64,000 nt of DNA, from contig JBEULL010000020.1 in NCBI GenBank assembly GCA_041287365.1, positions 3,426 to 67,425 of the forward strand. The letters run 5' to 3'. How positions within the stretch are numbered: the stretch's first letter is position 1; the number at the start of each line of letters is the position of its first letter. The notes beneath the pieces are model-generated. The model worked only from the letters and a program-made list of their open reading frames with translations. It searched no databases and had not been told where the DNA came from. The stretch comes from Dissulfuribacterales bacterium. GTDB taxonomy: Bacteria; Desulfobacterota; Dissulfuribacteria; Dissulfuribacterales; DYLC01. Shown here piece by piece: positions 1 to 64,000 of this stretch. Both the position numbers and the translations under genes were made by a program.

Positions 1-1
1 G

Positions 2-487
2 TTCCTGTGGGTGACGGATTTTCCTCTGCTGGAGTTCGATACCGAGGCCGGCAGATATGTGGCAGTGCATCACCCCTTCACCTCGCCGAAAGAGGAAGAC
101 ATACAGCTTCTGGACACGGACCCAGGGCGTGTGAGGGCAAGGGCCTACGACCTGGTATTGAACGGCATAGAGGTTGGTGGAGGGAGCATTCGTATCCATC
201 TGCCTCAAATGCAAAAACGAATCTTCGAGCTTCTGGCCATCTCAAATGAAGAGGCCCAGGAAAAATTCGGTTTCCTCATAGATGCACTAGAGTTCGGAGC
301 ACCTCCTCATGGAGGTATAGCCTTCGGCCTGGACAGACTGGTCATGCTTATGGCTGGAGCCGGCACCATTCGAGACGTCATAGCATTCCCGAAGACACAA
401 AAGGCCCAATGCCTGCTCACCAACGCACCCTCTCACGTCAGCCACATGCAACTGGCCGAGCTCTATATCAAGCCGGGCTGGAAATAA
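2..487 (+). CDS. aspS: aspartate--tRNA ligase, C-terminal part (5' end outside window)
   Basis: [43 protein letters not shown] and [10 protein letters not shown] motifs of AspRS. Confidence 0.97.
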
Positions 488-500
488 AAAGGAGAAAAAT

Positions 501-2333
501 ATGGCCAAATGGAATCCCTACAGAAAACTCCTGGACGCGACACCCAATCGTCAGATATACAAACTGCATGACCCGCAAGAACCCAATCTTCTGCGGGACA
601 TCTTTCCATATACCGAGATCTGCAAGACACCCTTCGACCAAGTGCATGTCATGGCCGAGCCATGTGATGAGATGCTCATCACAGACACCACATTCCGCGA
701 CGGGCAGCAGGCCAGGCCGCCCTATTCCGTGCAGCAGATCAGCACCATTTTTGATTTTCTGCACCGATTGAGCGGGCCTAACGGCGTAATCCGTCAGGCG
801 GAGTTCTTTCTTTATACACAAAAGGACAAGGAAGCGGTCTGGGTGTGCAGGGAAAAAGGCTATAAATTTCCAGAGATAACCGGCTGGATTCGGGCCAACA
901 AGGCGGATCTGCAACTGGTAAAGGAGATGGGGCTCAAGGAAACAGGCATTCTCACCTCCATATCCGATTATCACATCTTTCTGAAACTCAAAAAGACTCG
1001 AGCAAAGGCCATGGAGGATTACCTGGCCATTGTAAAGGCATGTCTGGAAGAGGGCATCACACCCCGTTGCCACTTCGAAGACATCACACGAGCCGATATT
1101 TACGGCTTCTGCGTACCCTTTGCCATAGAGCTCATGAAACTGCGAGAGGAAAGCGGCATTGATATCAAGATTCGGCTCTGCGATACGCTAGGCTATGGTG
1201 TGCCCTATCCCGGTGCAGCCCTTCCTCGAAGTGTGGGCAGGATAGTTCACGCCATGACTCAGGATGCCGGTGTACCTGGTTCCCTGCTGGAATGGCATGG
1301 CCACAACGATTTTCACAAGGCCTTAATCAATGCCTCCACGGCCTGGCTCTATGGCTGCGGGGCAGTAAACGGCACGCTTCTGGGCTTCGGAGAACGCACG
1401 GGCAATACGCCTATAGAGGCATTGCTCATCGAACGCATATCTCTCAGGGGTTCACAGGACGGCATAGATACTCGAGCCATCACGGAAATGGCGGAATACT
1501 TCGAAAAAGAACTGCATGTGCATATCCCGCGCAACTATCCCATAGTAGGGGCGGATTCCACAGCCACCTCCGCAGGCATTCACGCAGACGGGCTGCTCAA
1601 AAACGAGGAGATATACAACATCTTCGATACAAATCGCATACTTGGACGTCCAATCTCGATCATCGTCTCGGACAAATCCGGAACCGCAGGCATAGCACAT
1701 TGGGTGAACACCAAGCTGAAACTGAAGGGTGAACAGGCCATCGACAAGAAACATCCTGGCATTGTCAAGATATACAAAAAGGTCATGCAGGAATATGAAA
1801 ACGACCGCATAACCTCCATGTCTGACGACGAGATCGAGACCCTGGCCCGCAGATATCTGCCGGAATTCTTTCCATCCGGCTTCGCCAAACTGGAGACCAA
1901 GGCAAGGGAGCTGGCTGTACATCTGGTGGAAGAACTAGTGGAACATTCGGAGATCCGTTCCATGAATGCGGAGAGGATCGAACCTGTATTGAGACAGTGC
2001 CTGGAAGAAAACCCGTTTATTCAGTTCCTGTATGTGGTGAATACGGATGGGAAAAAGATCACCAAAAATATCACTCACCTCAAATACAAGGCGCAATATG
2101 CCACTCACCTGCTGGATGAGGACTTCTCCGACCGCTCATGGTTCATAGAACCCATGCAGAATGGCAAGAGCCACGTCTCTCCGTTTTACACCTCCAAGAT
2201 CACAGGGGCCCTCTGCATCACTGTTTCCGCTCCGATTCGAAACGAAACAGATGAAATCATAGGGATTCTGGGGATAGATATACGATTTGAAGACCTTGCA
2301 AAGATGGAACAAGAGGAACCCTCTGCTGAATAA
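501..2333 (+). CDS. Re-citrate synthase-like DRE-TIM metallolyase (HMGL-like) with C-terminal Cache/PDC-like domain
   Basis: ITDTTFRDGQQ, HGHNDF and GERTGN motifs; C-terminal ~150 aa with RSWF..P, PFYTSKITGALCITVSAPI, IIGILGIDI is Cache-like; RBS AAGGAG. Confidence 0.8.
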   Translation: MAKWNPYRKLLDATPNRQIYKLHDPQEPNLLRDIFPYTEICKTPFDQVHVMAEPCDEMLITDTTFRDGQQARPPYSVQQISTIFDFLHRLSGPNGVIRQAEFFLYTQKDKEAVWVCREKGYKFPEITGWIRANKADLQLVKEMGLKETGILTSISDYHIFLKLKKTRAKAMEDYLAIVKACLEEGITPRCHFEDITRADIYGFCVPFAIELMKLREESGIDIKIRLCDTLGYGVPYPGAALPRSVGRIVHAMTQDAGVPGSLLEWHGHNDFHKALINASTAWLYGCGAVNGTLLGFGERTGNTPIEALLIERISLRGSQDGIDTRAITEMAEYFEKELHVHIPRNYPIVGADSTATSAGIHADGLLKNEEIYNIFDTNRILGRPISIIVSDKSGTAGIAHWVNTKLKLKGEQAIDKKHPGIVKIYKKVMQEYENDRITSMSDDEIETLARRYLPEFFPSGFAKLETKARELAVHLVEELVEHSEIRSMNAERIEPVLRQCLEENPFIQFLYVVNTDGKKITKNITHLKYKAQYATHLLDEDFSDRSWFIEPMQNGKSHVSPFYTSKITGALCITVSAPIRNETDEIIGILGIDIRFEDLAKMEQEEPSAE

Positions 2334-4020
2334 CAAAACAGGTGTGCATGGCCGCGGCCAGGCACACCTGTTACACAACGAAACAGGAGCTATTCGCAAG
2401 ACATGGGGGCGCATCGGAAAATCACGGGGTATAACTCCGGTCGCACTCATCTTTCCCAATACATATGCGGTAGGCATGTCGAATCTTGGCCTACAAACCC
2501 TTTATGCCACGCTGAACGCCCAACAGCATATCGCGGCCGAAAGGTTCTTTTATCACGAGGGGTCCCCCTGGAAATCGGAAGAGAGCGGAAGGCCCCTGAA
2601 TGACTTTCAAATCCTGCTGTTTTCCGTCAGTTTTGAGGCGGATTATCCCAACGTCATTCGCGCCATCTCGGCCTGCGGCCTGTCCCCTCTGGCAGCAGAT
2701 AGAGAAAACGAAAAAGGTCCTCTGGTTCTGGCCGGCGGTGTGGCCACATTCATCAATCCGGAACCATTGGCGCCATTCATAGATGCCTTTCTTTTGGGGG
2801 AATTCGAGGCCATCTCCCCTGACTTTCTACCCATTCTGAAGGACTTGGCAGATACACAGACCAACAGAAAGACCCGGCTTGAGCTTCTGGCCGGAAACTG
2901 TCATTGTGTCTATGTTCCGAACCGTTTCTCCACAGCGATAACGCCGGCCCGACAGATACACCCCATGGAAACAGTTCCCCATACACGAATCATCTCCGGT
3001 GATGCAGCCTTCTCCAACATGTTTTTGCTGGAATTGGCCCGAGGATGCGGAAAGGGATGCCGTTTCTGCGCAGCCGGCTTTGTGTACAGACCGGCACGGC
3101 CATGGCCCCAGGAAGCGCTGCTTTCCACCCTAAATGACATAAAAGGAACCGACAAAATCGGTCTGGTGGGATTGGAATTCCTTCAGAGGGAGGACATCAA
3201 TCATATCTGCGAGAACCTGCTGAATCGGGGTATGCGCCTTGCTTTCTCCTCCATGCGCATAGACAACCTGACCGACGCCTTCATAGAGGTACTCATAAAA
3301 TCGCACATAACCACAGCCACCATAGCGCCTGAGGCTGGCTCGGAACGCATGCGGGCCATCATAAACAAAAATCTGACGGAAGAGACCATTCTTGCCGGTA
3401 TCGAACGACTGGCTACAGCCGGAATCCTCAACTTCAAACTATATTTCATGTACGGCCTGCCCTTTGAAACGCCTGAGGACATGGAGGCATTGGTCGGACT
3501 TATAAAACTGGCAAAAAAAATCATAACCCCCATCGGGCAAAAACAAAAACACCTGGGGAATATCACTGTATCAGCTGGCACCTTTGTGCCAAAGGCATGG
3601 ACACCGTTTCAATGGTCGGACTTTATCGATGAAAAAACACACACGATCCACAGGAACATCCTGATAAAAGGCCTTTCATCCTTGGCAAATGTACGATTGA
3701 GGCTGGATTCCTGGCGTTCTGCAAGTATTCAAGCCATATTAAGCCGCGGAGACCGCACCCTGGCCCCCATTCTGCAAGATGTGGCCTTGAATGCCACGCC
3801 ATGGCGCAAGGCATTCAAAAACTGTAAGGACAAGGGGCCTAACGCCCCCACAGCCGCATCCTTTTTAAAAGGCAGAGACATTCACGAAACGTTGCCATGG
3901 GAAGCGGTGCAACACAGCATAACAAAGGCGTTTCTGCAACAAGAATGGGCAAAGGCCAAAAAGGCAAAGAACAGCCCGTCCTGTATGCCTGGCTGCAGAC
4001 GCTGCGGGGTATGTAATTGA
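2287..4020 (+). CDS. B12-binding-domain radical SAM protein (TIGR03960-like; start uncertain)
   Basis: FPNTYAVGMSNLG, LELARGCGKGCRFC (CxxxCxxC), APEAGSERMR, C-terminal CxxxCxxCGVC. Confidence 0.85.
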   Translation: MKTLQRWNKRNPLLNNKTGVHGRGQAHLLHNETGAIRKTWGRIGKSRGITPVALIFPNTYAVGMSNLGLQTLYATLNAQQHIAAERFFYHEGSPWKSEESGRPLNDFQILLFSVSFEADYPNVIRAISACGLSPLAADRENEKGPLVLAGGVATFINPEPLAPFIDAFLLGEFEAISPDFLPILKDLADTQTNRKTRLELLAGNCHCVYVPNRFSTAITPARQIHPMETVPHTRIISGDAAFSNMFLLELARGCGKGCRFCAAGFVYRPARPWPQEALLSTLNDIKGTDKIGLVGLEFLQREDINHICENLLNRGMRLAFSSMRIDNLTDAFIEVLIKSHITTATIAPEAGSERMRAIINKNLTEETILAGIERLATAGILNFKLYFMYGLPFETPEDMEALVGLIKLAKKIITPIGQKQKHLGNITVSAGTFVPKAWTPFQWSDFIDEKTHTIHRNILIKGLSSLANVRLRLDSWRSASIQAILSRGDRTLAPILQDVALNATPWRKAFKNCKDKGPNAPTAASFLKGRDIHETLPWEAVQHSITKAFLQQEWAKAKKAKNSPSCMPGCRRCGVCN

Positions 4021-4038
4021 GGCGGTTTGCCATCAAGA

Positions 4039-4845
4039 CTACAATGCTGCATGTACTCCCATGGTCCGGTAGATATGCCGTCTGAGCACGGCCAACTCGC
4101 CCTTCGTGAAGTCCCTTGGATGCGGATAATCGAGGGACAAGACCTCTTTTACACGAGTCGGACGTTCGGTAAAAAGCACGATCTGATCCGCAAGCTGTAT
4201 GGCCTCGTCTATATCGTGAGTGATGAAAAGGATCGTCGTGGGGAACATGGCATGTACGTTGAGCATCTCCTCACGCATCTGAAGCCTGGTGACGAAGTCC
4301 AGAGCCCCGAACGGCTCATCCATGAACAGGATATCGGGGTTGGCGATAAGGGCCCTGGCCACCTCTGCCCTGCGTCTCATGCCCCCTGACAATTCATGGG
4401 GATAATAATCACCGAAACCCTTGAGCCCCACCATCTCCAGATATTCCAATACCAGCTCCAAGCGCTTTTCTTTATCCTTTATGTTTCGAACGCCTAGCTC
4501 GATATTCTCTTGGGCAGTCAGCCATGGAAAAAGACCGTCATCCTGAAATACGAATATGTGTCTGGGATTAGGGCCGTGAACCGCCTCTCCGTCCACAAAC
4601 ACCTCGCCCCTGCTTGGTGTATCAAAGCCTGCTATGATGCGCAACAAAGTGGATTTACCGCATCCAGAAGGCCCGAGAAAACATGTGAAACTGCGGGCAG
4701 GCACAGCGAAATTCAAGTCGGTCAGCACATGCCTGTCAGACATCAGACCTGAGGCCGCGACTGAAGATGTCTCTTCATAGACCTTGTAAAGTCCGCATAT
4801 CTCCACCTTGTTCAATGGCTGTGAACTCGCTATAGCCTGGTTCAT
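4039..4845 (-). CDS. NitT/TauT-family ABC transporter ATP-binding protein
   Basis: Walker A GPSGCGKST, LSGGM signature, MDEPFGALD; ATG at 4845 overlaps the permease stop (ATGA). Confidence 0.93.
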   Translation of the reverse strand: MNQAIASSQPLNKVEICGLYKVYEETSSVAASGLMSDRHVLTDLNFAVPARSFTCFLGPSGCGKSTLLRIIAGFDTPSRGEVFVDGEAVHGPNPRHIFVFQDDGLFPWLTAQENIELGVRNIKDKEKRLELVLEYLEMVGLKGFGDYYPHELSGGMRRRAEVARALIANPDILFMDEPFGALDFVTRLQMREEMLNVHAMFPTTILFITHDIDEAIQLADQIVLFTERPTRVKEVLSLDYPHPRDFTKGELAVLRRHIYRTMGVHAAL

Positions 4846-5630
4846 TGCTTCAATCTCTTCCAGCGAACGGACGGCAGTCTCTCCAGCTGTCTGACAAGAT
4901 TGTCCAGAAGCAGGCCGATACAGCCAATCACAAGCATACCACCGATCACCTGATCCATTCGCAGGGAATTCCTGGCATCCACTATGAGATACCCGAGCCC
5001 GTTCTTGACGGCTATCATCTCTGCGGCCACTATGACCAGCCATGCGGTGCCCAATGTGATTCGAAGACCTGTGATGATCTCCGGGAGGGCAGCCTGAAAT
5101 ATAACGCGGCTGTAGAGTTCATGACCGGTGATGCCGAAATTGGAAGCGGCATAGAGATAGGTCGGATTTATACCGGCCACGCCACTCGTCGTAAAAACCA
5201 CCATCGGGAAAAAGACAGCCAGAAAAATCAAGAAAATAGCCGGATTGTCCCCGATGCCGAACCACAAAAGGGCGATGGGTATCCAGGCCAATGGAGAAAT
5301 GGGACGCAGAAATTGAATGACCGGATTTACAGCCCTGCGCCAGAATGGTTTTGTGCCTAAAAAGATGCCTAGGGGCACAGCCAGCGCCACTGCCAACAGA
5401 TACCCCCAGGTCACACGAAACAAGCTGGCCACTATATAATCCAGAAGCCTGCCGTCCCGAATCAGCTCCCAAAGCCCTCTCAGCACCTGTATGACACCCG
5501 GAAAGTGCTCCGGCTTGACATCAAAAACACGCACAGCGATCTCCCACAGCGCCATTGTAAAAAAAGACAGCAAAAAGGCGCTCCAGCGCACGGCAAACCA
5601 GTTTTGCAGACCCTGCCCCTTGAGACTCAC
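4842..5630 (-). CDS. NitT/TauT-family ABC transporter permease
   Basis: Hydrophobic; LRPISPLAWIP and AWLVIVAAEM motifs of SsuC/TauC-type permeases. Confidence 0.93.
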   Translation of the reverse strand: MSLKGQGLQNWFAVRWSAFLLSFFTMALWEIAVRVFDVKPEHFPGVIQVLRGLWELIRDGRLLDYIVASLFRVTWGYLLAVALAVPLGIFLGTKPFWRRAVNPVIQFLRPISPLAWIPIALLWFGIGDNPAIFLIFLAVFFPMVVFTTSGVAGINPTYLYAASNFGITGHELYSRVIFQAALPEIITGLRITLGTAWLVIVAAEMIAVKNGLGYLIVDARNSLRMDQVIGGMLVIGCIGLLLDNLVRQLERLPSVRWKRLKQ

Positions 5631-6610
5631 TGTTTTTTCTCCGTAACAAGCGATGTGTCAAGAAAACCGTTCACATCAAAGACACCCTTCAACAAACCCC
5701 TCTTGGTCATGGCAGCGGCCATAGCGTCTATCTCCTGTTTTTTCGGCAGAAGATCGTCATACAACACGCGATCCGGTTGGGATAAAAGCACGTGCTCGAG
5801 AAGCGCCACGGGAAGCCCATAGAATCTGGCTCCAATAGCAGCTGCCTCCCTGCGATGCCCATCGATCCATGCGCCATTGGCATAAAACGCCCTCACCAAC
5901 CTGACCACCTCGTCTTTTCGCTTTTGCAGCACATCCGCCCTCACCACCAAAACACTGGAGATGAAGCCGGGCCTCACATCCTTCATGAGATACAGGATTC
6001 TGCCTGATCCGTTCATCTCTCCGGCCGCTGCATAGGGCTCACCGACGATATAGGCGTCAACGGCGCCCATGGCCAGGCTTGACGGCATGTCCGGAGGCGG
6101 CATCTCCACCAGATTGACACTTCTGGCTGGAATTCCCGCCTGCTCGAGGAGGTCCAGAAGGGTAAGATACTGATTGCTGAAACGAATGGGAATGGCTATG
6201 GTCTTGTGTTCCAGCCAATCGATGCCAGCGGCATGGGGTGCATCGGCACGCACCATCAGGCCCGTACCGTTTCGATGGCCAAGCATCACCAGTTTTATAG
6301 GAAAACCCTGCTGGTACAGGGTGATGGCCAATGGTGCCAGAATGAAGGCCATGTCCAGCTCACTGCTCTTCAATGCCTCACACATCTCGGGCCAGGCAGT
6401 AAACTTGACCGGCTTGAACGGAATGTCCTTGTTCAGCTCATAAGTTACAGGACATAACAGATGACAGGTGATGGGCAAAAATCCCACCTTCAACACATGG
6501 GCTGCAAAGAGTTTTCCATTGCGCCATGTGTGCAGACCTGATATGAATATGACCCATATCAAAATCGCAAGAATGATCCTGTATCCGACACTCATCTGTT
6601 TCATGCTCAC
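5627..6610 (-). CDS. ABC transporter substrate-binding protein (NrtA/CmpA/SsuA-like)
   Basis: N-terminal TM; VGFLPITCHL, MPPPDM and VGEPY motifs; translationally coupled to the permease. Confidence 0.88.
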   Translation of the reverse strand: MSMKQMSVGYRIILAILIWVIFISGLHTWRNGKLFAAHVLKVGFLPITCHLLCPVTYELNKDIPFKPVKFTAWPEMCEALKSSELDMAFILAPLAITLYQQGFPIKLVMLGHRNGTGLMVRADAPHAAGIDWLEHKTIAIPIRFSNQYLTLLDLLEQAGIPARSVNLVEMPPPDMPSSLAMGAVDAYIVGEPYAAAGEMNGSGRILYLMKDVRPGFISSVLVVRADVLQKRKDEVVRLVRAFYANGAWIDGHRREAAAIGARFYGLPVALLEHVLLSQPDRVLYDDLLPKKQEIDAMAAAMTKRGLLKGVFDVNGFLDTSLVTEKKQ

Positions 6611-6693
6611 AGGTGCATATCCATGCCGTTGAACAAATATCCATTGCCATCGCGCTCTTGACTTATCATGTTAAAAATTTACCATAAGATTTC

Positions 6694-7395
6694 ATGAAAA
6701 CACAAGCTCAAAAAACAACAAAGAAACTCGACGGCCCTGCCATCTGTCTGGTGAGTGGCGGCATGGATAGCTGTGTGTCCGCTGCCATAGCCATAGGAAG
6801 ACACAAAGAAACGGCCTTTTTGCATGTGAACTACGGACAGCGCACGGAAAAAACGGAACTCGAGGCATTTCGGCGCATATCGGCCCATTACGGCATAACG
6901 AAACAACTTATAGCCGACATCAGTTATCTCGCAGAGATAGGGGGCTCGGCCCTTACAGACAGCCGAATAGCAGTGCCGACAGCTGGCATTGAAAACAATT
7001 TGATTCCAAACACATACGTCCCATTCCGCAACACACACCTGATAGCCATAGCGGTTTCATGGGCGGAGGTCATAGGCGCCAACTACATCTACATAGGCGC
7101 AACTGAGGTGGACAGCTCCGGCTATCCCGATTGTCGCGCCGCCTATTTCGAGGCATTTAACCAACTCATAAAAACCGGCACTCGACCTGAAAGCCATATA
7201 GAGATAGTGACGCCTCTATTACATATGACAAAACGCGAGGTGGTGTTGACAGGCATGCAAGTTCAGGCCCCCTTGCATCTCACATGGTCCTGCTACAAAA
7301 ACGAAAAACTGGCCTGTGGACACTGCGATTCGTGCCGGTTAAGATTGAAAGGCTTTCAGGAAGCAGGAGTAAAGGACCCTATTCCATATGAATAA
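6694..7395 (+). CDS. queC: 7-cyano-7-deazaguanine synthase
   Basis: SGGMDS, YGQR, TYVPFRN, GYPDCR, TWSCY..CGxCxSC. Confidence 0.97.
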   Translation: MKTQAQKTTKKLDGPAICLVSGGMDSCVSAAIAIGRHKETAFLHVNYGQRTEKTELEAFRRISAHYGITKQLIADISYLAEIGGSALTDSRIAVPTAGIENNLIPNTYVPFRNTHLIAIAVSWAEVIGANYIYIGATEVDSSGYPDCRAAYFEAFNQLIKTGTRPESHIEIVTPLLHMTKREVVLTGMQVQAPLHLTWSCYKNEKLACGHCDSCRLRLKGFQEAGVKDPIPYE

Positions 7396-7819
7396 AACAG
7401 AAAAAAACAACGATTCCGATAAGAGCGCCACACAGCCGATTTTCGAATGTCAAATGTGCGGGCACTGCTGCCATGGTGAAAGCACGGTATCCATCACCGA
7501 CAAGGAACAGAAGGCCATTGCAGCCAGCATCGGCATTTCGGTTTCGGAATTGCTACAGAGATACTGTGTAGTCCTTCAAAATCGTGTGGAAATGAAGACG
7601 ATAAACGGCCATTGCATCTTTTATGGAGAAGACGGAAGATGCCGGATTCATGAAGTCAAACCGTTTCCATGCAGACAATGGCCGCTGCATTCGAGTATTC
7701 TCGGTGATTCCGCTGCATGGGAGGCCATTTCCAGGGATTGCCCCGGGTTCAGAAAAGACATTACATACGAAGAGGTCTGTAACTGGCTGAAAAAGAGGGC
7801 TTCTCGAGAAGAGGGATAA
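7388..7819 (+). CDS. YkgJ-family cysteine cluster protein
   Basis: FECQMCGHCC ... CIF ... CRIHEVKPFPCRQWP ... CPG. Confidence 0.9.
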   Translation: MNKTEKNNDSDKSATQPIFECQMCGHCCHGESTVSITDKEQKAIAASIGISVSELLQRYCVVLQNRVEMKTINGHCIFYGEDGRCRIHEVKPFPCRQWPLHSSILGDSAAWEAISRDCPGFRKDITYEEVCNWLKKRASREEG

Positions 7820-7820
7820 A

Positions 7821-8024
7821 ATGATCACTATAAAATCAGTTCTTGAATTCAGAGAATACATGGAAAGCGGCAGATGGGAAGAGGATTTCCAATACCGCAC
7901 GCCGGATGGGCAGGCGGAGATGCTAGACCTGCTTGAAAACATCTTCATCATCTGTGAAAAGGCGGATGAAATTCTGACGAAAAGGCTCTACAAACAGATG
8001 GGGCAGATGGAAAGCACAGACTGA
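7821..8024 (+). CDS. small hypothetical protein
   Basis: 67-aa ORF directly after the YkgJ gene, RBS GAGGG, protein-like helical composition. Confidence 0.7.
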   Translation: MITIKSVLEFREYMESGRWEEDFQYRTPDGQAEMLDLLENIFIICEKADEILTKRLYKQMGQMESTD

Positions 8025-8057
8025 AACAAGAACTCCCTTGCATGAATTCATACATGG

Positions 8058-8912
8058 TCACTTAAGGGATAACGCCCGCATCAAACCATCGAATTCCTCG
8101 GTGTTGCGGTAATACAGCTCCAATCTTCCGCCTTTTCCTTTGTGCACGATGTTGACCTTGAGTCCCAAGCGCTGAGACAGATCGTCTGCCAGACTCTGAA
8201 TATCAGGATCCTGTATCTTCTTGTTCTTCTTTTGCAGACCGACCTTTTTGTTGAGCCGCCTGGCCGTCTCTTCGGCCTGACGCACCGAAAGACCCTTAGC
8301 CACAATCTGATTTCTCAAAAACTCCCTGTCGGCCTCGTTGTCCAGCATCAGCAGGGCGCGAGCATGTCCTGTATTGAGATTGCCTTCTATCAAATCCTGC
8401 TGCAGCGCGGCAGGAAGCTGCAGCAAACGCATGGTGTTGGTGATGGTGGAACGCTCCTTGCCCACACGTGCGGCCACCTCCTCCTGTGTGAGACCCAACT
8501 CGTCTATCAGGCGCCTGTAGGCCATGGCCTCTTCAATAGGGTTCAGGTCTTCCCGCTGAACATTCTCTATGAGGGCCAATTCCATGGCCTCTGGCGGGCT
8601 GACATCCTTGACCACTACAGGCACTGATTTGAGGCCCGCGGCCTGGGCTGCACGCCACCGCCTTTCACCTGCTATAAGTTCATAGCCATTCTCAATCTCT
8701 CTGACCACCAGGGGCTGCAAGATACCCTTTTCGGCTATGGATTGAGCCAGGCCCTGAAGTGTGATGGGATCAATATTTTTGCGAGGCTGCAATGGATTTG
8801 GATGTATCTTCTCGATGGGACAGACAAAAAAGCCGGGGCGACCTGTATCGTAGGTATCTATATCGGGCAGCAGGGCCCCAAGACCCTTTCCAAGCACATT
8901 CTTAGCTGTCAT
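8058..8912 (-). CDS. parB: chromosome partitioning protein ParB
   Basis: LGKGLGALL, PNPLQPR, IAGERRWRA, ENVQREDLNPIEEA, HTH. Confidence 0.97.
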   Translation of the reverse strand: MTAKNVLGKGLGALLPDIDTYDTGRPGFFVCPIEKIHPNPLQPRKNIDPITLQGLAQSIAEKGILQPLVVREIENGYELIAGERRWRAAQAAGLKSVPVVVKDVSPPEAMELALIENVQREDLNPIEEAMAYRRLIDELGLTQEEVAARVGKERSTITNTMRLLQLPAALQQDLIEGNLNTGHARALLMLDNEADREFLRNQIVAKGLSVRQAEETARRLNKKVGLQKKNKKIQDPDIQSLADDLSQRLGLKVNIVHKGKGGRLELYYRNTEEFDGLMRALSLK

Positions 8913-9691
8913 GTTTCATTCCTGTTTAGAAATTCCTGAGCCAAGGAAGCGTAACCCTCTGCACCCTTGGACTTTGAATCATATAGGAAGATAGGTTTAC
9001 CATGACTGGGGCTCTCACTCAATCGAATATTACGAGGGATAACCGTGTCATAAACCAGCGATTTGAAATGATTCCTCACATCTGAAGCCACCTGAACCGA
9101 AAGGCGCATTCTGTGATCGGCCATTGTCAAAAGAATCCCTTCTATATAGAGCCTTGGATTGAAATTGTATTTTACGAGCCGAATGGTCTTCAGCAGTTGA
9201 CTCAACCCCTCCAAGGCATAGTACTCACACTGAAGGGGGATCAGGACGGAATCCGCTGAAACCAGGGCATTTATGGTCATAAGTCCAAGGGAGGGCGGGC
9301 AGTCGATGAGAATGAAATCGTAATCCTGAATGACCGAAAAGATGGACTTCAAAACAAATTCCCTGTTGGGTCTTGCAGCTAATTCCATCTCCACTCCCAC
9401 CAGGTCTGTGCTGGCCGGTAACAGATGCAGGTTGGGAACGCCGGTAGTGCGCACAATGTCCCTGATATCCACCTTACCTGCCACAGCGCAATAGATACAT
9501 GCTCCGGCTGCGGCCTGGGCATCCAGACCAAGACCGCTGGTGGCATTGGCCTGGGCGTCACAATCGGCCAGAAGCACGCGCTTACCCAGCATGGCAAGGG
9601 CTGATGCCAGGTTTATGGCAGTGGTGGTCTTGCCGACTCCGCCCTTTTGATTGGCTATACAGATGGTTCGAGTCCTATTGGCCATACCCAT
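8909..9691 (-). CDS. parA: chromosome partitioning ATPase ParA/Soj
   Basis: NQKGGVGKTTT, IDCPPSLG, QCEYYALEG, IPRNIRLSESPSHG. Confidence 0.97.
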   Translation of the reverse strand: MGMANRTRTICIANQKGGVGKTTTAINLASALAMLGKRVLLADCDAQANATSGLGLDAQAAAGACIYCAVAGKVDIRDIVRTTGVPNLHLLPASTDLVGVEMELAARPNREFVLKSIFSVIQDYDFILIDCPPSLGLMTINALVSADSVLIPLQCEYYALEGLSQLLKTIRLVKYNFNPRLYIEGILLTMADHRMRLSVQVASDVRNHFKSLVYDTVIPRNIRLSESPSHGKPIFLYDSKSKGAEGYASLAQEFLNRNET

Positions 9692-9712
9692 CCCTAATCA
9701 GCATCGTAATGA

Positions 9713-9952
9713 TTATTCTTTCTCACAAGAAGCCTCTGTTATGGATTTCACACCCATTTTGTGTAAAAAAATGGCCATTGGACAAAAACCTGTAAAGGCA
9801 AAGATCAGCAGATTAACTCCCACCAGAAGCGGAAGAACGAGCCAATATATGTGTACAAAAAAACCGAGGGTTACACCGGTCAGCACCACAATACCGGCTA
9901 TCAACCAGATAACCCGTTCCAGATACCATATATCCGTTCTTGCCAGATACAT
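9713..9952 (-). CDS. DUF2892 (YgaP-like) membrane protein
   Basis: ER.I..IAG, two TM segments, FTGFCP motif; RBS AAGGAGG. Confidence 0.85.
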   Translation of the reverse strand: MYLARTDIWYLERVIWLIAGIVVLTGVTLGFFVHIYWLVLPLLVGVNLLIFAFTGFCPMAIFLHKMGVKSITEASCEKE

Positions 9953-10016
9953 AATGACCTCCTTGAATTAAAGTATATAGTGAAAAATCGTTGTTCCGCG
10001 GCCGGCGGGGGATGTG

Positions 10017-11015
10017 TCATTCAGACACCATTCTACTCAATTTATTCAGGCTTTCACTGGAGCCCAGGGCAACTATCAAGTCACCTGACTGAAAGACATA
10101 ATCTGGATGCACACTGGACATCACTGCATCGGTCTTGCGCTTGACTACCAGCAGCGTGGCGCCGGTCCGTTCCCTTATACCGATTTCCTTCATGGTTTTA
10201 CCCACCAGAACGGATGAGTCTTCGATCTCATACTGTTCCACAGAGAGATCGAAATCCGCACAGTGCACCGCCAGGTCCAGAAACTCTATGACAGTCGGCT
10301 TGAGAATCGCCATTCCCATACGCCTTGCACCTATTTCATAAGGAGAAATGACCTTGTTGGCGCCGGCCTGATATATACGCCGTTCCGCCCTGCGGTCACT
10401 GGCCCTGGCCACTATAAAAACCGAAGGATTCAACAAACGGGCCGTAAGGGTAATATAAACATTGTCTGCATCCGATTGAAGCACACATACAATACCTCGA
10501 GCCTTGGATATGGCGGCACTCTGCAACACCTCCTCACTAGTGGCATCCCCTGCTATGACAAGATAACCAACTTCCTCCAGCTCTGTAATCACGGTGGGAT
10601 TGGATTCTATCACAACGGCAGGAATACCCTCGCGAACCAACATCTCCAGAATGGTTTTGCCGATCCTACCGCAGCCGCATACAATGAAGTGATTTTCCAA
10701 TTTTGAAATGGCCTTTTTCATCCTTCTTTGATGAAATATATCTTTTATTCTGCCCTCTACAGCAGCCTCGGTCAACACATTTATAGAATAGGCGAAAAAA
10801 CCCACGCCCATTACTATAATGAATATGGTAAACACCCTGCCTGCATCTGACAGAGGTTTCAACTCACCATAACCTACGGTGGCCACGGTTATAACCGTCA
10901 TATAAAGGGCTTCCAGCGGACGCCAGCCCTCTATAAAGATATAACCGAAGGTACCCACGGACAACAGCGTGAACAGCATTAAAAAAATCAAAAACAGCTT
11001 GCGATTGGTCTCCAT
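10017..11015 (-). CDS. potassium channel protein with TrkA-N/TrkA-C (RCK) domains
   Basis: Selectivity filter TVGYG, IVCGCGRIG Rossmann fold, GDAT, C-terminal TrkA-C. Confidence 0.93.
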   Translation of the reverse strand: METNRKLFLIFLMLFTLLSVGTFGYIFIEGWRPLEALYMTVITVATVGYGELKPLSDAGRVFTIFIIVMGVGFFAYSINVLTEAAVEGRIKDIFHQRRMKKAISKLENHFIVCGCGRIGKTILEMLVREGIPAVVIESNPTVITELEEVGYLVIAGDATSEEVLQSAAISKARGIVCVLQSDADNVYITLTARLLNPSVFIVARASDRRAERRIYQAGANKVISPYEIGARRMGMAILKPTVIEFLDLAVHCADFDLSVEQYEIEDSSVLVGKTMKEIGIRERTGATLLVVKRKTDAVMSSVHPDYVFQSGDLIVALGSSESLNKLSRMVSE

Positions 11016-11034
11016 GAAACCGCCCTGCGGGCTA

Positions 11035-12720
11035 CTACAAGCGCGCCGCCCTCAAAAACACCTTACTGAAACTTCTCAGACCCATTCTGTAATCCGCCGG
11101 CAGATGGATATGGATTACCCTTTTCCCCACACTCGAAAGGGCCTGAAAATCCCCAACCGCCTGTGCAAACTGAATATGCCAGAAAGATGCATCGAAACCA
11201 GGCACAACTGGATATTCAGCCTCTTTTTGTCGAGTGAAAACAATGAAGGCCGAGCTCATAGGACCACCCTTGTGCACCTGGCCTGTGGAATGGAGATAGC
11301 GGGGCCCGTAACCGAAGGTGGTGGCAAATCCACGCTCCTGTCGAATAAAATGTCGCATCTCTGAAATTATCTCATCAACCTCGGAATCATACGGCAGATA
11401 AGCCAAAAAACCCATATAACCCCACGAAGGCAGGACCAGGAAGGTATCCCGCAGGGCGCGAGAAAGCCCCTTCATGGATGCAGCAAGCATCTCGGATGTC
11501 CTGAAATTGAACTGACTCGTCGGGTCCACCCAGAACTCCATATTGAATTTACCGTTTTTCACATACTCACTCAACACCTCGGAGGTTTTTTGTTTGGCCG
11601 ACAGGACATTGGGTTCATCGAACGGATTGATTCCAAGGAAATGACCCGTCAAGGCCACCGCCATCTCCCAGAGAAAAAACATGCCGAACACATCCATCGG
11701 ATTCTGCAATTGCAGCATATATACAGGAAAATCAGCACGTCTCAGCTCATCCATAAAACCGTCAAGGCTGTCCTCGACAGGGGTGTCCATCATCCTGAAA
11801 TATACAAACATGCGCTCAGCGCCATAAAAACCGGGTATGCCGGTGGTTTCACCGATTATCGGCACAAGACCCACTGTTTCCTTGCCGGTACTTTCAGCTA
11901 CAAGTTGCTCCAGCCACAACCCGAGACTGCGTACAGGCGCGTCAAAAAACAGTGTCAGTTTATCCTTGTTCTGCACGCCATATTCGGAAAGAAATGTTGC
12001 AAGTCTGGCGGCAGGGTTTTGATCCCAATCCAGCACTCTGCATTGCGCAATGGTGGCTTCGGCGATCGATACAGCCTGGTCCAGAGGTATTCCGATAATC
12101 GCGGCGGCAACCAGCCCGAACACAGAAAGCGCCGAATATCTGCCACCAACTCCTGATTCACCCCTGAATGTGTGAAAGAACTTGTGCTCCGATGCGAACT
12201 TATCGAGAGTGGTGCCGGAATCCGTAATGGCCGCAAAAAAATCACCGGCATTGTTTTGGCCGTAGAGCTCCACCATCTTTTGCCAGAAAAAAGCCAGATG
12301 TGCACGGGTTTCAAGGGTTGTGCCTGATTTACTGGCCACCACAAAAAAGGTTTTTTTTGACGATAGCTCATCGGAATATCGCTGCACCACCATTGGATCG
12401 GTGGTATCTAGCACACAGAGCTCCGGATAACCATCCTGCACGCCGAATATATCGACCAACACCTGTGCGCAAAGGCTTGACCCCCCCATGCCCATCCACA
12501 CAACCCGTTTTACACCATTGGAACGTAATTTGGTTGCAAAATCAGTCAATTCTTTTAGAGTTGGCTTGATTCTATCAAGACAATCCAGCCAGCCCAATCT
12601 ATTTCCAATGGATTCCTGAACCTTAGCATCTTTACTCCAAAGAGACGGGTCCTTGTTCCAAAAGCGCTGAAGTAGTTGTTTTTTTTTCGAAGCATCGATA
12701 TGAGATGGCTTATAAAACAT
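11035..12720 (-). CDS. pgi: glucose-6-phosphate isomerase (PGI/PMI type as in Tal-Pgi fusions, here standalone)
   Basis: RLGWL, GMGGSSL, SKSGTTLET, VGGRYSALS, EQLVAESTGK, NPFDEPNV, GPRYLHSTGQ. Confidence 0.85.
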   Translation of the reverse strand: MFYKPSHIDASKKKQLLQRFWNKDPSLWSKDAKVQESIGNRLGWLDCLDRIKPTLKELTDFATKLRSNGVKRVVWMGMGGSSLCAQVLVDIFGVQDGYPELCVLDTTDPMVVQRYSDELSSKKTFFVVASKSGTTLETRAHLAFFWQKMVELYGQNNAGDFFAAITDSGTTLDKFASEHKFFHTFRGESGVGGRYSALSVFGLVAAAIIGIPLDQAVSIAEATIAQCRVLDWDQNPAARLATFLSEYGVQNKDKLTLFFDAPVRSLGLWLEQLVAESTGKETVGLVPIIGETTGIPGFYGAERMFVYFRMMDTPVEDSLDGFMDELRRADFPVYMLQLQNPMDVFGMFFLWEMAVALTGHFLGINPFDEPNVLSAKQKTSEVLSEYVKNGKFNMEFWVDPTSQFNFRTSEMLAASMKGLSRALRDTFLVLPSWGYMGFLAYLPYDSEVDEIISEMRHFIRQERGFATTFGYGPRYLHSTGQVHKGGPMSSAFIVFTRQKEAEYPVVPGFDASFWHIQFAQAVGDFQALSSVGKRVIHIHLPADYRMGLRSFSKVFLRAARL

Positions 12721-12901
12721 GAAAACCCTCCTTAAAAATTTTATATTATAAATAGTAAATTATTCATTTTGAAATAATATTCTAAAAATACGCCAAACCA
12801 TCTAATTTAGCAAAGATATTTTCTGAGGTTCTCTGAACTGTCAAATACTCCTTGAAACCATGCAATAAAAATAATGCTACAAAAAGACAATCTCTGGATT
12901 T

Positions 12902-12972
12902 TTGTGGTGTGAAAGATTATATTCCATTTAGTTCAATACCGGATTGGAAACAATCCGTTTACAGCACCACAA
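12902..12972 (+). ncRNA. candidate structured 5' leader RNA
   Basis: TTGTGGTG (12902-12909) pairs with CACCACAA (12965-12972) and encloses hairpin CGGATTG-GAAA-CAATCCG; ends 22 nt before ATG 12995. Confidence 0.4.
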
Positions 12973-12994
12973 TGAGCCCACATAAGGAGCCCGC

Positions 12995-13291
12995 ATGGTA
13001 ATAACACCAAAAACACGGTCACGAAAGGAAGGAACACGTTTCTTCAAATGCCCAAGACCTGTTCCGGCGGTCAATAACCGCATAATCTGTCCCAAATGCG
13101 GCAATGATCGCTATTTTCATGAAATAGCGGAAGATGTCACCATCACTACTCAATACATACAGAATGCAGATGGGAGCTTCACTCCTCAAAGCGACGAATC
13201 CAATATCATGGGCGAAATAAAATTGTTTTGTTCCAAATGTCAGACCGATTTGACGGAATTTCATACACAATTTGTAGAAATGCTTTTTTAA
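12995..13291 (+). CDS. zinc-ribbon hypothetical protein
   Basis: CPKC...CSKC pairs; RBS AAGGAG. Confidence 0.8.
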   Translation: MVITPKTRSRKEGTRFFKCPRPVPAVNNRIICPKCGNDRYFHEIAEDVTITTQYIQNADGSFTPQSDESNIMGEIKLFCSKCQTDLTEFHTQFVEMLF

Positions 13292-13296
13292 TACAT

Positions 13297-14079
13297 ATGT
13301 ACAATATAATCAGAACAAATAAGGAATTCAGAATAAAATTTCATGAATTGGATTCCTCATACGTCATAATAGGCTGCCTGAATATAAAACCTTCTGAAGA
13401 ATATATTTTTACTGATTTATTATCAAGAGGCGTTGTTTTGTTTCCATCAGCACTGGCGCAACAACTGACCCGCTCAAAATGTTTTCAGGCTGCTGTCTTC
13501 ACAAAATACATGGCGCCATCAACAATCGTAATAAGAGACAAAAGCGATATACTTTCCGCAATAACACATTATAATTCACTGAAAATAAACAATGTCATAA
13601 CAAAACAAGACAGGGCAAATTGTGGTCTTGGAATAAATTTATGGCAATCAATCGAGGACATTTACAACAATGTTTCTTTTGGACATATTAACTTTCCATT
13701 TGTTTTACAGCCATTCATAAAAGACGTACTTGATGTAAGAATAATTATTTTAGGCAATTATTTAGAAGCCTATTGGAGAAAAAACGACAATAATATAAGA
13801 AACAATATTTCAAGGGGTGGGAATAGTGGAATATATCATTTATCTGAAAACGAGTTGCTGTTATGTAAAGAAATAATGCAAAGAGGTCAATTTCCCTATG
13901 CCCATATCGACTTGATGATTACGCCCGAAAACGAGATATTCTTTTCGGAAATAGCACTAAGAGGCGGCATAAAAGGGGCCCAAATATCTCCGGCCGATTA
14001 TGTAAGACAAGTCAAAAAACTTGAAGATTTATTCATCGAATCTTACAATAAGGCGTCTATATCCACAAATAACATATAA
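13297..14079 (+). CDS. RimK-like ATP-grasp protein
   Basis: KQDRANCGLGI, FVLQPF, DVRIIILG, RNNISRGG, YAHIDLM, FFSEI; ATG at 13297 just after the upstream stop. Confidence 0.85.
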   Translation: MYNIIRTNKEFRIKFHELDSSYVIIGCLNIKPSEEYIFTDLLSRGVVLFPSALAQQLTRSKCFQAAVFTKYMAPSTIVIRDKSDILSAITHYNSLKINNVITKQDRANCGLGINLWQSIEDIYNNVSFGHINFPFVLQPFIKDVLDVRIIILGNYLEAYWRKNDNNIRNNISRGGNSGIYHLSENELLLCKEIMQRGQFPYAHIDLMITPENEIFFSEIALRGGIKGAQISPADYVRQVKKLEDLFIESYNKASISTNNI

Positions 14080-14099
14080 TTTAAAACAAAATGAACAGG

Positions 14100-17592
<3,493 letters not shown>

Positions 17593-18738
17593 TTATACTA
17601 TAATTGGCATAAATATACTTAAAAAACCTTCATCATCTGAGCCAGTTATTAAACATGGACTTTTTGAGTTATTGATTTTTAATTTAATATTTTTTGATTT
17701 CATAACAGATAATATATTCAATACAAATTTTCCATTGAATACTATTTCTATAAAATCAGCATGTTCTGTATTTATTGGTATTGTTTCTTTTGCTCTTGCT
17801 GTTTCATTTTCTAATGTTTCAAGTTCAATAATATTTTTATTTGTTTTCATTTTTATTGAATCATAAACATCAGTTGTCAATATTGTTAATCTTTTTAATG
17901 TGTTTATAAATTTCAATCTATCAATTTCTATTGAATTACCTTCATTTTTTGGAATTATCGATCTATATGGCGGAAATTTATCATCTATCAATCTTATTGT
18001 AATGTTTTCTTTTTCTGTTAATATAAAAAGAAATTTATCTTGCATGAATAAATTTATAGATTCATATCTATCAAGTATCTTTTTTAATTCAATTGCTCCT
18101 TTTTTAGGAATTATAATTGGTTTTTCTAATTCGAAATCGGTATCTATAGTTTTATCTATTAAATTCATTCGTAAACTATCTGAGCTTACCATTCTTATTT
18201 TTTTTAAATTATCTTCTCTTATTGTTTCAAAATTTATTCCTGTTAGACTTATTTTTGTTTTTACATCATCCGATGCCACTGAAAATATAGTTTTATCTAT
18301 CATATCTTTCAATAAAGAAGATGATACTGAAAGATATTTTCCATCTACAGCTGTTATAAATCTCGGAAATTCTTCAGCAGGAAGTCCGGCTATTTCATAC
18401 TCCATCTCTGAATTTTCCTCTTCTTTGTTTTTATCAGATTTTATTTTTATCCAGAAATTATCCTTTTCTTCTATCGTAATATTTTGAAATGGTAGCTCTT
18501 TTGTTAATTCATATATTTTTTTGGGATCCAATAAAATGGAACCTTCTTCGATTATATCGCAACAAATTTTGGTTTGATAACTTATTTCAAGATCTGTTGC
18601 TTCTACAATTAACTTTCCATTATTGGTATATAAAATTATATTTTTCAAAATAGACATCGTTGTTTTTTTATCTATAAAATTTTGAGCATAAAATAGGGCT
18701 TCCAATAAATCCGTTCTTTTTACATTTAATTTAATCAT
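17593..18738 (-). CDS. dnaN: DNA polymerase III beta sliding clamp
   Basis: ATDLEI, AEEFP, IIPKKG..EL, RLIDDKFPPY, C-terminal IFMP; RBS AAGGAG; upstream of gyrB. Confidence 0.95.
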   Translation of the reverse strand: MIKLNVKRTDLLEALFYAQNFIDKKTTMSILKNIILYTNNGKLIVEATDLEISYQTKICCDIIEEGSILLDPKKIYELTKELPFQNITIEEKDNFWIKIKSDKNKEEENSEMEYEIAGLPAEEFPRFITAVDGKYLSVSSSLLKDMIDKTIFSVASDDVKTKISLTGINFETIREDNLKKIRMVSSDSLRMNLIDKTIDTDFELEKPIIIPKKGAIELKKILDRYESINLFMQDKFLFILTEKENITIRLIDDKFPPYRSIIPKNEGNSIEIDRLKFINTLKRLTILTTDVYDSIKMKTNKNIIELETLENETARAKETIPINTEHADFIEIVFNGKFVLNILSVMKSKNIKLKINNSKSPCLITGSDDEGFLSIFMPIIV

Positions 18739-19002
18739 TTAAATATCTCCTTATTAGATAAATAAAACAAGCCTTGTCAGTTTTGTTGAAAAATAGCTAA
18801 CTACTTTATTTTTAAATAGAAAAATGCAACATATTAAAAACATATACCGACTGTTTTGTGTTCATGTCCAAAAAATAAAATTGTTCGGAGCTGCTAAAGA
18901 GATATTTTTGACATGAAATTAACAATACGATATAATCATTTTTAACAGGTTATCATTTGAAGACCTTTCATTTTTCCAAATATAAAAATATAACATAATT
19001 TC
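18739..19002. other. putative replication origin (oriC) region
   Basis: Very AT-rich divergent intergenic region upstream of dnaN; + strand changes from C/A-rich to G/T-rich across it; parS and parAB nearby; only degenerate DnaA-box-like words (TGTTGAAAA, TTTTTAACA). Confidence 0.55.
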
Positions 19003-20130
19003 ATGAAAATATCAGCGCTTAAAGAAAAAATACTGTCACAGATTCGATCGGCAGCTCCTATGACCTTTTATGATTTCATGAAATTATGCCTGTATGATAA
19101 GGAATTCGGCTATTATACAAAACCTGACAGGATAGGAATCAAAGGTGACTATATCACAAGCTCGCATTGTTCACCGCTTTTTTCAAGATTGATTGCCAAT
19201 CAGCTCATAGAGTTATGGGAGCTTCTTGGAGAAAATGATTTTTTTCTGGTCGAAATGGGTGCAGGAGCCGGTTTTTCGGCCATGGATATACTTGATTATC
19301 TCAAAAAACATCCTGTTTATGAAAAAATCACCTACGTCATCATGGAACAAAATCCGGCTGCAAAAGCGCTTCATAAAAAATTACTGTCGGATTTTTCCAA
19401 TAAAATTATATGGATCGATTCCTTGAAGGAACTTGGGTCATTTAATGGATGTGTCTTTTCCAATGAACTCCTGGACGCATTTCCTGTGCATGTAATACAG
19501 AAAGATTTCGACGCATTTCATGAAATTTATGTCGATGCTGATGGAGAAGATTTGATAGAAAGGATAGGGCCTTTGAGTTCCGATATATTAAAGGATTATG
19601 TTGCAAATAAAATTCCTCAAGACCTTCCAAACGGCTATAGAACTGATGTAAATCTCGATATTCAACCATGGCTTTTAAGTATATTTGAAACTATGGTAAA
19701 GGGATTTATATTGACAATAGATTATGGACATACGGCAAGGGAATTTTTTGACCCTATCAGAAACAGGGGTACCTTGATGTGTTATAAGGCCCATAGAATC
19801 TCCGATGATATTTTTGCCTTTCCAGGAGAACAGGATATAACTACACATGTAAATTTTTCTGACTTGCACAATATAGGGTTGGAACTCGGCTTTTGCACCG
19901 TGGGTTATGCTCAACAGTGGGCATTTTTGGGTGGCTTAGATTTTGAGAAGACCTTAAAAGAGAAATATCCCAACATCACTCCGTTTTCTCAGGAGATGGC
20001 TGGCGTAAAGATGTTGATTTTTCCTCAAGGTATGGGTTCAAGCCACAAGGTCATGCTTCAGGCAAAAAATGTTGAGATTAACAGGAAAATAAAAGGGTTT
20101 TCTTTGCAGAACAAAATAGATAGGTTATGA
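19003..20130 (+). CDS. MidA/NDUFAF7-family SAM-dependent methyltransferase
   Basis: FM...LY....GYY, GDYITS, VEMGAG, SNELLDAFPV, IDYG, PGEQDITTHVNF. Confidence 0.93.
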   Translation: MKISALKEKILSQIRSAAPMTFYDFMKLCLYDKEFGYYTKPDRIGIKGDYITSSHCSPLFSRLIANQLIELWELLGENDFFLVEMGAGAGFSAMDILDYLKKHPVYEKITYVIMEQNPAAKALHKKLLSDFSNKIIWIDSLKELGSFNGCVFSNELLDAFPVHVIQKDFDAFHEIYVDADGEDLIERIGPLSSDILKDYVANKIPQDLPNGYRTDVNLDIQPWLLSIFETMVKGFILTIDYGHTAREFFDPIRNRGTLMCYKAHRISDDIFAFPGEQDITTHVNFSDLHNIGLELGFCTVGYAQQWAFLGGLDFEKTLKEKYPNITPFSQEMAGVKMLIFPQGMGSSHKVMLQAKNVEINRKIKGFSLQNKIDRL

Positions 20131-20762
20131 AATATAAAGTTGCTGTCTTTGATTGCGATGGTGTTCTGATAAATTCCGAGATATCAAACAGGTTATATTA
20201 TAATGAACTATTAAAAAGGGTTGGGCGATCTTTATTGACCGATGAGGAGTTTTCTTTCGTACATGCCCATACAGCCGAGGAATCTGTGGAATATCTTTTC
20301 AGAGAAGAACTTGAACTGTCTTCCGCATGGAGAGATATGGCCATGATCGAGATGAAGAAACTTTCCTATAACGACTATCTCGATTTACTGGAATTGGAAC
20401 CTGGTGTCAGAGAGGTATTGCTTGACATTAGACCTCCTTTGAAAACAGCTATTTTTACCAATCGCACCACCACCATGCCAAGAATCACCGAACGCTTTAT
20501 GTTTGATACCTTATTTGACTGTATTAAAACAGCGCTGGATGTAAAAAGACCTAAACCGGACCCTGGCGGGTTGATCGAGATAATGGATCTTTTTTGTGCA
20601 ACTCCGAATGAACTGGTTTATGTGGGTGATACCAGGGTTGATGAATTAGTTGCAAGAGCGGCTGGTGTTGATTTTATTGCCTATAAAAACAAGGAGTTAA
20701 ATGCAATGTTTCACGTGAAACATTTTAGTGAAATAGGTTATTTTTTAAAAAAGGATGAATAG
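20127..20762 (+). CDS. HAD-family hydrolase
   Basis: FDCDGVL, TNR, KPDP and YVGD motifs. Confidence 0.92.
   Translation: MKYKVAVFDCDGVLINSEISNRLYYNELLKRVGRSLLTDEEFSFVHAHTAEESVEYLFREELELSSAWRDMAMIEMKKLSYNDYLDLLELEPGVREVLLDIRPPLKTAIFTNRTTTMPRITERFMFDTLFDCIKTALDVKRPKPDPGGLIEIMDLFCATPNELVYVGDTRVDELVARAAGVDFIAYKNKELNAMFHVKHFSEIGYFLKKDE
20707..20722. promoter_or_regulatory. parS centromere site
   Basis: Perfect 16-bp palindrome TGTTTCACGTGAAACA, matching the parS consensus. Confidence 0.92.
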
Positions 20763-20764
20763 TT

Positions 20765-21520
20765 TTGCGTTGTGATTCACATAAGTTGAAAAAATTGTTG
20801 AAAGCCATGCTTTCCTTGTGCCCCGATGTCTATGGACTTGTATTGAATGACGATGGCTGGATTTCAATAAAGGAATTACATCGTGCTGTTGTGTGTGAAG
20901 ACTCTTTTAATTATATTACGCCCGCCTTTTTAATGCAGTTTTTTTTGATAAACAACCAACAGTATGAAGTGAATGGTTGTATGGTAAGGCGAAGAGATGT
21001 CTCTCCTGTTTTGCCCTTGCTGGTTGAATCGCCGCCGAATGTACTTTATATTGCTGTCTCGTCGAGGAGTTATGATGCTGTCAAGAAAAACGGTCTCAAG
21101 GGTGTAGCCGGCAGGGTTGTGTTGTTTGTCACTTCGGAGCTTGCTATATCTGTTGTTAAGCGGAGGTTTTCATCTTATGTGTTGTTGAAGATAAAAACAG
21201 ATAAGGCGATGAGTTTGGGTTGCCGTTTTTGTTTGTATGGCGAATCGATATATATTTCCGATCACATTCCTTCGAACGCCATTGTTTTTCCGCTGTTGTC
21301 AACAACCAATAAAGGGGATAGGATGGTTGTGCATCGAAAACCTGCGGCGTCTGAGGAAAAAAGTAAAAAAGATGACCGTGCAGCAAATGAGGCAGGTGGA
21401 TTTTTTTTGAATGTCACCCATATTGATAATTTGAAACCGGTTAGAAAGCGTGGTGTTGGTGACGCTAAGCGCGACCCTGATTGGAAGATTGCGAGAAGAA
21501 ACAGCCGCAGGGGTGGGTAG
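20765..21520 (+). CDS. KptA/Tpt1 (RNA 2'-phosphotransferase)-like protein, catalytic motifs degenerate
   Basis: P..YGLVLNDDGWISIKEL N-domain; PPNVLY, A..V.KR, LLKI...KA...G..F, YISDHIP. Confidence 0.7.
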   Translation: MRCDSHKLKKLLKAMLSLCPDVYGLVLNDDGWISIKELHRAVVCEDSFNYITPAFLMQFFLINNQQYEVNGCMVRRRDVSPVLPLLVESPPNVLYIAVSSRSYDAVKKNGLKGVAGRVVLFVTSELAISVVKRRFSSYVLLKIKTDKAMSLGCRFCLYGESIYISDHIPSNAIVFPLLSTTNKGDRMVVHRKPAASEEKSKKDDRAANEAGGFFLNVTHIDNLKPVRKRGVGDAKRDPDWKIARRNSRRGG

Positions 21521-21545
21521 TTTTTGAAATTGATTGATTCTATGT

Positions 21546-21621
21546 GGGCAATTAGCTCAGTGGATAGAGTGTTGGCCTCCGGAGCCAAAGGTCGTGGGTT
21601 CGAATCCCGCATTGCCCGCCA
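21546..21621 (+). tRNA. tRNA-Arg(CCG)
   Basis: Acceptor GGGCAAT/ATTGCCC, D arm TAGCTCAGTGGATAGAG, anticodon arm TTGGC-CTCCGGA-GCCAA, GGTTCGAATCC, CCA end. Confidence 0.97.
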
Positions 21622-21658
21622 TTTTTTAGTGATTTAACCTTCGTTCAAGGGGAACCTT

Positions 21659-23347
21659 ATGCATCAATTATTGAAAACCGGGCCTACCACTATGTTGTTG
21701 TTGGGGAATGAGGCCATTGTAAGGGGGGCTCTGGAAGCTGGTGTTCGTGTGACTGCATCGTATCCTGGAACACCGTCATCAGAGATAGGCAATAATCTCT
21801 TTCAGATTCATTCGGAGGCCCCCGATCTTTTGTATTTTGAATTTTCCGTAAATGAAAAGGTGGCAATGGAGGTGGCGGCGGCAGCCGCAGCCGCAGGTGT
21901 CCGAAGTCTCACGTGTATGAAGCATGTGGGAATGAATGTGGCATCCGATGCAATGATGAGTCTTGCATATGTGGGGGTGCGGGCTGGAATGGTGATTGTT
22001 TGTGCGGACGACCCCTCCATACATTCCAGCCAAAACGAACAGGACAACAGATTTTATGGAAAGATGTCTTTTTTACCCATTTTGGAGCCGGCTTCACCTC
22101 AAGAGATGATGGATTTGACCAAAAAGGCGTTTGAGCTCTCCGAGGCCTTGGAGCTTCCGGTTATTCTGCGGACCACCACTCGTACGGCCCATGTGAGAGG
22201 CCCTGTGCAGCTTGGCAGTCTGCCTGAAGCTAAAAAGGAGTCTGGTAGATTTCAGAAAGATGCGAAGCGCTGGGTTCTAGTGCCAGGAACCGCCAGGTTG
22301 AGACGAAAGGTCTTGTTGGAAAGGTTTGAACAGGCCATGTCTATCAGTGACGGTTTTGACCTGAACGAGATAACTGGAAGCGGAGATATGGGGATTGTGG
22401 CCTCTGGTGTATCCCGTGGATATGTAATGGATGCCATCGATGATCTGGGTTGCAAGAATCAGATCTCCTGCCTTTTCCTTGTGATGACACATCCTCTGCC
22501 GGAAAAGACCATAGCGGATTTTGTAGTAAACAAGAAGGCAATCCTGGTGGTGGAGGAGCTGGAGCCGTTTTTGGAAGAAGGTATTCGAGCTGTTTTACAA
22601 CGGATGGGCGTTTCAACCCCTGTATATGGCAAGAATGGTGAGTATTTCTCGCGCATGTCGGAGTTCAATCCAGCTCTGGTGAGGGGTGCTATAGCGCGTT
22701 TTCTTGGCTGTGCCGATGTTCGTGTAGAGCCGTTGGCTGTTTCGAATATGCCGCCCCTTCCCATCAGGCCGCCTTCGTTGTGCAAGGGGTGTCCTCATAC
22801 AGAGACCTACAACATTATAAAAGAGACAGTGATTGGTATGGGGTTTGAGGAGAACGTGCTCTATCCCACTGATATCGGCTGTTATACTCTTGGAGTCATG
22901 CCGCCCATTCAAATGGCGGATTATTTGATTTGTATGGGCTCCAGTGTGGGGAGTTCCGCCGGTTTTTCGGTGTCAACAACCCAAAAGGTCATATCTTTCA
23001 TAGGGGATTCCACATTTTTTCATTCAGGGGTGTCTTCTCTGATAAACGCCGTGCACCAGGGTCATCATTTTTGTCTCGTGATTCTGGACAACTCCACCAC
23101 CGCAATGACCGGACATCAGCCCAACCCTGGAATTCAATATGTGCCGCCTGAATATAAAAAGACTCGCGTAACCATTGAACAGGTGGTGAGGGGTTGTGGC
23201 GTTCGGAATGTATTCAAGATAAATCCATATAAAAAAGACGAGGCCCTTCCTGTTGTAAGGCAGGCCCTTTCCCTGAATGATTTGGTAGTGATCATATCCG
23301 AGGCCCCCTGTGTCCTGTATGCCAAAAAGGTAGGAGGAAGAAGATGA
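21659..23347 (+). CDS. iorA: indolepyruvate ferredoxin oxidoreductase alpha subunit
   Basis: LLGNEAIVRG, YPGTPSSEI, NEKVAME, MKHVG, SSQNEQD, CKGCPH, DIGCY, IGDSTFFHSG, TTAMTGHQ. Confidence 0.95.
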   Translation: MHQLLKTGPTTMLLLGNEAIVRGALEAGVRVTASYPGTPSSEIGNNLFQIHSEAPDLLYFEFSVNEKVAMEVAAAAAAAGVRSLTCMKHVGMNVASDAMMSLAYVGVRAGMVIVCADDPSIHSSQNEQDNRFYGKMSFLPILEPASPQEMMDLTKKAFELSEALELPVILRTTTRTAHVRGPVQLGSLPEAKKESGRFQKDAKRWVLVPGTARLRRKVLLERFEQAMSISDGFDLNEITGSGDMGIVASGVSRGYVMDAIDDLGCKNQISCLFLVMTHPLPEKTIADFVVNKKAILVVEELEPFLEEGIRAVLQRMGVSTPVYGKNGEYFSRMSEFNPALVRGAIARFLGCADVRVEPLAVSNMPPLPIRPPSLCKGCPHTETYNIIKETVIGMGFEENVLYPTDIGCYTLGVMPPIQMADYLICMGSSVGSSAGFSVSTTQKVISFIGDSTFFHSGVSSLINAVHQGHHFCLVILDNSTTAMTGHQPNPGIQYVPPEYKKTRVTIEQVVRGCGVRNVFKINPYKKDEALPVVRQALSLNDLVVIISEAPCVLYAKKVGGRR

Positions 23348-23931
23348 AGAGAATGAAATTGTTGTTTGTAGGGGTAGGCGGTCAGGGAACCCTGTTGGCC
23401 TCGCGTCTTTTGGGTGAGGCCTGTATGAAAAACGGTATTTCTGTTTTGTTGAGCGAGGTGCATGGCATGGCCCAGCGTGGGGGTGTAGTGGAGTCTACTG
23501 TGATGTTGGGTGGTCTGAAAAGCCCTCTGATCTCTTTGGGTGAGGCGGACGTGCTCATCGGCTTTGAGCCGTTGGAGACCCTGCGTGCCATCTCATATTG
23601 CAACAAGGACTCCGTTGTCATTACCAGTCTTTCTCCCATCGTGCCCAATATGGTAAAGCTCGGTGCCTCACAATATCCTGATATCAATAGTCTTTTTAAT
23701 GAAATAAAAGGAATGGTGGCTGGCTTTTATGCCTGTGATGCAGAGGAATTGGCAAATAAGATTGGAAGCCCCAAATCTGTGAATGTGTTGTTGCTAGGTA
23801 TGCTCATGGGAACAGGTTTGTTGCCTGTTTCGATGGAGAGTATGGAGGATACCATTCGCACACAGGTAAAGCCCAAGACCGTGGATGCCAACTTGAATGC
23901 GTTCATGGCCGGAGTAAATCTGGTTTCATAA
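23344..23931 (+). CDS. iorB: indolepyruvate ferredoxin oxidoreductase beta subunit
   Basis: GVGGQG, SEVHGMAQRGG, FEPLE. Confidence 0.95.
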   Translation: MKRMKLLFVGVGGQGTLLASRLLGEACMKNGISVLLSEVHGMAQRGGVVESTVMLGGLKSPLISLGEADVLIGFEPLETLRAISYCNKDSVVITSLSPIVPNMVKLGASQYPDINSLFNEIKGMVAGFYACDAEELANKIGSPKSVNVLLLGMLMGTGLLPVSMESMEDTIRTQVKPKTVDANLNAFMAGVNLVS

Positions 23932-23934
23932 GCA

Positions 23935-24216
23935 ATGAATTCGAATAGGTTGCGAACTATTTGTATTCTGTTGTGCTCTTTTGCCTTGTTGTCTGTTGCA
24001 GGTTGTACCGAAGGGCAACGCAAGGATTTGAAGCATTTCAAGTCGGATGTCATCGGTCTTAAGCGACGCGTGACGCTTTTCGATAACAATGGAAGGCCTA
24101 TCAGGACATGGGAGGGCCGCTTCAAGGTCGAGATTGTAGGTGGTTTTGCATCCTTTATCGATGACAACGGAAAGGATGTCAAGGTAAGTGGTTCTGTTGT
24201 CATAGAAGAGTTCTGA
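23935..24216 (+). CDS. small lipoprotein (DUF5052-like)
   Basis: Lipobox VAGC after hydrophobic signal; GLKRRVTLFD..G..I..WEG. Confidence 0.75.
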   Translation: MNSNRLRTICILLCSFALLSVAGCTEGQRKDLKHFKSDVIGLKRRVTLFDNNGRPIRTWEGRFKVEIVGGFASFIDDNGKDVKVSGSVVIEEF

Positions 24217-24220
24217 AGAG

Positions 24221-24781
24221 ATGGTGAAGCCAGGATTGAAGGTCATTTTGGAGGCCATGTTTTTTGTGGCTGAAAAACCACTGACCATCAAGGAGTTGCA
24301 GGGGTTGTTGCCTGAATTTTCTCCAAGAGAGATTAGGGATTCTATAAGGATTTTGTGTGCTGAGTACGAGCGTGAGGGCCGTGGCTGGGAACTCAAAGAG
24401 GTGGCCGGGGCCTTTCGTCTTCAGTCAAAGGCCGAACTCAAGGAATGGGTGCTGCGCCTCAAGGGTATATGTGCCCAGAGATTGAGCCGGACCGCACTGG
24501 AGACATTAGCTGTAATCGCATATAAACAGCCTGTTTCACGCGCCGAAATAGAATTCATTCGCGGAGTGGATGTGAGTGCTAACTTGCGAATTTTATTGGA
24601 CAAAAAATTCATAAAAATAGTTGGAAGAAAGGACACCCCTGGTCGTCCTTTGATTTACGGTACCACCAGATATTTTATGGACTTTTTCGGGTTGAAGGAT
24701 ATATCTGATCTTCCGGCCTTGAGTGAATTGGATGAGGCAGGATCCTCTTCGCCGATTCTTTTGAATTATGTTGTAAATTGA
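24221..24781 (+). CDS. scpB: SMC-ScpAB complex subunit ScpB
   Basis: LSRTALETLAVIAYKQPVSRAEIE.IRGV, GRP..YGTT..F...FGL. Confidence 0.96.
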   Translation: MVKPGLKVILEAMFFVAEKPLTIKELQGLLPEFSPREIRDSIRILCAEYEREGRGWELKEVAGAFRLQSKAELKEWVLRLKGICAQRLSRTALETLAVIAYKQPVSRAEIEFIRGVDVSANLRILLDKKFIKIVGRKDTPGRPLIYGTTRYFMDFFGLKDISDLPALSELDEAGSSSPILLNYVVN

Positions 24782-24883
24782 ATGGAATTTGCCTCAGGGA
24801 AGTTTCAAAAAACGTTCGTTTTTCGGCCACTGCATTTTTGAAACATCCCTGAAGACAATAAAAGGGAAAGGAGATGTTTGAGA

Positions 24884-25420
24884 ATGAAAAAGGTGATTTG
24901 TTGTATGGCGTCTGCTGTTTCCATTGCGTTGTTTTCCTTCAATGTCTCTGCCGGTCAGATTACCGACAAGGATATCGCAAACGCTCAGCAGAAATGGGGA
25001 GATTGTATAGTCCAGATTGGAAAGGCATTCACGGAAAAAGGTGATTACAAGGCCGTGGCTGAAAAATGTGTGACAGATCTTTATGCTTATGACACAGGTA
25101 CCGTGCTTTTCAAGCCGACCAAGGCTGCTGAAAAACAGTTTCGTTTAACAAAAAAAGAGGCGTTGTCTTATTTTGTAACGGGTGACGTATCTGAAGATCA
25201 TGGCTTTGCCCTTCAGCCGTGGTCAAAGGTGCGTTTCGAGCCCGCGGGTACCATTGTCGATAGCGATTCTGCAATTACAATGGGCAATTACTATTTCACG
25301 GATGCCAAGACAGGAAAGGAGGTCAAGGTAGAGTATACATTTGGATATAAACAGGGTAAGGACGGAAATCTGTTGATCAATCTCCATCATTCATCATTGC
25401 CATATACGCCGGCTCATTGA
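24884..25420 (+). CDS. secreted COG4337-type (iota-class) carbonic anhydrase-like protein
   Basis: Signal peptide; AQQKWG..IV.IG, LYAY..G.VLFKPTKA..QFR, EDHGFAL.PW, MGNYYF, KVEYTFGY, C-terminal HHSSLPY. Confidence 0.75.
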   Translation: MKKVICCMASAVSIALFSFNVSAGQITDKDIANAQQKWGDCIVQIGKAFTEKGDYKAVAEKCVTDLYAYDTGTVLFKPTKAAEKQFRLTKKEALSYFVTGDVSEDHGFALQPWSKVRFEPAGTIVDSDSAITMGNYYFTDAKTGKEVKVEYTFGYKQGKDGNLLINLHHSSLPYTPAH

Positions 25421-25444
25421 TTTTTGGGTGGTTCATATTGTTGT

Positions 25445-25470
25445 GTAGGGGCACGCTGCAGCGTGCCCCT
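25445..25470 (+). repeat. GTAG-type REP-like palindrome
   Basis: GT followed by perfect 24-bp palindrome AGGGGCACGCTGCAGCGTGCCCCT, between convergent genes. Confidence 0.65.
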
Positions 25471-25601
25471 GGTGCATTGCGTCCATTCAAATCACCAACC
25501 ACCATCCTGTCTGGCAACTGACGTTTTTTCATGTAAGTGAGATGGGCGTGATGATAGAGGAATACGATCCTCTGGCGGAATGGCCGAAACCGGACATGGT
25601 C

Positions 25602-27302
25602 TTATCTCGCTACAAGGCCTTTATCCGTCTTGTATTTGAGATTGATGCTGATATTTTCTCTTTCAGAGGTGCTGTTGTTTTCCCACTGCATTTCCTGTCC
25701 AGCGCATCTAATGACGATTTTTCCATATATGCCAAGATATCCAGTTATTTTTATCTGAATTTGTTGCAGATTTTGTTCGATAGCGGCCAACCGGCTTTCT
25801 ATTGAATGCAGATCGGTAAGGATGTCGTTTTTTTCCGCGAATATCTTCAGAATGGCAAGTAACCCCCTGCCAAGGGCAAAAAAACGTTTACCATAATTCT
25901 GCATCCAGGTGGTCACCATTTGATTGGCCTGTTCAGGGGAGCAATTTTTCTTCAGAATGTGGCTTATCACTCCATAAACAGCTTGAATTGCATCCCTTGC
26001 TTCGGTATCTGATTCCGCCGCTGTTTTAAGGTTTTCTGTCTTTTCATACAGGGTGGCCAGTTTTTCTTGCAACTCTTCCGTCTTGTCCTTATATATCAGG
26101 TTGATTGCATCACGTCTCTCTTCAAGCGAGGTCTTTTCCGCCAAAAGCTCTTTACCTATGTTCAATTCCAGTGTGTTTCTGATATTGACTCGTTCTAGAA
26201 AGACCTGATTGGCTGACATGGCTACAAATCCAATCAAGGAGTCCCAGTAAGAGTCTGTGCGGTTGACACGAATCTGTGGGGCTGTCAGATCGACTCTTAG
26301 CATGTCTTTCATGATGAAGGCCGCTGTATTGGCGCGTATGCGGGCATTATAGATGGATTCTGCCATGAGATTTTCAGCAACCTCTATGGATAGTGCTAGG
26401 GGGGCTGTTGTGATGGAATTGGATATATGTACTCCAGGTCCTTCTATCACGCCTTGAATCTCCAGAGAACTTCCAAACACAAAAGGCGATCTTCCACGCA
26501 TGGTCCTTTTTACCACTACGGTTGGCAGGCAGTGAATGGTTGTCTTTTCGTCACAGGTCACGCAGTCGATTTCTTCTATCTCCAGCCGTTTTTTTACATC
26601 CAATCCTATGATCTTGTGGGTATCTTGAAGATAACTGATAGTCGGCAGAATCACTCCTCTATCGATGGATATCAGTTCATCGAAATCCTGTTCACCATCT
26701 GTAAATATCCTTTTTGTTTTTATACCATCCCCTATCAGTAACTCGTAAGGGGTGCCTGAAGGGGATTCTATTTTTTGTCCTGAAACCGTTACGCCTGGAA
26801 TGCCTTGTGTGGGTAAAAACAGTTTGCCTATGGTCTGATTGGCGTCGGTTTCTGGCAATGAGATGATGTCCGCAAAGGTCAGGCGATCCAGATGATATCT
26901 TTTGGTGGTGTCGAACTTAAAGGCTGAAACGAAAAAACCGTCCTTGCCCGAAACAGGGGTGTGTCCGTCTATGAGTAGTATCTTTTTGCCCGGTGACAGG
27001 TCCATAACAACCCGTCTTGGCCTGAGTCCTTCCACCATATTCGCTGCCTCAAACGAGTATGGCCCTGGTCTGAATGCCCGAATGCCATCGGCTATGTTTT
27101 TGGGTAATTTTATTTTATATGAATGAAGAACGAGTCCTATTGCCTGCGTCAGAATATTGACGTCAGTTTCCCAGATATTCGGGGTTTCCATGAGTACACG
27201 AACGACCGCAGCGCCGTAAAATTTTTCTGTTACGGTCTTTAATATGGCATCAGCCATGGAAAGAACGGCAGTTACAAGGTGTTTTGTTTCTGTTGTATTC
27301 AT
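25602..27302 (-). CDS. DUF342/FapA-like protein (divergent)
   Basis: GHTPVSGKDG and PTQGIPGVTVSGQKI resemble the FapA N-domain; beta-rich middle; C-terminal coiled coil. Confidence 0.55.
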   Translation of the reverse strand: MNTTETKHLVTAVLSMADAILKTVTEKFYGAAVVRVLMETPNIWETDVNILTQAIGLVLHSYKIKLPKNIADGIRAFRPGPYSFEAANMVEGLRPRRVVMDLSPGKKILLIDGHTPVSGKDGFFVSAFKFDTTKRYHLDRLTFADIISLPETDANQTIGKLFLPTQGIPGVTVSGQKIESPSGTPYELLIGDGIKTKRIFTDGEQDFDELISIDRGVILPTISYLQDTHKIIGLDVKKRLEIEEIDCVTCDEKTTIHCLPTVVVKRTMRGRSPFVFGSSLEIQGVIEGPGVHISNSITTAPLALSIEVAENLMAESIYNARIRANTAAFIMKDMLRVDLTAPQIRVNRTDSYWDSLIGFVAMSANQVFLERVNIRNTLELNIGKELLAEKTSLEERRDAINLIYKDKTEELQEKLATLYEKTENLKTAAESDTEARDAIQAVYGVISHILKKNCSPEQANQMVTTWMQNYGKRFFALGRGLLAILKIFAEKNDILTDLHSIESRLAAIEQNLQQIQIKITGYLGIYGKIVIRCAGQEMQWENNSTSERENISINLKYKTDKGLVAR

Positions 27303-27370
27303 GTAGTTATGGTCGTACCACGACTTGTCATCTATTGACTATGTCCATAAATAACTTCAGCTGGTTATAT

Positions 27371-27386
27371 TGCAATATTTTTGCCA
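27371..27386 (-). promoter_or_regulatory. sigma54 (-24/-12) promoter for the FapA-like gene
   Basis: Minus strand TGGCAAAAATATTGCA with exact GG-N10-GC spacing, ~70 bp upstream of ATG 27302. Confidence 0.65.
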
Positions 27387-27511
27387 GGTTGCAATCATAA
27401 AATATGGTTTCTCATTTTTCTTATAGTCTGGTAAAATATCTAGCAATGGAAATGGAACAACGGCTTTTATAAAGGGCGTCTTTTAGGGATTGCCACCGGA
27501 GGCTGATTTAT

Positions 27512-30241
27512 ATGACCATGCAGTCGCTTCAGTATCTGTTCAGTCCTCGCAGTATCGCCATTCTTGGACTTGAGGCTAGAGAAGAGCCATTTGCCTCCGC
27601 AGGCAGGATCTTGCTGCAAAATATCGTTACAGCTGGGTTTGAAGGGGTTGTGTACCCCATTCATGGCTCAAAAGAGGCGATGTCTGGAATTTCGACTCTG
27701 TCTAGCGTAAAGGATATTGTCAGGCCGGTGGACCTGGCTGTTTTGTCTGGACCACCTGAGGAGTGGCCTGGGCAGGTGGCTGAGTGCGGCGAAAAGGCGG
27801 TGCGGTCCATCATGATTTTGGGTAGTGACTTCAGGCATCGCGTCAAGGAGCCTGACAAATTGCTGCTTCAGTTGAAAAGACTCTGTTCCAGATATAACAT
27901 CAGATTACTTGGTCCCAATACCATGGGATTTATTCGGCCGAGACTATGGCTCAACGTGAGCACTGGCAGACAGGGGGTTAGATCTGGAGGCCTTGCCTTC
28001 GTATCCCAGAGTTCCACGCTGGCAGCAGGCGTCCTTGACTATGCCATTGCAAAACACATCGGTTTCAGTTCCTTTATTTCCCTTGGCAGTCAGATGGATG
28101 TGGATTTTGCGGATATCCTGGATTTTTTGAGCGTAGATCCAGATACCAAGGCCATTGTGCTGTATATGGAACACATAGAAAACGGCCGCAAATTTGTGGG
28201 TGCGGCCAGGGCCTTTGCCAGGGCCAAACCCCTGATGGTGGTAAAAGGGGGTAGATGTTTCGATGCTATAAATTTGACGGCCAGGCAGGCCGATCTCTTT
28301 GATTCAGACGCTGTGTATGATGCCGTTTTCAAAAGGGCCGGCATGGTGCGTGTGGACGATGTGTTGGAGCTCTTTCATCTGTCTGAATCTCTGGGGCGTT
28401 CCGTTCTGCCCAAAGGAAACCGCCTGCTTGTTGTGACCAACGCAGGCGGGCCTTCTGTAATGGCCGTGGATATGCTGTTGAAGCAGGGTGGGGCTCTGGC
28501 AAGGCTTTCCGAGCAGACGGTGACACGGCTTAATCAGATTCTGCCATTTCACTGGAGCGGCGGAAATCCAGTGGACATATTGTCCGATGCAGGGCCGAAC
28601 AGGTTTGAAAAGGCCATGGATATCTGCATCGCTGAATCCGAGGCTGATGGTATTTTGGTGATTCTTACTCCGCAATTTCTCACTAAACCCATGGAAATGG
28701 CACAAATTTTAGTAAAAATCGCCTCCAATGCCGTACGAAAAACCATTCTGGCCTGTTGGATGGGCTCGGGAGATTTTGCAGAGGCAAGGGATTTTCTGGA
28801 CAGGAATGGAGTGCCGACCTTTGTTACACCGGAACATGCGGTAAAGAGCTTTCTCTATATGCACACCTACAGCCAGAACAATCGGCTGCTCTCCGAGACA
28901 CCTGCCAATATTTTGGAGGATTTTTTTCCTGATTCCGGCAGGGTTGAGCAGATACTCAATGATGCCATTCGTGACGGCAGGCATGTGCTTTATGAAAGGG
29001 AGGCCAAGGCGGTTCTGGCCGCCTATGGTATTGCATCGCCTCCAATATTTTTGGCCTCATCTCCATCGGAGGCCATTTCATATGCCGAAGAGTTGGGGGT
29101 TCCTGTAGCCCTCAAGATAGAATCTCCTTCTGTCCTGCACAAGACAGAGGTCGGTGGAGTTAAATTGCATCTGCGCAGACTGGAGATAGAAGAGGTTTTT
29201 GAGCAGATCGTGAAGACCTTCAGGCGATTGCGGCCTGATGGAGTGTTGAAGGGCATAACCGTGCAGCCCATGGCCCTCTGGCCGGGTTTCGAGTTGGCCA
29301 TAGGTATGAAAAAGGATCCGGTATTCGGTTCGGTCATTCTCTTTGGTGCAGGCGGCAGGCTGTTGAACGCCATGCAGGACTGCTCCATAGCGCTGCCGCC
29401 ACTTAACCAGACTTTGGCCAGACGTCTTCTGGAGGACACCCGTATTTATCATTATCTCAAGAACAAAGCCGTTCCCAAACCATATTTACCCCTGTTGGAA
29501 AAGACACTGCTTCGCTTTTCGCAGCTCGTGGTGGATTTTCCTCAGATTCAGGAAATTGACATCAACCCATTTTTCCTGGGAGAGCTCACAGGGCTCTGTC
29601 TGGATGCAAAGATTATTTTGGAACCAGACTGCAAACCCGATATTCGCAGGGCGCAGGGGGCCTGTTGTCCTCAAAATCTGGTCATTTGTCCGTATCCGTG
29701 TCATTATGTGGATATCATGACCATGAGGGACGGAACACCGTATCTCATTCGTCCCATCAAACCGGAAGACGAACCCTTGATGTATAAGTTGTTCGCAACA
29801 TTTTCTCCGGAGACCATCCGTATGCGTTTTTTTCAGCACATCACCTCGATTTCCCATGATCAAATGGCCCGTTACTGCCAGATAGATTATGATCGGGAGA
29901 TAGCCCTGGTGGCAACCATAACAGAAGGGAGCGAGGAGCATATCATCGGTGTGGGACGGCTGACCATTTTGCCAGATCGGGATCGTGCAGAATTTGCAGT
30001 GGTGGTGGGAGATCCTTGGCACGGTCAGGGTATAGGCAAAAAACTCATGGAGGTCTGCATAGAAGTGGCCCGTGGGCAGGGTATAAAACAAATATTTATG
30101 GATGTCTTGAGGGACAATCAAGCCATGCGTGGCCTTGCCGGAAGGTTTGGTTTTGAAGAGGTAAAACATGAGGATGATGAGTTGCTGCGCTATGTGCTCG
30201 AGCTCTTCAAGCCATCAAGAAAAAAGCGAAAAAATCAGTGA
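27512..30241 (+). CDS. protein lysine acetyltransferase, Pat/Pka type (ACD-like domain plus C-terminal GNAT)
   Basis: LFSPRSIA, LLGPN.MG, TNAGGP, NPVDIL, PVALKI.S...HKTEVGGV, EIDINP; GNAT IRPIKPED...RMRFF...QIDYDREIAL...WHGQGIG. Confidence 0.92.
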   Translation: MTMQSLQYLFSPRSIAILGLEAREEPFASAGRILLQNIVTAGFEGVVYPIHGSKEAMSGISTLSSVKDIVRPVDLAVLSGPPEEWPGQVAECGEKAVRSIMILGSDFRHRVKEPDKLLLQLKRLCSRYNIRLLGPNTMGFIRPRLWLNVSTGRQGVRSGGLAFVSQSSTLAAGVLDYAIAKHIGFSSFISLGSQMDVDFADILDFLSVDPDTKAIVLYMEHIENGRKFVGAARAFARAKPLMVVKGGRCFDAINLTARQADLFDSDAVYDAVFKRAGMVRVDDVLELFHLSESLGRSVLPKGNRLLVVTNAGGPSVMAVDMLLKQGGALARLSEQTVTRLNQILPFHWSGGNPVDILSDAGPNRFEKAMDICIAESEADGILVILTPQFLTKPMEMAQILVKIASNAVRKTILACWMGSGDFAEARDFLDRNGVPTFVTPEHAVKSFLYMHTYSQNNRLLSETPANILEDFFPDSGRVEQILNDAIRDGRHVLYEREAKAVLAAYGIASPPIFLASSPSEAISYAEELGVPVALKIESPSVLHKTEVGGVKLHLRRLEIEEVFEQIVKTFRRLRPDGVLKGITVQPMALWPGFELAIGMKKDPVFGSVILFGAGGRLLNAMQDCSIALPPLNQTLARRLLEDTRIYHYLKNKAVPKPYLPLLEKTLLRFSQLVVDFPQIQEIDINPFFLGELTGLCLDAKIILEPDCKPDIRRAQGACCPQNLVICPYPCHYVDIMTMRDGTPYLIRPIKPEDEPLMYKLFATFSPETIRMRFFQHITSISHDQMARYCQIDYDREIALVATITEGSEEHIIGVGRLTILPDRDRAEFAVVVGDPWHGQGIGKKLMEVCIEVARGQGIKQIFMDVLRDNQAMRGLAGRFGFEEVKHEDDELLRYVLELFKPSRKKRKNQ

Positions 30242-30248
30242 GCACGAC

Positions 30249-31223
30249 ATGCCTGATTTCAAGACCATCACCATCGTCAATTCACCATTTTATATGAAGC
30301 ATGACACAGGGGCTGAACACCCCGAGTCTCCGGAACGCATGACCGCTGTTATGAACAGATTGTTGCGAAACGATCCTGAAGTCCGTATGGTGAAGCTGCC
30401 GGTGGAACTGCTGTCACCCCGTATCGCCGCAAGAGAGGACGTGGTTGCGCTGCACAAGGAAAATTACCTGATGCGTTTTGAAGAGGCCTGTCTGGCTGGA
30501 AAGGAATGGCTTGGACACTCCGACAACCGTATCTCCTATGATTCCTATGAGGCGGCCTTTCTCTCTGCAGGCGCAGGTCTAAGTGCCATAGATTTTTTGG
30601 AAGATGGTTCAAAAAATCCCATCTTTTGTTGCGTCAGACCTCCAGGCCACCATGCCGAGGCGGCCTTGGCCCTTGGCTTTTGTTTTTTGAACAATGTGGC
30701 CATAGCCGCCCGCTACTGGCAGCGCAGATATGGAAGAAAGAAGATATTTATTTTGGACTTCGACGCCCATCATGGCAATGGCATTCAGGAATTGTTTGAC
30801 GAGGATCCCGATGTGTTTTATGTGAGCATACACGAACATCCAACCTTCAGTTTTCCAGGGACAGGCTGGGCCAATGAAAATGGAACGGGGGCCGGCCAGG
30901 GCTTTACCCTCAATATCCCCTTGTCCCCTGGTGCCAAAGACGAAGCAGTATTGAAAGCCATGGAGGAACAAGTCAAACCAGCATTCGATGCCTTTCAGCC
31001 CGATGCTATGGTAGTGGCTGCTGGTTTTGATGGACATGCGCTGGATGATATGTCAGGTTTGGCATATTCTACTAAATTATATGGTAAATTAGGAAGTTAT
31101 CTCTCTGTATGGGCGGAAAACTGTGATAACAGATTGGTATCCATCCTGGAAGGCGGTTATCATCTGGAGGCCCTGGCTGCCGGTGTGGAGGCATATCTGA
31201 TCGGGCTGGCCATAAGGGTGTGA
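30249..31223 (+). CDS. Zn-dependent histone deacetylase-family protein
   Basis: HPESPER, RPPGHHA, GFCFLNN, DFDAHHGNG, AGFDGH..D, LEGGY. Confidence 0.95.
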   Translation: MPDFKTITIVNSPFYMKHDTGAEHPESPERMTAVMNRLLRNDPEVRMVKLPVELLSPRIAAREDVVALHKENYLMRFEEACLAGKEWLGHSDNRISYDSYEAAFLSAGAGLSAIDFLEDGSKNPIFCCVRPPGHHAEAALALGFCFLNNVAIAARYWQRRYGRKKIFILDFDAHHGNGIQELFDEDPDVFYVSIHEHPTFSFPGTGWANENGTGAGQGFTLNIPLSPGAKDEAVLKAMEEQVKPAFDAFQPDAMVVAAGFDGHALDDMSGLAYSTKLYGKLGSYLSVWAENCDNRLVSILEGGYHLEALAAGVEAYLIGLAIRV

Positions 31224-31309
31224 CCAACCCATCGCCGTGCCCTCAATAAAGAAGGCAGGGCCGTGTAAGGGCGGAGCAACCTCGACCAAGTCAACAATGA
31301 GGAGGCGCT

Positions 31310-31963
31310 ATGTTTGTAAGGGATTATATGACACGAAATCCGGTTACGGTGATGCCTGGTGTGGCCATTCCTGTGGTCAGGGGTCTGCTTAGTGACAAGG
31401 GTTTTCGGCATGTGCCTGTGGTGAATGAAGAGGGCAGGCTTTTGGGGGTGGTGACCGACAGGGATATTCGATCCGCCTATCCCTCTCTTCTGATACCTGA
31501 GACAGAGAGCAGGGTGCAGCTCGAACGCATGGCGCAAACGCCGGTAGAGGCTATCATGTCCAAAAATGTGGTTTCTCTCCATTGCAACGCTACACTGGAC
31601 GATGCCCTTTTACTCATCGACAAAAAGAAGGTGGGCGCTGTGCCTGTGATCGATGAAAATGGACGGGTGATCGGTGTTTTTTCCATTCGAGACTTGATGA
31701 GGGCATACAGTCAGCTCTTTGGGTTGGCGGAAAAGGGCAGTGTGTTGATTGTCCTAAGAAACAGTGATCAGCCGGACATCTTGAGTCGTATCCTTCAAGC
31801 CCTGGAATCTCATGGAATCGTCTGTACTCGAATTGTGAGACCCGTTGGTTCATTGTATATCTATCTTCGTGTTCAGACATTTAATCTGCGTGCAGTGCAC
31901 ACCCTGTTGAGGGAGGCTGGTTTTGAACCTGTTGTAGGAGCAGAAATAGGTCAGGAGGCGTAA
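31310..31963 (+). CDS. CBS-pair (plus ACT-like) protein, AcuB-like
   Basis: MFVRDYMT..PVTV, RHVPVV, GVVTDRDI, second CBS domain, C-terminal ACT-like segment; RBS GAGGAGG. Confidence 0.85.
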   Translation: MFVRDYMTRNPVTVMPGVAIPVVRGLLSDKGFRHVPVVNEEGRLLGVVTDRDIRSAYPSLLIPETESRVQLERMAQTPVEAIMSKNVVSLHCNATLDDALLLIDKKKVGAVPVIDENGRVIGVFSIRDLMRAYSQLFGLAEKGSVLIVLRNSDQPDILSRILQALESHGIVCTRIVRPVGSLYIYLRVQTFNLRAVHTLLREAGFEPVVGAEIGQEA

Positions 31964-34054
31964 ATGCTGGATGCCCTTTTTTGTCCCAAATCCATTGCAC
32001 TGGTAGGTGCTTCGAGCCATCCTGGTAAGCTCGGTTATGAGATACTCAACAATCTCATAAAAAGCGGCTATGCGAACCCCATCTATCCCATAAACCCCAA
32101 GACTGAAAGTGTTCTAAGTCTGCCTTGCTTTCCGAACATTCAGGCTGTATCCGGCCCCATCGATCTCGCTATTATAGCTATTCCAGCCCAGTGTGTAATT
32201 GATGTCCTGAAGGATTGTGGTGAATGTGGCGTGAAGGCAGCCATAGTGATATCCGCCGGTTTTCGAGAGACAGGGCATGAAGGCCTGATGGCTGAAATGG
32301 AGATGGCACGGATTGCCGAGAGATATGGAATGGTTGTTGTTGGGCCTAATTGCCTTGGAGTGATGGACACCGCAACGCCCATGAATGCCTCGTTTGCCGC
32401 GGATATGGCCTTGTCTGGCAGCATAGCCTTCATGTCACAGTCAGGGGCTGTATGCACAGCTGTATTGGACACATCTTTAGATATGGGGCTTGGATTTTCC
32501 AAATTTGTAAGCCTGGGTAACAAGGCCCACTTAAATGAGCTGCATTTTCTGGAGGCATGGAAGACTGACGAGCAGTCCAATGTAATCATGGCCTATTTGG
32601 AAGGTATTTCTGATGGCAGAAAGTTTGTGAATGCAGCGCGAGTGGTTACCAAACACAAACCCCTGGTAGCCATCAAGGCGGGTGTCACAAATGCGGGATC
32701 AAAGGCGGTCAGTTCCCATACCGGTACACTGGCTGGCAGTGAAAAGGCGTATCACGCTGCATTTATGCAGTCAGGTGTTATACGTGTAGGATCCATCGAG
32801 GAATTGTTGGATATATCCAGGTTGTTTGCCCTGCAACCCCTGCCCAAAACCGATGATATGGCCGTTCTCACCAATGCAGGGGGCCCTGGTATTCTGGCTA
32901 CCGATGCTATGGAGCGCTCAGGTCTGCGTTTGGCATCTCTATCAAAAAGGACCATGGATACCCTTGCAGTTCAACTTCCGCCGGCAGCCAGTGTGTTAAA
33001 TCCTGTGGATATCCTTGGAGACGCCAGGGCCGATCGTTATCGATTGGCCCTTCAGGCCTTGTTGGAAGACGAGAATGTTTCCGCTGTGTTGGTAATTTTG
33101 ACGCCACAGATCATGACCGAAATCGAAGAGACCGCCAGAATAGTGGTCGAACTGAGTAACGTCTCATCCAAGGCCGTAGTGGCCTGTTTTATGGGCGAAA
33201 AACGTGTAAAACATGGAATAAGCCTACTTTCAGCAGGTGGTGTGCCCAATTATCCTTCACCTGATCGAGCGGTGCGAGGCCTTAAGGCCATGTGTATATA
33301 TCGTGACTGGCAGACCAAACCCCTTCCCGTGTTCCCATCCTTTGAGTTGGATAGAGGCAGGCTGCGGGCCATCTTCGATACTGCCAAACGAGAAAACAGA
33401 CTTGAAATGGGGGAGACAGAGGCAAGGGCTGTTTTAGAGGCATGTGCCATTCCTGTTCCTGCCTCCAAGCTCTGTGCATCTGCAGAGGAAGCCGTGGATT
33501 TTGCGGAGTCCATCGGATACCCGGTGGTTTTGAAGATCGCCTCTCCTGACATTCTGCACAAGACAGATATCGGTGGTGTGCGCATGAATCTTCTCTCAGC
33601 CTCGGCGGTCAGGGACGCCTTTGAACTCATCACTCTGCGTGCCGCCCGCACATTTCCCGAAGCGGAGATATGGGGCTGTCTGGTGCAAAAGCAGATCATG
33701 GGGGATGTGGAGGTGATTGTTGGAATGCACCGGGATCCCCAATTCGGGCCGCTGGTGATGTTTGGGCTTGGCGGAATCTATGTGGAGACATTGAAAGATG
33801 TTTCGTTTCGGCTGGCGCCTTTTTCTCGAGAAGAGGCCAAGGAGATGATCTCTGAGGTGCGTTCCGCCGGCATCCTTTATGGCGTAAGAGGTCGTAAGCG
33901 AAAGGATATAGAGGCAGTGGTGGAGGTGTTGTTGAAGGTTTCTTATCTGGTTACTGAATTTCCTGAGATTGTGGAGCTGGATATCAATCCACTTATGGTA
34001 TTCGATGATGGCCGTGGTGTCATGGCCTTGGATATGCGTCTGGTAATTTCTTGA
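31964..34054 (+). CDS. ADP-forming acetate--CoA ligase, fused alpha/beta
   Basis: GASSHPGKLG, GPNCLG, SQSGA, phospho-His motif SHTGTLAG, TNAGGPG, ATP-grasp HKTDIGGV, ELDINPL. Confidence 0.93.
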   Translation: MLDALFCPKSIALVGASSHPGKLGYEILNNLIKSGYANPIYPINPKTESVLSLPCFPNIQAVSGPIDLAIIAIPAQCVIDVLKDCGECGVKAAIVISAGFRETGHEGLMAEMEMARIAERYGMVVVGPNCLGVMDTATPMNASFAADMALSGSIAFMSQSGAVCTAVLDTSLDMGLGFSKFVSLGNKAHLNELHFLEAWKTDEQSNVIMAYLEGISDGRKFVNAARVVTKHKPLVAIKAGVTNAGSKAVSSHTGTLAGSEKAYHAAFMQSGVIRVGSIEELLDISRLFALQPLPKTDDMAVLTNAGGPGILATDAMERSGLRLASLSKRTMDTLAVQLPPAASVLNPVDILGDARADRYRLALQALLEDENVSAVLVILTPQIMTEIEETARIVVELSNVSSKAVVACFMGEKRVKHGISLLSAGGVPNYPSPDRAVRGLKAMCIYRDWQTKPLPVFPSFELDRGRLRAIFDTAKRENRLEMGETEARAVLEACAIPVPASKLCASAEEAVDFAESIGYPVVLKIASPDILHKTDIGGVRMNLLSASAVRDAFELITLRAARTFPEAEIWGCLVQKQIMGDVEVIVGMHRDPQFGPLVMFGLGGIYVETLKDVSFRLAPFSREEAKEMISEVRSAGILYGVRGRKRKDIEAVVEVLLKVSYLVTEFPEIVELDINPLMVFDDGRGVMALDMRLVIS

Positions 34055-34129
34055 TTCCGCATCTTGGGATATGGAAGATCTGAGATTTGGATGCATTTAT
34101 GAGATTGCACAGCATTGACTGGAGGTAAT

Positions 34130-35194
34130 ATGGCAAAGACCCTTTATGTGACATCCACACAGAATTTTTCCGGCAAAAGCGCCCTGTGTATCGGTTTATT
34201 TAGACATTTTCAAGCGATGGGATTGAAAATGGGTTATATGAAGCCGTTCAGCGCCACTGCCAAGGTTGTGGATGGCTATTTGGTGGATGAGGATACGGTT
34301 TTTCTCAAAAATACATTTGGAATACAGGATCCGCTGAATATGATGTCACCTGTAATCCTCAGTATTCCGCTTTTGCAGGATGCCCTGAAAAAGGTCGAGA
34401 ATCCCCAATCATCGGTGCTAAAGACCTTTGATACTCTGTGCAGGGATAAAGATGTTATGGTGGTGGAGGGCGGTGCCAATCTGCGGGAGGGCTGGGTGTT
34501 CAATCTATCACCGTGTCAGGTTGCGCCGTTGTTTGACTCAAGGGTCTTGGTTGTGACTCCGTTTGATTCTGAACTCCAGTGTGTGGACGATCTGATTACG
34601 GCCCGAGTGCGATTCGGCGACCGGCTTCTGGGGGTTGTAATTAATAGGGTGCCTAAACACAGAGTCGCATGGGTCAACGACTTCGTAATGCCCTTTTTTG
34701 AGAATGAAGGGCTTGCAGTGCTGGCGGTTCTGCCCAAGGAAAAGACCCTGCTTTCTATAAGTGTCAGAGACCTGGTGAATGGTCTGGGGGGTGAGGTGCT
34801 TTGTGCCAGGGACAAGCAGGAGGAACTTGTGGAAAATCTGCTGGTCGGGGCCATGAGTGTGGACAATGCCTTGAAATACTTCCGTCGCAAGCCCAATAAG
34901 GCCATAATCACAGGTGGCGACCGGCCGGATATACAGCTTGCAGCCCTTGAGACATCCACCAAGTGCATCATATTGACCGGCAATATTCGTCCAAGCCCTT
35001 TGATCCTTGGAAAGGCCGAGGATGCCGGAGTGCCCATTATTCTCACACAACACGACACCATGACGGCCGTGGAGATCATCGAGGGCTTTTTCGGCAAGAC
35101 CCGTTTTCATCAGCAACAAAAGATACAGAGATTCGAGGCGTTGATGCAGGAACACATGGATTTTAAACGGCTGAATGCCTTGATGCAGATTTGA
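34130..35194 (+). CDS. phosphotransacetylase N-terminal-like protein (BioD-like P-loop plus DRTGG)
   Basis: STQNFSGKS, VVEGG, ITGGDRPDIQLAALE; no PTA catalytic domain; RBS GGAGG. Confidence 0.9.
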   Translation: MAKTLYVTSTQNFSGKSALCIGLFRHFQAMGLKMGYMKPFSATAKVVDGYLVDEDTVFLKNTFGIQDPLNMMSPVILSIPLLQDALKKVENPQSSVLKTFDTLCRDKDVMVVEGGANLREGWVFNLSPCQVAPLFDSRVLVVTPFDSELQCVDDLITARVRFGDRLLGVVINRVPKHRVAWVNDFVMPFFENEGLAVLAVLPKEKTLLSISVRDLVNGLGGEVLCARDKQEELVENLLVGAMSVDNALKYFRRKPNKAIITGGDRPDIQLAALETSTKCIILTGNIRPSPLILGKAEDAGVPIILTQHDTMTAVEIIEGFFGKTRFHQQQKIQRFEALMQEHMDFKRLNALMQI

Positions 35195-35218
35195 TGAGGT
35201 AAAGAGAGGAAAGAGGCG

Positions 35219-35869
35219 CTAATTCGCTGCTGATAAAATGGCGTCGGCAGCGGCGATATCGTCTATATGTATCACCTCTTCGATCAGGCCGCTTTCCAGG
35301 GTATATATCCAGCCATGGATATTCAGACGCTGTCCTTTTTGCCAGGCGGAACGAATGGATGCTATCTGGGCAAGCTGTTTTGTCTGTTCGAGGACATTTA
35401 ATCTCACCAGGGCGTTTACCTGTTCGTGAAAAGGCAATCCCTTCAGGCTGTCCCTGTGTCTGATGAAGAGTGTCTGAATGGGTCTTACCCAATGGGCCAC
35501 GAGTTCCGGGGCGTCATTTCGAATCGCTGCCTTGACACCTCCGCAATCAGAATGCCCCACAACCAGTATGTGCTGCACCCTCAATACGGTTATGGCAAAT
35601 TCTATCACCGACAGGCAGTTCATGTCTGCTGCCTGTATCTGATTGGCGATGTTTCTGTGCACGAAGACCTCGCCTGGCTGCATGCCTATGAGCTGATTGG
35701 CTGGAACGCGTGCATCCGAACAACCTATCCAGAGAAGTGAAGGTGCATGGATTTGTGATAATTTTTCAAAGAAATTCGAGTCGTTTTTCTGAATTTCCGC
35801 TGCCCATAGGCGGTTGTTGAGCAATGCCTTTTCTGTCAGGTCAAAGGGGGTATCAACAGGTTGCGTCAT
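35219..35869 (-). CDS. can: beta-class carbonic anhydrase
   Basis: WIGCSDARV, FVHRNIAN, GHSDCGG, HGWIY. Confidence 0.95.
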   Translation of the reverse strand: MTQPVDTPFDLTEKALLNNRLWAAEIQKNDSNFFEKLSQIHAPSLLWIGCSDARVPANQLIGMQPGEVFVHRNIANQIQAADMNCLSVIEFAITVLRVQHILVVGHSDCGGVKAAIRNDAPELVAHWVRPIQTLFIRHRDSLKGLPFHEQVNALVRLNVLEQTKQLAQIASIRSAWQKGQRLNIHGWIYTLESGLIEEVIHIDDIAAADAILSAAN

Positions 35870-35874
35870 GGTTT

Positions 35875-36345
35875 TTAGTCCCTTGCCGGTATTATTATAG
35901 GGCTTGATACGCCCTGTGTTACGGCTGTCTCTTCGATAATTTTCAGGGTGTTTTTTTCAAACGGTAGCGCATGTAAGTCCTGAATGGCCAGCCAGCGCGC
36001 CTCCAGTGCATCATCCCTGGGGGATGGCTGGCCTTGAAGATATTGTGCCAGAATATAGATAATAGCGTAGTGAAATCGCACAACACCGTCTTCGTCGTGA
36101 TAAATGGCATCCACAGCCGTCAAGAACCGCAGGGGCTGTACCAAAACCCCTGTCTCTTCCAGGGTTTCTCGTATGGCTGCATCAAACAGCGTCTCACCCA
36201 GCTTTACACTTCCACCAGGCAATGCCCAGGTGTTTTCAGCAGGGGGATTTCTGCGTTTTACAGCCAGAATCTCCTTTTCGTTCAATACGACCGTGGAGAC
36301 GGCCAGGTGTGGAATGGTGGGGTATTCTCTTGTCATTAAAATCAA
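35875..36345 (-). CDS. NUDIX hydrolase
   Basis: Nudix box PGGSVKLGETLFDAAIRETLEETG. Confidence 0.93.
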   Translation of the reverse strand: MILMTREYPTIPHLAVSTVVLNEKEILAVKRRNPPAENTWALPGGSVKLGETLFDAAIRETLEETGVLVQPLRFLTAVDAIYHDEDGVVRFHYAIIYILAQYLQGQPSPRDDALEARWLAIQDLHALPFEKNTLKIIEETAVTQGVSSPIIIPARD

Positions 36346-37130
36346 AAACGATAAGTCAGTCCAGCCAATAGAGTATAGTCGGTCTCTACATCGTTTAAGC
36401 CGAATTTTACACCTGCGTCCAGGTCCAAGTCTTCATTTACTGAATATACCACACCGCCCAGTAAAAAGGCAGGGTCTGTATTTGATTCTCTATCTGTATT
36501 GGTCTCTATGCCGGTATTGGCCACCAGTTTCAGGTGCTCCACCACCTCCCATTCACCTGCTATGGAAGCGTGCCAGATATCCTTGCGTTCGTCAAGGCAG
36601 TTTTCATTGCGTTTGTAACCCAGATTCATATGAAGAGTAAACGGCTTCAGCTCCTGTGTGCCTATAAGAAACATACTGTAACCCACCTTTCCTGCTCCAA
36701 GCCCCTTGTCTTCGTCGCCTGTGGGCAAAATAATGCCTGGTTTGATGGCCAGGCTTGTGCCATCGTGTTCCCAAAAACGCCATTTTGCCTCAAAGGTGAC
36801 ATCACTGAAGCCGTTTTCTTTGGCCACAGTCAGGCCGTCTTCTTCTCCCTTGAGCCATTGATATGGCGTTGTCAGCACAAGGTCGATGTCATCGGTGATG
36901 CCATACGACAGGCTAGCGCCAAGCTGCCATTCCTTTTCTTTTACTGAAATCCCCTGAATGTGTTCCTTGTCGTAATTGTATTCGCCACTGACCTCCAATT
37001 CCGTTTTCCCTTTGCCCTGTACACCTGTGTCATCGGTGATGAGGGGATGCATGGCAAGGGCTGTGGTTGCCTGACAGGTTAAGAGCAACGAAGTCAATAA
37101 AAGTCCCTTTGTTGTGTTTGAAAAATACAT
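36342..37130 (-). CDS. outer-membrane beta-barrel protein (putative transporter)
   Basis: Signal peptide ending ALA-MHPLITDD, amphipathic beta strands, C-terminal YRF; ATG 37130 with RBS GGAGG. Confidence 0.8.
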   Translation of the reverse strand: MYFSNTTKGLLLTSLLLTCQATTALAMHPLITDDTGVQGKGKTELEVSGEYNYDKEHIQGISVKEKEWQLGASLSYGITDDIDLVLTTPYQWLKGEEDGLTVAKENGFSDVTFEAKWRFWEHDGTSLAIKPGIILPTGDEDKGLGAGKVGYSMFLIGTQELKPFTLHMNLGYKRNENCLDERKDIWHASIAGEWEVVEHLKLVANTGIETNTDRESNTDPAFLLGGVVYSVNEDLDLDAGVKFGLNDVETDYTLLAGLTYRF

Positions 37131-37290
37131 TTTTATTCCTCCCGTATGTTTTTTATTTGAAAATGTAACATAATTGAGTATGTAATCCAAGAGATGGCAT
37201 CGAGCATTCTCTGCTTTATTTCTGCATCGCTTCGCTCGCAATGACGAGCGGAAGGGCTTCCCCGCTTTTAACATGGCTTCTCCATACTTT

Positions 37291-39453
37291 TTAATAAAAT
37301 CGGTAAATTGCCCCTCCAACTTTTTGAATGATGAATGCTACGACCCAGGCCAGGACCATAAGATAGCCTACTGCAAAGCCTGCCCAGCCAAACGAACCTG
37401 TTTCACGCCAGATGGTGACGACTGTTACCATACATGGCACATAGATGAGGACGAATGCCATGAAGGCCAGGGCTGTGACCGGCGTCATGCCGCTTTTTTG
37501 AAGGGCGTTTTGGAGTCCTGCCGTGTCCTCTTCGTCAGTACCTTTTGCCTGATAGAGCACGCCCATGGTGCTCACCACCACCTCTTTGGCCACAAAGCCG
37601 GTAAGCAGTGCCACGCCAAGTTTCCAATCAAAATCAAGCGGTCTGATTATGGGCTCGATTACTTGTCCGATCCTGCCTATGTAGCTGGCCTGAAGGCGCT
37701 CTGCCTGTTCTTTTTGTTCGAGTTCGCTTATCCTTGCCTTCAGTTCTTCGTTGGCAGGTGTCTGGGCATCTATCTGTTGTTGGATAGCGACTTTTGCCGC
37801 CTCATAATCCATGCTGAGCGGCACATCCTTGGGATATGCCCCCAAAAACCATATAATTACGGAAAACACCAAAACTACGCCTCCCATCTTTTGAAGGTAT
37901 ACCTTGGCCTTGTCCCAGGCGTGTATGAGCAGGCCCTTGACCGTGGGCATTCGGTAAGGCGGGAGTTCCATGACAAATGGTGTGGCCTCGCCTCTGAAAA
38001 TGGTTTTACTGAATATCCTGCCCATGAGTACTGCCATGCCCACACCCAAAAGATATATGCCGAATATGACATTTCCTGCATGCTTGGGAAAGAATGTCCC
38101 TGCGATCAAGACATATACTGGAAGCCGGGCGGAACAGCTCATGAGGGGGTTGAGCAGGATGGTAAGGATGCGGTCACGCCGACTCTCTAATGTCCTAGCT
38201 GCCATGATGGCCGAGACATTGCAGCCAAAGCCCATAACGAACGGAATGAAGGACTTACCATGCAGACCAAGCAGGTGCATCACCCTGTCCATGATAAAAG
38301 CGGCCCTTGCCATGTAGCCGGTGTCTTCCAGCAGGCTTATGCCCATGAACAAAATAATGATGTTGGGAAGGAACACCATGACTCCGCCTACGCCGTTTAT
38401 TATTCCATCCGAGAGCAAATCCTTCAGGAATCCATTCGGAAGAAGATGTTTCGTGATGTCGGCAAGAAAGGCGACACCGGTTTCGATCCATGATTTGGGA
38501 TATTCTCCAAGAATAAAGGTGGATTGAAACAGGAGATACATGAAGAATAGAAGGATGGGGAGACCCAGGAGCCTGTTGGTGAGTATCTTGTCGATCTCAT
38601 AGCTCATGTCTCTTTTGGCCACTGCGGCCAGCCTGACGGTTTCCTTGAGCGCACCTGAAATGAAGCCGTATCTGGCCTCCGTGATGATCACATCCGCTTC
38701 ATCTTCGAAGAGTTCTTTGATGTGGTCGCGGGATTTCTCCACCTGTTTCAGGACGGTTTCAGCTCCCGAATGAGAAGACAGTTCTTTCATTACCAGCGGG
38801 TCGTTCTCCAGCAGTTTTATGGCGCTCCATCTTGGGTAGTATCTCGCTGCGAATTCAGGCGTTTTTTCCTTCAGCAGTCTCTTGATGGTCTGAATTTCCT
38901 CTTCTACTTCAGGACCGTAACTGACATGAATGTGACGGGAAACGGAATCTCTTCCATCCACAACCTCTTTTGCCTTGTCCAGCAATTCCTCGATGCCGGT
39001 GCCTTTGGTGCCGATGGTTTGAACGATGGGTACTCCAAGAAGCTTGGCGAGTTGCTCATAATCTATGAGCAGCCCTTTGTCCTTGGCCATGTCCACCATG
39101 TTCATTGCAAATACCAGTCGAATATTGAGTTCTATGAGCTGACAGGCCAGATAGAGATTGCGCTCCAGGTTGGAGGCATCCAATACGACTACCACCACAT
39201 CCGGCCGTTCTTTCAGAATGAAGTCCCGTGATATCACCTCTTCCATGGAGTAGGCCGTGAGGGAATATATGCCCGGCAGATCCACTACCGTGAATTGTGT
39301 TCCCTTGTGTTCTCTTACCCCTTCTTTTTTCTCCACTGTGACACCGGCCCAGTTTCCTACCTTTTGTCTGGCGCCTGTGAGCTGATTGAATATGGTGGTT
39401 TTGCCTGCATTGGGGTTTCCGGCAAGGGCCATTGTGATATGTTTTGAATCCAT
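37291..39453 (-). CDS. feoB: ferrous iron transporter B
   Basis: GNPNAGKT, VGNWAGVTVE, DLPG.YSL, GFGCNV, MSCSARL, FVMELP.Y, AKEVVV. Confidence 0.98.
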   Translation of the reverse strand: MDSKHITMALAGNPNAGKTTIFNQLTGARQKVGNWAGVTVEKKEGVREHKGTQFTVVDLPGIYSLTAYSMEEVISRDFILKERPDVVVVVLDASNLERNLYLACQLIELNIRLVFAMNMVDMAKDKGLLIDYEQLAKLLGVPIVQTIGTKGTGIEELLDKAKEVVDGRDSVSRHIHVSYGPEVEEEIQTIKRLLKEKTPEFAARYYPRWSAIKLLENDPLVMKELSSHSGAETVLKQVEKSRDHIKELFEDEADVIITEARYGFISGALKETVRLAAVAKRDMSYEIDKILTNRLLGLPILLFFMYLLFQSTFILGEYPKSWIETGVAFLADITKHLLPNGFLKDLLSDGIINGVGGVMVFLPNIIILFMGISLLEDTGYMARAAFIMDRVMHLLGLHGKSFIPFVMGFGCNVSAIMAARTLESRRDRILTILLNPLMSCSARLPVYVLIAGTFFPKHAGNVIFGIYLLGVGMAVLMGRIFSKTIFRGEATPFVMELPPYRMPTVKGLLIHAWDKAKVYLQKMGGVVLVFSVIIWFLGAYPKDVPLSMDYEAAKVAIQQQIDAQTPANEELKARISELEQKEQAERLQASYIGRIGQVIEPIIRPLDFDWKLGVALLTGFVAKEVVVSTMGVLYQAKGTDEEDTAGLQNALQKSGMTPVTALAFMAFVLIYVPCMVTVVTIWRETGSFGWAGFAVGYLMVLAWVVAFIIQKVGGAIYRFY

Positions 39454-39550
39454 TCACTCTCCTCCCGATCAATTAAACAGTTTTTGAGGTTATCCAAATT
39501 GTTTTTTGCTTAACAAAGTTATGTAACAAAAAAAATAAGTTGGTCATACC

Positions 39551-39769
39551 TCAATACTCGACCTGAATTTTTTGGGCCATTCCACGGCCAAGCAGCATCT
39601 TGGAGCCGTTTTTTTCGAACACCACAGGGCCATGTGGTATGTTTTGCAGGATTTTCAGCTTTGTCCCAGGCAAAATACCCAGTTCCAAAATGCGTCGATA
39701 CATCCCACAGCCGGAATCGACATGCTTGACCGTAGCTACGACACCGTTTTTTACCTCAGATAGATACAT
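39551..39769 (-). CDS. feoA: FeoA family protein
   Basis: RRILELGILPG, GPVV, LGRGMA; ATG 39769 after GAGG. Confidence 0.92.
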   Translation of the reverse strand: MYLSEVKNGVVATVKHVDSGCGMYRRILELGILPGTKLKILQNIPHGPVVFEKNGSKMLLGRGMAQKIQVEY

Positions 39770-39898
39770 GGTTATTTCCTCTGTCCTCGAAAAGGGCAAT
39801 TTCGTCTGCACAACAGACAGGTCAACCCCTCTTTTGTGCAGCGTCGGTTTTTTATACAATATAATGGTTTTTGCTGCCTGCATTTCATCTTGTTGTTT

Positions 39899-40636
39899 TC
39901 AGGAGTTTTGTATTTCAATATGGACATGGCTTGCTTCCTTCTTGCGTAAAGATACATGATAGCCTTTGATAAGCAGTTCTTGAGGGTCTGCAAGGGGTGC
40001 TGTCTTGATAAATTCCACTTCTGCGTCCTTGATCAGGCCCATTTCTCGAAGCCGCTTGGCCAGATTTCCATGGGCTTCTATGCGCAACACCCTTGCCTTT
40101 TGGCCGGGAAGCAGTTGATCGAGGGTCGTGACGCCTGAGGGGCAAGCCTCGCGGTTGCCGCTGTCATTGGCAGGGACGGTATTTGTCTCCACTGTCTGTT
40201 TTGGGCAGAAATAGCCTTTTTCAGGAGAATAATCAAAACCAGCCTTTCGGCATGCTGACATGAAGGATGTCAATGCCTCAAAACGTTCCAGCATGTCGGA
40301 TGTGACCATGTGTTCCATTTTACATGCCAGGTCATCGGCTTGTTCGTCGGGTACCGCCATTACTACGCTGAAAAATGTCTTTAACGATTCATGTCGCCTG
40401 GCTACATCGTTGGCGAGTGTGCGGCCGGTTTCTGTGAGGGTGATCACATCGTAGGGTGCGTAATTGATCATGCCTTTTTGTGTCAGCATCTTCAATGCAC
40501 CAGTAACTGAAGAGTTATTGACCCTCAATGCCTTGGCGATATCTTTGGCCTTGGCTGCACCTTTTTGAGAGATGATACGCAAAATGGCCTCCAAATAATC
40601 CTCAAGGCTTGCGCTCAGTGAAGTCATGGTAGGCAT
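39899..40636 (-). CDS. DtxR/MntR-family metal-dependent regulator with C-terminal FeoA domain
   Basis: SLEDYLEAI, HTH SVT.AL..L, RRHE.L..FF, ACKMEH; C-terminal RLREMGL, APLADP, SLRKKEA. Confidence 0.93.
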   Translation of the reverse strand: MPTMTSLSASLEDYLEAILRIISQKGAAKAKDIAKALRVNNSSVTGALKMLTQKGMINYAPYDVITLTETGRTLANDVARRHESLKTFFSVVMAVPDEQADDLACKMEHMVTSDMLERFEALTSFMSACRKAGFDYSPEKGYFCPKQTVETNTVPANDSGNREACPSGVTTLDQLLPGQKARVLRIEAHGNLAKRLREMGLIKDAEVEFIKTAPLADPQELLIKGYHVSLRKKEASHVHIEIQNS

Positions 40637-40739
40637 ATGGAACCTCCTTTAATCAAAAATAAAAAATGAAATATGTGTTCCCGTTCAAGCCTGTCCATAC
40701 CGTCGATTAGAACGACACACGGATGCATCTACTTGCCTA

Positions 40740-40765
40740 ATATTTTTAGGATTGCCTAAAAATAT
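40740..40765. promoter_or_regulatory. DtxR/SirR-type operator
   Basis: Perfect 11-bp inverted repeat ATATTTTTAGG-attg-CCTAAAAATAT with TTAGG-N4-CCTAA core, ~100 bp upstream of the DtxR-family gene. Confidence 0.75.
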
Positions 40766-40882
40766 ACAGTAAGTCAAATTTTTGTCAAGAGATAACACAA
40801 TATTTTCTTTCACTGTAGAATAAAAAAGACCGAATAACGCTGGATAGCCTTGATCAACTAATGGAGTGGAATGCAACAACAG

Positions 40883-40918
40883 CATGTGCAATAATTGCGA
40901 CATGTGCAAAAAATGCAT
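40883..40918. promoter_or_regulatory. putative enhancer (bEBP upstream activation sequence)
   Basis: Tandem 18-bp units CATGTGCAATAATTGCGA / CATGTGCAAAAAATGCAT, each with a TGCA-W5-TGC dyad, ~100-130 bp upstream of a sigma54 promoter. Confidence 0.5.
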
Positions 40919-41013
40919 GTGCGGAACTCTTAAAAAGGCCTTAAATAGCGTTTTAGTGAGCAAAAAGCCGTGTTGGTGGTAGGATAGGTGGAAGAATGCG
41001 CTTTATGATAGAT

Positions 41014-41029
41014 TGGCATTCGGTTTGCA
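41014..41029 (+). promoter_or_regulatory. sigma54 (-24/-12) promoter
   Basis: TGGCATTCGGTTTGCA, exact GG-N10-GC. Confidence 0.75.
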
Positions 41030-41039
41030 ATATACATAA

Positions 41040-41121
41040 TCGAACAAAGACAACCTCATAACCCTCCCAACCCTCCTCTCCATAAAGGCCTTCTTAATTA
41101 ACCATTAGGAAGGCCTTTTTT
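41040..41121 (+). ncRNA. candidate sigma54-dependent small RNA with anti-SD motifs
   Basis: Lies between a sigma54 promoter and a strong terminator; no ORF; AACCTC, AACCCTCC x2 and TCTCC motifs. Confidence 0.6.
41084..41121 (+). terminator. Rho-independent terminator
   Basis: 15-bp stem AAAGGCCTTCTTAAT / ATTAGGAAGGCCTTT (one G-U pair) ending in a T run. Confidence 0.85.
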
Positions 41122-41156
41122 ATGATATTAGATAGGGGTGTAAAGGCAGATAGTCA

Positions 41157-41621
41157 ATGCGGCATGTAAGACATCTTGTTTTTGAAACCATTTCATTCAT
41201 TGCCCTATCGTTGCAAGCTGTTACTTTTCCTTCTTTTGCTTCGGCTGCCCCTGAAATTATTCCGCAATACGATGAAAATACTGAGATTGTCCTAGTCGGT
41301 GAGGTGATTAACTCCGATGTGGACAGCGATCTAAACCTTAGATACCTGGACATCAATGCATCCAAGCGGTGTTATAGAGTCTTTTTGGCGCCTGAATGGT
41401 TTATAGTCAAACACCATGTTCCCTGTATTAGGGGGGCTATCGTGGAGGTGGTGGGTTCCAAATTTTATTGTGATGCAGGAATGCTCTCTGTTCTGGCCAA
41501 GCACATCCGTTACCTGCCTTCCGGCAAGACATTGGTGCTTCGGGATGCTGCAAGCCGTCCGATCTGGCGTCAAGGCCATGATTGGGGCACCTGTATTCGT
41601 TATCAGCCCAAAAAACAATGA
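41157..41621 (+). CDS. exported OB-fold-like hypothetical protein
   Basis: Signal peptide; YD..TE....G.V, V.LAPEWF, G..VEV.GSK, LRD...RPIW. Confidence 0.7.
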   Translation: MRHVRHLVFETISFIALSLQAVTFPSFASAAPEIIPQYDENTEIVLVGEVINSDVDSDLNLRYLDINASKRCYRVFLAPEWFIVKHHVPCIRGAIVEVVGSKFYCDAGMLSVLAKHIRYLPSGKTLVLRDAASRPIWRQGHDWGTCIRYQPKKQ

Positions 41622-42181
41622 ATTCTCTTCGAAAATCCATTCTATTCCAGCGTAACGCCATTCCTGATGACCTTCGCATGACATGGTCAGATGCGATCTG
41701 TCTTAAACTCCAAACCCTCTTGCAAGGTGAACATTTGCAATTTCCCATGTTTTACGTCTCTTTCAGAAGCGAGGTCAGTACCCATGAGCTCATTCGACAG
41801 CGATTGAACCGGGGTCAATGGGTTTCCGTACCAATTACTCATATATCTGAGCGAAGATTGGAGCCGCGGCGTCTGATGGATTGGAGTCAGTTGATTCAAG
41901 GGACCTATGGCATTCTTGAGCCAAATCCAGACACCACCACTTCCGTCTCAGCAAAGAAATTGGATACTGTCATTGTTCCGGGTTCGGTTTTTGACCTGTC
42001 CGGCGGCAGATATGGCTATGGTGGAGGTTATTACGACCGTTTCTTGAAGCAGGGTGCCCCTCAGGCCGTAAGGATCGCCCTCGCCTTTGATCTACAGGTG
42101 CTAAATGTCATCCCTTTAGCCGAGCATGATCAGCGCATGGACTGGATCATCACCGAGACCAGAGTCATCCGCACAGCTTGA
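41618..42181 (+). CDS. 5-formyltetrahydrofolate cyclo-ligase
   Basis: YVSFRSEV.T, YGILEP, IVPG..FD..G.RYGYGGGYYDR, HD..MD.IITE. Confidence 0.94.
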   Translation: MNSLRKSILFQRNAIPDDLRMTWSDAICLKLQTLLQGEHLQFPMFYVSFRSEVSTHELIRQRLNRGQWVSVPITHISERRLEPRRLMDWSQLIQGTYGILEPNPDTTTSVSAKKLDTVIVPGSVFDLSGGRYGYGGGYYDRFLKQGAPQAVRIALAFDLQVLNVIPLAEHDQRMDWIITETRVIRTA

Positions 42182-42863
42182 TCTCCTGTTGTATGGCTTC
42201 CACTGCCTTCAGTGGGTCCGGTGCCGTGCTGATGGGTCTTCCAATGACCAGATAGTCTGCACCATTTGAAATGGCATAGGAAGGCGTGGCAATGCGATGT
42301 TGGTCATCCTTTCCTTGCTCTCCGGCAAGCCGTATTCCTGGAGTCACAAGCAGGAAGTCATTCCCTAACCTTGCCCGAAGCATCCCTGCCTCATGGGCGG
42401 ATGCAACCACTCCGCTACAGCCTGCTTCAATGGCCTTTCGGGTACGCCTTAAGACCAGCTCTTCCACAGGTATGGTTGCGCCCATCTCTTGTAAATCACC
42501 TTCTCCAATGGATGTAAGTACTGTGACCGCCAGTAGTTTCACATCCCCCTTAGCAGCCACTGCCGCCTTCAGAATGCTTTGATTGCCGTGAATGGTGGCA
42601 AATGTTATGCCTCTGTCGTTTAATTGCCGGACGGCCAAATGGACCGTCTGGGGAATGTCGAAAAATTTGAGGTCCAGCATGAGCTTGTTGCCCCTGCTCA
42701 GGATATAATCCACTATGGGCCAGCCCCCTACAAGAAAGAGTTGAAGTCCCACCTTGAAAAAGCGGATGGGACCACTTAAGAGATCCACCCATTTCTGTGC
42801 CTCTTTTGCCGTGGCAAAGTCCAATGCAAAGATGATGCGTTCCGTAATGGGAATATGTCTCAT
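42165..42863 (-). CDS. pyrF: orotidine-5'-phosphate decarboxylase
   Basis: IFALD, FKVG, LDLKFFDIP.TV, AVTVLTS, VTPGIR, DDQ.R, VIGRPI. Confidence 0.97.
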   Translation of the reverse strand: MRHIPITERIIFALDFATAKEAQKWVDLLSGPIRFFKVGLQLFLVGGWPIVDYILSRGNKLMLDLKFFDIPQTVHLAVRQLNDRGITFATIHGNQSILKAAVAAKGDVKLLAVTVLTSIGEGDLQEMGATIPVEELVLRRTRKAIEAGCSGVVASAHEAGMLRARLGNDFLLVTPGIRLAGEQGKDDQHRIATPSYAISNGADYLVIGRPISTAPDPLKAVEAIQQEIKLCG

Positions 42864-45016
42864 CGGCTGGTCTCAATCCTCCTCTTCAGGTCATGAATGG
42901 CTTTTTGTAGATTTTTTGAGCCCGTCAGGAGTACCGCCTGATTCAGGAGTCTTCGGGCAGTTTTGGGGTCGTTTTCAATGGTTAGGTAACCTTTGGCCAG
43001 GAAAAATAATATTTCCGCATCATAAGTGGTTCGCACCAGCGCCTTGTTCAGGTTTTCCTTGGCATAACCCCAGTTTCCGTTTTCAAGCCCCAATCTTCCC
43101 TGCAGCTTAAAAAATGCGGCCGGTAATTCGGCCTCGTTTCGAGTCATAAATGGGGCAAGCAGTCCTAAGGCGCCATTGGTTTCTCCCTTTTCAAACAGAC
43201 AATTGGCCAATCGGATGGTGATGTGGATGTCCTCTGGAGCTAATTGAGCGGCCTGTCTGAGCAGGTTTTCCGTATTGTCAAGCTGTTTCATCTCCAGAAG
43301 TATACCGCTTAGATTGTAGTATGCCATGATATCTTTCGGGAATTGCCTCAATGCCTGTTCAAAACAGCGCACAGCGGCTGCCTTCCTGCCAGTTTGAAGC
43401 ATGGCGATGCCAAGGCTATTAAGTAAGGCCGGAGTGACCACCGATGAATCGCTCTCCCCCCCGTGTTCTTGTTTTCTTTCCTCCTTTAATGCCATCTTCA
43501 GGGCATTCTTGAACATTCTGTAGGCCCCTTCCATGTCGCCCATGGCAAAGAGTTCGTCTCCTGCCACATGGAGTGTCAGGGCATCAAAAATGGCCGTTTT
43601 TAAGCGCAAACTTCCTTGATTTTTCGAGGAAGTCTCCTCTGATTCTGAAAGCAAAGAGGCGTGGATATGGGCATAGAGCGCCGCTGTCGCCGGATTAAGT
43701 AGTGAAACCTTTAATGCCTTGCCTTCACAGGCGATTCCCATAACAAAGGATGCGGAGACAGCACGGGATTTATTCAGAGATTTGAGGGTATCTTCAATGG
43801 ATTTTCTTAGGGACTCACACGATTTGTTTTGACTGACGATGAACATACTGGATTCACCGGCAGGGATGGCTTGAATATGGACGGGGAGGCGGCTTGTCAA
43901 TTGATTGTGGAGATCGATGTTCTGGTCGGTTTCACAGGATAAAAACGCAACGGCCTTTGGTGAACTGTTGAGTGCGGTTATGGTCTGCAATGCCTCAATT
44001 AGATGAAATGCCCTGGTTTTCTGTTGCAGAAGGGCCACATCCCTTGAGGAAAATATCCTGGTTCCCAATTGGGTTGCTAAAAATTCTGTTTGCAGGATGT
44101 AGGGAAGGGAAGGGGGGCTGTTTTTTCCAAAATGTAGATAGATCGAAAATCTCCTGGCCAGACCAGGCGGGAATATAGTCCAAAAGCGTTTCAAATTGGA
44201 TGTAAGCACCTCATATTTTAATTGACTTTCCTGGTTAGGATTTTTGTTGAAGATGCTAAACCATGCCTCATTGTTACCTCCACCCAGGTATTTTAGCCTT
44301 ATAGACGGCCAGATACGCATACAAATGGCCTTTGTCTTGGCACAGAAGGTGTGGGCATCATCCATTTGTGACACAGCTTCTTCAGAAAAGCGTCTGAATT
44401 GGCTGATATGCACAATGGCAAAACCATTGGAGCGTCCCTGCATTTTCTGTAAGTAATAGCTCAAAAACGGAGTGTAGCCGATTGCATTCACATCACCGAA
44501 GTGCGATAGGATGGGAGACCCACTACCCTCATGGAGCGCAGGCCTTGAAATCAGGCTTTGCTCAAAGATATTTCGAATGAGGATGTGCAAATACTGGCTT
44601 AAAACCCCAAGCCATCGGCCTGCCTCTTCGATGTGTATCAGCCGATTTACGCCCGTTATGACCACAATGGCATGCGATTCCCCTGTGAAGACCCCTTGGC
44701 TATCAAGGCAATCAGACCGAGCAGTTAGATTTAGCGGCAAGAAAACATGATATCCCACCGCATCCCAGAAGGGTTGGCCCGAACGGAAGGCCTCTTTCAC
44801 CCGCCGTTTCTGTCGGTCTGAAAGGTTGAATTGTTCCAGATCGATGATGGGTTCAGAGGAGCCTTCCCCCTTGTTTACGTTTTGTTGGGCATTGTTTGCC
44901 CTGGGAATTAGACAATGCAGCCCCTCGAAGGACAAGACCTTTTTTAGCTTCGCCTCCACAATCGGCAGGACACAGAGCAGGTCGGTGGGCTCCATGGCTA
45001 ACATGGGCTCATTCAT
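42860..45016 (-). CDS. tetratricopeptide-repeat protein
   Basis: C-terminal TPRs (LLNSLGIAM...A..CFEQAL...P, AYYNL); N-terminal region unassigned. Confidence 0.75.
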   Translation of the reverse strand: MNEPMLAMEPTDLLCVLPIVEAKLKKVLSFEGLHCLIPRANNAQQNVNKGEGSSEPIIDLEQFNLSDRQKRRVKEAFRSGQPFWDAVGYHVFLPLNLTARSDCLDSQGVFTGESHAIVVITGVNRLIHIEEAGRWLGVLSQYLHILIRNIFEQSLISRPALHEGSGSPILSHFGDVNAIGYTPFLSYYLQKMQGRSNGFAIVHISQFRRFSEEAVSQMDDAHTFCAKTKAICMRIWPSIRLKYLGGGNNEAWFSIFNKNPNQESQLKYEVLTSNLKRFWTIFPPGLARRFSIYLHFGKNSPPSLPYILQTEFLATQLGTRIFSSRDVALLQQKTRAFHLIEALQTITALNSSPKAVAFLSCETDQNIDLHNQLTSRLPVHIQAIPAGESSMFIVSQNKSCESLRKSIEDTLKSLNKSRAVSASFVMGIACEGKALKVSLLNPATAALYAHIHASLLSESEETSSKNQGSLRLKTAIFDALTLHVAGDELFAMGDMEGAYRMFKNALKMALKEERKQEHGGESDSSVVTPALLNSLGIAMLQTGRKAAAVRCFEQALRQFPKDIMAYYNLSGILLEMKQLDNTENLLRQAAQLAPEDIHITIRLANCLFEKGETNGALGLLAPFMTRNEAELPAAFFKLQGRLGLENGNWGYAKENLNKALVRTTYDAEILFFLAKGYLTIENDPKTARRLLNQAVLLTGSKNLQKAIHDLKRRIETSR

Positions 45017-46433
45017 GAGCTGACTCCATAATCCTCTGCAATGCCTTGGCTATGATGTCAAAATCTTTGGGCTGCATGGTCCTTACATCCATGAGGATCA
45101 GGTTATTTTCTACTCGAACGATGATAGGATGTTCGTTCAGCCGCAGCATCTCCTCCAAACGGGCGGCAGATAGCCCCATGGGAGCCGGATCCAGTGCCAC
45201 AGCATAGGATTTCAGGCGTTCGGCCGGTATGGCGCCGCCTCCTACCCTGGCCTCGGTTGTGATGATTCGAGGACTTATCTGCGAAAGATTCAGGCGTTTC
45301 AGGCGATTGAGCAGGGCATTCGCCTTCTTTTTGAGAATTTCTGGCGATGCCGTGAGCATGGACAGAGTCGGAAGCATCTCCACTGCCCTATCCAAGTCAC
45401 GATAGCACATGAGTACTGCCTCCAGACCCGCAAGAGTGAGCTTGTCTATGCGCAACGCCCGATTCAGTGGATTCTTCTTGATGCGATTCACTAAGTCCTT
45501 TTTCCCCACTATGATTCCAGCCTGCGGCCCTGCAAGGAGCTTATCCCCACTGAAGCTCACTATATCAGTCCCTGCCTGAATGGAGTCCTGCACAGTGGGT
45601 TCGTAGTGCATTCCAAAACGAGAGAAGTCCACGAATGTCCCGCTTCCCAAGTCCTCATAAAGGAATATCCCATGCTGCCTTGCCAGTGTGGCTAACTCCT
45701 GCAGGGATACGGCCATAGTAAAGCCTCCTATGTAGAAATTGCTCTGATGCACCTTCATCAGAAGGGCAGTCTCCGAAGTGATGGCGTTCTGGTAATCCAC
45801 AAGATGAGTGCGATTGGTAGTGCCTACTTCTTTCAGAATAGCGCCGCTTCTGGCCATGACATCCGGAATGCGAAAGGAGCCTCCGATCTCCACCAGTTCT
45901 CCGCGAGATACGATGACATCCTTGCCCTTGGCAAGGGTATTCAGGATGATGAGTACAGCGGCTGCATTGTTGTTTACCACTAACGCAGCCTCCACCCCCA
46001 AAAGTTCACACAGAATCGCCTCCACATGGCTGTAACGGCTTCCCCGTTTGCCTGCCGATAGATCATATTCCAGGTTTGAATAGCCTTCTGCCACTCGGCA
46101 TATGGCATTCAGCACCGAGCGGGGAAGTGGAGAACGGCCCAAGTTGGTATGAATCACCACACCGGTAGCATTCACTACTGGCATCAGAGATGGTCTGCTT
46201 GCATCCTTTATGATACTGCCGATGCGTTCCAGAAGGTTTTTGGGGTCGATTAGCCTGTCGGCTGTCTGTGCCCTGTTTGCGGGTTCATCGTTCAGAATGG
46301 CATCCCTAACCTCGGCTATGGCCTGCCGTGTGGCCTTGAGTCGTATGGAATACGGGACATTTTGAGGCAGGTGCGGCAATACTTCATCGATTTTGGGGAG
46401 TTTTCGCAAAAAATCCTGTATATTCTCCGTCAT
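45009..46433 (-). CDS. selA: L-seryl-tRNA(Sec) selenium transferase
   Basis: NATGVVIHTNLGR, SNLEYDL..G.RG.R, VNNNAAA, SRGELVEIGGSFRIP, FSGDKLL.GPQAG. Confidence 0.97.
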   Translation of the reverse strand: MTENIQDFLRKLPKIDEVLPHLPQNVPYSIRLKATRQAIAEVRDAILNDEPANRAQTADRLIDPKNLLERIGSIIKDASRPSLMPVVNATGVVIHTNLGRSPLPRSVLNAICRVAEGYSNLEYDLSAGKRGSRYSHVEAILCELLGVEAALVVNNNAAAVLIILNTLAKGKDVIVSRGELVEIGGSFRIPDVMARSGAILKEVGTTNRTHLVDYQNAITSETALLMKVHQSNFYIGGFTMAVSLQELATLARQHGIFLYEDLGSGTFVDFSRFGMHYEPTVQDSIQAGTDIVSFSGDKLLAGPQAGIIVGKKDLVNRIKKNPLNRALRIDKLTLAGLEAVLMCYRDLDRAVEMLPTLSMLTASPEILKKKANALLNRLKRLNLSQISPRIITTEARVGGGAIPAERLKSYAVALDPAPMGLSAARLEEMLRLNEHPIIVRVENNLILMDVRTMQPKDFDIIAKALQRIMESAHE

Positions 46434-46878
46434 GACACACATTACCTTTTTATGGGTTGACAAGACCAAATTCGCCTGGCTTCGAGAAGGAATAGAGTTT
46501 TATCGAAAGAGACTTACCCATTATGTGAGAGTGGAGGTGCGAGAGGCGCCTGCCGGGCCTACCCCAAAGATCGAAGGCGATAACCTACTGAAATTGATTC
46601 CAAAAGGCAGCCTGATATTTGCACTGGATATCAAGGGTGACACCGTAAATTCTTCAGACCTGGCTCGATTGCTTGCAGGGCTGGAGACAGCAGGTCATTC
46701 CCATTTTTGCTTCATAATAGGCGGGGCCTATGGTCTCTCTCAGGAGGTGCTGCAAAGCGCACATCGCAGGCTCTCACTCTCTTCTCTTACATTCACTCAT
46801 GACATGAGCCGTCTGATTCTGATGGAGCAACTCTATCGGGCATATTCCATCATAGCAGGGGCTCCATATCATCATTGA
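46432..46878 (+). CDS. rlmH: 23S rRNA pseudouridine1915 N3-methyltransferase
   Basis: FIIGGAYGL, LSLSSLTFTH...RLIL.EQLYRA..I..G.PYHH. Confidence 0.95.
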   Translation: MTHITFLWVDKTKFAWLREGIEFYRKRLTHYVRVEVREAPAGPTPKIEGDNLLKLIPKGSLIFALDIKGDTVNSSDLARLLAGLETAGHSHFCFIIGGAYGLSQEVLQSAHRRLSLSSLTFTHDMSRLILMEQLYRAYSIIAGAPYHH

Positions 46879-46884
46879 GGCAGA

Positions 46885-47109
46885 TTAAACGGACTCCACA
46901 GATGTCACGCCAGGGACCTCTGCCTTGATGTAGCGCTCTATACCGGCCTTCAGAGTCATCTGACTCATGGGGCAGCCATGACATGCACCCTTCAGCCTCA
47001 CACTCACCACACCGGTTTTCTCATCCAGACTCACAAATTCTACATCACCACCATCCCGCTGAAGCATGGGGCGAATGTTGTTTAATGCGGTTTTGACCTT
47101 TTCTTCCAT
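46885..47109 (-). CDS. NifU/NfuA C-terminal domain protein
   Basis: IRPMLQRDGGDVE, GACHGCPMS..TLK.GIE. Confidence 0.95.
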   Translation of the reverse strand: MEEKVKTALNNIRPMLQRDGGDVEFVSLDEKTGVVSVRLKGACHGCPMSQMTLKAGIERYIKAEVPGVTSVESV

Positions 47110-47143
47110 GGTATTAGTCCTTTCTTTAGAAGTTTTGATTTAA

Positions 47144-48439
47144 TCAGTCGTGAAAGACTCGTTTAAATATGGTGTCCACGTGTTTCAGGTGATGCCGAAT
47201 GTCGAAGATGGAAGCAAGCTCATTTACTGAAATATATTTCAGCAGGTCCTCATCCTTTTCTAACAGTTCCTTAAATGTCCCCTTCCCTTCCCAGACCTCC
47301 ATGGCCCTGCGCTGCACCATGCGATAGGCCTCTTCTCTGCTGACTCCTCGTTGAGTGAGCAACAACAGTATCTGCTGAGAAAAGATCAATCCCTTGAGTT
47401 TATTTAGATTTTTTTGCATGTTTTCAGGATAGACGAGAAGTTTGTCCAGAAGTCCTGTGAGCCTTGCCAGCATGAAGTCCGTGAGTATGAAGGCATCAGG
47501 CGAGATGATGCGCTCTACGGAGGAGTGGCTGATATCCCTTTCGTGCCAGAGACAGATATTTTCCAAGCTGGGCATGGCATATGAACGAATCATGCGCGCC
47601 AGTCCACAGATATTTTCTGACAGGATGGGATTTCTCTTGTGAGGCATGGCCGATGAGCCCTTCTGGCCGGGTCTGAAGTATTCCTCTGCCTCCAGGACCT
47701 CTGTGCGCTGCAGGTGCCTAATCTCTGTGGCGATCTTTTCTGCGGTGCCGGCCAAAATGGCCAGGGCACAGAAGACCTCTGCATATCTATCGCGTTGAAT
47801 GATCTGATTGGAGGCTGGCGCGGGTTTCAAACCAAGTTTGGCGCATACAAAGGCCTCAACTCGTGGATCGATCTGGGCAAACGTACCCACAGCGCCCGAT
47901 ATCTTGCCGTAGGAGATGGTCTCCTTTGCTGCCTCGAGCCGCTTGCGGTTGCGCCGCATTTCATCATACCAGATAGCCAGTTTCAGGCCGAATGTGATGG
48001 GTTCTGCATGAATACCGTGAGAGCGGCCGATCATGACCGTGTCCTTGTGTTCAAGGGCGCGGCGCTTGATCACCTCCATCAGGGCATCCACATCCTTTAA
48101 GATCAGCTCCATGGCCTGCTTGAAGAGCACGGCCATGGCCGTATCCAGCATGTCTGAGGAGGTCATGCCCCAGTGCAGGAATCGGGCGGCAGGGCCCACA
48201 TACTCCGCCACATTGGTGAGAAAGGCGATGACATCGTGCCGGGTCTCCTTTTCTATCTCTTCCACCCGTTTTATATCGAAGTTTGCCCTGGCCTGAATCT
48301 CTTTCACGGCCTCACGGGGCACCACACCCAGCTCTGCCCAGCCCTCTGCTGCGGCTATCTCCACGTTCAACCATGTGCGAAACTTGTTCTCCTGGCTCCA
48401 GATATCGGCCATCTGTTTTCTGCTGTATCTTTCGATCAT
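47144..48439 (-). CDS. purB: adenylosuccinate lyase
   Basis: MIERYS, HDVIAF, H.G.TSSD, GRSHGIHAEP, GSSAMPHKRNP. Confidence 0.97.
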   Translation of the reverse strand: MIERYSRKQMADIWSQENKFRTWLNVEIAAAEGWAELGVVPREAVKEIQARANFDIKRVEEIEKETRHDVIAFLTNVAEYVGPAARFLHWGMTSSDMLDTAMAVLFKQAMELILKDVDALMEVIKRRALEHKDTVMIGRSHGIHAEPITFGLKLAIWYDEMRRNRKRLEAAKETISYGKISGAVGTFAQIDPRVEAFVCAKLGLKPAPASNQIIQRDRYAEVFCALAILAGTAEKIATEIRHLQRTEVLEAEEYFRPGQKGSSAMPHKRNPILSENICGLARMIRSYAMPSLENICLWHERDISHSSVERIISPDAFILTDFMLARLTGLLDKLLVYPENMQKNLNKLKGLIFSQQILLLLTQRGVSREEAYRMVQRRAMEVWEGKGTFKELLEKDEDLLKYISVNELASIFDIRHHLKHVDTIFKRVFHD

Positions 48440-48561
48440 GAAAACCCCTTTTAACGGATAATGTTAACTGATTAATTTTGAAGTTTAATTGAGGAATTCA
48501 ACAATTATATGTTATCGTGCTTTTATACACTGATTTTTTACAAAATCAAACACTCACTCTT

Positions 48562-49713
48562 ATGAAAGACATCAACTTAGTTACCATTACCCTGCTTCTA
48601 TTCCTCTGGTTGGGCACGGTATTGTGGTTCTTCCTCTACTGGAGGAGGCATCGCACCAGGCCGCAAAATACGGCTGCCACGGACTTTCTTCTGTCCTTAG
48701 CATCGGAAAAGGCCAGGGAGGCTAAGGCTGCCCAGGCACAGCTATACAAAACCGCCGATATGCTCGAGGTTGGGCTCATAATTCTCACAGATTTGGGCTT
48801 AACAGGCCTGAATGCCTTTGGGGAGCGCACCTCTGCCCTGCTGATGCAGAATAACGATGCCATGCTGCGGCTTAAAGAACTGAGGGAAAAAGGGGGCCCC
48901 CTGACCATTGAGCTACCCATGTCAGTATTGCAATGCGATATACTTAAACACGACGACGCCCTTTCCCACATGCCCGAAACCATCATAGTAGCCCAGGATG
49001 TGACTCGGTCCTTTGAGCTGGCTAAGGAGCTTCAATACCGAGAACGCTTGGCAATTTTGGGTAAGATGACCGCGCAGATCGCCCATCAGCTCAAGACGCC
49101 TTTAGCCGTTCTGGCCGGCAGGGCACAGCTTCTGGCAAGCGGCCCAAAAGGGATGTCTCTTTCCGATGAGACGCGAAGGGAGCTTTTGCTGATTTATGAG
49201 GAGGCGAGAGCCCTGGCGGAACGTATAAACGACATTCTGTCTCTGTATAGAAGCCGGGAGATGGTGTTGAAGCCTGTTTTCTTGTCACACATAATGGAAG
49301 TGGTCCGTGAGCGCCTTCTGGAATTAGAGCATGAGTGCGAGATAGAGGTGGAATGTTCGAAGGGCTTGGTAGTCCGGGCCGATATGGCGGCCATTGAGAT
49401 GGCACTGTTTCTTTTAGGGCAGAATGCGGTTTCACCTGCAGCGGGTGCTGGACACCTCACTTTCAGGGCAAAACATATGGAAGATGGTGTGGTGGTGGAC
49501 ATAGAGGACGATGGCAAGGGTATTCCTGATGATCTGCGTTTCAGGCTTTTTGAGCCCTTTGTGAGCGGCAGGACCGATGGCTTGGGCCTTGGGCTCTTTC
49601 TGGCAAAAGACTTGGTGAAACGCATGGGCGGTGAGCTGGAGCTGGTCTTCACAGGGCCAAATGGCACCTGTTTCAGAGTGGTTTTGAGAAAAATGAATGA
49701 ATCTGTGAATTAG
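48562..49713 (+). CDS. sensor histidine kinase (no adjacent response regulator)
   Basis: N-terminal TM; H-box IAHQLKTPL; N-box; DDGKGI, FEPF, GLGLGL. Confidence 0.9.
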   Translation: MKDINLVTITLLLFLWLGTVLWFFLYWRRHRTRPQNTAATDFLLSLASEKAREAKAAQAQLYKTADMLEVGLIILTDLGLTGLNAFGERTSALLMQNNDAMLRLKELREKGGPLTIELPMSVLQCDILKHDDALSHMPETIIVAQDVTRSFELAKELQYRERLAILGKMTAQIAHQLKTPLAVLAGRAQLLASGPKGMSLSDETRRELLLIYEEARALAERINDILSLYRSREMVLKPVFLSHIMEVVRERLLELEHECEIEVECSKGLVVRADMAAIEMALFLLGQNAVSPAAGAGHLTFRAKHMEDGVVVDIEDDGKGIPDDLRFRLFEPFVSGRTDGLGLGLFLAKDLVKRMGGELELVFTGPNGTCFRVVLRKMNESVN

Positions 49714-49757
49714 TTTGTGTGACCTTTTACATTAATAAGGCGTGGCAATTCCCTATA

Positions 49758-50495
49758 TTACATGAACTCCGTCATCACATCCCGATAAAATAGCGGCACC
49801 TTCTGGCGCTGAAGCCTGGGATTTTCCCGTTCTTTTATGGCCACCTTCTCAAAAAAGGTCCGCCAGAGCCCTGCATAAAATGCCTCATTCCTGTCAAAAA
49901 ACAAGTCATTGCTCACGGCCATCTGGCACAACACCGCCTTACCAGCCGTGCAAAACAGGCCCAGCCCCCGCCCTTTATCGTATATCACCCAGTCAGTCTC
50001 ACCGAACCTGGCCACAAAGTGGTTTTTGATGAGGGGAAGCACATTGTGCACCGGTTTTATGGCGGCATAAAATCGGTTGTCCGCAAGCCTTGCAAAACGT
50101 ACAAACCCCTTCATGCGATGTACCTCTCCATAGACCCTATCCGCTGATTCCCTCACAATCCTCACACAGTCGATGGTCAGATTCTGCAGGGCCTGAGGGT
50201 TCTTCAGGCCAAGCGCTACAAACTGCATGATCTCAGCAAACACCTGGCGATCACCCCGCAAAAAAGCACCCTGAATGCGGCTGATCTGGCGGGGGCTGAA
50301 GGTCTTTTGTATGATCTTCAGCACGTTATAGACATTCACGGATATTTGCCTGAGATCCACAATGTTTTCAAATAAACCCTGTTGAGGGTCCTTTTGGGCG
50401 ATCCTGACGGCATCAGGGGCAACCCCTGTCTCATGAATATAAAAAGCACCCTTCAACACGGAGATGAGGTCGTCTTCACAAACAAAAATGGTCAT
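49758..50495 (-). CDS. TIGR03915/DUF4130-family putative DNA repair protein
   Basis: V..EVHRMKGFVRF, P.HNVLP....HF..RF, W.IYD..R, LW..FF..V.I.ER.N..LQ...P..Y. Confidence 0.9.
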   Translation of the reverse strand: MTIFVCEDDLISVLKGAFYIHETGVAPDAVRIAQKDPQQGLFENIVDLRQISVNVYNVLKIIQKTFSPRQISRIQGAFLRGDRQVFAEIMQFVALGLKNPQALQNLTIDCVRIVRESADRVYGEVHRMKGFVRFARLADNRFYAAIKPVHNVLPLIKNHFVARFGETDWVIYDKGRGLGLFCTAGKAVLCQMAVSNDLFFDRNEAFYAGLWRTFFEKVAIKERENPRLQRQKVPLFYRDVMTEFM

Positions 50496-50504
50496 GAGCT
50501 GGCA

Positions 50505-51749
50505 TTAAAATTCGTTGAACGGTAATGACTGTTGAATTATCTCTCTTGGCGCACTTAAATAGTGTGAGAGGATGTCCTCTCGCATGGGGCATTCACCGGC
50601 ATATCTACCTTTCAACAGAATGAAATACTTCGTCCGTTTCAGAGATATCCTCATTTTAAGTAGGTCATTCATGTCCAATTTGGTAAATCTGCGGGCGGTT
50701 ATAATCTTCTGAGCAGATCGAATTCCGATTCCAGGCACTCTAATCAGCATCTCATAATCTGCCACATTGACATCTATGGGGAACAGATGCAGATTTCGCA
50801 ACGCCCAGGCGGTCTTTGGGTCGAATTCTATGGACAGGTTTGAGGCATTATCTCCAATGATTTCATCAAGTTTGAAATTATAAAATCGCAGCAGCCAGTC
50901 AGCCTGATAGAGCCGATGTTCCCGCAAAAGGGGTGGTGCCTGTATGGCAGGGAGATTGGAGGTGTGATTAACGGGCACATAGGCGGAATAATATACCCTT
51001 TTGAGCAGAGATTTATTGTAAAAATAGGCAGACAGGCGCAGGATATCCCGGTCGGATTCAGGGCTTGCGCCCACAATTAGCTGAGTACTCATGGAGATGC
51101 CCCTTCGTCTGATATTGGGCATGCTATTAGGTTTAAGGCACTTTACCGGCAGTTTTTCGCTCAGTTTTTGCACATATTTTATGGGATACAGCACATCCGA
51201 GCGGGATTTGTCAGGCGCAAGTCTTAGCAGGCTTTCACTGCTGGGAAGCTCGATGTTGGAGCTCACTCTGTCTGCCAGTGCCGTCACCTTTTCGATGAGG
51301 ATGTCAGAGGCGCCCGGAATCAGTTTGGCATGGATATACCCAGAAAACATATGCTCTTTTCTTAACAGCCATAATGTCCTGTAGATGAGCTCCATGGTGT
51401 AGTCAGGGCTTCGAACCACAGCAGAACTCAAAAATAGCCCTTCGATGTAGTTTCGTCTGTAGAAGTTGATGGTGAGGTCAGCTATCTCTTCGGGTGTCAT
51501 GGTGGCTCGCTCTATGTTGTTTGAGCTTCTGTTCAGGCAGTATTCGCAGTTATAAATGCACTTGTTGCTCAGAAGTATCTTGAGGAGCGAGACGCACCTT
51601 CCATCGCTGGACCACGAGTGGCAGATGCCGCTGGGCGCAGCATTGCCTATGCCACCTTTTGTGCGGGTGCGATGGCTTCCGCTTGAGGCGCAGGAGACAT
51701 CATATTTAGCGGATTCTGTGAGGATTTTGAGTTTCTGTTCCAGTTTCAA
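50505..51749 (-). CDS. TIGR03916-type putative DNA modification/repair radical SAM protein with HhH
   Basis: AKYDVSC.SSG, GICHS...DGRC.SLLK, CIYNCEYC, FYRRNYIEGLFLSS, REHRLYQADWLLRFY, RVPGIG. Confidence 0.93.
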   Translation of the reverse strand: MKLEQKLKILTESAKYDVSCASSGSHRTRTKGGIGNAAPSGICHSWSSDGRCVSLLKILLSNKCIYNCEYCLNRSSNNIERATMTPEEIADLTINFYRRNYIEGLFLSSAVVRSPDYTMELIYRTLWLLRKEHMFSGYIHAKLIPGASDILIEKVTALADRVSSNIELPSSESLLRLAPDKSRSDVLYPIKYVQKLSEKLPVKCLKPNSMPNIRRRGISMSTQLIVGASPESDRDILRLSAYFYNKSLLKRVYYSAYVPVNHTSNLPAIQAPPLLREHRLYQADWLLRFYNFKLDEIIGDNASNLSIEFDPKTAWALRNLHLFPIDVNVADYEMLIRVPGIGIRSAQKIITARRFTKLDMNDLLKMRISLKRTKYFILLKGRYAGECPMREDILSHYLSAPREIIQQSLPFNEF

Positions 51750-51816
51750 GGGCAGATCATTGATAACTAGAGCCTATGTTTCGAGTTAAAGCCCGCATCT
51801 CTCCTTGAATGCGAGG

Positions 51817-53010
51817 TTATTTGTAGCCCCACACAGCAAAAACCGGGTCACATGTTCGAATGCGAGGAAAATATCTGTCGTGCTCGGGACGTGGCCATCC
51901 GCGAATACTCGTGGTGTGCACATCCCTATAACCAGTTTGCAAAAAATATTCACAGACCAGGCCCATGCGTTCGAATTCATGGAGGTCCTTCCATACGCCG
52001 ATGATCTTGGGCGGAAAATAGCGATTGGAGAAGGTCAGGGCAAACACACCATTGGGTTTTAATATCCGTTTGACTTCTTGAAAAATCTCAAAGGGTTTGA
52101 TGAGATATTCCACAGATGCGGTGCAGACCACTACATCATAACTCTCAGATTCATAGGGTAAGGTCGGGAATTTGTTGAGGTCATGAATCCGCCAGGATGT
52201 GAGCTGGTTGTTGGCCTTGAGTTCTTCTGCATTCATTCCCACGCCCTCCACAGAGGCAAGGGGTATCTCTGGCGGAAGATATGATCGATAGCTCGACATC
52301 AAATCCAAGCACACATCCCCGGGTTTTAGTAATTGTCTGTAGATGCCTGTGACCTTATTTATGGCCTCGTCATCCATGTGGGTTACAAGTCTCGGCGGCT
52401 GATAGAATATGGCGTCGTCATTTTCATCTTCTCTTGCCAATGCCTTTGAGTCTGAAAGGAAGTCGGTGGGAGTAACCTCTGTGCGCGCCTCCATTCCTGG
52501 GCCATTCAGAATAATGGACATGACCTCCTGCAGGGCACCACCCCGTGAATCCAACAGGTCGTGCACATCCAGTATGTTAATCTCGATCTCTGACTCAAAA
52601 TGAGCAAACGGATGATTTAGATCGGCGATGAAGAAATCAGCCGTAGTTGCGATACAACGAAATGGAATCATGGTTGATGGAAATACACCGGGGATGTCTT
52701 TTAAAAATCCTTGGGGATAGAACCTGCCTTGTTTTGGAGGGATCGTGCTTTTAAAGTTTGTTAACGGCAAGCGATATATCTTTTGTGTGTCATGCTTAGG
52801 CACCCAGCTGCCTGAAGCCCCCGTGATGGCCACACTATCGCCGGCTTTTCTTGACATCAGGATCTTTGTTATGGAATCAGGCAGGATATCCCTATAGAAA
52901 TTTACATGCAATAGATGAATGTTCTCATGTGTTATCTGGTTGCTTTGCCATTTGATTTGAAAAATGAGTGTGGCCAAGGTTTTTTCTGTTATTGTTTGTT
53001 CATTTTTCAT
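51817..53010 (-). CDS. class I SAM-dependent methyltransferase with N-terminal FKBP-like extension
   Basis: ADLNHP; RED...D..FY..PRLV.H.D, LDLMSS..S.LP, GMN.EEL..N, SVEYL..P, FSNR.FP.K. Confidence 0.85.
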   Translation of the reverse strand: MKNEQTITEKTLATLIFQIKWQSNQITHENIHLLHVNFYRDILPDSITKILMSRKAGDSVAITGASGSWVPKHDTQKIYRLPLTNFKSTIPPKQGRFYPQGFLKDIPGVFPSTMIPFRCIATTADFFIADLNHPFAHFESEIEINILDVHDLLDSRGGALQEVMSIILNGPGMEARTEVTPTDFLSDSKALAREDENDDAIFYQPPRLVTHMDDEAINKVTGIYRQLLKPGDVCLDLMSSYRSYLPPEIPLASVEGVGMNAEELKANNQLTSWRIHDLNKFPTLPYESESYDVVVCTASVEYLIKPFEIFQEVKRILKPNGVFALTFSNRYFPPKIIGVWKDLHEFERMGLVCEYFLQTGYRDVHTTSIRGWPRPEHDRYFPRIRTCDPVFAVWGYK

Positions 53011-53104
53011 AACAAAGAATATTTACCATGATTTTATTGATTGGCAAGGCATAACGGTTTTAAATTACACATTTGGTAATTTTAATTCAATAGAGACTTA
53101 TACC

Positions 53105-54441
53105 ATGCAAAATGTGGATTTTTTGCTCATCAACCCATGGATTTACGATTTTGCTGCCCATGATCTGTAGCTCAAGCCATATGGACTTTTACAATTGGCG
53201 GGCAAGCTTCGAGGGGGTGGATATAGCATTCACTACCTTGACCTACTTGATTCCTTTCACTCAGAGCTGCCCATTCCCCCCACGACGGAAATCCTATGGC
53301 ACGGGCTCTTTCTATCGAGAGATAGTCCTCAAACCCGCTTTTTTTCAGAATGTCCCCAGAAGATTTTACCGGCACGGAATGCCATTTACACTGTTTCTGA
53401 AGGAGCTCGCCTTCATCAGGTTCAAGGCAGTTATGCTCACCTGTAGTATGACCTACTGGTATTCGGGCCTGTTTGCCCTCATTGATTTTTTTGCCAGGCA
53501 TTATTCACACATACCCCTTTATGTTGGTGGAATTTATGCCATGCTCTGTGAAGAACATCTCCTGATTTTATTCAAACCAATTTTCCATGGTTGAATTTCG
53601 AGATTGTAAATGGAAAACAAGACAAATTTATTCAGTGGTTGCAAAGGAAATACCCTCCTTCAAGTGTTCCTCATGGTCATGGCTATCCTGCCTTTGACTT
53701 GCAGCGTCGCATTCCGTATGTGGTGCTTTGACCTCTGAAGGCTGCCCGTTTAATTGTCCCTATTGTGCCTCCAGAAGGCTTTATTACTCATTTCACCAAA
53801 AGAACCCACAAGAAATAGTTGAAGAGATTCTATACTGGTATGACAACCATAATGTGCTGGATTTTGCCTTTTACGACGACGCATTGCTTGTGAATTTTGA
53901 CCGTCATTTAGCAGTGATACTTGAAGAGGTTTGCAGAATGGGCCTGAATGTCCGTTTTCATGCTCCAAACGCCATGCATGCCCGATTCATTGGTCGTGAA
54001 GCGGCATTGCTCTTCAAACAGGCTGGTTTTACCACCATAAGACTGGGACTGGAGCGCATAGAAGACCGTTTTGATAACAAGGTGACCACAGATGAATTCA
54101 GAGAATCAATAGAGCACCTAAAAAATGTGGGATTCACTTCAAAGGAGCTCGGAGCCTATGTTTTGTACGGTATTCCTGAAGAGGATTTTGATGCCGTCAA
54201 AAGAACGGTTATTTTTTTAGAAAAATTGGGTGCGATGCCGTATCTGGCTGAATTTTCTCCCATTCCACACACTCCATTTTTTTAACTTGCCCAGGAGACT
54301 TCACGTTATCCCATATCAGAGGAGCCACTTTGTCAGAATAATACCGTATTTCCTGCCTTAAAAAATCCGCCATGGGCAACAATTCAGGAGATCAAGGACT
54401 TGGCAAGGAATATACGAATGAAGTTAATCAGCGTCACCTGA
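53105..54441 (+). pseudogene. B12-binding radical SAM pseudogene
   Basis: MQNVDFLLINPWIYDFAAHDL ends at TAG 53168-53170 but continues in frame as LKPYGLL; frameshifts; TSEGCPFNCPYC; TAA 54283-54285 followed by in-frame continuation to TGA 54441. Confidence 0.85.
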
Positions 54442-54609
54442 CCCTCTTTCGCCTTTGGCATACGCCATCTAACATCACCACTTCCTTTTTGTTAAAATGA
54501 GCCTGTTCTTTAAGGCAAATAACACACATGCCGGTATTCACAACCGATTCTTGTCAAAGGGAAACAGTCTATTTAGCTAACTGAGCATTTAAACAATAAA
54601 ACAACAAGA

Positions 54610-54643
54610 ATGTCACAATACGTTAACACTTTTGCAGTATGAT
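54610..54643 (+). promoter_or_regulatory. PhoB-type promoter (Pho box plus -10) for the EAL-CBS-GGDEF gene
   Basis: ATGTCAC-AATA-CGTTAAC (11-bp period), exactly 10 bp, then TATGAT. Confidence 0.55.
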
Positions 54644-54758
54644 ACCTGTCCTGAGTAGGTAAGTCTTGTTCTATAATTAGGTCATCAGATATTCGGTGAT
54701 TGTTTTCAATAACCATTATCTTTTATGCTTAATATTTTCGTAAAGAGTCATAATACGC

Positions 54759-54885
54759 GATGGCTTGGCAAAAATTGTCAAATGCAAAGCACGCAAATCT
54801 TGAGGACTGAGGCATACTTCCTATACCATCAGTGATGAATAAGGCAGACTGCAAGTAGCAGTTGGCGACTTTGTAGGATGCCATC
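54759..54885 (+). mobile_element. MITE-like repeat, copy 1
   Basis: Termini GATGGC...GCCATC; shares the exact 16-mer AGCAGTTGGCGACTTT and AAATGCAA-N4-CGCAAA with the inverted copy at 56833-56912. Confidence 0.65.
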
Positions 54886-54974
54886 ATACTTAAAACAGAA
54901 TAAGGCGTTGGACAGCCAGTTATAGTCAGTTACACATCACAGACTAACAATTGAAGCTGACAGGAGGAATTATC

Positions 54975-56834
54975 ATGTTAACCAATTCAAATATCAGGGT
55001 GAAATGGCACGTTGAAAGTAACTGCATCAAAACAGAATGGTGCACCCCTCTATCCAGCACAAGCCAAACAGTTCTGGACATATTGGATCAGGACTGCCTT
55101 GATACTTACTTTCAGCCCATCTGTTCTTTGATAGATGGGTCAGTGTTTGGATATGAATCCCTTGCACGGTTGGCCAACAACCCTTCAACCAATATATGTC
55201 AGATCTTCAGGAATGCCATCGTAACCAGAACAATCATATTTTTAGATATGAGATGCAGAGAAAATGCGGTTAAAAAGGCCTCTGAGCTCGGATTGGCTAA
55301 CAGATCCAATCTGCTGTTTATAAACACTGCGCCTGATGTGCTGACAGATGATGCTCACTCAGTCAAAATGGCTTGCGACATGGTAAAAAAATATGGCTTC
55401 AAAAACGAACAGGTTGTTATTGAAATCACAGAAGAGGGAAATGGCCATAATTGTCAATTCATGAAAAGGGTTATTCAGGAATATAAAGACGCTGGCTTCA
55501 AAATTGCGATTGATGACTTCGGAGCCGGATATGGCGGACTTGCGATGCTGTCAAATATAGAGCCGGATTTCATTAAAATAGATCGACAGTTCATTTCAGA
55601 TATAGATAAAGCTGCAATAAAATATAACCTAGTCGATTCGATCGTGACTTTATGCCACAGACTTGGCATAAAAGTCATCGCAGAAGGGATTGAGAGAGAT
55701 GAAGAGTTGAAGATAGTGCAAAGCATGGGCATAGAATTCGGACAGGGATATCTTCTGGGGAGACCAGCCTCAACCTTTAATTTCAACGCCGTACCGATTC
55801 CAAAGCGCCACAATATAAGCAAGAGCACACGGGAAATTTCCACGATTTTTGATATAACAGAGTATGTGGAACCGTTGACGCCGGATACAAACATATTCGA
55901 AGCGCAAAGAAGATTTTTTCAAGATAAACGGCTTCAAATGATACCTGTAATAGAAAACAGTAGGATAATTGGCATCATACAAAGAAACAGATTTCTTGAA
56001 AACAAGCTTATCGGAAATTTTGGCTTTGGAATGCATATAAATGCAAAGAAAAAAATCAAGCAACTGATGGAAGTTCCAAGCATGATAGTGGAAGCTGACT
56101 TATATATAGAAGAAGTCGCACAAAGGATCAATGGTCGGGAATTTGAATTGTTATATGATGATATCTGTGTGACATCGCATGGAAAATATGTCGGAACAGT
56201 CACTATTGCAAAATTGTTACATACAATCACAGAACAAAACATCAGACTTGCAAAAAATCAAAATCCACTGACAGGTCTTCCTGGCAACGATGCGATAAGA
56301 AAGGTGATTCAAAAGAAAATAGACCAACATATACATTTTGATATACATTTTGATGTTTGCTACATCGATATAAACCACTTCAAACCCTACAATGACCACT
56401 ATGGATTTGAAAAAGGCGACTTAGTTATTCAGACTCTGGCTCAGATACTTGTAGATTCAGTAGCTTATTCTGAACACGAACAATTTAATTTTATAGGACA
56501 TATCGGGGGAGATGATTTTATATTGATGCTTCATCCAAAAGACTCTCTAAATATATCAGCTAAAATTATCGACAAAATGGAAAAAGAACTTATTACATTT
56601 CATGGAGAAGAAGATTTTCAAAAAGGTTATTATGTATCAAAAAACAGAAAAAACGAGACAGAGATATTTCCATTGCTCTCCATTGCAATTGCTATTGTAA
56701 GCACAGAAGTCACATGCATAACATCCTATGCCCATTTAGCCTCTGTAGCCGCAGAGGTTAAAAAAGCCGCCAAGCAAAAGGCTTACCAGACAAAAAAGTC
56801 AGCAATCTGCCGAGACAGACGATTAAATGGTTGA
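54975..56834 (+). CDS. EAL-CBS-GGDEF c-di-GMP metabolism protein (RapA-like architecture)
   Basis: FQPI, ESLAR, IEITE, DDFGAGY, KIDR, AEGIE, GQGY; CBS pair; NPLTGLPGN, D...FK.YND.YG...GD, GGDDF; RBS AGGAGG. Confidence 0.93.
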   Translation: MLTNSNIRVKWHVESNCIKTEWCTPLSSTSQTVLDILDQDCLDTYFQPICSLIDGSVFGYESLARLANNPSTNICQIFRNAIVTRTIIFLDMRCRENAVKKASELGLANRSNLLFINTAPDVLTDDAHSVKMACDMVKKYGFKNEQVVIEITEEGNGHNCQFMKRVIQEYKDAGFKIAIDDFGAGYGGLAMLSNIEPDFIKIDRQFISDIDKAAIKYNLVDSIVTLCHRLGIKVIAEGIERDEELKIVQSMGIEFGQGYLLGRPASTFNFNAVPIPKRHNISKSTREISTIFDITEYVEPLTPDTNIFEAQRRFFQDKRLQMIPVIENSRIIGIIQRNRFLENKLIGNFGFGMHINAKKKIKQLMEVPSMIVEADLYIEEVAQRINGREFELLYDDICVTSHGKYVGTVTIAKLLHTITEQNIRLAKNQNPLTGLPGNDAIRKVIQKKIDQHIHFDIHFDVCYIDINHFKPYNDHYGFEKGDLVIQTLAQILVDSVAYSEHEQFNFIGHIGGDDFILMLHPKDSLNISAKIIDKMEKELITFHGEEDFQKGYYVSKNRKNETEIFPLLSIAIAIVSTEVTCITSYAHLASVAAEVKKAAKQKAYQTKKSAICRDRRLNG

Positions 56835-56912
56835 TGGCGGTGCAAAAAGTCGCCAACTGCTGCGCGCCCCACTACATTTGGGTTTTGCGCTCCTTGCATT
56901 TACGGAGCCATC
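56833..56912 (-). mobile_element. MITE-like repeat, copy 2 (internally deleted, inverted)
   Basis: GATGGCGGTGCAAAAAGTCGCCAACTGCT...TTTACGGAGCCATC; overlaps the TGA of the upstream gene. Confidence 0.65.
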
Positions 56913-56942
56913 GAATGAAATACCAATTTCTGGCAAAAATGT

Positions 56943-57986
56943 TTAAATCTTGCTTGTTTCCACATGAAACCTTACTGTTGAACCTATAACCGTGCTTTTT
57001 CCGGTATGGAGAAAGGTTGTCACAAATATCAACTGAAGAAAAAGCAAGGGTTCTGCGCCCCAAATTCTGTGCAGACCCGTGGTCAAATCCACAAGCTGGG
57101 TGGTGCTCTGAAAGAAAAAAACCAGTGCGCCAACGTAACAGATGCTTGCAAGCGCCATTTTCTGGTATGCGGATATATTGCCCTCACCCCTGTAATCAGC
57201 CCGAAGTGTCTCTGAAAAAAAACGCCATAATTGCGTAACCGCAATGACGATAACAAGCGATGTCCTGAAAAAGCCATACAAAAAAAGCATTGTGCAGAAT
57301 ATGGCTGTCATCACGTATAAAACTGCTGTGAGTGCCTGAACCGGCACCACCGGCTTGCCATCCATATTGCCTGCATAGGCTATTTTTTTTGTCTTGCCAG
57401 AAAAGACAAAATTAAACCTGCCAAATAACCTTTGAACAAACTCATTAGATTCTGTCAGACTTTTACCATAACAACATCCGAAACTAATGCAGGCAAGCCT
57501 GCCGGTTCCCTCACCAAAGGCATAAGCAATAGCTGTGGCGCAAAGCATAGGAATAACAGGTGATGTGAGCCATGGAATGCCTGTCTCATTCATCCCCCAC
57601 AAAATCCACGGGGCAAAAACAATGCCCACGAAAGATGCGCCTCCCACAGTCAGTGTGTGCCTTTTTTTCTCTACGATCCAGGCGACAATACTTGACGCAG
57701 GGATGCAGATGGCAAGCATGAGCTCAACAAACAAAAAAACGCCGAAGAAATGTACATTCAGCGAGAATGTAAGCAGAATGAACATGGCGGCTGCGATGGT
57801 GTAAGCCAATGCTGAAAAAAAACCATAATATGTGAAAGCTAACCCTTTCCACACTCCATTTTCAAGCATTGCGACTGGAACACTGGCAATAAACTGCCAT
57901 CTTTCCTGTGTCAGACTTCTAAACGCCCACTTGAAAAGCACCAGATAGCCAACGGATAAAAACGTTAAAAACAAAATAGTCTCCAT
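56943..57986 (-). CDS. Lgt (prolipoprotein diacylglyceryl transferase)-like membrane protein, divergent
   Basis: Multi-TM; GEGTGRLACISFGCCYG, PVQ and RFFSETLR resemble the Lgt GRxGC/N..GCC.G, PxQ and RFxxExxR motifs; RBS AAGGAG. Confidence 0.75.
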   Translation of the reverse strand: METILFLTFLSVGYLVLFKWAFRSLTQERWQFIASVPVAMLENGVWKGLAFTYYGFFSALAYTIAAAMFILLTFSLNVHFFGVFLFVELMLAICIPASSIVAWIVEKKRHTLTVGGASFVGIVFAPWILWGMNETGIPWLTSPVIPMLCATAIAYAFGEGTGRLACISFGCCYGKSLTESNEFVQRLFGRFNFVFSGKTKKIAYAGNMDGKPVVPVQALTAVLYVMTAIFCTMLFLYGFFRTSLVIVIAVTQLWRFFSETLRADYRGEGNISAYQKMALASICYVGALVFFFQSTTQLVDLTTGLHRIWGAEPLLFLQLIFVTTFLHTGKSTVIGSTVRFHVETSKI

Positions 57987-57999
57987 GATGGCCTGCTCC

Positions 58000-58998
58000 T
58001 TATCTTTTTCTTGTTGCTATGGAAGAACGCACGTTCAGATCGGTTTCTACCATTTTTGAGCCAAAACCTGCTGAAAACCTGCTTTTTGCCAGAATATTGT
58101 GCTGATTTTGTATGAGATCAGCCTCAAACACCACTCGGTCTTTTTGAAACAGCAGGACTACAGTGCTGCTTCCAGGCCTAAACAGGCTCTTTGGCTGCCC
58201 CTTTTTCAAAAACATACCGAGTTTCATCTCCTTTGGGGCATCATATGCCACTTCACTGTAATACTGTTTAATTTCGCCTATCATGAGCGCCGCCACCTCT
58301 ATCATTGCGACAAGCCCCACGTAACTGCCTCCTTCACAGTCTGTATCTATGATGGTCACCGCCCTTTTGTTCTTGGAATAGGGCGTCACAAGGTTTATCA
58401 CTGCTGAAGGATTACACGAGTGATAACTGCCATTCAGCTCATAGAAATCCATGACAATCCCTGAGACAGGCATGTGGTTGTAGTGGTATTTCTCAGGTGT
58501 AAGCCGAAATATCGCAAAATCACCAGACCTGAAGGCATCTATCCATAAGGCTTTTTTCGCACCAAGCAACTCCTCAAAGCTGAAAAACTTCTCCTTGATA
58601 AAAAACAGTGCAGTTTCACATAACGATCCTATCAAGACCTTTGAATCCGCCGGAGAAACAATACGTTCGGAACAATCGTCCATTGGCCTGCAATCCCAAT
58701 AGCGAATCTTGCGCTCAAAGATTTTGCGAGGTGTATTAAGGCTCTGAGGTGGGTCAAGGCATTCCGACATATTTACACCCATCATTTTCAAAAACGCCAG
58801 ATTGCCGGTAAGCCTTGATGCAAGCAATGAATCGTAGTTGAGGTAACCCAGAAGAGCTGAGCTTATACTGTTTGTCAGGGCATTAAATACAAATGCAGAG
58901 TTTTCCCTGACGCTTGCATAGATAAAGTTGACTATTTTATCTGCATACAGCTTTTCTGTTAATATTTTACCAGTTGATCGCTCTATATATTGATGCAT
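58000..58998 (-). CDS. phosphatidylserine decarboxylase-family pyruvoyl enzyme
   Basis: FERKI, VSPADS, IKEK.F...ELL, FRLTPEKYHYNH.PVSG, KNKR, self-cleavage motif FRPGSSTVVLLF. Confidence 0.88.
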   Translation of the reverse strand: MHQYIERSTGKILTEKLYADKIVNFIYASVRENSAFVFNALTNSISSALLGYLNYDSLLASRLTGNLAFLKMMGVNMSECLDPPQSLNTPRKIFERKIRYWDCRPMDDCSERIVSPADSKVLIGSLCETALFFIKEKFFSFEELLGAKKALWIDAFRSGDFAIFRLTPEKYHYNHMPVSGIVMDFYELNGSYHSCNPSAVINLVTPYSKNKRAVTIIDTDCEGGSYVGLVAMIEVAALMIGEIKQYYSEVAYDAPKEMKLGMFLKKGQPKSLFRPGSSTVVLLFQKDRVVFEADLIQNQHNILAKSRFSAGFGSKMVETDLNVRSSIATRKR

Positions 58999-61423
58999 AT
59001 GCCGCTGATTCCTTTTCGCTGTTTTCAAATAACGCTGTATTATACAAAACTACTAGTAGGATTATATTTACAAGCATTTTTATTTCATCTATTGACAGAC
59101 TGTCTGACAAAAGTTTCGCTCTGAGTTCATTACATAATCCTTTAATATTTCTGCGTTTTGATAGATATGCAACTGCGTGCAGTAGTCTACTGTCAAGGGC
59201 GCAGGCATTATCTTCAATCGCAGCGATATCCTCGTTTACAAATCCTAAAGCCTCATCGAGATATTGTCTTCTGAGTTCATTGCGGTAGTATCGTTCAGCA
59301 GCAAGATTGAACTCATTGGCCTCCATCCTGATAGCTTTCTTATTTGATGATGCGCCAAGGATGCCATCTAAAAGTTTGGCCTTGGCAGAGTGCAAATGCG
59401 GGGCTTCAATACGCATTTCAAGATCAGACAAGTCCTCTTCAAAGCCCCACATCTCTATCAGATCTGCTGCATCCTTTCGAAGCACCTTCAAAAGCGCCTT
59501 GTTGTACTCCTTAGCGTAAACCCTGATATAACCTGAATAACGTCTGCTGGACCTTGTTTTTTCAGTGTATTGCAAGATGTAACGCAAAAAAGCATTTTGT
59601 GTGTCTGAACACACAAAGAAGGTAGGAAGCCCTATAGCTGATGCAAAAAATATCTGTCTGCGCTCACTTTCCACAAAAACACTATCAGGGATCATTTCAT
59701 GCTTCAATTTCTGCTCAGCTATGTACTTGAAAGCAAGACATGAGACCAGAACTTGCATGTTGACGGCATGTGTCATGTCATGCCTGAGGCTTTTAAAAAG
59801 GCTGTAATATCTGCCTTCAAAGCCTGAAAAACCCATTTTTTCATATTCCCTGAGCCGGTAAAGCTGATAGACAGCCATCCTTTCATCAAATACGCCCATC
59901 TCAGCCAGATCACGCTTGAGCCTCTCGCTGTTTCCGACCTTGCCATCAAGAGATGGGTTTTGATCAGTGCTCAGAAGCGCGGCCATATAGTCAATCAACC
60001 TGAAATCATCTACAAAATCCCCTGAAAGCCTGAAGGTGGCGGCAATGAAATTGTCCAGCCACTTCGGGCCAAAAGGCGTAACAGGCTGCCCGAAGATATT
60101 TATATGGGCCTTTTTCTTCCACCGTCTCCATAGCATTCTGAGGTGTGTGTAATGCAGTTCATGCGGCAGAAACCCAAGGGCATTTTCAGGATGAAAGTCT
60201 GCAAATCCAAGCCGATAGGGCGCTGCGCTGTAGGTGCCCACAAAAAGAGGCAAAAAATGTTCAATTATCTTTATGGCAAGGTCGCCAAGGTGTTTTTCAT
60301 GGGCTTTTGTAACCCTGTTCTCCTGAAAGGCGTTGGATAATATTCTGCTTCCGAGGCTGATATGTGTGCCATTATTTGCAAGACTAATGTTTGAGGTGTT
60401 TGGGAGAGAGACAAGATTGTTGTTGATGATGCCGGCTTCCTTCAACTTTGAAATGGCATTTAATCGGCTTCTACTTAAAACCTGGTGACAAAGTACCATA
60501 TAATGATATTTTTCCTCACCCATTTGCCAGCCTGAAAGACAAGGACTGATAAAAAGCTCCCTATAGAATGAATCGGAAATGATGTCGTTGAGATAGCGCT
60601 GTCTTATGGGAGGATGGGGAGAAAAATACACCACTGCCTTTTGTTTTGTATCTTCAAGTTGAAACTTTCTGTTGGCATAGCTGACCAGTAGACTTGACAA
60701 CAGGAAACGGATGGATTTTTCTTTTGCGACCTGACTGCCCCCTGCCGCTTCAGGGCCAAGCCTCATCACATAAAAGGAATATGTTTCAGGAGATGTATTG
60801 TCGTTCAGATAATGCTTCAAAAGCCGTATGGCAGTTTGACGGATGGAAATCGGAAGCTCCTTCTGCACGCCGACAATGTCAGCAAGACTCAGCTTAATCA
60901 GATAGCTGATCGGTATCCTGATCATTTCCACACCATCTATGATCTTTATGAACCTGCTTATATCCTTTCTGTAGCCGTTAGCCTTGTTTTTTTTATTAGC
61001 AAGTAGGTCTTTGAATAAGACGCGTCGGGTAAAAGTATCAAGTAGAATTGGTGAAAATCTTACCCAGCTATTTTCCCAGACATTGTCTGAATTGTTATCA
61101 AGATATTCATCAAGATCAGACAGTTTAGCCTTACTGACCTCTCCTGTTTGCCATCGTTTAACTATGTTATTGTAATAGTTGGAGGATTTGATAGTGACAG
61201 GAAGGTCAACGTCGTCTTTGCTTCCATATACTGCAACTTGCAACTCACTTTCAGAACCTGCCGTCACATCAAAAGGAGTAAAGGGAAGTTTGCTGTAATT
61301 TAGCTTGCCATCAGGGAGAAAAAGCCCGAGGGTGCTCAAAATCTCCAGAGTGGATACGGAATCTGCCTGAAAATCCCTTTGTTCCGAACTTATCGATGCA
61401 TGCAGCTTGAGAAGCCTTGCCAT
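58967..61423 (-). CDS. large hypothetical protein, probable glutamine synthetase/gamma-glutamylcysteine ligase-fold carboxylate-amine ligase
   Basis: Long intact ORF with RBS AAGGA 6 nt before ATG 61423; motifs TAGSESELQ (GxExE), NNGTHISL (GxH) and GFEGRY (ExR). Confidence 0.6.
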   Translation of the reverse strand: MARLLKLHASISSEQRDFQADSVSTLEILSTLGLFLPDGKLNYSKLPFTPFDVTAGSESELQVAVYGSKDDVDLPVTIKSSNYYNNIVKRWQTGEVSKAKLSDLDEYLDNNSDNVWENSWVRFSPILLDTFTRRVLFKDLLANKKNKANGYRKDISRFIKIIDGVEMIRIPISYLIKLSLADIVGVQKELPISIRQTAIRLLKHYLNDNTSPETYSFYVMRLGPEAAGGSQVAKEKSIRFLLSSLLVSYANRKFQLEDTKQKAVVYFSPHPPIRQRYLNDIISDSFYRELFISPCLSGWQMGEEKYHYMVLCHQVLSRSRLNAISKLKEAGIINNNLVSLPNTSNISLANNGTHISLGSRILSNAFQENRVTKAHEKHLGDLAIKIIEHFLPLFVGTYSAAPYRLGFADFHPENALGFLPHELHYTHLRMLWRRWKKKAHINIFGQPVTPFGPKWLDNFIAATFRLSGDFVDDFRLIDYMAALLSTDQNPSLDGKVGNSERLKRDLAEMGVFDERMAVYQLYRLREYEKMGFSGFEGRYYSLFKSLRHDMTHAVNMQVLVSCLAFKYIAEQKLKHEMIPDSVFVESERRQIFFASAIGLPTFFVCSDTQNAFLRYILQYTEKTRSSRRYSGYIRVYAKEYNKALLKVLRKDAADLIEMWGFEEDLSDLEMRIEAPHLHSAKAKLLDGILGASSNKKAIRMEANEFNLAAERYYRNELRRQYLDEALGFVNEDIAAIEDNACALDSRLLHAVAYLSKRRNIKGLCNELRAKLLSDSLSIDEIKMLVNIILLVVLYNTALFENSEKESAAYASIYRAINW

Positions 61424-61450
61424 GGACAATCCTTATATTTTTTGACAATG

Positions 61451-61495
61451 AGGATAATCACAGGAAATGACAAAAAAGTTAAAATAGTGTTATAG
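61451..61495 (-). promoter_or_regulatory. PhoB-type promoter for the ligase/PSD/Lgt operon
   Basis: Minus strand CTATAAC-N4-TTTTAAC-N4-TTGTCAT (three half-sites, 11-bp period), exactly 10 bp, then -10 TATCCT. Confidence 0.6.
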
Positions 61496-61540
61496 TTTTA
61501 AAACATTCAAAAAAACAAACTTTAAAAGGCAGTTTCGACC

Positions 61541-61745
61541 GAAAAAAAAGAAGAAAGCAAAGAAGAAAGGACCAATAAGAAAGGACGGCCAATAAGAAAG
61601 GACAGGCATATCTTTTAAAATAAAATTTAATAATAAAATACATTAATAAAGATATGCCTGTCCTTTCTTTTCTCCGCTTTCTTTTCTCCCTCCTTTCTTT
61701 TCTCCTTTTCTCCCCCTTTTTTTTCTTTTCATTGCCTTCTTTTCC
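61541..61745. repeat. 76-bp palindromic element A (61594-61669) with flanking truncated end-repeats
   Basis: 22-bp perfect arms AAGAAAGGACAGGCATATCTTT / AAAGATATGCCTGTCCTTTCTT around a 32-bp AT spacer; left-side partial copies of AAGAAAGGAC, right-side copies of CTTT(T)CTCC. Confidence 0.9.
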
Positions 61746-61975
61746 ATGATATCTTTCTGAGGTCTTATGTGACTGACAATCTGGTGTCGTATTTTTTAAC
61801 GCCACTCGCTGGAAATCACATAAAAACACGCTGAATCAGAAGTGACGAACGGTTCAGCGTTGTTGTTTCGTTTATAGGTTTGGGTCGTAAAAAATTAAAT
61901 TGGCTTGTCATTCGTTATGTTTTTTATTATATATCGATGAACGGAGATTATGAAATTCTCACTCGCGAGGCGTTT

Positions 61976-62695
61976 ATGGATGCTTTCAGTAGAATGAAAA
62001 TAAAATTCTTTGATCTGATCGAGGAAAATCAACTTGGGTCGGTTCCGGTTCGAGTAAATGTTCGCAGCCTGAAACCGGGAGAGGCCATTGGGAATCCAGA
62101 AGACCGGGATTATCCCCTGATCAAGGGCCGTGAGCGGTTATTGGAAGCGGAAATCCTGGGCAGCCGGGGGCAGGCGTTTACGGACACCACCGGCTCCTTT
62201 TGTGGCGCATTGAAAGATGTGGCTCTCTTGCAGCTGGATGGTAATCGCTCCCGCGCGATTTTCATCGCCGCTCTGAACGCCTTGATGCGACATTTAGGCT
62301 TGATCGAAAAAACCATCCATTGCAAAGATGCGTCCCCGCCTCTTTGCGCCTCGGAACTGGTCAAGCATATTCAGGAAAATTTCGGGAATCCGCGGGTGGC
62401 CATGATCGGCTTTCAGCCTCGCATGGCGCAAGCATTGGCCAAAACTTTCGCCCTGCGGGTTACGGATCTTGACGAAGACAATATCGGACAAACGAAATTC
62501 GGTGTTCTGATTGAGGGACCGGAGCAGACCCCAAAGAACATTGAGTGGTGCGACCTTGCATTGGTGACCGGAAGCACCATCTCCAACGGAACCATTTGTG
62601 ATCTGAGCAGTAAACCCACCCTTTTCTTCGGGGTTACCATCGCCGGGCCGGCCCTCTTGCTAGGCCTGAATAGATATTGTCCTTTCGGCTCTTGA
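61976..62695 (+). CDS. DUF364-like (Rossmann-like, putative metal-binding) protein
   Basis: EAIG.P...DYPL.KG.E...EA...G..GQAFTD, RA.FIA.LNA, TIHC.D..P..C, LVTGST..N; ATG 61976 after GAGG. Confidence 0.75.
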   Translation: MDAFSRMKIKFFDLIEENQLGSVPVRVNVRSLKPGEAIGNPEDRDYPLIKGRERLLEAEILGSRGQAFTDTTGSFCGALKDVALLQLDGNRSRAIFIAALNALMRHLGLIEKTIHCKDASPPLCASELVKHIQENFGNPRVAMIGFQPRMAQALAKTFALRVTDLDEDNIGQTKFGVLIEGPEQTPKNIEWCDLALVTGSTISNGTICDLSSKPTLFFGVTIAGPALLLGLNRYCPFGS

Positions 62696-62705
62696 AAAGC
62701 AAAGC

Positions 62706-62781
62706 AAGAAAGGACAGGCATATCTTTATTAATATATTTTGTTATTAAATTTTATTTTAAAAGATATGCCTGTCCTTTCTT
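62706..62781. repeat. 76-bp palindromic element B
   Basis: Same 22-bp arms as element A; spacer is the reverse complement of A's spacer with 2 mismatches. Confidence 0.9.
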
Positions 62782-62938
62782 TTCGTTCACCAAGACAGAC
62801 CCGAGTGTTGTCATCATAGGCGCGGGCGTCCTTGGGGCGGCATTATTCTGAAGACAATGAAAAAGGCGATAAGGGATAAGACGGATGCAACCGCTCATTG
62901 CAGATTGAGCGATGCCCGCGCGCAACCGGATGCAGGCA

Positions 62939-64000
62939 TCAGATATCCAAAGGGCTTCGCACGCCAAGAAGATTTCTTTTTGCCACATGGGTATAGATCA
63001 TGGTGGTCTGAAGGTTTGTATGACCCAGCAGCTCCTGTAACGTCCTGACATCATATCCTGCTTCAAGAAGATGGGTGGCGAAGCTGTGTCTCAGCGTGTG
63101 AACCGATGCCTGTTTTGCAATCCCTGTCTTCATAAGCGCCTGTTTGAAGGCCTTCTGAACCGTTGTCGGAAAGATATGATGCCTCCTGACCCGTTTTGTT
63201 ATTGGATCAACTGACAGGCTCGCAGAGGGAAAGACCCAGAACCACGCCCATTCCTTTCCTGCATTTGGATATTTCAGGCCCAGGGCATCGGGCAGCCAGA
63301 CCCCGTCAATATTATTCTTGCGGTCCTCATCATATAACTTTCTGACTTTGTTAAGGATATGTTCCCTAACCAGTTCCCTGACAGACTCGGCCAGAAGCGT
63401 CTGGCGGTCTTTATCCCCCTTGCCGCTTCTTACTGTCAACGCGCCCCTTTCAAAATCCACATCCTTGATGCGCAGTTTCAGACACTCTTCAAGCCTGAGA
63501 CCTCCACCATAAATGAGGGTCGCCATCAGCTTTGTCGTGCCTTCCATGGCATCGAGAAGCCTCATCACCTCCTGCCTGGAAAGCACAACTGGCAGACGTT
63601 TGGGCCGGTTAGATCGCACCGCAGCATCCATATCCTTGATTTCCTTGTCAAGCACATGACGGAAGAGGAAAAGCAAGGCATTAAATGCCTGATTTTGAGT
63701 TGCAACAGCCGCCTTGCCTTCTACTGCAAGATGACTCAGAAAGTTTTCAATATCAGATTGCTCTATTGAATTTGGCAGCTTATGTCCAAGATAGGCTGCA
63801 AAACGCCTGACCCAACCCAAGTAGGTCTGCTCTGTATGATAGGAACGATGGCGAAGCCTCAAGGCCTTTACCATGAGATCGCCAATGTCTGCCCAGCCCT
63901 GTTGTGCTTCAACGCCGCTATTTTCAGAATCTGTTTTTTGTGCCTTTTCTGTGAAGTAGATGAAAAGCCTCACAGCCTCCTTGGCCTGCAAGACCTGCAA
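62939..64000 (-). CDS. intI: integron integrase, long form (5' end outside window)
   Basis: Tyrosine recombinase residues GLRLEE, GKGDKDR, HTLRHSFATHLL, LLGH and TTMIYTH, plus IntI-specific insertion V.LP.AL..KYP.A..EW.W.WVFP....S.DP....RRHH. Confidence 0.95.
   Translation of the reverse strand: MQVLQAKEAVRLFIYFTEKAQKTDSENSGVEAQQGWADIGDLMVKALRLRHRSYHTEQTYLGWVRRFAAYLGHKLPNSIEQSDIENFLSHLAVEGKAAVATQNQAFNALLFLFRHVLDKEIKDMDAAVRSNRPKRLPVVLSRQEVMRLLDAMEGTTKLMATLIYGGGLRLEECLKLRIKDVDFERGALTVRSGKGDKDRQTLLAESVRELVREHILNKVRKLYDEDRKNNIDGVWLPDALGLKYPNAGKEWAWFWVFPSASLSVDPITKRVRRHHIFPTTVQKAFKQALMKTGIAKQASVHTLRHSFATHLLEAGYDVRTLQELLGHTNLQTTMIYTHVAKRNLLGVRSPLDI

Follow-up and report, generated by a model that had tools for sequence, protein, structure and literature searches.

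A predicted sigma54-controlled anti-Shine-Dalgarno small RNA family in the order Dissulfuribacterales

Introduction

A short, C-rich gene that has a sigma54 promoter and a terminator of its own represents a real and undescribed family of small RNAs (sRNAs) in the order Dissulfuribacterales. The copy that we describe lies in a window of 64 kb, by which we mean the whole stretch of DNA that was analysed. There is good support for the gene and its regulatory anatomy; the expression of the gene and its target are predictions. The best reading is that of an unannotated anti-Shine-Dalgarno sRNA controlled by sigma54 and a bEBP, and it is supported by paralogs in the same genome, order-wide conservation, compensatory changes in the terminator and a linked bEBP gene. 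Taken as a whole, we find it reasonably probable that this is an order-wide, bEBP-switched RNA acting without Hfq on ribosome-binding sites, likely including that of an operon for a barrel protein and multiheme cytochromes.

Anatomy of the RNA gene

The layout of the unit had been outlined in a sequence-only reading, and every element named there was found in its place in the 64-kb window. The tandem TGCA-W5-TGC enhancer-like pair consists of two bEBP-type boxes, TGCA-W5-TGCG (TGCAATAATTGCG, 40887-40899) and, 18 nt after it, TGCA-W5-TGCA (TGCAAAAAATGCA, 40905-40917), to which binding is predicted. A -24/-12 promoter of the sigma54 type, TGGCA-N6-TTGCA, follows on the plus strand at 41014-41029; rpoN is present in the genome, as is csrA. 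With its 5' end placed at about 41042 from sigma54 spacing, the predicted RNA of about 80 nt (41042-41121, plus strand) comprises an A-rich leader, an unpaired C-rich body and a terminator. The anti-Shine-Dalgarno repeats of the body (41052-41081, plus strand) contain the four expected C-rich words, AACCTC at 41052, AACCCTCC at 41060 and again at 41069, and TCTCC at 41077, with an invariant core at 41069-41081 (AACCCTCCTCTCC). The intrinsic terminator (41084-41121, plus strand) is built from a 15-bp stem, in a hairpin spanning 41084-41118, and a U tail. As proposed, the body lacks an open reading frame: its plus strand has no start codon inside, which rules out a small peptide encoded there. 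In the predicted RNA the terminator is the sole fold (-19.7 kcal/mol, z -5.2, none of 200 shuffles as stable), and the C-rich core has a mean unpaired probability of 0.99.

The unit is located between a divergent cluster of DtxR/MntR-FeoA, feoA and feoB genes and the gene of a 154-aa exported protein (41157-41621, plus strand), next after which comes a 5-formyl-THF cyclo-ligase gene. On the side of the divergent cluster, a near-perfect palindrome, TTAGG-N4-CCTAA (40743-40762), unique in the genome, lies between a sigma70 promoter on the minus strand (40761-40788) and the cluster's genes. It presumably resembles DtxR boxes and is likely the metal repressor's operator.

Distribution and conservation of the family

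Just three of the 29 TGGCA-N6-TTGCW sites in the genome are followed by this C-rich body and terminator, and the RNA unit is therefore beyond chance. These three are the window copy and two paralogs on another contig (C12), which stand in tandem, each with its own promoter and terminator; the sequence-only reading had suggested looking for such paralogs, and both share the promoter, body and terminator of the window copy. A DNA search gave matches in 38 of 41 relatives from the order, and the motif conservation on which the reading depended holds, as the core AACCCTCCTCTCC is kept in all 29 relative loci cut by this search (L009-L037). The complement of a 12-base core occurs in 57 of 61 order genomes, counted as sequence matches of which not every one is confirmed as an RNA gene; the four genomes missing it are 66-95% complete.

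Beyond the order the signal fades. In a sample of 401 genomes of the phylum, 14 of 16 order genomes match a 20-base pattern, and core matches with two mismatches in the remaining genomes (13/385) are at about the level of the reversed control; 14 places outside the order were read and none combines a promoter with a terminator. Scanning one genome per species returned 37 stretches, all from MAGs of deltaproteobacterial type, one of them Seep-SRB2, which is placed in the Dissulfuribacterales (PMC10553843). The named homologs of the linked regulator also point to this order, and viral contigs gave no matches. Consistent with the unannotated status claimed for the unit, the only Rfam match in the window is a tRNA, and no family reaches its gathering score at the RNA unit; RefA9 (E 0.97) and STnc310 (E 3.6) near the RNA element are sub-threshold and attributable to chance. 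No description of the RNA was found in the literature outside subscription journals.

Signs of selection as an RNA come from 38 aligned copies, chosen for having the core and the promoter. The promoter GG and GC are kept in 38 of 38 of these promoter-selected copies. The terminator shows changes on both sides in six of 11 consensus pairs, and 96% of its cells are paired versus 33-71% in slid controls, while the 27-base core region holds three G in 1026 aligned bases and the leader varies in length and sequence. This covariation of the terminator and the avoidance of G in the body are signs that the element is selected as RNA. Tandem copies occur in six of 55 loci, with a promoter and a terminator on each. 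One locus (L031; L106:9700-10400, genome G008) contains three near-identical copies with a period of 283 bp, every repeat including promoter, RNA and box pair. In many copies from relatives (L015-L030, L071-L104) the loop of the terminator contains ACCUCCU or CCUCC, which is absent from the window copy and may provide a further anti-Shine-Dalgarno site.

A covariance model built from the 38 copies matches 14 of 146 non-order genomes at 32-49 bits, compared with 69-113 bits inside the order. Ten of the non-order matches were read: two are 3' ends of genes, and eight are units with a sigma54 promoter, a CU-rich stretch and a terminator, of other sequence. The architecture thus recurs in the phylum, and the RNA family itself looks restricted to the order among the genomes that were searched. 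The eight units from other Desulfobacterota families (L387-L390, L393-L396), with a sigma54 promoter, an A-rich leader, CCUCCU and a terminator, have different sequences and different upstream palindromes, with L387, L389 and L390 forming one family, and possibly constitute a wider class of undescribed sRNAs.

A linked sigma54-activator gene and neighbouring boxes

In 49 of 55 loci, which are kin and include at least one duplicate (L036/L130), the RNA promoter directly follows the 3' end of a gene for a bEBP, an activator of the NtrC family. Together with the bEBP gene beside the C12 paralogs, this arrangement agrees with the bEBP control first proposed from the window. All ten upstream proteins scanned contain the Sigma54_activat and HTH_8 domains, and nine a receiver domain. 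The linked bEBPs stay below every NCBIfam cut-off, LuxO and NtrC included, and score 350-375 bits against the LuxO model, whose cut-off is 800. No kinase gene was seen beside the bEBP in the 20-kb regions read.

Arrays of two to four TGCA-N5-TGCA boxes adjoin the RNA gene in relatives. In most of these the boxes sit 150-450 nt past the RNA and are common to the next gene, with at least two boxes downstream in 39 of the 46 loci that have a full flank; in 27 of 55 loci the boxes are followed by another sigma54 promoter, that of the 154-aa gene. In the genome studied here, the bEBP gene (C12:34023-35390) faces the two C12 copies, with boxes between the copies, and the window copy sits between its boxes and the 154-aa gene with its bEBP on contig C12; the RNA/bEBP locus has split in this genus. 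A strict box pattern finds 17 boxes in the genome, of which no two but those of the window form a pair, and the array between the C12 paralogs emerges under a looser pattern. Since, in the two genomes that were scanned in full, paired boxes are found solely at RNA loci, the box regulon is likely small. From the genomic linkage we infer that the bEBP binds the boxes, and it probably activates through them, acting from an upstream position here and from a downstream one in most relatives. A second sigma54 regulator about 2.5-3.5 kb away in several relatives could also be the box binder. Two sigma54 promoters in tandem precede the RNA in 32 of 55 loci (L014-L030 and others); transcription from the second, 55-60 nt upstream, would yield a longer RNA.

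The regulator itself seems to be spared. Nine starts of linked bEBP genes were read (L011, L012, L014, L017, L022, L024, L031, L036 and L107); they are A-rich and none has a Shine-Dalgarno-like word, which about 70% of other genes carry. The bEBP mRNAs would thus escape their own RNA, and with nine of nine starts lacking the word, feedback of the RNA on the bEBP start is unsupported. Hfq was found in none of the 61 order genomes (control, 5/14), using an Hfq model because the Pfam LSM model missed the E. coli Hfq control.

A predicted target in a barrel and cytochrome operon

The start regions of 1279 gene pairs common to this genome and G008 were scored by duplex energy and opening cost, using our own gene calls. 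The best site belongs to the gene of a 470-aa protein on contig C9, which ranks first among the 1279 ortholog-paired genes (-25.8 versus -18.1 kcal/mol for the next); a perfect match of 12 nt is found at no other of the 1949 called genes. Each of the three paralog RNAs pairs with this site, and the pairing extends toward the AUG. The protein is predicted to be an all-beta barrel of about 22 long strands (pLDDT 85), and the Foldseek matches of the model are outer-membrane barrels; it belongs to no NCBIfam or Pfam family. Its gene is the first of an operon, followed by genes for a 12-heme lipoprotein cytochrome and a large cytochrome.

Orthologs of the barrel gene are present in 28 of 61 order genomes, and in none of the 17 of genus g3. 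Scored with the RNA of their own genome, 24 of 24 orthologous sites are among the best 0-11% of 500 background sites. Across the 12 gene families with at least six sites, the barrel family comes out best (median percentile 2.7), and the next two, at 12.3 and 12.5, are its operon partners. The G008 ortholog, a mis-started gene call with an in-frame stop near the likely start, was scored by hand and stands outside both the family ranking and the held-out test. In that test, 19 barrel sites outside the discovery family, which are kin rather than independent and 12 of which come from one family, reached a median percentile of 1.6. This was equalled by two of 150 shuffled RNAs; against a G-matched background seven of 150 shuffles were as good, on raw energy none of 150, and the reversed RNA gave a percentile of 2.8. 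The specificity for the barrel target is modest, and its support moderate. Outside the discovery family the barrel sites match the 5' repeat of the RNA (CUCCCUAUCC); in this genus the 5' repeat has changed, and the barrel site matches the invariant core instead. As a sequence pattern in few lineages, this may be a suggestive case of co-evolution between site and repeat. Whether the barrel operon is a true target is, in our judgement, an evenly balanced proposition.

With orthologs in only 28 of 61 genomes and none in g3, the barrel cannot alone explain the invariant core, and because it is missing from all 17 g3 genomes, other targets must exist if the pairing mechanism is right. The two whole-genome scans brought up no gene that was top-ranked in both and upheld across the order, and perfect 12-base complements besides the RNA gene are no commoner than those of the reversed control. 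Several candidates were rejected. fabG ranks 4 and 10 in the two genomes, and its median over 30 orthologs is -9.0 kcal/mol versus -7.2 for background; a 5-heme cytochrome is strong in G008 only (median -10.6 over 30); rpoN ranks 45 here and 579 in G008; and recurrent GGATAGGGA sites are antisense to smpB or lgt. The multi-target translational repressor envisaged in the sequence-only reading has thus yielded one conserved candidate, the barrel, moderately supported, and lost fabG, the 5-heme cytochrome and rpoN; 20 further candidate sites, mostly from genus g3, may add to these, and Seep-SRB2-type genomes may have targets of their own. Another 12-heme cytochrome gene (L343:1513-2337, genome G016) has the GGTTTGGGAG site of the barrel genes at its start and is a possible second target.

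The third gene of the operon (G000:C9:158704-162663; orthologs L280-L305, with L279 for this genome, and L179:16919-19999) encodes a candidate multiheme selenoprotein. In all 22 of the 28 loci that extend to this position, the reading frame of the large cytochrome gene is interrupted by a TGA at codon 129 (GAW-stop-PPSYRQ), and a hairpin follows immediately. Read through, the product would have about 1319 aa and eight CxxCH motifs and may be a new multiheme selenoprotein. It has no PDB sequence match, and an ExtKL/MccSep identity was discarded: there is no match, and TIGR04315 is weak at 35 bits against a cut-off of 375. The multiheme selenoenzyme reported from Geobacter has five hemes and 49 kDa (PMC13510729). 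The gene selA, for selenocysteine synthase, lies in the window on the minus strand (45009-46469) and scores above its NCBIfam cut-off. Elsewhere, a 5-heme cytochrome (L159:18225-19568; G000:C9:18811) with a weak ExtKL/MccSep match, 58 bits for a cut-off of 250, is located in an oxidative-stress cluster and present in 51 of 61 order genomes.

Proposed mechanism and alternative explanations

In the mechanism that we propose, a signal would lead to phosphorylation of the orphan bEBP, which would then bind the TGCA-N5-TGCA array and open the sigma54 promoter. The unpaired C-rich RNA would pair directly with G-rich ribosome sites, without Hfq, and this pairing would lower the synthesis of the barrel/cytochrome operon and of other proteins, with the 154-aa gene switched on alongside the RNA. 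Transcription as a short RNA of about 80 nt appears very likely to us, and repression by pairing we consider likely.

An alternative assigns the element to its neighbour, as the leader, or an attenuator, of the MamS/MamX-like gene downstream, with the short RNA as a by-product. The 154-aa protein has no Pfam match, and Atlas feature matches to PF26390 clusters (0.92-0.93) are a lead only; its gene is a conserved neighbour whose homologs come after the RNA in relatives. In the window it starts 38 nt past the hairpin and has no sigma54 promoter of its own, as a leader would have it. The RNA data are contigs of one metatranscriptome, which carry neither strand nor ends and may be DNA; no short transcript appears among them. 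One of them, from a close relative (584 nt, 64 differences), covers 41056-41623 and crosses the terminator, which makes it plausible that the window copy may partly read through into the gene at 41157, the outcome that the sequence-only reading had set against its small RNA. Another covers a paralog, starts about 217 nt upstream of the promoter and stops in the hairpin; gaps in cover (40628-41003) carry no evidential weight. In most relatives, however, 250-550 nt separate the gene from the RNA, and it has boxes of its own in front of it and, in the 27 loci mentioned above, also a sigma54 promoter of its own; the C12 paralogs point at the end of the bEBP gene, and no reading frame follows them on their strand. 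No alternative fold was found, and the self-contained tandem copies also argue against a leader. We regard this as the least probable of the explanations.

Two further alternatives accept the RNA and question its target. KH proteins and Rho bind C-rich single strands, and the RNA could act mainly through such a binder, or as a soak for G-rich RNA, with the match to ribosome sites incidental. A repeated, unpaired body in several copies would suit this, as would a 13-nt core that is invariant over about 11 families with no single mRNA target in all of them. CsrA is present as well, but the repeats are the complement of GGA sites rather than GGA sites, so a CsrA sponge fits poorly. The barrel start, moreover, keeps GG-W-W-D-GGGA 1-5 nt before the ATG in 18 of 28 orthologs versus one of 1592 background genes, although the motif was derived from those same orthologs, and the additional CCUCC in the terminator loop of many relatives also speaks for pairing; we judge the decoy unlikely. 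An untargeted anti-Shine-Dalgarno RNA that damps translation broadly, with the barrel match as the tail of a chance distribution, would draw on the Shine-Dalgarno-like words of most genes. It is consistent with the continuous energies in G008, where there is no clear outlier, and with a pattern search for more sites in which the 50 loci read were mostly non-start or coding matches. Yet the barrel site stands well apart from the rest in this genome and is still strong in held-out families, and we think such general damping highly improbable.

Comparison with known systems

The closest parallels in layout come from Myxococcus and D. vulgaris rather than from Vibrio. In Myxococcus and Cystobacter, the sRNA Pxr (RF01812) lies directly downstream of a sigma54 response-regulator gene (PMC5684412, PMC5568312), has its own sigma54 promoter and occurs as tandem paralogs in some lineages. 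This placement recurs in the 49 loci with an adjacent bEBP gene, the window copy being an exception with its bEBP on C12. Pxr differs in having three stem-loops and an adjacent kinase gene, pxrK; the RNA described here has the terminator hairpin only, with no kinase gene seen beside its bEBP in the 20-kb regions read. The Pxr model has no match in the window, and the genome-wide searches with the Pxr and Qrr models were run without a positive control. Similarly, Dv_sRNA2 of the sulfate reducer D. vulgaris, whose function is given as unknown, is located downstream of the sigma54 response regulator DVU0679 with three clustered TGC-type boxes (PMC3333781). Its box, CGTGCG-N4-CGCACG, is distinct from TGCA-N5-TGCA with a 5-nt A/T spacer; the likeness seen is in layout. 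Both pxrR-pxr and DVU0679-Dv_sRNA2 are closer layouts than Qrr.

The Qrr1-5 RNAs of Vibrio (RF00378), to which the window had originally been likened, are also activated by sigma54 and a bEBP and have several paralogs, and the pairing with mRNAs known for them is predicted here (PMC3730234). They have four stem-loops, LuxO as activator and Hfq binding, in contrast to one hairpin, a non-LuxO bEBP and no Hfq match here. The Qrr model gave nothing at its gathering score in the window and nothing at E<=5 over 40600-41300. The arrangement of enhancer, sigma54 promoter and sRNA therefore stands, and Qrr is a layout analogue only, as the regulator (350 bits for a LuxO cut-off of 800) is not LuxO and Hfq was not found. 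With Hfq in 0 of 61 genomes, the RNA is neither a Qrr nor a Pxr.

In its presumed mode of action, the RNA resembles RsaE (PMC2790875) and the csRNAs (PMC3091779), which present unpaired C-rich motifs complementary to Shine-Dalgarno sites; here, too, an unpaired C-rich motif is conserved, in a unit with its own promoter and terminator. Like the Rsa RNAs it would be independent of Hfq, like the csRNAs it has sibling copies, probably under one response regulator, and in this genus an anti-AUG (CAU) lies beside the anti-Shine-Dalgarno motif. The known RNAs have 5' hairpins, belong to another phylum (Gram-positives) and show no sequence match, and the csRNAs are transcribed from CiaR-activated -10 promoters. 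The cuckoo RNAs of Alphaproteobacteria likewise have a repeated C-rich anti-Shine-Dalgarno motif in multiple copies (PMC4615179). There, CCUCCUCCC is placed in the loops of two to four adjacent hairpins, and RSs0680a binds Hfq; in the present RNA the motifs lie on an unpaired strand, with the core outside the single hairpin.

Implications

Riboregulation in Desulfobacterota is barely mapped, and no Hfq was found in the genomes studied here. Together, the order-wide RNA, its invariant seed, the activator linked to it and the defined box form a whole circuit, open to testing in cultivated members. Among the members of the order are sulfur disproportionators and Seep-SRB2, which partners methane-oxidising archaea (PMC10553843). 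The first step in disproportionating elemental sulfur is described as unknown (PMC8780430), and in Geobacter, sulfur respiration was recently shown to require a different multiheme selenoenzyme (PMC13510729). If the barrel target is wrong, the RNA is still an undescribed sRNA family. If it is true, the RNA links a signal to surface machinery of a related kind.

A more far-reaching idea, which we offer as a doubtful one, is that the RNA is the master riboregulator of this order, whose members disproportionate sulfur or live at methane seeps. An orphan sigma54 activator with the RNA as nearly its only regulon would then shut, without Hfq, the first ribosome site of an operon for a pore, a 12-heme cytochrome and a selenocysteine cytochrome, with a role in sulfur or electron handling on the cell surface. 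Were this so, the RNA would point to a candidate for the first step of elemental-sulfur use and provide a switch with which to test it.

Follow-up and report, generated by a model that had tools for sequence, protein, structure and literature searches.

We propose that three coupled genes of a Dissulfuribacterales bacterium likely make a phosphorus-free lipid, 4-aminobutyryl-cysteine S-diacylglycerol, when phosphate is scarce (our probability for this reading is about 0.6). The genes lie in the window, i.e., the whole 64,000-nucleotide stretch of contig JBEULL010000020.1 that was analysed, and their putative product belongs to the BACys class, the N-butyramide cysteine glycerol lipids of Desulfatibacillum alkenivorans (PMC11181052). 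An earlier note on this DNA had suggested an undescribed pathway to a phosphorus-free amino/thioether lipid. Lipids of this class have probably been described already, since their chemistry was reported in 2024; genes or a pathway for BACys were not found in the sections and term searches of that report covered here.

The trio is a conserved operon

All three genes lie on the minus strand. The ligase-like gene (61423-58967, 818 aa) starts with ATG at 61423, with AAGGA at 61434-61430. It overlaps by 32 bp with the PSD-like gene (58998-58000), which encodes a 332-aa pyruvoyl decarboxylase proenzyme, and the Lgt-like gene (57986-56943), encoding a 347-aa membrane protein, starts 13 bp past the PSD-like stop. 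The open reading frame coordinates thus bear out the tight coupling described in the earlier note and the order ligase-like, PSD-like, Lgt-like. No RNA holder is listed for the operon region, which is neutral.

Among 401 genomes of the phylum, the trio is complete in 46, two of the three genes occur in 3 and none of them in 352. The genes are adjacent and in the same order in 14/14, 20/20 and 17/17 loci (a few genomes were counted twice). Both this co-occurrence and the gene order at all loci fetched show that the trio is conserved together, as an operon whose promoter is Pho-box-like. Its carriers make up roughly one in eight genomes of the phylum, plus some beyond it, and include many anaerobic bacteria; D. 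alkenivorans, Trichlorobacter lovleyi and Geobacter pickeringii are cultured carriers. In the family to which G035 belongs, one of the 151 genomes has the ligase. Canonical lgt and psd-pssA sit elsewhere in the same genome. Since canonical copies of both exist, we rejected the trio as simply housekeeping lgt or psd, and the separate ordinary lgt counters the concern that the Lgt-like gene might be just lgt.

The operon promoter carries a Pho box

Upstream of the operon, three Pho-box-like half-sites stand in an 11-bp register on the minus strand at 61467..61495 (CTATAAC, 61495-61489; TTTTAAC, 61484-61478; TTGTCAT, 61473-61467). A predicted -10 hexamer, TATCCT (61456-61451, minus strand), follows 10 bp past the last half-site, a spacing as in the pstS promoter of the genome. 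With its three half-sites the promoter scores 17/21 on a scale that uses a half-site consensus and whose rule was fixed with the earlier description already known. When a -10 at 10 bp was demanded, only the operon promoter and pstS reached 17 among 836 upstream regions, and none of 3000 dinucleotide shuffles did so; without this rule the score was reached by 3/836 regions and 5/3000 shuffles. Two half-sites alone (11/14) are unremarkable, as 76 of the 836 regions score at least as high; it is thus the register of three sites that carries the signal.

As an independent check, we used a matrix trained only on the upstream regions of relatives. In these regions, the log-likelihood of an 11-bp period was 221.6, versus 49-82 at six other periods. 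The matrix ranked the genome's pstS first and the operon promoter 13th among 836 regions; two relatives of the same genus scored low for the motif (L002, 3.3; L108, 1.4). A sigma-70 scan omits the operon promoter, which is expected for a promoter without a -35 and is neutral; the 11-bp direct repeat stands where the -35 would be, as is usual in the Pho regulon. Thus, the three 11-bp-periodic half-sites placed 10 bp from a -10, as earlier described, were confirmed beyond chance by the shuffles and the relatives-only matrix. The Pho box is real, and control by PhoB is predicted from it.

Phosphate genes occur near 18/47 trio loci, in comparison to 1.5% of random windows; none is near the other 29, the D. 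alkenivorans locus among them. The repeat could instead bind another OmpR-family regulator, the trio then being a lipid-modification unit unrelated to phosphate. Direct-repeat sites are common to the OmpR family, the genome has at least 4 regulators of this family, and the PhoB-like neighbours of the trio score 228-276 bits, under the TIGR02154 cut-off of 296. However, the matrix derived from relatives puts pstS first, and PstS, PstC, alkaline phosphatase and phosphonatase are among the trio's neighbours, which makes this explanation very improbable.

The 818-aa protein is predicted to be a carboxylate-amine ligase

The structural model of the 818-aa protein (pLDDT 80.5, pTM 0.88) matches GshA (3nzt, Z 15.9; 1v4g, 15.6), YbdK (1tt4, 15.4), GshF (15.1), PafA (14.1) and Dop (13.9). 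Only 9 of 48,161 chains reach a Z of at least 8, and all of them are glutamate-cysteine ligases, YbdK, GshF, PafA/Dop or glutamine synthetase; the best unrelated chain has Z 5.5. The model thus groups with the GshA/YbdK/PafA carboxylate-amine ligases, in line with the GS/GCS2/PafA fold that had been expected. By Foldseek nothing was found at E<=0.001 (best E 0.005), and the top rows were still the same ligase families. Searches with the sequence gave no match in Pfam or NCBIfam at E 0.1, none among PDB sequences (single sequence and profile) and only unnamed clusters in the ESM Atlas; hhalign was not significant (YbdK, probability 0.4%; GshA, 0.1%). The protein falls outside the GshA (PF04262) and GCS2 (PF04107) profiles, and these two families have no match in its own genome either. 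A fused longer form was not found, which is weak evidence.

The GxExE, GxH and ExR motifs noticed earlier are present as G56-x-E58-x-E60, G352-x-H354 and E536-x-R538 and are invariant in 101/101 rows of alignment A1. The first lies on strand 53-60, has a small residue (S/T/V/A) at position 57, and was also found in 38/40 rows of alignment A2, two rows being without the N-terminus. D208, E213, R475 and R525 are invariant in both alignments and would correspond to the acidic residues of strands 2 and 3 and to arginines of strand 5 and the preceding loop, an equivalence assigned by motif order. H354, E536 and R538 are invariant, and the final positions of [HD]x[NH] (strand 4) and Ex[RK]x2D (strand 6) deviate, being S356 and S541 (residue references for the GshA and PSD comparisons: PMC2588565, PMC7952604). 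A basic and aromatic insert at 425-470 (mean 9.3 K+R and 7.5 W/F/Y) could serve in membrane binding and fit a lipid-borne amine as acceptor.

Judging from the model, this protein is likely a γ-glutamyl (carboxylate-amine) ligase of the glutamine-synthetase fold, although the predicted fold alone would not assign its substrates. In the D. alkenivorans genome and in 4 others, no match to GshA, GCS2 or GshB exceeded the cut-off. A role in glutathione synthesis was rejected, as none of these five genomes has a GshB over cut-off.

The PSD-like protein is a second PSD-type copy

The PSD-like gene is the second of its type in the genome. Its product had been described as a PSD-family pyruvoyl decarboxylase with GSST, and this holds: it matches PF02666 with 137 bits (cut-off 22), carries PGSST at 275-279, and its triad and Gly-Ser cleavage site (D118, H172, H175, G276, S277) are invariant in 33/33 rows. 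Because the phosphate-contact residues are kept (R165 and, mostly, S194), the sequence gives no sign of a changed substrate, and it does not discriminate phosphatidylserine use. R165 was considered as a mark of an altered substrate and rejected, since the same Arg, in place of Y137, occurs in 15% of ordinary PSDs.

Such an ordinary-looking active site would also fit an isomeric product, γ-glutamyl-cysteamine S-diacylglycerol, made by the same genes under the same phosphate logic. The Lgt paralogue would form S-diacylglyceryl-cysteine, a thio-analogue of PS, the PSD would convert this close likeness of its usual substrate to cysteamine-diacylglycerol, and the ligase, whose insert could suit a lipid amine acceptor, would add γ-glutamate. 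The formula and head ion are identical to those of the 4-aminobutyryl-cysteine form. However, the reading of the spectra as butyramide plus cysteine by the authors, who termed the structure tentative, fits 4-aminobutyryl-cysteine instead, and in their lipid table a search for formula strings found no cysteine or cysteamine lipid (PMC11181052). We regard this isomer as unlikely.

The Lgt-like protein is predicted to be inverted

A divergent Lgt-like membrane protein had been claimed, and Lgt is indeed the single clear structural match of the model (pLDDT 93): E. coli Lgt (5azc) gives Z 13.2 over 230 residues and the next chain 5.9. Foldseek placed 5azb first at E 0.002, with nothing at E<=0.001, and the nearest clusters carry PF01790. 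There was no Pfam match at E 0.1; the sequence matches NCBIfam Lgt weakly (E 0.017) and PF01790 with 19.7 bits, under the cut-off of 24.9. The profile match of the family to canonical Lgt is weak as well (probability 10%, E 0.003), and the family profile found no Lgt among PDB sequences.

The gene is the second Lgt-fold copy in the genome, and its product has an extra helix at either end. Y54, G162, R163, G174, R255, E259 and R262 are invariant in 34/34 rows; their E. coli counterparts are Y26, G142, R143, G154, R239, E243 and R246 (Y26 assigned by reading the motif). His103 is required by E. coli Lgt, whose signature motif is periplasmic (PMC4728403); the equivalent position 120 is never His in the 34 rows. 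Three cysteines are invariant, among them C166 and C171 at the N146 and E151 sites. The density of K+R in the paralogues is 0.150 on the motif side versus 0.048 on the opposite side (34/34), and in canonical Lgt it is reversed, 0.073 versus 0.235 (16/16). Since the charge bias is reversed, the Lgt paralogue is predicted to be inverted, with its active site toward the cytoplasm; loops 100-115, 163-216 and 254-276 would then be cytoplasmic. The traits of canonical lipoprotein Lgt (the H103-GG motif, N146, E151 and the periplasmic signature) are thus absent from the paralogue, the topology being a prediction.

With the three proteins described, a protein or peptide modification has to be weighed, in which the ligase would act like PafA, the inverted Lgt would lipidate a cytoplasmic cysteine and the PSD would be ordinary. 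The ligase model comes close to PafA and Dop (Z 14.1 and 13.9), its D208-x3-P-E213 stretch is reminiscent of PafA, the known acceptor of Lgt is a protein cysteine, and the PSD-like protein looks catalytically ordinary. Against this, no recurrent small partner was found among neighbouring open reading frames of at least 120 aa (a Pup-sized tag is below that size), psd already stands beside pssA in the genome, and making PE costs phosphate, which is at odds with Pho control. We find this explanation quite improbable.

The predicted product has the formula of BACys

The three enzyme classes sum to 4-aminobutyryl-cysteine S-diacylglycerol. The computed product, C45H87N2O7S+, has a mass of 799.6229 and a head ion of 205.0641, and the values reported for BACys are 799.6228 and 205.064 (PMC11181052). 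The formulas are identical and the ether forms match too; BACys cores are acyl, mixed and diether, as in PG and PE (PMC11181052). Thus, the earlier scheme of a phosphorus-free amino/thioether lipid can be made specific. The formula cannot separate a thioether from an ester, nor from the γ-glutamyl-cysteamine isomer.

Under phosphate limitation, BACys rises from <1% to about 65% of the lipids of D. alkenivorans, the one species known to produce it (PMC11181052). Records of D. alkenivorans DSM 16219 exist for all three proteins of its locus L057 (P0272, P0274 and P0278). The trio in the producing species and the formula match would be necessary, not sufficient, for a role in BACys synthesis. In a label search of the 390-lipid table, 9/9 extra-oxygen species were BACys, taken by the authors as hydroxylated cores (PMC11181052). 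An extra oxygen on BACys only is what oxidation of a thioether to the sulfoxide would produce.

It is likewise unlikely that the trio synthesises or modifies some other phosphorus-free lipid, built on another acceptor (e.g., serine or another amine or thiol), with BACys coming from other genes. Carboxylate-amine ligases take many amines (PMC2588565), the chemistry of an Lgt paralogue without His103 and with three invariant cysteines may differ, and glycosyltransferases of the lipid-remodelling type recur beside the trio (9/47 loci). It would then, however, be a coincidence that the enzyme classes add up exactly to the formula of BACys in a producer that encodes the trio, and no other glutamate-cysteine ligase was found in D. 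alkenivorans.

Proposed route to BACys and its meaning

For the preferred product, 4-aminobutyryl-cysteine S-diacylglycerol, we infer the catalytic steps, substrates, order of the ligase and Lgt steps, thioether linkage, topology and induction as follows. PhoB would turn the operon on. With ATP, the ligase would couple the γ-carboxyl of glutamate with the cysteine amine, the cysteine being either free or already lipid-bound. The inverted Lgt paralogue would move diacylglyceryl (or ether-glyceryl) from a phospholipid, probably PG, to the cysteine thiol as a thioether, releasing glycerophosphate inside the cell, where its phosphate could be reused. The PSD paralogue would form a Schiff base with the α-amine of glutamate, the only free one, and remove the carboxyl, so that an anionic PS-like lipid would become a zwitterionic PE-like one. 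For the complete thioether-lipid route, with a flipped Lgt that modifies a small thiol in the cytoplasm, phosphate returned, a new glutamate-cysteine-ligase family and a PSD paralogue acting on a dipeptide, we see the odds as even.

If true, this would connect an orphan lipid class with its genes and a structure, a class that can account for about two thirds of membrane lipid when a sulfate reducer is starved of phosphate, and the trio would be a genomic marker for BACys-type lipid in aquifers and anoxic sediments. The finding would widen the Lgt family to a small molecule and to the cytoplasmic side, widen the PSD family to a dipeptide head group, and add a ligase family with thousands of members that is invisible to sequence profiles.

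Comparison with known systems

The ligase resembles GshA (1v4g, 3nzt), the GshF N-domain (3ln7), YbdK/GCS2 (1tt4) and PafA/Dop (4bjr, 9cku) in predicted fold (Z 13.9-15.9; 338-413 residues aligned at an rmsd of 3.5-4.7) and in the order of catalytic motifs. It differs from them by an identity of 10-13%, by the lack of a Pfam or NCBIfam match, by its 818 aa with large inserts and by the Ser residues that stand at two motif positions; a partner glutathione synthetase was not found.

The PSD-like protein has the Asp-His-Ser triad, Gly-Ser cleavage and pyruvoyl chemistry in common with phosphatidylserine decarboxylase (PF02666; 7cnw of E. coli; PRK00723 type) and with the PsiD-type amino-acid decarboxylases (9jer, 8zia), and PsiD shows that the family can use other substrates. 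However, it has PGSST and not LGST, scores 157 versus 371 bits, below every NCBIfam equivalog cut-off, and its gene goes with those for the ligase and the Lgt-like protein, not with pssA.

E. coli Lgt (5azb/5azc; PF01790) and the Lgt paralogue share the seven-helix fold, R143 and the R239/E243/R246 network. The paralogue differs in its extra terminal helices, its reversed positive-inside bias, the absence of His103 and Cys for N146/E151, and it is present alongside canonical lgt, not in its place.

The BACys lipids and the predicted product are alike in formula, head ion, phosphate-limitation setting and the trio in the species. Replacement by ornithine, betaine, glucuronosyl and other glycolipids or SQDG is alike in sparing phosphate under Pho control (PMC11181052); both glycolipids and ornithine lipids are known from D. 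alaskensis G20. These routes use other enzymes and give other head groups than the trio, which would take its lipid moiety directly off a phospholipid, in a single step that needs no phospholipase C.

A conserved three-gene operon

The three coupled minus-strand genes described in the earlier note (61423-56943) were found where it had placed them: a ligase-like ORF of 818 aa (61423-58967), a PSD-like ORF of 332 aa (58998-58000, ATG at 58998) and an Lgt-like ORF of 347 aa (57986-56943). The first two genes share 32 bp, and 13 bp separate the second from the third. Downstream lies a convergent EAL-CBS-GGDEF gene and upstream a divergent DUF364 gene, so the unit consists of these three genes.

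Scoring 7994 candidates against the ligase-like protein gave 2927 relatives at E<=0.001 (708 representatives after 50% clustering); the best 120 of the 2927, with 53-87% identity, fall in no Pfam family. In the neighbourhood survey which the earlier note had proposed, the order of the trio was kept in 14/14 named loci (Thermodesulfobacteriota, one Phycisphaeraceae, one Victivallales and one SAR324 record), 20/20 longer loci and 17/17 further loci; among the trio loci, L109 duplicates L002, and L066 and L116 carry ~5-kb inserts. A single even draw of 401 phylum genomes contained each gene in 48, the full trio in 46, two genes in 3 and none in 352, and the ligase was present in 83/301 genomes of the order of genome G032, 7/31 near relatives and 1/151 of the family of genome G035, all these counts being descriptive and not statistical tests, as kin are not independent. 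Of the three partial genomes, one has a trio ending at a contig edge, another has deletions in two genes, and in the third the ligase lies at such an edge. We conclude that the operon is real and conserved.

Broken copies were also seen: in L012 and L013 the ligase gene is split, L010 has a shortened Lgt-like gene, and L128 has deletions in two genes. They may reflect assembly error or decay. A relative of the EAL-CBS-GGDEF gene (54951-56834, plus strand) lies near the trio in 5/47 other loci. The DUF364 gene stands between two copies (61594-61669 and 62706-62781) of an AT-rich palindromic repeat 76 bp long, with arms of 22 bp and a DNA fold z of -10.1. The repeat recurs in full on source-genome contigs C10, C17, C19, C25 and C30 and in part on C4, C9, C23 and C28; it may be a small mobile element or one related to integrons. 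An integron integrase (62939-64000, minus strand; TIGR02249, 407 bits vs a cut-off of 265) lies about 1.5 kb upstream of the operon promoter. At 53112-54285 (plus strand) a pair of short ORFs, 160 aa and 185 aa long, resemble fragments of one B12-binding radical SAM gene; the 185-aa ORF, the one scanned, matches the middle of B12-binding radical SAM profiles.

The 818-aa protein is predicted to be a carboxylate-amine ligase

The AlphaFold2 model of the 818-aa protein (101 sequences, pLDDT 80.5, pTM 0.88) has the carboxylate-amine ligase fold expected of it. The closest structures are glutamate-cysteine ligases (3nzt, Z 15.9 over 412 residues, rmsd 4.7; 1v4g, 15.6), and YbdK (1tt4, 15.4), GshF (15.1), PafA (14.1) and Dop (13.9) also match. 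All nine chains with Z of at least 8, among 48,161 compared, share the glutamate-cysteine ligase fold, and the top unrelated chain has Z 5.5. The GxExE, GxH and ExR motifs pointed out earlier take their places among the superfamily catalytic motifs, as catalogued in PMC2588565: G56-E58-E60, D208/E213, H354, R475, R525 and E536-R538 occur in order and are invariant or nearly so across 40 diverse rows, the equivalences resting on motif order and not on superposition. A PDB profile search and hhalign comparison to YbdK and GshA detected no link to ligase families. We predict from the model that the protein works like a carboxylate-amine ligase, outside the GshA and GCS2 Pfam families.

Ligase residues 295 and 312-313 and Lgt-like residues 166, 171 and 172 are (nearly) invariant cysteines plus one histidine, a possible metal site or thiol relay.

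A PSD-family decarboxylase and an Lgt paralogue of predicted inverted topology

The second protein is indeed a PSD-family pyruvoyl decarboxylase (PF02666, 137 bits), with D118, H172, H175 and G276-S277 invariant in 33/33 sequences. Its D118, H172 and H175 align with D90, H144 and H147 of E. coli PSD, and the counterpart of the E. coli cleavage serine, S254, is assigned from the motif; the catalytic triad and the Schiff base to the substrate amine are described in PMC7952604. Residue comparison with PSDs gave no sign of an altered substrate, and Arg at the Y137 position is no mark of one, because it is found in 15% of PSDs. The source genome has an additional short psd, beside a gene read as pssA.

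The model of the third protein (pLDDT 93) matches E. coli Lgt alone (Z 13.2 over 230 residues; next 5.9), in line with its description as a divergent Lgt-like membrane protein; a canonical lgt is located elsewhere in the source genome. The Lgt-aligned part covers residues 26-292, with one additional helix before and one after it. The paralogue lacks His103 and has cysteines at the N146 and E151 positions. In E. coli Lgt the signature is periplasmic and the cytoplasmic face is positive, according to PMC4728403 and PMC8048626. Here, we counted K+R in loops that we delimited from the model and hydropathy. The 16 canonical Lgts caught by a motif filter among 30 fetched loci had 0.073 on the motif side vs 0.235 opposite, with the expected bias in 16/16, whereas the paralogues had 0.150 vs 0.048, a reversed bias in 34/34. 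This reversal predicts that the active site of the paralogue faces the cytoplasm. Such a site would remove the objection that Lgt acts outside and ATP-dependent ligases and PSD inside, and the inverted topology would account for the missing lipobox-binding His motif. That the trio modifies a protein is less well supported, and we regard it as improbable.

The operon is probably Pho-controlled

The Pho-box promoter put forward in the earlier note comprises three half-sites (CTATAAC 61495-61489, TTTTAAC 61484-61478, TTGTCAT 61473-61467) and a -10 (TATCCT 61456-61451). An independent three-repeat matrix was derived from 71 upstream regions of relatives, the window's own excluded; their motif, with the consensus yyT(A/C)A(C/T), gave a log-likelihood of 221.6 at period 11 vs 49-82 at six other periods. 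Among 836 upstream regions of the source genome this matrix ranked pstS (identified by TIGR02136) first, the operon 13th and the phoB-like gene 61st, which sustains the promoter claim. Scored against a Pho half-site consensus, 11/73 relatives had at least 16 of 21 vs 0.45 expected (15 own/duplicate loci as well as loci with little upstream DNA excluded, two near-duplicate pairs kept). Phosphate genes occur in 18/47 trio loci (16 without a PhoU-kinase fusion) vs 1.5% of random own-genome windows, with references drawn from the loci themselves, thresholds set by us, PstA, PstB, PhnI and PhnJ labels taken without family-scan confirmation, and PhoB-like calls being best matches under the cut-off. 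The other 29/47 loci have no phosphate gene nearby. Two same-genus relatives, including L002, are without the upstream motif; the L002 trio sits in an operon behind alkaline phosphatase. We take the operon to be probably Pho-controlled; non-phosphate control is less well supported and very improbable.

A phoB/phoR-like pair at L106:4342-8741 (contig C10 of the source genome) carries a two-site repeat of its own upstream and is preceded by two genes reading as GT2 glycosyltransferases, without an NCBIfam match at 1e-40.

The predicted product agrees in mass with BACys

In the proposed route, Glu would be joined to Cys, diacylglycerol would be placed on the cysteine sulfur, and the only carboxyl adjoining a free amine would be removed, to give 4-aminobutyryl-cysteine S-diacylglycerol, a structure derived before it was compared with any described lipid. 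PMC11181052 reports tentatively assigned N-butyramide cysteine glycerols (BACys; head ion 205.064) with acyl, mixed and diether cores, which rise from <1% to ~65% of lipids in phosphate-starved Desulfatibacillum alkenivorans PF2803T. We computed 799.6229 for C45H87N2O7S+ vs 799.6228 reported, and 205.0641 for the head ion; the ether forms given there agree as well (PMC11181052). Set beside these masses, the reading in which the trio makes some other lipid is less well supported and rather doubtful.

Locus L057 encodes three proteins with identical matches in records named D. alkenivorans DSM 16219. We take this strain to be PF2803T. L057 has no phosphate neighbour, and its upstream repeat scores 12.2, above the own-genome 99th percentile, though the locus was in the training set. 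A profile search of the D. alkenivorans genome and four others found no GshA, GCS2 or GshB over the cut-off. A label search of dataset 1 of PMC11181052 found nine extra-oxygen species, all of them BACys (3 'OH-DAG', 6 '0-OH'), and none so labelled for PG, PE, GlcA or CL. The authors write the extra oxygen as a hydroxyl; a sulfoxide would explain its confinement to BACys.

We thus put the probability that the operon is the BACys pathway at about 0.6. The order Lgt, PSD, ligase would instead yield gamma-glutamyl-cysteamine S-diacylglycerol, whose formula is equal; we consider this order unlikely, while the BACys pathway and this isomer taken jointly make a solidly favoured reading.

A GT4 glycosyltransferase fusion of ~800 aa is found near the trio in 8/47 loci (L058, L065, L067, L068, L071, L075, L116, L120), and an MGDG-synthase-like gene in one (L004); both are candidates for the glucuronosyl lipid made beside BACys.

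Relation to known systems

Term searches found no mention of BACys in a 2026 review of amino lipids, and in the main text of PMC11181052 they found 'genome', 'enzyme' and 'pathway' in the references only. The literature searched, with most subscription journals outside its scope, held no gene link to BACys and no description of the trio, and the route is absent from it. The operon would serve a purpose already known from other systems, and every trio enzyme lies within a known superfamily: the 818-aa protein has the predicted fold and the motif order of GshA, YbdK, GshF, PafA and Dop, but deviates at S356 and S541, and the Lgt paralogue shares with E. coli Lgt the predicted fold and the invariant catalytic arginine network, whereas His103, N146 and E151 are not kept in it.

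Follow-up and report, generated by a model that had tools for sequence, protein, structure and literature searches.

Why should a single intact gene lie between two near-identical hairpins, one of them close to an integron integrase? The question is raised by a 64,000-nucleotide stretch of DNA, here called the window, from a Dissulfuribacterales bacterium (GenBank assembly GCA_041287365.1, contig JBEULL010000020.1, positions 3,426 to 67,425). An initial annotation had taken the hairpins for single-strand recombination sites that delimit mobile gene cassettes and are used by the integrase or by an HUH/RAYT-type nuclease encoded elsewhere. In this study, we examine the anatomy of the two elements, their distribution, their junctions and the genes that accompany them. 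We read them, with a probability of about 0.7, as copies of a dispersed 76-bp repeat that consists of the leader of a Y1 (HUH) transposase gene plus a second, inverted arm and was likely spread in trans by that transposase.

Element A (61594..61669) and element B (62706..62781), to neither of which a strand is assigned, each consist of an arm, a 32-bp core and the same arm inverted. The arms of both elements are identical, perfect and 22 bp long, the core is A or T at 31 of its 32 positions, and the ends read AAGAAAG and CTTTCTT. A and the reverse complement of B agree at 74 of 76 positions, both differences falling inside the core; the coordinates, arms and AT spacers first described were thus right, as was the statement that the spacers are near reverse complements. 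All four strands have folding energies of about -22 to -24 kcal/mol (z scores of about -10 to -12), which none of 200 shuffles matched, and the stem has 22 consecutive perfect pairs. Terminal attC boxes are absent from both, as had been claimed, B having one internal GTT. No direct target duplication is visible beside either element, and no GTAG guide occurs in the arm or tails of either. The outer tail of A (61541..61593, + strand) is made of stuttered copies of the tail/arm junction with a 15-nt duplication, and the inner, right tail (61670..61745, - strand) is a pyrimidine-rich stutter whose best match is the right tail of a copy on contig C25. B has a short left tail (62696..62705, + strand) directly 3' of the stop codon of the enclosed gene. 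Logan contigs from three hot-spring runs of a single study, possibly the source sample of the assembly, have the core orientations and arrangement of the window, with zero differing letters over 58500-61623 and 61640-62735.

The integrase is genuine, scoring 406 bits against TIGR02249 (cut-off 265). Its gene (62939..64000, - strand), which we treat as a neighbour only, is truncated at the 5' end, the contig stopping 140 bp beyond the window. The distance of about 160 bp past the intI stop that was ascribed to both elements holds for B (157 bp) and not for A (1,269 bp). The reading on which A and B are non-attC single-strand sites of this IntI that delimit a DUF364 cassette can point to the closeness of B to a true intI, to the bracketing of exactly one intact gene, and to the break of contigs C13 and C15 at the same intI position, which leaves the assembly without the 5' side of the integron, the expected place of an array. 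We nevertheless give it almost no credence: it fails on anatomy, distribution and cargo, and a cassette system for IntI is not real here.

As to anatomy, attC sites stand in direct orientation in an array linked to intI, whereas A and B are inverted, belong to a dispersed family and have no intI link in related genomes; recombination between inverted sites would invert the enclosed gene, not excise it. Like A and B, an attC site folds into a hairpin as a single strand, and one of our copies lies near intI; but attC stems commonly have extrahelical bases and an unpaired central spacer in the account of PMC2727003, and the perfect stems of A and B have neither of these, nor terminal R boxes.

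Distribution points the same way. Only A and B, two of the 13 sites in this genome, adjoin intI, leaving 11 away from it. Two internally deleted intI remnants (C15:12137-12434 and C23:44311-44491, 99% identical to parts of the window intI) have no adjoining arm, the nearest being 3.8 kb off. A survey of the class found intI in 39 of 69 genomes; at the 29 loci from other genomes that were scored (30 fetched), none of the full-length flanks, 21 upstream and 28 downstream, had GGACAGG[CT] within 400 bp. A home-made genome-wide attC scan, built on general box rules, returned three weak candidates, none of them convincing. We had also considered that joints crossing intI in runs X1-X3 record a deletion at the window locus, an idea that was rejected, the joints belonging to the remnants on C15 and C23. 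Logan contig depth was 0-4 over most of intI, 33-40 over the left flank and 23-34 over the DUF364 gene, and depth cannot rank genes. Taken together, the dispersal, the empty flanks of other integrase genes and the stems devoid of attC features speak strongly against A and B as IntI recombination sites. Their closeness to intI likely arises because the repeats and the integron collect in the same variable region.

The enclosed gene (61880..62695, + strand; start uncertain, probably downstream of 61937), the passenger between A and B, belongs to the DUF364 family (PF04016, E 5e-10). Its GC content of 52% exceeds that of its neighbours (about 41-43%), so the contrast first drawn stands locally, but it is near the genome mean of 49%. 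Against a cassette, the gene has a long 5' region with a putative ModE-like operator (61911..61938, no strand), recognised by 17 of the 22 specified bases of the consensus in PMC2700814, and its homologues elsewhere lack the arm motif, GGACAGG[CT] being present at 2 of 21 upstream and 0 of 23 downstream flanks (24 fetched loci; 26 genomes with a hit). ModE-like boxes with up to two mismatches number three genome-wide, one of them upstream of a modA-like gene on C9. At five of six listed homologous loci the neighbours are of the ABC-transporter substrate-binding type, three confirmed by Pfam and the rest judged by eye.

In genome G011 (locus L212) the DUF364 homologue and a modE-like gene are neighbours in divergent orientation. 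In the genome studied here (G000) the modE-like gene (on C25) and the DUF364 gene are apart, each beside a hairpin copy, in orientations and with tails that fit a two-copy crossover; the intergenic DNA does not align under that idea. To the right of B stands a short gene remnant (62785..62850, + strand) with a GxGxxG-type motif, which also occurs beside the C15 intI remnant and which we take to belong to a GxGxxG-type family. To the left of A, a three-gene cluster on the - strand encodes an 820-aa protein without a Pfam or NCBIfam match (58967-61429), a phosphatidylserine decarboxylase-like protein (58000-59028) and a 347-aa membrane protein without a Pfam match (56943-57986); it is kept in genomes G001, G002 and G003, with 85% DNA identity in G003. 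Farther left, a second inverted pair (54857-54886 and 56832-56861; 30 nt, 80% complementary) brackets an EAL-CBS-GGDEF gene and is a different dispersed repeat, with 13 arm matches in this genome and several in G003.

The genome as a whole (34 contigs, 2.1 Mb) yielded 23 arm records, three of which are one arm repeated in overlapping contig ends; C11 and C27 each had a weak hit that lacks the GGACAG core and was left out. Seven hairpins emerged (A, B and copies on C10, C17, C19 with a 15-nt insert, C25 with an extra arm, and C30), alongside six single-arm sites, or 13 sites in total. The five hairpins of equal length differ from one another at 0-3 bases: B is identical to the C17 copy and not to A, and A has two differences from each of B, C17 and C25. 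The wider arm search that had been proposed found dispersed copies with a tie to Y1 genes, described below, and no general one to intI. Among relatives, G002 has five arm matches and G003 seven, and no dimers of the A/B type were found in G001, G002, G007, G046 or G449, an absence that counts against the transposase model. Single units in relatives (L011, that is G003:C21, and L174 and L176 in G002) lie in direct orientation 0.4-0.9 kb apart, and G003 has one gene enclosed by two such units, both accompanied by a GGGGTCAG-type motif.

Beyond these relatives the trail is sparse. Exact-arm scans gave 10 loci in a collection of genome contigs and 19 in one of metagenome contigs, with zero hairpin dimers, and the loci look chance-like except for two from Shewanella. 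A 15-nt arm pattern matched 18 of 301 genomes of the phylum, mostly by single chance-like matches, and the dimer pattern matched three of 400 other genomes, with arms of a GGGG type and, in two, stutters. Viral contigs contained no hairpin dimer and no relative of the transposase, and all 35 Rfam matches fell below the gathering score.

The borders of the copies are peculiar. Duplications of at least 8 nt span the tail/arm junction in 14 of 22 scorable arms, as compared to 1.3% of 1,500 random and 3.0% of 232 purine-matched control sites. Three junctions could be set against an uninterrupted counterpart, and each of them interrupts a gene, the cut falling a few bases beyond the arm: a PPC-domain gene (C30 versus C11), a gene common to C19 and C28 (C19 versus C28) and a TetR gene (versus genome G008). 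These junctions join unrelated loci, and a clean pair of empty and filled insertion sites was not found among them, which counts against the transposase model. From translations, further copies presumably truncate PIN, GGDEF, phosphoesterase-like and reductase-like genes as well as the GxGxxG remnant. The copies thus cut through genes instead of bracketing whole reading frames, and their proposed role as boundaries of gene cassettes is not supported.

Overlaps of contig ends reveal two places with alternative cargo, C29-{C19|C28}-C12 and C23-{C2|C3}-C25, each with an arm at a seam; the alternative paths may represent co-assembled strains or missing links, not recent events. The cargo of C2 differs wholly from that of C3, as does that of C28 from that of C19, and, judged from translations, C2 resembles a type I-C CRISPR-Cas island and C28 a restriction-modification island. 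At the window locus, G003 matches the left flank of A at 85% up to about 61505 and its contig ends 112 bp later, so that it supplies no empty site for A. Logan contigs carrying B lead only to flanks already in the assembly, plus one loose end.

Size, perfect inverted ends, dispersal and gene truncation are all features that fit MITEs generally (PMC3184786), and the 22-bp arms could be the terminal inverted repeats of a classical MITE of a DDE insertion sequence. That origin is hardly likely: A and B lack direct target duplications, units of a single arm plus core are common, and the sole coding partner found is an HUH transposase.

This partner came to light when seven Y1 proteins were used as tblastn queries against the genome. 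Directly behind the arm on C4 lies a Y1 remnant (Shewanella query, 45% over 119 columns, E 5e-27), and the order there is stuttered tail, arm, AT core, TGAGG, 8 nt and a GTG start that opens a frame with an NHYH motif; the unit, in other words, directly precedes the ribosome-binding site and start codon of a transposase gene. The gene is internally deleted: compared with P0003, an intact database protein of 345 aa, it lacks about residues 89-312, and the identity is 95% over the 86 aa of the N-terminus and 84% in the C-terminal piece. In G002, a genome of the same genus, the homologue is intact (337 aa) and the unit stands immediately 5' of its ATG, and in both genomes a second, more decayed copy stands in direct orientation 3' of the stop codon. 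The first 54 nt of B (62706-62759, + strand) match the C4 leader at 85% over 54 nt, the inverted arm following as a cap; A, read on the - strand, runs in the same direction as the leader. Leaders, solo units and dimers, including A, B and the solo units of G002, align with 21 invariant columns. Since the unit precedes the transposase gene in both genomes and aligns with A and B, each hairpin is a leader capped by an inverted arm, and that part of the initial annotation which looked to an HUH/RAYT-type nuclease encoded elsewhere gains support.

The association extends to homologous loci. A related motif lies within 200 bp upstream at 11 of 18 of them, as compared to a background of 2.7%, a count from a pattern drawn after the loci had been seen and from loci that are not independent; the motif was missed at the other seven, which weighs against the transposase model. 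A Photobacterium locus has a GGACAGGC hairpin dimer just 3' of an intact gene, and in some relatives (G007, L156) inverted repeat copies surround the transposase gene. In a sister group of Y1 genes (29 loci), GGACAGG[CT] lies within 400 bp upstream in 20 of 23 scored flanks and downstream in 10 of 19. Junction stutters are much rarer there (6 of 38 arms), a further point against the model.

By motifs, length and core insertions, the partner is a subclass 2.3-type Y1 (HUH) transposase. The G002 protein (337 aa) has the motifs NHYH, FWEGR and YVDLNP and core insertions, and Table 1 of PMC6006769 lists for subclass 2.3 the motifs NHYH, WE and YVDLNP, core insertions and a size of about 325 aa. 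NHYH, WE and YVDLNP recur in 97, 115 and 117, respectively, of the 120 homologues listed. Of 8,000 candidates scored, 7,188 are homologues of the G002 protein at E <= 1e-60, many labelled transposase or RayT. Its predicted model (pLDDT 75.5) has as top fold match the E. coli TnpA-REP (PDB 4ER8, E 4e-4), followed by IS200/IS605 transposases. On the other side, its Pfam Y1_Tnp score of 19.1 is below the cut-off of 23 and phmmer found no relative among solved structures, both of which count against the transposase model.

Two further points tell against this model and open the way to alternatives. No intact cognate transposase is present in the assembly (97.8% complete, 34 contigs), and the intact-looking Y1 genes, on C28 and C7, are of another type than the C4 gene. 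A Pfam Y1_Tnp search of the assembly reported the C20 fragment only, missing the C4 remnant and the C28 and C7 genes that tblastn later found. The genes at C28:5986-6750, C7:about 3030-3670 and C20:3256-3528 contain short in-frame tandem REP-like inserts and resemble subclass 2.4. At C16:817-885 there is, besides, a 23-codon remnant of yet another Y1 type, which resembles a G001 gene whose ends carry GGGGTCAG; a decayed end motif precedes the remnant.

One alternative is that the repeats are moved not by the subclass 2.3 enzyme but by the REP-insert-type enzymes of C28 and C7, the only intact Y1 genes found in the assembly; in G002 such a gene is followed, 80 bp on, by one unit, and GC-rich REP-like repeats lie near several units. 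We regard this as quite improbable, given that the unit forms the leader of 2.3-type genes in two genomes, that the nearest arm is about 3.2 kb from the C28 gene, that the G002 unit points away from its neighbour gene, and that the arm lacks a GTAG guide and is not itself a short palindrome.

The broken cognate gene also lends weight to a passive origin, in which the unit does derive from the transposase leader but was multiplied by slippage, template switching or host recombination at an AT-rich palindrome, some copies perhaps now serving as promoters or terminators. Template switching is known to invert spacers and homogenise perfect arms, as described in yeast for spacers of 2-5 bp (PMC8604942), and the leader contains one 9/12 sigma-70-like match. 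Such processes would cover local stutters and flips, but not the dispersal of near-identical 76-mers, 0-3 differences apart, to unrelated sites, and they leave unaccounted for junctions that fall inside genes a few bases outside the arm. Passive multiplication is therefore unlikely as the main cause, and transposase-borne spread remains the reading that we follow. The core matches an IHF site poorly, and we set that possibility aside.

The orientation of the cores bears on how A arose. The initial annotation had argued from direct outer flanks that the core alone had flipped. The shared sequence AAAGCAAAG, however, adjoins B (62696), whereas its copy near A starts at 61554, 40 bp before the element. 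The 30-nt outer tails of the two elements align in neither pairing (scores -4 and -7), and so the flanks of A and B alone reveal no flip. Comparison with other copies is more telling. The tails of A score 57 against those of C25 with the core reversed and 32 otherwise, and 37 against those of C17 with the core reversed and 19 otherwise. Tails fit in the same sense for B-C17, C17-C25, B-C30, C17-C30 and C25-C30; those of B and C25 lean weakly to the opposite sense (8 versus -1) and those of A and C10 weakly to the same sense (33 versus 27). One past inversion of the core of A, or a crossover between two copies, is plausible on this comparison of tails. In the contigs examined, which drop rare variants, there was neither mixed core orientation nor inversion nor a circle. 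The flip that was claimed is thus plausible in the lineage of A, from the C25 and C17 comparison, and absent as an event from the contigs. Likewise, no cleavage, excision, circle or inversion was observed in contigs, the only material used, which counts against the transposase model.

Because arm plus core are a transposase leader on C4 and in G002, the hairpins are likely non-autonomous, TIRtron- or REPIN-like derivatives, mobilised, we infer, by the Y1 enzyme. By analogy with TnpA-IS200 and TnpA-REP (PMC6006769), the enzyme would bind the single-stranded arm, use its catalytic tyrosine to nick the strand immediately beyond it and attach the freed end elsewhere. Stuttered junction copies would result when this joining is repeated or aborted, and truncated genes when it is one-sided; near-identical copies would then also recombine among themselves and shuffle their flanks. 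The DUF364 gene would in this scheme be a resident, likely ModE-regulated, left between two independently arrived copies, and the core of A has probably undergone one reversal, either through template switching at the perfect arms or through crossover with another copy.

How does the element compare to systems already described? The genes called TIRYTs and their TIR repeat families, together forming TIRtrons, were described by Di Nocera, De Gregorio and Rocco in 2013 (PMC3733652), and 26 described TIRYTs have been placed in TnpA-Y1 subclasses 2.1 (mostly), 2.2 and 2.5 (PMC6006769). As in TIRtrons, a Y1 HUH gene is accompanied by a short end repeat unrelated to GTAG REPs, and the repeat is also found away from the gene as singles, dimers and groups in modest copy number (PMC3733652). 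The arm AAGGACAG agrees with the TIR motif GGGGWSAS at six of eight positions, short of the full motif, which is itself shared by only some TIRs (PMC3733652); full GGGGWSAS occurs in the sister-group arms and the phylum-level dimers. Set against TIRtrons as described there, the arm begins A-rich and not with GGGG, the gene in G000 and G002 is bracketed by direct and not inverted copies, and the repeat includes the AT-rich leader of the gene up to the ribosome-binding site; the partner, moreover, has the motifs of subclass 2.3 and not 2.1 (PMC6006769). Stuttered tails and gene-truncating junctions are present here, and we found no TIRtron description of them in those parts of PMC3733652 on which this comparison draws.

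The likeness to REPIN-RAYT systems lies in two inverted units with a spacer that form a non-autonomous hairpin (PMC3337134, PMC3116915), and the fold predicted for the partner is closest to TnpA-REP. Unlike REPINs as reported in those two papers, the element has no GTAG guide, its single arm is non-palindromic, its seven dimers are no high-copy family and its partner gene is broken here. With direct copies, six of eight GGGGWSAS positions and no GTAG, it works like a TIRtron or REPIN without being a strict member of either. Its partner shares with subclass 2.3 the motifs, the length of about 325-345 aa, the core insertions and relatives in Alteromonadales and other Gammaproteobacteria (PMC6006769). 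For the genes of that subclass, Quentin et al. (2018, PMC6006769) report no identifiable flanking REP-like structure, whereas a conserved end unit and hairpin dimers are present here. No published link between a repeat family and subclass 2.3 was found by a search that most of the subscription literature lay outside, and Figure 9 and additional files 4 and 5 of PMC3733652 may list a similar arm.

Judged from sequence comparison, the repeat is real and dispersed; it is non-autonomous and originates from the end of a Y1 transposase of the subclass 2.3 type. A candidate substrate can thereby be named for TnpA-Y1 subclass 2.3, a large group that has been reported as repeat-free (PMC6006769). An intact protein of the G002 or P0003 type and a 54-76-nt oligonucleotide make a direct cleavage test possible, and the junction stutters predict the expected nick position. 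Within this genome the copies mark the seams of rearrangements, and they may therefore contribute to strain-level variation. A bolder reading, possible though doubtful at present, is that subclass 2.3 enzymes form a one-ended, single-strand gene-shuffling system, in which the unit would be a nick-and-join site spliced to arbitrary positions, the stutters would record re-initiation, and bracketed genes, such as the C2/C3 and C19/C28 cargoes, would be swappable modules. If true, it would be an HUH counterpart of integron cassettes and would provide the first substrate for an uncharacterised subclass with over 7,000 database homologues.
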